Notes: generated by a model from the sequence alone, not told the origin. A stretch of DNA of 20,000 nucleotides from Chiloscyllium plagiosum (GCF_004010195.1 NC_057751.1:19537358-19557357), one strand, 5' to 3'. Counted from the first letter of the stretch, positions 1 to 20,000 are shown. Translations and numbers: made by a program.

Positions 1-790
1 AAAAAGTGCTTCTAATAGTGCAAAGATAGGTCAGAAGATTGGACAGAATATAAAAACCAGATTAAATAAGGAGGGAAAAATCTGAGTACGAGGGAAAGTT
101 AGCCAAAAATATAAAAACAGGAAATGTTTCTTCAGATATTTAGAAAATAATTAACAAAGTAGTGTTGGTCCTACAGAAAATGAGTCTGGGAAATTATCAA
201 TGAACGGAGAGATGGCGGACAAATTGAACCAGTTATTTTGCATCAGTCTTTACTCGAGAGAATACAAGTAATGTTCCTGAAATAGTTGTAAATCAGGAAT
301 TGAAGGGGAAGAAGGAACTCAAGAATATTACAATTACCAGGGAAATAGTGCTGAATATGTTGTGAACTTGCAGTTCCAACAAGTCTTAGGGTCCTGATTG
401 ATAGATTTCATCTTAGTCATAAAAGAAGTAGCTAGTGAAATTATTAATGAGTTGAGTTTAGTTTACCAAACCACATTAGATGCAGGGAAAGTTCTTTTAG
501 ATTGGAAAATAGGTAATGTAACTCCTATATTCAAAAAAGGGGGAGACAAAAAGCAGGACACAATAGGCCAGTCAGTTTAATATCTGTCATAGGGAACATA
601 TTAGAAGCTATTATGAGGGATGTTATAACAAGGCACCTGGATAAATTCAAGGCAAGCAGACAGTGTCAACATGGTTTTGTTAAAGAGAATTAATTGATCC
701 TTAACTAATTAATTGGAATTCTTGAACTAACTTGTACTGTAGATAAAGGAGAATGAGTGTATGTGCTAGAGTATCAGGCAGATGCCTCAA
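1..790 (+). mobile_element. Decayed CR1-clade LINE ORF2 fragment (start of RT region)
   Basis: Encodes DWKIGNVTPIFKKG, then after frameshifts RPVSLISVIGNILEAI and QHGF: the CR1 ORF2 signature WKxANVTPIFKKG..NYRPVSL..QHGF. Stops and frameshifts present; runs off the window start. Confidence 0.85.
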
Positions 791-864
791 GGTGCTGCAA
801 GAACAGCGTGGGCCAATCTACCTTGTCCTCAACATACTGAGGGTTCAGAGAGAGGAAGCAGTCG

Positions 865-1365
865 TAGAATTTTGCAGCACTGAGGAAGCTATTTGGTACA
901 TTACCATGTCTACTTTTAAAAAGCTATTCAGTTATTTCTCGTGCCCTTTTAAGTTTGCTTTTTTTAAGTATTTACCTACTTCCTTTGTTTTTAAAGCTTT
1001 ATCAGAACGTGTTCCCACTTAAGACATCAATGCCCTATGAGAATCTTGTTATAAACAAAAATCTCCTAAATGCTCCTACTCACCTCTCTTCCTCCTTTTG
1101 ATGATGATTTTTAAATTGACATGTCTCGTTACCAAATCACCAGTGAAAATGGATTCCAGAGTTGTTTCAGCAAAAGCCCTCGTAAATTTGAACATCATCT
1201 TATTTAAGTCTCCTGCTGCCCTGTTCTATATATTTAAAAAATTGGTTTCTGAGATCTTTCCTAATAACCAAAGCTCCTTATTCCAGGCATCATTTTATTG
1301 AAATCCCTGATGTGCCCTTTCTATGGACAGTACTTAAATGTGTCCAAATCAGTGATTGGTACAGA
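865..1365 (-). mobile_element. Heavily decayed CR1 3' region
   Basis: Patchy resemblance to the reverse-complemented CR1 3' region seen at 5122-6266 and 13789-14400; boundaries approximate. Confidence 0.4.
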
Positions 1366-1407
1366 TCTGACATCACCTCAGAACTGTGACTCTTCCCACT
1401 CCTCCAA

Positions 1408-1540
1408 ATCTGCCCCATCATTCAAAAAAATCATGGCTGGCCTCAACTCTTGTTTTGTACCAGCTCCTTAAAGCCCTCAACCTGATGGGTCAAAATCAGG
1501 AATCAGCCAACTGAATCTTGTTTGAACAGCCTCCAAGACC
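1408..1540 (-). mobile_element. CR1 3'-UTR fragment
   Basis: tctgccccatcattcaaaaaaatcatggctgg resembles cctgctctgccattcagtaagataatggctca of the CR1 3' end at ~5167-5198. Confidence 0.4.
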
Positions 1541-2490
1541 CTTGAACCCCACCCTTCCAACCACAACAAGGACAGAACCCCCAAGTCCTCACCTTCCACC
1601 CCACCAACCTCTAGAAAAATCACATCATCCTCTGCCACTTCCACCAGCTACAAACAGACCCCACCTCCAGAGATAATTTCCCTCCCCACCCCTATAAGCA
1701 TTTTGGAAAGACTCCATTCCTGCTGCGACTCCCTTGTCAGATCCATGACCCCACCAGCCCTCATTCCACTCCCGGCACCCTTCCCTGCCACCACAGAAAG
1801 TGCAACATCTGTGCCCACACCTACCCCCCTCACCTTCGTCCAAAGGATCCTTTCACATTCAACAGAAATTTACCTGTACCTCCACTAATGTCATCTACTG
1901 TATTTGTCGCATCTGATGTGGTCTCCTCTACATTGGGGAGACAGGACTTCAACGTGTGGATCGTTTCAGAGAACATCTCTGGGACAGCCGCACCAACCAG
2001 CCTGACCACCCTGTGGCTGAACACTTTGACTCCCCCTTCCATTCCATCAAGTACATGCAGGTCCTGAGCCTCCTCCATCGCCAAACACTAACCACCCGAA
2101 GCCTGGAGGAGGAACGCCTCATATTCCGCCTTGGGACCCCGCAACCACATGGAATCAATGTGGATTTCAACAGTTGCCTCATTCCCCCCCCATTCCCAGT
2201 TTCAAGCCTCCAACTCTACACCACTCTCTTGAGCTGTCCATCACCTTTCCCATCTATCCCCTCCACCCCTTCTCCAACCTATCACCTTCTTCCTCACCTT
2301 CATCTACTTATTGCATTCTCAGCTACCTTCCCTCCAGCTCCACCCTGTCCCATTTATCTCTCAGCACCCACCTCCCATCCCAACCCACAAGCCTCATTCC
2401 TGATGAAGGGTTTACGCCCGAAACATCGATTCTCCTGCTTTTCGGATGCTGCCTGACCTGCTGTTCTTTCCCAGCACCACACTCTTGACT
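1538..2490 (+). mobile_element. 5'-truncated Penelope-like element (Neptune-type): Cys linker, GIY-YIG endonuclease, pyrimidine-rich 3' UTR, terminal repeat with HHR
   Basis: CHHRKCNIC at 1786-1812. VIYCICRI*CGLLYIGETG at 1890-1946 is in frame with ORF 1956 (DRFREHL..PVAEHF..EEERLIFRLGTPQPHGINVDF), a PLE GIY-YIG domain. In-frame TGA at 1914 and frameshifts indicate an inactive copy. Confidence 0.9.
2395..2432 (+). ncRNA. Minimal type-I hammerhead ribozyme motif in the PLE terminal repeat (degenerate)
   Basis: CTGATGA (2400-2406), extra A, stem II GGGT/GCCC (2408-2419), GAAA (2420-2423), then CATC (other copies here have CGTC or CGTT). Helix I is weak. PLE terminal repeats are known to carry such minimal HHRs. 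Confidence 0.7.
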
Positions 2491-2856
2491 GGAATATTGT
2501 GTGCAGTTTTGGGCCCCATATCTCAGGAAGGGTGTATTGGCCCCAGAGCAGGTTCAGAGGAAGTTCACGAGAATATTGCCAGGAATGAAAAGCTTAACAT
2601 ATGAGGAATGTTTGAGAACTCTGGGTTTATACTCGACGGAGTTTATAAGGATAATTGAAACATGCAGAATACTGAATGGCCGAGACAGAGTGGATGTGGG
2701 GAAGATGTTTCCATTGGTAGGAGAGACTAGGACCGAGGGTATAGCTTTAGAGTAAAGGTAAGGTCTTTTAGAATGGAGATAAAGAGAAACTTCTTCAGCC
2801 AGAGAGTGGTGAATCTATGGAATTCACTGCCACAGAAGGCTGTGGAGACCAGGTCA
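2489..2856 (+). mobile_element. CR1 LINE ORF2 C-terminal fragment
   Basis: EYCVQFWAPYLRK..EQVQRKFTRILPGMKSLTYEECL..LGLYS..NFFSQRVVNLWNSLP, homologous to ORF 13920-14591. Confidence 0.9.
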
Positions 2857-2989
2857 TCAAACTCTCCCAGGGAAAGGTACAGAATGGGATTAGATACAGA
2901 GTAAAGCGCTCTCTACACTGTTCCCCCCCCAATCAAACACTCCCAGGGACAGCATGGGGTTAGATAAAGAGTAAAGCTCTCCGTATACT
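2856..2989. repeat. Two degenerate copies of a ~70-bp unit (atcaaacactcccaggg..ttagatacagagtaaagc..ctacact)
   Basis: Units start at 2856 and 2932; the direct repeat is visible in the sequence. It resembles a tandem repeat I recall as common in shark genomes (not verified). Confidence 0.65.
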
Positions 2990-3045
2990 AACTCAGATTG
3001 CACCAAGATTTTCAAAGGTACTTTGGGAAAAAATCTGCCTGTTCT

Positions 3046-3373
3046 GATTAGATGAGATTAGATTACTTAGTGTGGAAACGGGCCCTTCGGCCCAGCTAGT
3101 CCACACCGACCCTCCGAAGAGCAACCTACCCAGACCCATTCCTCTACATTTAGCCCTTCACCTAACACTACGGGCAATTTAGCATGGCCAATTCACCTAA
3201 CCTGCACATTTGTTTTTGGATTGTAGGAGGAAACCGGAGCACCCAGAGGAAACCCACGCAGACACGGGGAGAATGTGTAAACTCCACATAGACAGTCGCC
3301 TGAGGCGGGAATTGAACCTAGGTTTCTGGCGCTGTGAGGCAGCAGTGCTAACCACTGTGTCACCGTATCGCCC
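3046..3373 (-). mobile_element. Full-length HE1 SINE (tRNA-derived V-SINE)
   Basis: Reverse complement aligns end to end with 5497-5816: tRNA-like head, V-domain, CR1-like tail with (TAATC)n. Confidence 0.93.
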
Positions 3374-3375
3374 AT

Positions 3376-3526
3376 TTAGATTAAATTCCCTACAGTGTGG
3401 AAACAGGCCCTTCGGCCCAACCAGTCCACACCGACTCTCTGAAGAGTAACCCAGACCCATTTCCCTCTGACTAATGCACCTAACACTATGGACAATTTAG
3501 CATGGTTAATTCACCTAACCTGCACA
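3376..3526 (-). mobile_element. 5'-truncated HE1 SINE (different subfamily variant)
   Basis: Tail and 3' body only; carries the variant atttccctctgactaatgcac. Confidence 0.85.
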
Positions 3527-3580
3527 ATTGAAATGATAGGAAGGTAAAGAGCATAGGAAGGAAATTGGAACAGTGGTATC

Positions 3581-3692
3581 GTGCATTAGTCAGAGGGAAA
3601 TAGGACTGGGCGGGGTTACTCTTCGGAGGGTCGGTGTGGACTTGTTGGGCCGAAGGGCCTGTTTCCACACTCGGTAATCTAATCTAATCTAA
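3581..3692 (+). mobile_element. 5'-truncated HE1 SINE
   Basis: gtgcattagtcagagggaaat..gaagggcctgtttccacact..taatctaatctaatc; inverted relative to 3376-3526 and has the same variant. Confidence 0.85.
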
Positions 3693-3919
3693 CAGGTGTA
3701 TGTAAACTGTGCACATAATGATACATTTTAAGAATCAATTTTTTTTATTGTATCTGATCAGGCTCAACTGACCTGCAGCTAACATTTGCATATGTAATTG
3801 ACTTAATAGAATGAAAGCTGTGTACATTGACTAATGCCAATAAGGGGTGGTTCATATATAAATTGGTTCTCCCAAGTGTTCCACTTGTCTCACTGAGCAG
3901 GATACCATCACGATGAGCA

Positions 3920-4106
3920 TCATTGACAACCGCTGCATCTCTGTTTGGGGTTGAAGGCAATGTTCAGACAGCTGTCTTCCATCTGACGCTCCATGGGTGT
4001 TGGTCTTTCTTTGTCTCTCTGCCCCCATGCCTCCCTCCCCCTCCATGACAGCAGTGCTACTGCCTGTTGCTCTGACTCATTTCTGGATTGCGAGTCATCG
4101 TTCATA
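3920..4106 (-). CDS. Candidate terminal coding exon, unknown product
   Basis: Acceptor aatttttAG (4107-4108); open frame MNDDSQSRNE..KQRCSGCQ*; AATAAA on the minus strand at 3744-3749; non-repetitive sequence. No homology recognised. Confidence 0.3.
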
Positions 4107-5496
4107 CTAAAAATTGACTTGAATTGAGGAAACTTCCCTTTCTAACAGCTTTTTTTAAAAAAAATGTGTTATTTCTTGTGTGGTTTCAAATCCCTTTTGT
4201 CATCTTCATTTTCTTTCCTTCATAAATATTTCTAGGCTGCACATCTGCTATTGACATGCTGTCCCCTGTAATGCTGCTCAGAGGCTAGGTGTGAGCTATT
4301 GTACAAAATGCTGCCTGCTGTTTGGGGAGGGAGCTTGGCAATACCATTTGTCCTGTGACCAAGTACAGGAACTCTGCATAACAAAGATTAAACCCTGTGC
4401 CCCACCTAAATTTCATGAACTAGAACTGGCCAGATCTACAAAGCACCATCATTCACAGACAATAAATGGAAAAGCCCATATCTCATTTTGTATTTTAGTA
4501 TTTGCTGAAGCAGTTTACCTGTAAGTACATCAACCTCATTAGCGCAGTGCCCTTATTGCACACACAAAAGGAATCCTATCGTGCTCGTAATTTCCCCTCT
4601 CATTGGTTTTAATTTGCCTCTCTCGTCCTTGCTACCTTACTGTGCTTCCACCAATGGAGGGGGTTCACCAGCACCATGAAAGATCCTTTTCAGTAGAAGT
4701 AATTCTGTATTCTATCTGTTTGTAAAAACCCCAGTTATGATTATCATCAGATCCTTCTGTGCTAAGATGCTAAGTTGTCTTGTTCCGACTACTGCAGGGC
4801 TCTATTAACAGCGAATGGTGGATTAAAAGGAGCAAGAGTTAGTTTTAGATTTATTAATATTGGCAGAGGTTGACTAGAGAGTATAGCTTTCCAATCGAAG
4901 CAGTATGCCATTACAGTATCCAAACTGTGTGATATCTCGGAATGTATTACAAAAGCTCACCTTTTTCGACATGACAGCAACGCTGTGTGTTTATTAACAT
5001 CAACTGAGATGGGTTCCTGGCAGAAATGTGTGCTTCTGTATAAGGTACACTTCCTCCAACCTGTTTGCCGTTTTCTTTTGTATGTTAATGGTGGTCAAAC
5101 CACTTGTCAAACAAAAACACATGAATTATGAATTAGGAGCAGGAGTAGGCCGTTCGGCCTCTGAAGCCTGCTCTGCCATTCAGTAAGATAATGGCTCATC
5201 TGTTTGTATCAAATTCCGCATTCCCATCTACATCCAATAACTCTTTGATTCCTCTGTTAGACAAGGGTCTGTCCATTTCCGCATTAAATGTATATTCAAT
5301 GAACCACTTCCACTGCCTTCTGAGACAGAGTTCCAAAGTCTCTCAGCCCTCTGAGGAAACAAAAGTTCTCTTCATGCCCTGTCCTGAAAGGGTATCCCCT
5401 AATTTTAAGAGTACCCCCTTCTGGACTCACTCACAAGAGCCAACACTATTTCCACATCCATCTTGTCCAGACCAGGCAGCATCTGGCGGCAGTTGT

Positions 5497-5816
5497 GGGC
5501 GGCACGGTGGCACAGTGGTTAGCACTGCTGCCTCACAGCGCCAGAGACCCGGGTTCAATTCCCGCCTCAGGCGACTGACTGTGTGGAGTTTGCACGTTCT
5601 CCCCGTGTCTGTGTGGGTTTCCTCCGGGTGCTCCGGTTTCCTCCCACAGTCCAAAGATGTGCAGGTCAGGTGAATTGGCCATGCTAAATTGCCTGTAGTG
5701 TTAGGTAAGGGGTAAATGTAGGGGTATGGGTGGGTTGCGCTTCGGCGGGGCGGTGTGGACTTGTTGGGCCGAAGGGCCTGTTTCCACACTGTAAGTAATC
5801 TAATCTAATCTAATCT
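5497..5816 (+). mobile_element. Full-length HE1 SINE
   Basis: Pol III A box TGGCACAGTGG 5508-5518, B box GGTTCAATTCC 5552-5562, V-domain (tgtgtggagtttgcacgttctccccgtgtc..tccggtttcctcccac), (TAATC)n tail. Confidence 0.95.
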
Positions 5817-6268
5817 TATACACTTAGTGAAGTCATCCATCACCCTTCAAAACTCCAGTGGAATCAAGTCCAGACTGTCCAACCTTTCCTTATAAGGCAA
5901 CCTGCTAATTCCAGGGACCAATCCAGTAAACTTCCACTGAATCACCTCTAATACATTTCCATCCTTCCTTTTAAACAAGGCGACCAGAACTACGTGCACT
6001 ATTCAGGATGTGTTCTCACCAAGGTTTTGTGTAACTGAAGCATAACATCCTCACTTTTATTTTCAATTCCTCTCTTAATAAAAGCTAGCATCCCATTAGC
6101 CTTCCTGATTTTGTGTTGTCAGTGCAGATTAATTTCCTGTGACTCATGCACTAGGACACCTCAATCCCTCTGCCCCTGAGAATTCTGCACTCCTTCTCCA
6201 TTTAAGTAATACTCTACTTTTTTTATTCTTCCTGCCAAAGTGAATACATTGGCCTTTTCCCACTCCAT

Positions 6269-6735
6269 CGTGAGATTGCACAAAATGTTGGTGAGGCCTC
6301 GTCTGGCTTACTGTGTGTAATTCTGGTTGCCCTGTTATGTGGAGAGTGTTGAGAAGAGATTTACCACAATGTTTCTGGGATTGGGAGGTTTGAGATATAA
6401 GAATAGATGGAAAGGCTGGGACTTATTCATTGGAATGTAGGAGGTTGAGGGGTGACCTTAATGAGGTTTATAGAATCATAAGGGGCATAGATAAGGTGAA
6501 TGACAAGGGTCTTTTCCTGAGGGTGGCTGAGTTCAAAGCTAGAGAGGCATATTTTTAAAGATGAGCAGGATTTAAAAAGGACATGAGAGGCAACTTCTTT
6601 TACACAATGAGTGGTTCATGTGTGGAATGAACTGCCAGAGAAAGTGGTGGATGCAGGTACAGTTACAACTTTTAAAAAGCATTTGGATAAGTTCATGAAT
6701 AGGCAAGGTTTGGTGGGATATGGGCCAGGAGCAGA
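6269..6735 (+). mobile_element. CR1 LINE 3' fragment
   Basis: LVRPRLAYCV*FW..RRLRGDLNEVYRIIRGIDKV..VWNELPEKVVDAGTVTTFKKHLD; decayed. Confidence 0.88.
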
Positions 6736-6738
6736 ATA

Positions 6739-7401
6739 CTTCCAACGGGCTTCAAGGCCTTTACCATCGTTCGCGTGCTGAAGAAATCTTCAGCGTCCTG
6801 CCTGAATGATTCCACCCTGTTATGCTAACACTCCTCATCTTGAAGTGTTTGGAGAAGCTTGAATTAGGCATATTAAGACCCTGCTGCCCCTCCCCCCCCC
6901 CCCCCCCTCACTGGACACCCTACAGTTCGCATATCGTCCCAACCACTCAACCGATGATGCCATTTCCACCACCCTCCCTCTGGCCCTCACCCACCTGGAG
7001 AACAAGGACACTGTCCGATTACTGTTCAAAGTGTTGAATGCAGAGCTGAAATCTATCATTCCTCAGCAGAGTTGGCTGAGCTTGAATAGCTCCCTCTGTA
7101 ACTGGCCCCTGGACTTCTTGACTGGGGGACCTGAGTCAGTCCGGATTGGGAACAGCATCTCCAACATCATCACACTGAGCACGCAGGCCTCCAGGGCTGT
7201 GTGCTCAGTCCACTACTGTTCACCCTGCTGACACATGACTGTGCAGTGATGCACAGCTCAAATCACATCATCAAGATCGCTGATGATATGACGGTAGTGG
7301 GTCTCATCAGCATGAACAATGAGTCAGCATACAGAGAGGAGGTGCAGCAGCTAACGGACTGGTGGAGAGCCAACAACCTGTCTCTGAACGTAGCTAAAAC
7401 G
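6739..7401 (+). mobile_element. Rex1/Babar-clade non-LTR retrotransposon RT fragment
   Basis: [90 protein letters not shown]: characteristic Rex1/Babar motifs, frameshifted. Confidence 0.88.
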
Positions 7402-7978
7402 CTGTATGATTCTAAGGTTCTGTCAGACTTTGGCCCATTCACTTAACCTATCCCTAGCTCTCTGCATTCTTTCAATGTCATCCTCACAAAAACCTGACAA
7501 AGTTTCAATTATCAGGCCTCCTGTTTTCAATCTGAATCTGAGATCTGGTCTGAAAATCTTCTATCATCCTGTGACTGTCAGCAATCAGATCTTGTTGACA
7601 GGAAATTGAAGGAACTGTGAGAAGTCAACCTATTCTATCCGATGGATTTGAAACCTTGACCACCAGGAGTGTTTTATTTTGCTTTTTTAGGAAGCCTGTG
7701 ACATCTCTGCAGGGTTGTAGTATCTCATAGTCCGTGGAGAAATGTGTATATTGAGATTAAGTGGATTTGGTTCAAGTCGACACAGTAGTGTACTCTGCCA
7801 CTTCTTTAAAGAATAAAAAAAAATTTGTATATAATAGACAAGTTGCTTTTGAGTATATTGAAATAACCTACTGAAGCTTTTTTCTAGATAAATAAAGATA
7901 AATAAATTGGCCATTTTGGACATTGCAACACGTACCAATAGTGTAAATGTTCCAGAGTAGTGGAGCTTCATTATCAGT

Positions 7979-8175
7979 CTAGATTAGTGTGGTGCTGGAA
8001 AAGCACAGCAGGGCAGGCAGCATCCGAGGAGCAGGAAAATTGACGTTTCGGGCAAAAGTCCTTCATCAGGCTTTTGCCCAAAACGTCGATATTCCTGCTC
8101 CTCGGATGCTTCCTGCTCTTCTGTGCTTTTCCAGCACCACTCTAATCTCAAGCATCTGCAGTCCCCACTTCTGCT
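7979..8175. mobile_element. PLE-derived fold-back element E1 with HHR core at its apex and 16-bp TSD
   Basis: Inverted arms 7981-8062 and 8068-8148, loop TCATC 8063-8067, tail 8149-8175. Flanked by exact GAGCTTCATTATCAGT at 7963-7978 and 8176-8191. Arms are homologous to 2399-2490. Confidence 0.9.
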
Positions 8176-8899
8176 GAGCTTCATTATCAGTACACTCTTC
8201 CTGGCAGAATCAGAATACTAGTTACTTCTTGGCGATGACAACTGAAGCTGATAATGTCTTCACCCAATTACACACATTCACCTTTCAGTAGAGATTTTGG
8301 TAACTTGTTAGGAGCTGTGCTGTGCTGGCTGTCAGTGCAGTCAAATCTATCCCATTTTTCTTACCTCTGCCTAAAAATGCAGGGGTCAATTGTAACACGC
8401 TGCTTGAGATCAGCGAACCTGTATCTCAGAGTTTTGTGTGGTTTAGCCCCACACACAAGGCCTTTATCCATTCAGCCTCATGGACAGTTCAGTCTCTGTA
8501 TGTTTTAATGCTCGCTATTTGAAAATGAACTGACTCAGACTCATGATCTCTGGTAACAGTGAATATATTTTAATGGAATGAACCTTGCCCAGGCACAAGG
8601 AGACAACCAGAAATAAATTCTAAAATATACTTTAATGCATAATATTTATTTTATGTGCAAATAGTGTACGTTATAAAACTAATCTTCCACATACATACAG
8701 AGATTTGCACCTTATATAGACTAACAGAGATCCCTCACTACAGGGGTTGCAGGTATGATAGTCCACATTATAAGACTGCTGCCATTGACCCTTTATATTC
8801 CAAAGCAAATTCTGCATTTGGACGTTAAGCTAAATTCTATCAAAGCCATCATGTTTTTCTTTGGCTACAGTTATTGACAGCTTGGCTAATATTTATGTG

Positions 8900-9040
8900 T
8901 GTATCAACATTGCTAAAATGATCTGGTCATTTTATCTCATTATTGTTTGTAGGAGCTTGCTGTATGCAAATTGGCAGCATGTCGTATGTTGCTATAATGA
9001 CTACACTTCAATAATAATACTAGAGAATTCCAAGGGTTGT
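8900..9040 (+). mobile_element. Deu-domain SINE fragment (SacSINE1/AmnSINE1-like)
   Basis: tgtttgtaggagcttgctgtatgcaaattggcagc..atgactacacttcaa; homologous to 12895-13076 and 15503-15640. Confidence 0.65.
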
Positions 9041-9210
9041 GAAGCTTTGGATTTCCCTCTCCCAGAGGATTGTGGCTACTCCATTGTTGTCATGGATTCA
9101 GGGGAGAGAAAGTGGAGTTACGGCTGATGATCAGCCATCATTGTACCAAATGGTGAAGCAGTCCCAAGGAAAGTATGGACTGCTCTTGCTTCTATTTTTT
9201 TTATGCTCCT
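9039..9210 (+). mobile_element. Decayed CR1 3' end
   Basis: gatcagccatcattgtaccaaatggtgaagcag..atggactgctcttgcttctattt resembles the reverse complement of the CR1 terminus at 5122-5200. Confidence 0.55.
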
Positions 9211-11330
9211 CAATCTCTACGAAGCACATTGGGATGTGCGGAGGTTCTGAAAGAAATGCCCATCTTTTTGATTTATTTTTAAATGCTTCTACTTGTGTTG
9301 ATTGAGGGCTTATCTATCTTTCCTCACCTTAATGTTGTGCTTTTACAGTTGGTACCATTCATTGCTCTACCTCCAGTTAGGAATGTTAAATAGCAGCCAA
9401 ACATCTTCAGGGGCATTCTGCTGTTTGATGATTCACTCTAGCCAAGCGTCAGTGGGGAATTGCAGGCATGAACCTTAATCTTTTCCTCCTCTACTATACA
9501 ATCAAATAGTAGAATGAAAAGCTGTGCTATAGAGGGCCAACAGCTTTCACTATATCCTTAACTCCCACACCTGCTTTGGGGACAGCTGGCTGGTCTATGT
9601 TGGCTAGCCTTAGTCTCAACTCACTGTTATCAAAACCTTTAACTACAAGCAGATCAAACAAATTACATGGAAAAGAAAAATAGGGTTTTGAACAAAATAT
9701 ATCATCCAAGTACTGAATACTCATATCACTGAAATAATGGTTCTCTCTTCTGGCAGACTTTGGCATGTTTGCTCTCCATTCATGAAGCTTAAATGAGTAT
9801 GTACATGGTAAAAACAAGTTATATTTAACACTGTGTTACAAAAATGAATCAATTCATGCAAACAATGAAACAATGCATTTTAAGGAGGTATGAAATGAAC
9901 CACATTGTGAACCAGTTCTACAGACTGCAAGCTCTCTCTGTATCCAGGCAACTCTCTCCTTTTCCCCCCCTCCTGCCATATCTGACTGCAGCAGTGACTC
10001 CGTGAGAGTGGAGAGCAGAGTGCCTCACCACAGGCTGACGTTTCTATGCTTGGTGCTGTTAATTGCATCCGTTTATTGTTGATTACAGTTTATCTTCATA
10101 TTGGGACCCACAATCTGGCAGTAAGAAGAAGATGGGATGTCAGTGCTATCCATGTTGTCAGTGCAACCAGATGCTGAATTAACTCTAGTCATCCTTGTGC
10201 AGAGTCCTGATCCCTTGTTCCAAACCAGAAGCAATAACATCGTTCTTAAAAATGGCAGTAGTTCAGTGTAACAGCTGGCTTGGCTCTTTGCAGGTATGAA
10301 TCAGGAGCTCCTACATTGTAGTTTTCTTTGGAAGTGCATGGACTTCATAAAAATATGTTTACAAAATTCCTATGTATCAACATAGATACTCATCCCTCTT
10401 TCTCTGCCAAGAAAGTACTTTTGCAAAATACTTTTTCATCTGGACATAAGAGTACATTGGTTGTCCCAATGTGTCTGGCAGCACAGACTTTCTCAATACT
10501 TTCCCAGCCCCCAGGAGTTAGAATGTCCTTGTGGTAGCAAACATACACCATCTGCTCTCATTTGGCTTAGAAAATGCCACACTTAGCTTTCAACTTAGCC
10601 ATGCCAAGGCATCAGTTCATCAAGTGCAGCTCAAGCAGCCAAACCCACATGATATAAGCTAAGGCCCCAGCTGATCTGAGACAATCCAGCAATGTACTTT
10701 TTATCCTGCTGGTCTGTTCAAATGTCTTGGCCTAAATACTCCCAACACATCACCTTTCCCCCATCCCTCCTCTGCAGGAACAAACAGTTGCAGTTGGGCA
10801 TGTTCTGTCATTCATCATTTGTCACTGGCGGTTGGAATCTATCCTAATGGAAACACATTATGGAATCATTTCCAGTGTCATGTAAACATCACACTAGTCT
10901 CTCAGTAAACTCGATTGGGAGATTTAATAAACTACTGCTTCCCCACAATTAAAAAAGAAAGACAAGTTAGGATAAAGCAGAGGTTGAAACAGGTGGAGAA
11001 TGCGATAGCTTTTTATTCTTTGTTTGAATACTGATTGAGTTACAGAGCTTTTGATTTCCACATTGTTAGCTTGGTATCATCGGTAAACAAAAAGTCTCAA
11101 TTTGTTTTTCACGAAATTAATTAATTCAAATAAGGATCTGGAATATTTGTAGACATAAAGCAAACTGAAATCAATGTTCAAGGACACTGAATAATTGCAC
11201 TGTGTAAGCAAGAGACTTAAGTAGACAGGTGATAGTTTTATGTCACTCCATTGTCTGAGCAACAGGTCAACTCCCACCTTTTGAGGGTTGTTTTTGTACA
11301 ACTCACTGTAGTTTCAAACCCATCAGCATC

Positions 11331-11501
11331 TGTCGTGATTAGAACCAGGTGGACCTGGTTAACCATGAGGTTCTTGATTGGGGTTAGAATCTCCTCAGTT
11401 GAGGACTGACTCTGAGTTGGCTGGCCACAGCTCGTGTACTGTGCTCTAGTAAAGAAAGGGTGACTTGGTGACAGGACACCGACCTTAGTACAGTTATTTC
11501 A
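11331..11501 (+). mobile_element. Probable short solo LTR
   Basis: Begins TG and ends TTATTTCA; flanked by GCATC (11326-11330) and GTATC (11502-11506), a 5-bp TSD with one mismatch; degenerate polyA-like motif about 50 nt from the 3' end. Confidence 0.5.
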
Positions 11502-12340
11502 GTATCACCCATACAATGCTCTGCGCCATGAATTCTGCTCTCTTAAATATTAATTAATTATCCTTCAACACAGGTTCAAGTTCCCCTCAAAGTACAGTCA
11601 GTAAACATACTGCGAAGTATGAAGTGAATCATACAGACCTATATCATCTCTGTTGGGTGTTGCAATACCCTATTGCTAACTTCAGTCTTACTGAAAATCC
11701 AGAACCAACTCTTTCTCCTTCCAATCACTTTCAGCTAACCATTAGCAGAGGGAAACTCTGTACAAGTCGACAGTAATAAAGACCTGGCTTGTCAATGTGG
11801 AAGATAGTTGCATCTCAAACATCTCTGTACAAGAACAGCAATGGATAAATGTGAACTTGGAATGGAGCAGGATTCTTGCGGAATGGCCCAGATCCCATTT
11901 ACAGAAGCACCTGATCTGTCCAATCCACAGTGCAGTGGCAACACAGGCCTCATTTGCCATTTTCCAAAAGTAGAATTAGACAAAAATCAAATTGAAGTGG
12001 AGGAGTTAACTTCCAATTTGCTTGACAGTGTAGGTCCATGCATTCCCTGAGAGATCTGAGAAAATGGTGAGCATTAAATCCTGATGTGGTCATGTTCATA
12101 TCCGTTTGCTGCAGCTTTTAATTTTATGGTTTTATTACGTCCTTTGGTTTCATTATTTCACTGTCTTCAGTACCTTCTCAATGATAATAGAGGCTGAGTG
12201 GCAGTTAGTTACCTTTCAGATATTCCCCACTTTCTGCTTCTATAACAAGAAATGAAGTAAGACAATTAGATTCAGAACATATTAAGAACTGATTAACCTT
12301 TGTTATTATCGCTGTATTCAATATCATAGGATTGGGAGGG

Positions 12341-12629
12341 AGATTAGATTACTTTAGATTAGATTACTTAGTGTGGAAACAGGCCCTTCGGCCCAACAAG
12401 TCCACACCGACCCACTGAAGCGCACCCACCCAGACCCTAACACTACGGGCAATTTAGCGTGGCCAATTCACCTAACATTTTTGGACTGTGGGAGGAAACT
12501 GGAGCACCCGGACGAAACCCACGCAGACACGGGGAGAATGTGCAAACTCCACACAGGCAGTCACCTGAGGCGGGAATTGACCCCGGGTCTCTGGCGCTGT
12601 GAGGCAGCAGTGCTAACCACTGTGCCACC
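12341..12629 (-). mobile_element. Near full-length HE1 SINE with small internal deletions
   Basis: Reverse complement aligns to 5497-5816; tail unit agattagattactt is duplicated. Confidence 0.93.
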
Positions 12630-12631
12630 CA

Positions 12632-12730
12632 AAATCATACAGAACAGGAAACTTCAGCCCATCGTGCCTCTGCTAGGTTATCCAAATAGTCATAATCCCC
12701 TGATTTTCCCCATAGCCCTACAACCCTTGC
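12632..12730 (-). mobile_element. Old CR1 3'-end fragment adjoining the HE1 head
   Basis: atcatacagaacagga..ttcagcccatcgtgcctctgctag..ttttccccatagccct, a typical reverse-complemented CR1 tail. Confidence 0.45.
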
Positions 12731-12894
12731 TACCTTCATCACTGAGTGGCTCCATTTATTTTGCCCTGACCTGTAAGAAAGCCACCTAACCATAGCACAG
12801 CAGATTAGGTGCTATGGCATACCACGTCAGGGATATATTCCCAACAGGTTAGGTGCCACAGATTGGATGAAGGGAGCTGCTCTGTGACATAGAC

Positions 12895-13076
12895 AGCAAT
12901 CATTATCACTCAAACAGATGGTCATGTGACTGTTGCAGGAACTTGCTGTGTGCAAGTTGCCTGCTGTGTTTCCAATATTGAAACAGTGACTATATTACAA
13001 AAGAGATAATTGGCTACAAAGCACTTTGGTCATCCTGAGGTTATGAAAGGTGCTATGTGAATACGAGTGTTTCTTT
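12895..13076 (+). mobile_element. Deu-domain SINE 3' half
   Basis: ggaacttgctgtgtgcaagttgcctgctgtgtttcc..aacagtgacta..ttggctacaaagcactttgg..cctgaggttatgaaaggtgctatgtgaatacgagtgtttcttt. Confidence 0.75.
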
Positions 13077-13554
13077 AACATCAGTTTAGTAAATCTGATG
13101 TATTCATAAATATGATTGAAGAGAGGAACTTGTGAGGGGCATTCTTGCTTCAAGCGTTCTGGGGATTACCTTTAGATTGTTTTTGTGTTCAATTCAAGTG
13201 ATACACACAGACCAAATGTCAACCCCCGCCCCTCGCCCTCAGAGATATACTCCTGCTTTTGGAAGTGGGTGTTTGGATCAAGGTCTGATCTCACCCCCAC
13301 AGTCCTCCTACCTGAAAACACACTCACTTCTTAGCTTACTGTCACCTCCTCTCTGGATACTCCCCTTGGCTGCAGGGGGTCAGTTTGCCTTGCCAGTTGT
13401 ATGATACCACCTTAGCCAAACGAAGCCGATCTCAACTGTTAACACTTTAATCCCTTAATAGACGAGACTGGCAAAAAACTTTGTCGATCACAGATTTTCA
13501 AACTGTGAATTCAGCTAACATCAACTGTAATACATGGGTTCAAATCCCACTCAA

Positions 13555-13790
13555 CAATCACAGCAACTTATATTTATTTAGCATTTTGAACACAGTAAAG
13601 GTGCTTCACAGGAATGTTATAAAACAAAATATGAGACAGTTGCACATGTTAGGGTAAATGCATAAATGCTTGGTCAAAGAGGTACGTTTTAAAGGAGGAA
13701 GGAGAGCCAGAGAGATTGAGGGGGGAGACTTCCACAGGTTTTGGTAGTTGAAAGCATTGCTGACAATTGTGGAACAATTAAAGTGAGAGA
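13555..13790 (-). mobile_element. L2-like LINE 3' end, interrupted by the CR1 at 13789
   Basis: caacttatatttatttagcatttt..aaggtgcttcacagga..gcttggtcaaagaggtacgttttaaaggagga; terminus resembles the reverse complement of the Deu-SINE tail. The clade call is from memory. Confidence 0.5.
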
Positions 13791-15025
13791 TAGAGTTACA
13801 GAGATGTACAGCATGGAAACAGACCCTTCGGTCCAACTTGTCCATGCCGACCAGATATTCCAACCCAATCTAGTCCCCTTTGCCAACATTTGGCCCATAT
13901 CCCTCTAAACCCTTCCTATTCATATACCCATAAATGCTGTAACTGTACCAGCCTCCACCACTTCCTCTGGCAACTCATTCCATACACGCACCACCCTTTG
14001 CATGAAAAAGTTGACCCTTAGGTCCCTTTCACATCTTTCCCCTCTCACCCGAAACCTATGCCCTCTAGTTCTGGACTTCCCCACCCCAGGGAAAAGACTT
14101 TGTCTATTTACCCTATCCATGCCCCTCATGATTTTATAAACTTCTATAAGGTCACCCCTCAGCCTCTGATGCTCCAGGGAAAACAGCCCCAGTCTATTCA
14201 GCCTCTCCCTATAGCTCAAATCTTCCAACCCTGGCAACATCCTTGTAAATCTTTTCTGAACCCTTTCAAGTTTCACAGCATCTTTCCAACAGGAAGGAGA
14301 CCAGAATTGCACACAATATTCCAACAGTGGCCTAACCAATGTCCTGTACAGCTGCAATATGACCTCACAACTCCTGTACTCAATAGTCTGACCAATAAAG
14401 GAAAGCATACCAAACGCCGCCTTCACTATCCTATCTACCTGCGACTCCACTTTCAAGGAGCTATGAACCTGCACTCCAAGGTCTGTTTGCTCAGCAACAC
14501 TCCCCAGGACCTTACCATTAAGTGTATAAGTCCTGCTCTGGTTTGCTTTCCCAAAATGCAGCACCTCGCATTTATCTGAATTAAATTCCACCTGTCACTC
14601 CTCAGCCCATTGGCCCATCTGATCAAGATCTCATTGTACTCTGAGGTAACCTTCTTCGCTGTCCACTACACCTCCAATTTTGGTGTCATCTGCAAACTCA
14701 CTAACTGTACCTCTGATGTGCACGTCAAAATCATTTATATAAATGACAAAAAGCAGTGGACCCAGCACCCGATCCTTGTGGCACACCATTGGTCACAGTC
14801 TGAAAAGCAACCCTCCACCACCACCCTCTGTCTTCCACCTTTGAGTCAGTTCTGTATCCAAATGCCTAGTTCTCCCTGTATTCCATGAGATTTAACCTTG
14901 CTAATCAGTCTCCCATGATGAACCTTGTCGAATGCCTTACTGAAGTCCATATAGATCACATCTACCGCTCTGCCCTCATCAATCCTTTGTTACATCTTCA
15001 AAAAACTCAATCAAGTTATGAGACA
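13789..15025 (-). mobile_element. Relatively young 5'-truncated CR1 LINE (HER1-like)
   Basis: YMDFSKAFDKV (~14920-14953), FADD (14685-14696), and an uninterrupted 223-aa ORF 13920-14591 (MEFNSDKCEVLHFG..LVRPLLEYCVQFWSP..RVVRVWNELP). 3' tail is shared with HE1. Confidence 0.95.
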
Positions 15026-15182
15026 TGTGCAAGATGCCCCAATTAGAATAAAGACATTGCTTAACCACAGGTTAATATAGGTCATTGGGCATAGAAAGTA
15101 ATGGGTGGATGGGACTCGGAGCTGAAAAGGAGTACAGGTCGTAAAGTTTTGGAAGATCTCAGGTTGGTAGACAGTGGAAGAT

Positions 15183-15383
15183 GGGAAAAGTGAGGACTGC
15201 AGATGCTGGAAATCAGAGCTTAGAGTGGTGCTGGAAAAGCACAGCCGGTCAGGCAGCATCCGAGGAGCAGGAAAATCAACGTTTCGGGCAAAAGCCCTTC
15301 ATCAGGACTTTTGCCCGAAACGTTGATTTTCCTGCTCCTCGGATGTTGCCTGACCGACTGTGCTTTTCCAGCACCACTCTAAT
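15183..15383. mobile_element. PLE-derived fold-back element E2 with intact HHR motif on the minus strand and 16-bp TSD
   Basis: Tail 15183-15219; 79-bp arms 15220-15298 and 15304-15382 with 3 mismatches; loop TCATC. Flanked by exact GTAGACAGTGGAAGAT at 15167-15182 and 15384-15399. Confidence 0.92.
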
Positions 15384-15453
15384 GTAGACAGTGGAAGATA
15401 GGAGGCTAGCCAGGATGCATTGGAACATTTGAATCTGGAGGCAACACATCAGA

Positions 15454-15500
15454 GACTTGACTAAATACCCTCGACTTGACTAAATACCCTCAACTTGACT
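15454..15500. repeat. 19-bp tandem duplication (2.5 copies)
   Basis: GACTTGACTAAATACCCTC twice, followed by AACTTGACT. Confidence 0.9.
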
Positions 15501-15502
15501 GT

Positions 15503-15640
15503 TTTTGAAGAAAAGCAGAGAGTTATCCTCATCAATAATTATCCTTCAAGCCAACATCACCAACACAAATTGGTCAATCATGACATCACTGTTTATGGGA
15601 TCTTGCTGTGTATAAAATATTGCCTCCTTGACAACAGTTG
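15503..15640 (+). mobile_element. Deu-domain SINE fragment
   Basis: gaagaaaagcagagagttatcc..caataattatccttcaagccaacatcac..tggtcaatcatgacatcactgtttatgggatcttgctgtgtataaaa. Confidence 0.65.
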
Positions 15641-15979
15641 CTCCTTTTCCCAGTTATGTATTTTGTGATGTAATGTTGTTACGGTCGACAATGCTTCAAT
15701 CAAATGATCTCTTCATTCTAACTGAAACTGTGCAGAACACTCCTTATACTGTTTTCTTAAAATCAATGCATTCAAACTATTGGATAATTCAGACACTTCT
15801 ACAGCAAAATTGACTTTGAGTTAACAGGAGTGGACTATCTATAGATTGAAGGTTCTCTACTTCTTTCCCTCTGTCGCACATCCATTACTAACATACAGAA
15901 CACACAACAATCTAAGCCTGCTGATCCCAGTATGGATCTAGATTCCATCTTGGGGCAATTGTTTGCTGCAGAGTAATAG

Positions 15980-16053
15980 CTAGCCACTGTGTCTGAACTC
16001 CTGAACTGATGCCGACCACCAAAAGGTTCTGAATGACCCCGATTCTGATCTAC
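15980..16053 (-). CDS. Candidate last coding exon of the minus-strand gene
   Basis: Acceptor ccccactctctgcaacAG (16054-16055); in phase 1 reads (G)RSESGSFRTFWWSASVQEFRHSG*, with stop at 15980-15982. Confidence 0.35.
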
Positions 16054-16304
16054 CTGTTGCAGAGAGTGGGGCAGTTGACACTCGCCCCTAAAGCTGGCAA
16101 GGAAAGGGAAGCGTTTTGCAGACAAACTATCTGATTCCCGTAGGTAAGCTCTGAGGGATAACTAGGTAAATTTAGCCTCACCAGTCTTAGAAAAAGACAC
16201 CCGAACCAGACCCTGAGAGATGTGTCTAGGACACAGTGGGATAGCAAAACAGCAGTAGCAGCTGGCCCAGAGCATGAAGACAGAGTCAAACCTCTGAAGG
16301 ACAA

Positions 16305-16435
16305 AGTGAAGAGTGCAGATGCTGGAGATCAGAGACGACAGTGCGATACTGGAAAAGCAGTCGGTCAGGCAGCATCTGAGGAACAGGAGAATCGACTGGC
16401 TGTGCTTTTCCAGCAGCACACTCTCGACTCAAGGT
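16305..16435. mobile_element. Centre-deleted fold-back element E3
   Basis: Same tail and left arm as E2, jumping at 16396/16397 to the distal right arm; HHR absent. Degenerate TSD TCTGAAGG(A/G)CAA at 16293-16304 and 16436-16447. Confidence 0.75.
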
Positions 16436-16785
16436 TCTGAAGGGCAAGATCAGCACAAGCATGATTCAGTCTTTCTTTACACAGAGGTGACAACCTCTGG
16501 AATTAGAAGGGTTTTTGAGGCCAGGAAACCTGATCCCACTCCCATTCGCATATCGGAGTGCCAAAAATGAAAGGCTGAAGGGTCAACTCGATCACAACTG
16601 ATGTTCTGACAGAAAGGACTAGTCAATGGAATCACAGTGAGTATCATTTCTCCTCCTGACCAGTAAATACAGTGCATGTTAACTTTATTATTTATCCACT
16701 GTTTTATTTTAATAAATAATAATAACCCTCCCCTACCCACCCAAAAGGCAATGAAAATCTAGAGTAGAACAAATGTTGTACATAC

Positions 16786-16939
16786 CTTCCATTTGTCCAG
16801 AGAGACTATCCCTGAATAGGCTGCCAGTATCCTCCTCTTTGTTGCATCTGGACCCTGCTGAAGCTTTCCTTTGGTGTTTGATCAATTCAGTTTGACTCTG
16901 TATCAGCATTGCGTGCTTCAAGTCAGATTCTAGCTGGTG
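16786..16939 (-). CDS. Internal coding exon of an unidentified gene (phase 0 to 1)
   Basis: Acceptor tttttattttccaaatAG, donor AAG|GTATGT; 154 nt open: HQLESDLKHAMLIQSQTELIKHQRKASAGSRCNKEEDTGSLFRDSLSGQME. Confidence 0.6.
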
Positions 16940-16978
16940 CTATTTGGAAAATAAAAAGCTGAATAATTAAAAGTGTTA

Positions 16979-17105
16979 CTGGCATTGTACCATACCAGTG
17001 CTGGTACTGTATCACCTCAACAATGGCACTGTGCTGCCTGAGCCCTGGTACTGTACCACCTAGCCCCTGGAACTACCACCTCAACCTGGCACTGTATCAG
17101 CCCAG
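16979..17105. repeat. Degenerate ~22-bp minisatellite, about 6 copies
   Basis: Consensus approximately CTGGCACTGTACCACCTCAGCC; related units recur at about 17358-17400. Confidence 0.7.
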
Positions 17106-17429
17106 TTTGGAACAATTGTAACATCCCTACTACTGGACCAGAGATCCAGGTTCAAGTCCCACTTCAAGATTTAATGGAAGGTATGCCAACAGAATGACTA
17201 GCAATCTGTAAACCCTTCCAACACACTTACAACAGATAGTAAGAGCAGAAGTTTCAGAACCGTGTAGAAACTGCAACACTATAGCCTCCCCATGTTAAAA
17301 GACTCCACACACAAGTTTTTGTCATGAGCATTCTGATGGACTTTGAGACACACACCACCCAGTTCTGGCAATTGTACCAACCCAGGCTGGCACAGTACTC
17401 CAATACGTAAACCCAAAGACTGGACATAC

Positions 17430-17481
17430 CTCAAGTTTCATATTCTTCACAGTGGGACCATGAACTTCATCGGAGTTTAAT
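17430..17481 (-). CDS. Internal coding exon of an unidentified gene (phase 2 to 0)
   Basis: Acceptor ttattttccctccAG, donor GAG|GTATGT; 52 nt: (R)LNSDEVHGPTVKNMKLE. Confidence 0.62.
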
Positions 17482-18196
17482 CTGGAGGGAAAATAATGAT
17501 TTAAAAGATTATTTGAAGATTCCAAAGAAACTAGACTCTCATGAATGAATAACTTTGTTTTAAATTTGTCTTCCCCAATCATAGAATCAGTCAGTCTTGG
17601 AATTTTAAAAACGAAGTAATTTAGCACATTATACATGGGCTTATTGAAGGAGAGCTATTTCCTTAGTCTGCATTCAATTTTTTAAAAAACGTCTATTTCA
17701 AATATTTGTCCACATCCATTTTAATGTCATGTCTGAACGATCCTCTGTGTACAGATCTGTATTCTAAACATTCTATTAATGATAATCTTAAAATTATATT
17801 CACTAGTTACAGACTCACTAACTAGTTGAAATTGTGTTTCTTCCCCAGTTTATCATATCCCCTTCCAACGTTCAACAGCTCCCCTCTTTCCTTTGTTTGT
17901 TCCTAGCCACATACGCACACTTTCCAGCAGGGGTCAGTGTGTACTTATTAGGATCTGATTTCCAATTGAAAAGTCCGAACTCCCTCAAGAATCGACATCA
18001 ACTGACTCGGGAAATACAGAGATTACATTTAGGGTCTGCTAGACAAGATCAGAGGCTTCGTTCGCAACAATGTCATAATAACACTTAGAGGGCCACAGAA
18101 AAATTCTAGGTTGAAATAAATCAAAGGATTTGGAATCAACAAAAGCCTAGCTGCTCTGTGCACCCTGGTAAGGGTGGGGAACCTGCTCTGTCTTAC

Positions 18197-18306
18197 CGTG
18201 CTTGCCTCTGAGCCACCAGTCGAGCCAGTGAAAGAAAATCGACTCTCCCGATCAGTAAGTTGCTATCCACCCTGCAAAACGGAGCGGTCGCCTCATTGCT
18301 GGTCAA
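18197..18306 (-). CDS. Internal coding exon of an unidentified gene (phase 0 to 2)
   Basis: Acceptor ctgctgtcctctttccAG, donor CG|GTAAGA; 110 nt with only one frame open: LTSNEATAPFCRVDSNLLIGRVDFLSLARLVAQRQA(R). Confidence 0.65.
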
Positions 18307-18558
18307 CTGGAAAGAGGACAGCAGGAGTAAACAGTTTAAACATTTAAAAATATATAGGAAATCGAGTGTGCCTAACAGCCAAGTGCACAAATGAGAGCGT
18401 CGCTTAGTGTAAGCTTGAAGAATTGTGAGGAAATTACATTTTTAAGATTCGGACAACGAAATCACCATCAATGAGAAATGTGCACACTCGCAAGCAACTT
18501 GATCAATACTGGTATGTGCCACAGTGCCAACTCTTTATTTATCCTTTATTTATCTCAC

Positions 18559-18586
18559 CTGCAGTGCTAAAGAAACACGATTCATT
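18559..18586 (-). CDS. Candidate small exon ending in phase 0 (upstream boundary uncertain)
   Basis: Donor CAG|GTGAGA; reads MNRVSLALQ. The frame stays open upstream as NFSVPHPSLLKRKFLR to a weaker AG. Confidence 0.4.
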
Positions 18587-18685
18587 CTGAGAAATTTGCG
18601 TTTTAATAGTGAGGGATGGGGGACAGAGAAATTCTACTTCAATATATTTTCCATTGGGGTGTCCAGAGCCGGCTGGTGATTTCCT

Positions 18686-18816
18686 CAAATAAAAACAGCA
18701 AGTGCTGGAGAAGCTTCAGATTCGAAACGTTAACGCTGTTCGTCTCTCTCCACAGATTTCTTTTTTGTTCCGCTTGTTTCCGGTCTCCAGAGTCCGCAGG
18801 ATTTTACTTTTATTTG
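18686..18816. mobile_element. Degenerate fold-back element E4 from a related PLE-terminus-like family
   Basis: Terminal inverted CAAATAAAA/TTTTATTTG; internal CGAAACGTT (HHR 3'-half-like); tctccagagtccgcagg resembles the E1/E2 tail; direct TGGTGATTT at 18674-18682 and 18815-18823. Confidence 0.45.
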
Positions 18817-18956
18817 GTGATTTAGTCATAGAGATGACCTCGCACTCGCTTTGCACTATCGTCTAAGATGACTTGCCCTTTATTCCCCCTCATAACTTAC
18901 AAAAGGTTGAGTTAACAGAATGTCATAAAGCCCATATTTCCGTTTCTCATTCTGCC

Positions 18957-19490
18957 ATAGAATCTTGACAGTGCGGGAAGAGGCTATCAGGTCTGCACCG
19001 ACCCTCCGAAGAGCATCCCACCCAACCCCTGTCCCTGTCCCAATCCCCAGAACCCTGCACTTCCCATGGCTAATCCACCCTAACCTGCACATCCCCGGAC
19101 ACAATGGGACAATTTCCCATGGCAAACCCACCCTAACCTGCACATCCCCGGACACAATGGGACAATTTCCCATGGCAAACCCACCCTAACCTGCACATCC
19201 CTGGGCACAACGGGGACAATTTCCCATGGCCAATCCACCCTAACCTGCACATCCCTGGGCACTACGGGACAATTTAGCACGGCCAATCCACCCTAACCTA
19301 CACATCCCCGGGCACTAGGACAATTTAGCATGGCCAATCCACCCTAACCTACACATCCCCGGGCACTACGGAACAATTTAGCACGGTCAATCCCACCCTA
19401 ACCTACACATCCCCGGGCACTACGGGACAATTTAGCACAGTCAATCCACCCTAACTTGTGCATCCCTGGGCATTATGGGACAATTAAGCA
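18957..19490 (-). repeat. HE1-type SINE 3' tail followed by ~8 tandem copies of a 51-54-bp HE1 internal segment
   Basis: TAAC(C/T)T anchors at 19081, 19134, 19187, 19241, 19294, 19345, 19399, 19452. The unit matches the single-copy HE1 segment at ~3165-3208. Confidence 0.9.
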
Positions 19491-20000
19491 CCTCGTGCTC
19501 CCGCGAGGAGGTTGATCAATTCATCGACTTCACCAACACCTTCCACCCTGACCTTAAATTTACCTGGACCATCTTTGACACCTCCATCCCCTTCCTGGAC
19601 CTCTCCATCTCCATTAATGACGACTGACTTGACACTGACATGTTTTTACAAACCCACTGACTCCCACAGCTACCTGGATTACACCTCTTTCCACCCTACC
19701 TCCTGCAAAAATGCCATCCCGTATTCCCAATTCCTCCGCCTCCACCATATCAGCTCTCAGGAGGACCTGTTCCACCATAGAACACACCAGATGGCCTCCT
19801 TCTTTAGAGACCGCAATTTCCCTTCCCACGTGGTTAAAGATGCCCTCCAACGCATCTCGTCCACAACCCGCACCTCCGCCCTCAGACCTTACCCTTCCAA
19901 CCGTAACAACGACAGAACACCCCTGGTGCTCACCTTCCACCCTACCAACCTTCGCTTAAACCAAATCATCCACCGACATTTCCGCCACCTCCAAAAAGAC
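19491..20000 (+). mobile_element. Neptune-type PLE RT C-terminal/thumb fragment (continues past the window)
   Basis: FTNTFHPDLKFTWTI..IPFLDLSISI..*..(frameshift)FYKPTDSHSYLDYTSFHP..KNAIPYSQFLRL..RTPLVLTFHP. Its last ~120 nt are homologous to 1538-1660. Confidence 0.9.

Follow-up and report, generated by a model that had tools for sequence, protein, structure and literature searches.

Fold-backs of a PLE 3′ end in the window

The window analyzed here, a stretch of 20,000 nucleotides from Chiloscyllium plagiosum, carries two fold-back elements, E1 and E2, together with a third, shorter fold-back and the degraded remains of longer PLE copies. The features are as follows.

1573-2490, plus strand: 3′ part of a longer, non-inverted, tail-less PLE copy, with an EN-domain remnant at 1573-2153 and the hammerhead-to-3′-end module at 2399-2490
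7963-7978, no strand: left TSD copy of E1, gagcttcattatcagt, by direct reading, with the same letters as 8176-8191
7979-8070, minus strand: tail-less arm of E1, PLE sense on minus, with the CUGAUGA...GAAAC hammerhead core at 8042-8070
8071-8175, plus strand: tailed arm of E1, PLE sense on plus, beginning in the stem II loop (CTTTTGCCC)
8176-8191, no strand: right TSD copy of E1, by direct reading
15167-15182, no strand: left TSD copy of E2, gtagacagtggaagat, by direct reading and repeat search
15183-15307, minus strand: tailed arm of E2, PLE sense on minus; tail at 15183-15219, minimal hammerhead core (complete) at 15278-15306
15308-15383, plus strand: tail-less arm of E2, PLE sense on plus, beginning in the stem II loop and stopping at ...CTCTAAT
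15384-15399, no strand: right TSD copy of E2, by direct reading
16296-16433, no strand: a third fold-back of this PLE end, shorter than E1 and E2, by repeat search and direct reading
19487-20000, plus strand: RT-domain remnant of another PLE copy, running off the window (P0003 residues 106-274, 71-89% identity)

A repeat search of the window matched both E1 and E2 to the PLE 3′ end at 2398-2483 (86%). The arms of E1 (7981-8058 and 8071-8148, 78 nt) are 91% complementary across a 12-nt gap, and those of E2 (15220-15298 and 15304-15382, 79 nt) are 96% complementary across a 5-nt gap. Each element has one unpaired tail, which is shortened in E1 (8147-8175 by direct reading). The TSDs are exact 16-bp direct repeats on both sides of the whole fold-back, and we regard E1 and E2 as two independent insertions. 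Within each copy, the two arms have private variants in common (GTC in one element vs. GTT in the other after GAAAC; CCTGC vs. CCTGACCG). A preliminary description of this DNA had proposed the near-perfect palindromes, the single tails, the exact TSDs, the independence of the two insertions, and the private variants, as well as a source in a PLE 3′ terminus with a minimal hammerhead, which our analysis supports.

The apex of each element lies on CCTGATGAAGG. The start of one arm is the first C of CCTGATGA or the nucleotide before it; that of the other falls within the stem II loop, 12-13 nt into CCTGATGA. E1 and E2 are mirror forms of one another, a relation overlooked in the preliminary description: the CUGAUGA box is kept by the tailed arm in E2 and by the tail-less arm in E1. 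Only one arm of each holds CUGAUGA, and either element has at most one intact core. In E1, direct reading showed that stem II of the tail-less arm, which retains the core, is degenerate and mismatched (GGAC/GCCC), and the tailed arm has AAAAC in place of GAAAC (G12 to A). As RNA, both elements are predicted to fold into a single 80-bp stem with GAAAC buried and CUGAUGA in the loop (-141.5 kcal/mol for E1 and -155.2 kcal/mol for E2, vs. about -52 to -58 kcal/mol for 100 mononucleotide shuffles; z of about -21). In the third fold-back, the tailed arm (16296-16396) stops 3 nt past the ribozyme cleavage site and is followed by a short tail-less arm (16394-16433); this different junction indicates that the apex is not fixed, even within the window.

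The parent element

Searching with the shark RT/GIY-YIG protein P0003 (tblastn) located PLE protein remnants at both ends of the window, as previously suggested, at 1573-2153 (E = 4e-41) and 19487-20000 (E = 1e-74). The latter has 89% DNA identity to copy L118. The protein matches immediately precede the hammerhead module, both in the window and in five long copies, and the translation of one long copy (L120:4898-5512), which reads ...VIYCIRCSQCGLLYIGETGR..., has P0003 (486 aa) as its best database relative. RT is followed by a C-terminal GIY-YIG EN in a single ORF, the arrangement of endonuclease-encoding PLEs, with Pfam matches in P0003 that fall just under or below the cut-off (RVT_1, residues 1-120, 16.4 bits, under the cut-off; GIY-YIG, residues 354-386, 21.7 bits vs. 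a cut-off of 22.6). Pfam found no domain in 12 ORFs of the window, whose PLE copies are degraded, and only a sub-threshold GIY-YIG match in the ORFs of the long copies. Between RT and EN, P0003 carries CHRRNCKTCAH, a Zn-finger-like linker. A motif of this kind is common to Neptune and Nematis in the accessible text of PMC8557442, and on the basis of this linker, membership of the Neptune clade is plausible.

The terminal module contains the hammerhead motif CUGAUGA-A-GGGC-UUUU-GCCC-GAAA-C-GUC, a candidate ribozyme of the kind carried by PLEs, and the 26-mer core occurs 24,774 times. An active hammerhead ribozyme self-cleaves after GUH. By sequence, the motif matches traits listed for minimal HHRs in the available part of PMC4209133: an extra base after A9, a G10.1-C11.1 pair, and palindromic positions 15.2-16.2. 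Scanned against Rfam at E up to 1, the whole window matched no hammerhead family; the 13 weak matches (12 miRNA precursor families and one bacterial sRNA family), all under the gathering score, were taken as generic hairpin matches. Tail lengths are bimodal, at 0-13 nt or 37-47 nt, in keeping with the 30-40 bp tail at one end and the inverted or tandem partial copies that characterize PLEs. The long copies examined also carry a conserved ATTTAT box, about 32-36 nt upstream of CCTGATGA.

Abundance and 5′ ends of the fold-backs

The E2 query, when searched against the genome as the preliminary description had recommended, matched 28 distinct loci over its full length at 84-90% identity. Genome-wide, the gapped pattern GTGCTGGAAAAGCAC-N{112,141}-GTGCTTTTCCAGCAC, with 15-mer anchors, occurred at 4,899 sites, while its backwards control occurred at none; there are at least 4,899 HHR-to-HHR hairpins in the genome. 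Over the gap sizes covered (52 to 171), counts were 1,098 for 52-81, 2,574 for 82-111, 4,899 for 112-141, and 831 for 142-171. For an unbiased sample, we used the first 100 exact matches of an outer-arm 24-mer, in 87 regions of contig C1 between 0 and 8.5 Mb; the sample represents one subfamily group and one 8.5-Mb stretch. An adjacent inverted partner was present for 43 of these 100 arms, giving 33 head-to-head fold-backs among ~89 elements. Some fold-backs are longer, with arms of hundreds of bases (L057, L061, L121, and L136), and several PLE subfamilies served as sources.

The preliminary description had both elements folding at one fixed point and named scattered inversion points as a sign against its reading. 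The points are indeed scattered, although the ribozyme is a pronounced hot spot. The hammerhead marks the end of both arms in 12 of the 33 fold-backs, of one arm in 13, and of neither in 8. Among 98 scorable arms (two were left out for N gaps), 61 start within -13 to +14 of CCTGATGA, a zone picked after the data were seen, with the mode at +3 and an error of ~3 nt in the end calls. Nor is the hot spot a hallmark of fold-backs. Non-inverted copies start in the same zone in 35 of 56 cases, nine of which have a TSD of 11-16 bp abutting the hot-spot end, and we conclude that the 5′ edge of the ribozyme is a general 5′-end hot spot. Ends at the cleavage site (-29) are rare (2 of 98 arms). Two candidate explanations for the hot spot were dropped: ribozyme self-cleavage, since the ends lie ~30 nt upstream of the cut site, and a block to RT by ribozyme structure, which would halt the cDNA before the motif rather than after it. 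A capped RNA start within ~10 nt upstream of CCUGAUGA, if it exists, would account for the hot spot.

In contigs from runs of three organisms, loose ends were stacked at 15306/15307 (868 in X1, 1,223 in X13, 1,120 in X14, and 239 in X18) and also at 15220-15226, and opposite-strand joints led from 15307 to 15218, 15261, 15266, 15272, and 15275. No joint corresponding to an empty site was present among the joints listed for contigs of related organisms. Contigs of organism B reach into E2 from its unique flanks by 27 and 20 letters, with junctions as in organism A; these overlaps, below the 31-letter bridging rule, are a weak hint that E2 is common to organisms A and B. Contigs from the run of organism C did not cover these flanks.

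One tail per fold-back

Every one of the 25 classifiable fold-backs in the sample had exactly one tail, with none two-tailed and none tail-less (eight of the 33 were unclassifiable). The same was true of all 12 fold-backs in a second set, in which the tail lay on the ribozyme-sense arm in five and on the other arm in seven. The exception, from the E2-query set, was L030, which is tailed on both arms. Non-inverted copies were divided into 24 tailed vs. 28 tail-less, so that independent arms would be expected to yield only ~50% mixed fold-backs.

A one-strand version of the snap-back that the preliminary description had put forward conflicts with this strictness. In such a scheme, first-strand cDNA ending at the ribozyme would fold on the CCT/AGG mini-hairpin, prime its own second strand, and then join the opposite side of the break. 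The commonest apexes are those that a CCT/AGG hairpin primer would give: CAAAAG-N-CCTGATGAAGGGCTTTTGCCCGAAAC occurred at 67 exact sites, with N = C in 50, which are perfect palindromes (CAAAAGCCCT-GATGA-AGGGCTTTTG), and N = T, the E2 type, in 16. The 0-3 nt spacers at many fold-back junctions would likewise fit. A self-copy, however, holds only what the first cDNA contained, so that both arms should be tailed or both tail-less, which was seen in 0 of 25 and 0 of 12 fold-backs. The first cDNA must also be the longer one at the apex, yet the tail-less arm was longer in 12 of the 25 and the tailed arm in 11 (the two were equal in 2), and the large asymmetries of some junctions (+4 vs. -63; +23 vs. 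-67) exceed what loop inversion could produce. A simple one-strand snap-back cannot yield the one-tail pattern together with both mirror forms in equal measure, and we consider this explanation unlikely.

Relationship of the arms and target site duplications

Private variants were found on both arms of E1, E2, L019, L028, L125, L128, L129, and L132. Across copies, the identity of arms within a copy (median 0.902) was only slightly above that between copies (0.887), and a copy's own partner was its closest arm in 7 of 28 cases; for old copies, a common origin of the two arms is consequently not demonstrable.

These comparisons bear on whether the fold-backs are a self-propagating, non-autonomous, MITE-looking family, in which a hairpin master would be transcribed and the whole fold-back copied by the PLE reverse transcriptase. 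The thousands of copies alike in size and shape would suit such a family, and a read-through transcript of a fold-back would hold a usable 3′ module. Against it, identities between copies are 0.886-0.889 whether two left arms, two right arms, or a left and a right arm are compared, with no arm-specific diagnostic differences, and apex, spacer, and tail side vary within one subfamily (tail sides and apexes differ among L128, L129, L132, and L135). Non-inverted copies, moreover, share with the fold-backs both the 5′ hot spot and the two classes of 3′ end, and the derivation of fold-backs from several PLE subfamilies, some with the long arms noted above, is not what one master would leave. We judge a hairpin master to be quite improbable.

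The 16-bp TSD length, first taken as constant, in fact ranges from 11 to 19 bp, with a median of 13. With a finder that tolerates slack at the boundaries, 19 of 65 elements had a TSD score of at least 10, compared to 3 of 256 mismatched-flank controls. It is very improbable that 5′-truncated PLE ends became palindromic only after insertion, through a template switch during replication or an inverted duplication at the ribozyme hairpin, where stem II and CCT/AGG are short inverted repeats able to seed switching. The TSDs enclose the entire fold-back rather than a single arm (in E1 and E2, in 6 of 9 sampled pairs, and, by eye, in 10 of 12 of the second set), duplication of an existing arm would not be expected to give a strict one-tail asymmetry, and the published enzyme extends both strands (PMC11167929).

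A proposed two-strand origin of the fold-backs

We think it probable that E1 and E2 represent the minimal version of the head-to-head insertions known for endonuclease-encoding PLEs, made de novo at each integration rather than copied from a hairpin master. Of the two alternatives in the preliminary description, a stereotyped product of PLE integration was essentially right, while a separate MITE-looking parasite family was unsupported. We infer that both strands prime in vivo, in what order the steps follow, and why RNA 5′ ends lie at the ribozyme edge. The PLE enzyme would make a staggered cut, the 11-19 bp stagger becoming the TSD, and both exposed 3′ ends would prime reverse transcription of PLE RNA. 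One cDNA would start at a distal site and include the ~40-nt tail, and the other at a proximal site, 0-13 nt after ...CTCTAAT. Most cDNAs would run for ~100-135 nt, up to an RNA 5′ end that coincides with the hammerhead's 5′ edge. To judge from the junction sequences, the 3′ end of one cDNA would then anneal to the other cDNA and copy outward, the terminal AGG often pairing with the internal CCT of the copied CCUGAUGAAGG, and the result would be a palindrome centered on the ribozyme core. A random choice of which cDNA crosses over would yield the two mirror forms, the E2 type and the E1 type.

We more tentatively suggest, as a possible but doubtful extension of two-strand priming, that the real unit of transposition is a 100-135-nt "ribozyme-to-RT-start" module. 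RNAs would start at the hammerhead 5′ edge, possibly from a terminal-repeat promoter, with the ATTTAT box noted above lying upstream; a dimeric PLE particle would prime both strands, each protomer with its own RT start site, which would explain the strict one-tail rule; and the cDNAs would be stitched together at CCU/AGG in the catalytic core. If so, the ~5,000 hairpins would record in vivo an asymmetric integration on both strands that has so far been observed only in vitro, and would also form a lasting reservoir of 80-bp hairpin templates on which RNA silencing of the PLE could draw.

Comparison with known systems

In LINE-1 twin priming, reverse transcription is likewise primed from the second target strand, leaving an inverted segment with flanking TSDs. 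The second L1 primer anneals inside the RNA, and the inverted and direct parts are therefore two distinct regions that adjoin; in the fold-backs, a single 3′ region is copied into both arms, which form a true palindrome. MITEs have symmetric terminal inverted repeats that a transposase recognizes, along with uniform ends and a short TSD whose length is fixed. Like MITEs, the fold-backs are short, non-coding, hairpin-forming, and flanked by TSDs. Unlike them, they have one sharp, tailed end and another that varies over ~13 nt, TSDs of 11-19 bp, arms of varying length with varying junctions, and no transposase-type terminal repeat; the arms are retrotransposon 3′ ends.

The general architecture of the fold-backs, which the preliminary description had allowed might already be described, is in print. 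According to the accessible text of Craig et al. 2021 (PMC8557442), PLEs often include a 5′-truncated copy in inverted orientation and bear a tail, of 30-40 bp, on just one of their ends. As in those insertions, an inverted 5′-truncated copy here adjoins a direct copy with a one-end extension, and hammerhead motifs in the terminal repeat, TSDs, and an ORF with RT and C-terminal GIY-YIG are common to both. In contrast to the insertions described there, both copies here are reduced to their last 100-135 nt, giving a ~200-bp hairpin whose loop is the ribozyme core, and the 5′ hot spot at the ribozyme edge, the one-tail strictness, and the CCT/AGG junction do not appear in the available portion of that paper. 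In Schistosoma mansoni, minimal PLE hammerheads occur close together on opposite strands, with most motifs single and ascribed to truncated PLEs, as stated in the available part of Cervera & de la Pena 2014 (PMC4209133). Those pairs lie 100-700 bp apart and receive no further analysis in that part, whereas here the copies meet inside the ribozyme. We conclude that the fold-backs are the smallest form of the head-to-head pattern already described for PLEs and not a separate family of hairpin transposons.

The two-strand reading also agrees with the published PLE architecture and with two-strand extension in vitro. The purified anole PLE protein PAc cleaves and extends both target strands, and its reverse transcription has two internal start sites with the tail between them (Frangieh et al. 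2024, PMC11167929). The ribozyme lies ~85-90 nt upstream of the start site in PAc and ~60-100 nt upstream here, and in neither does ribozyme cleavage define the product ends. The PAc work is biochemical and concerns a Poseidon-clade element. Its main text contains no joined head-to-head products, no rule of one start site per strand, and no 5′ stop at the ribozyme edge, although its Fig. S1/S2 may hold genomic tail and junction statistics (PMC11167929). Three regularities in the shark copies, namely the 5′ stop at the ribozyme edge rather than the cleavage site, the single tail, and the equal mirror forms, constrain the mechanism and both agree with and extend this single in-vitro study. The PLE integration cycle is still called "enigmatic" in print, and the genome supplies thousands of its natural products. 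The role of the hammerhead for the PLE becomes testable through junction statistics and RNA 5′-end mapping.

None of the papers listed by our literature search describes such hairpins in cartilaginous fishes. The fold-backs resemble metazoan non-LTR retrozymes in being short, non-coding, hammerhead-bearing derivatives of PLE terminal repeats that are presumably mobilized by PLE enzymes, as far as the accessible text of two sources describes these (PMC7229834; Li et al. 2026 preprint, 10.64898/2026.07.22.740005). Retrozymes, by the same texts, consist of units repeated head to tail, and their RNA cleaves itself to unit length and forms circles, while E1 and E2 are head-to-head, with their one possible core buried in the 80-bp stem, and ends at -29 are as rare as reported above. 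For annotation, the hairpins should be masked as PLE insertion products and not recorded as a new MITE, a miRNA-like hairpin, or a retrozyme.

Fold-backs in the window and their parent element

Direct reading and a repeat search bore out E1 (7979-8175) and E2 (15183-15383) as fold-backs of a Penelope-like element (PLE) 3' end with exact 16-bp direct repeats, and the private variants named in the preliminary description were found on both arms in each.

Components of E1 and E2 (direct reading and repeat search)
15220-15298 and 15304-15382: E2 arms, 79 nt, 96% complementary, 5 nt between
15183-15219: E2 unpaired tail, 37 nt
15167-15182 and 15384-15399: E2 exact 16-bp direct repeat
7981-8058 and 8071-8148: E1 arms, 78 nt, 91% complementary, 12 nt between
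8147-8175: E1 shortened tail
7963-7978 and 8176-8191: E1 exact 16-bp repeat

Both matched window positions 2398-2483 at 86% in the repeat search, and the predicted RNA fold of each was a single long stem (E1, -141.5 kcal/mol; E2, -155.2 kcal/mol), compared with about -52 to -58 kcal/mol for 100 mononucleotide shuffles (z about -21). Their apexes both lie on CCTGATGAAGG, and the two are mirror forms, the CUGAUGA box being in the tailed arm of E2 and in the tail-less arm of E1. Positions 16296-16433 contain a third fold-back of this PLE end, joined at a different point close to the ribozyme cleavage site; its tailed arm stops 3 nt past that site and is joined to a 40-nt tail-less arm, with a possible 8-9 bp TSD (tctgaagg).

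A Pfam search of the degraded window ORFs gave no match. When a better copy elsewhere in this genome was translated (...VIYCIRCSQCGLLYIGETGR...), its sole database relative in the protein search was P0003, a 486-aa shark protein consisting of the C-terminal half of an RT, a CHRRNCKTCAH linker and a GIY-YIG domain, with both Pfam scores slightly below the cut-offs. By tblastn, P0003 residues 246-441 matched 1573-2153 (E 4e-41), with the hammerhead at 2399 following about 245 nt downstream, and residues 106-274 matched 19487-20000 (E 1e-74). Both ends of the window thus carry remnants of PLE protein, as had been proposed. On this sequence evidence, the parent of the fold-backs is a Penelope-like element, and the linker motif is compatible with the 'Neptune' assignment.

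Abundance in the source genome

Searching the 3.56-Gb source genome with E2 returned 28 distinct full-length look-alikes (84-90% identity), a set biased toward E2's own shape. Exact genome-wide sites numbered 24,774 for a 26-mer of the ribozyme core, 23,357 for a 24-mer from the outer arm and 67 for the E2-type apex CAAAAG-N-CCTGATGA... As an unbiased sample we took the first 100 sites at which the outer-arm 24-mer occurs on contig C1 (0-8.5 Mb, 87 regions) and recorded for each arm its upstream extent, measured from the first C of CCTGATGA with real long copies as references, its downstream extent and any abutting inverted arm. An inverted partner abutted 43 of the 100 arms, so that the sample contains 33 fold-backs in about 89 elements. 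This share is a lower bound, because two loci scored as non-inverted, L038 (C1:859664) and L079 (C1:4662628), carry a 10-15 nt inverted ribozyme-core stub between TSD and arm.

At locus L069, two copies separated by 415 bp (C1:3574824 and 3575239) have both flanks in common; the pair is a local tandem duplication taking in the element, not a PLE tandem.

5' ends cluster at the ribozyme edge

For this single anchor word and single chromosome stretch, with zone bounds set post hoc and end calls to ~3 nt, 61 of the 98 scorable arms (2 were lost to N gaps) begin at -13 to +14, with a mode of +3; 19 reach beyond the zone on its upstream side and 18 stop short of it. Non-inverted copies show a hot spot of equal strength, with 35 of 56 beginning in this zone, and in 9 of the 35 an 11-16 bp TSD adjoins that end of the copy. 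Of the 33 fold-backs, 12 have two arms ending in the zone, 13 have one and 8 have none. We also counted two inverted 15-mers at set gaps genome-wide; the backwards control gave 0 every time.

Inverted 15-mer pairs, genome-wide
Gap 52-81 nt: 1,098 sites
Gap 82-111 nt: 2,574 sites
Gap 112-141 nt (ribozyme reached by both arms): 4,899 sites
Gap 142-171 nt: 831 sites

Together, the sample junctions and the gap counts lead us to conclude that the ribozyme is a strong hot spot for 5' ends generally and not the fixed fold point that had been suggested.

At 50 of the 67 exact apex sites the junction is CAAAAGCCCT-GATGA-AGGGCTTTTG, a perfect palindrome whose CCT both opens CCTGATGA and is complementary to AGG. 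A further 16 have one additional T (the E2 type) and one has G. Outside these exact sites, copies have 2-18 nt fillers or junctions at other places.

Most cDNAs end at +1 to +8, which we read as the 5' strand of helix I, and our preferred guess is that these ends may reflect an RNA start at the ribozyme edge. Long copies have a conserved ATTTAT box 32-36 nt upstream. Neither other candidate was retained: self-cleavage would give ends at -29, which are rare (2/98 arms), and a structural block of RT would halt the cDNA before the motif, not past it.

One tail per fold-back, on either arm

Downstream ends were bimodal: one class lay 0-13 nt past ...CTCTAAT, and the other, sharply defined, 37-47 nt farther on. 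Of the non-inverted copies, 24 had a tail, 28 lacked one and 4 were unclear. With independent arms, about half of the fold-backs should be mixed. Instead, exactly one tail was present in all 25 classifiable fold-backs, with none having two or zero; another 8, with a partner truncated or of odd length, were left out of the count. At the apex, the longer arm was the tailed one in 11, the tail-less one in 12 and neither in 2, where the arms were equal. Twelve further fold-backs, selected solely by a perfect palindromic apex, were likewise all one-tailed (tail on the ribozyme-sense arm in 5, on the other arm in 7), with TSDs of about 13-16 bp. The sole exception was L030, a two-tailed locus in the biased E2-query set.

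Origin of the fold-backs

One published account (PMC8557442) describes PLE insertions as often comprising an inverted 5'-truncated copy with a 30-40 bp tail at a single end, and work on a flatworm (PMC4209133) notes minimal hammerheads on opposite strands. The anole PLE protein, in purified form, cleaves both strands of the target and extends them, reverse transcribes from two internal sites with the tail between them and does not require ribozyme cleavage (PMC11167929). E1 and E2 are the smallest form of the published head-to-head architecture with a one-sided tail. Head-to-head PLE copies at loci L121:3735-5314 and L119:3889-5373 have inverted arms reaching >1 kb into the ORF (tblastn), so the same architecture also exists at large scale. 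At L019:1363-1693, an older PLE 3' end has a fold-back inserted in its tail (TSD ttttaccttgct); insertion into the element's own terminal repeat is also described in the anole in-vitro work (PMC11167929).

We propose that two cDNAs would be made, one per target strand and each begun at a different start site, and that either could cross onto the other at short complementarity. This model explains the one-tail rule, the mirror forms, the variable length of the second arm and why a TSD encloses the unit as a whole. The one-strand snap-back first suggested accounts for the CCT/AGG apex, but it predicts equally tailed arms and a first cDNA that is always the longer arm, and the data show otherwise on both points.

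Private changes are common to both arms in young copies (E1, E2, L019, L028, L125, L128, L129 and L132). Across 28 copies, median arm identity within copies was 0.902, slightly above the between-copy value of 0.887, and an arm's own partner was its closest relative in 7 of 28, with <1 expected by chance. These values fit two arms that would have been inserted as identical sequences and then diverged by decay. A hairpin master as ancestor does not fit: the 28 copies showed no arm-specific diagnostic differences (left-left, right-right and left-right identities all 0.886-0.889), and tail side and apex vary among copies of one subfamily.

The fold-backs are thus a stereotyped and already known kind of by-product of PLE integration; of the two possibilities in the preliminary description this one stood, and the new hairpin transposon did not. 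Our literature search, mostly of titles and otherwise of main text, found no description of such PLE hairpins in cartilaginous fishes. What is new is quantitative, namely the thousands of minimal copies, the ribozyme-edge 5' hot spot also in non-inverted copies, the strict one-tail rule (L030 excepted) and the equal mirror forms, regularities of interest to workers on PLE mechanism.

Other genomes and other repeats

Runs of three organisms, the source and two of its relatives, contained the family. Contig loose ends piled up at 15306/15307, the ribozyme edge (868, 1,223, 1,120 and 239 in the four runs), with a second pile in all four at the tail-less 3' end (15220-15226); in every run, joints between opposite strands connected 15307 with several other positions. 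Contigs from organism B, one of the related organisms, ran into E2 from both unique flanks (27 and 20 letters), which hints weakly that E2 is older than the split. None of the joints listed from these runs was an empty-site joint.

The window also contains another interspersed repeat family, with four copies in both orientations (3046-3530, 3602-3692, 5496-5820 and 12343-12629), of which the inverted pair 5506-5660 / 12475-12629 is 95% alike and contains GTGTGGAAACAGGCCCTTCGGCCC. Three collinear inverted matches (74-88%) between 6426-6727 and 13891-14181 flank E1 and sequence downstream of it, and are probably two oppositely oriented copies of another element. Just left of E2 lies a very high-copy repeat (14900-15034) with summed contig depth in the millions in all four runs. 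Finally, the repeat search found a tandem array at 19053-19473 (period about 53 nt, six overlapping 103-nt copies) directly upstream of the PLE RT remnant at 19487.
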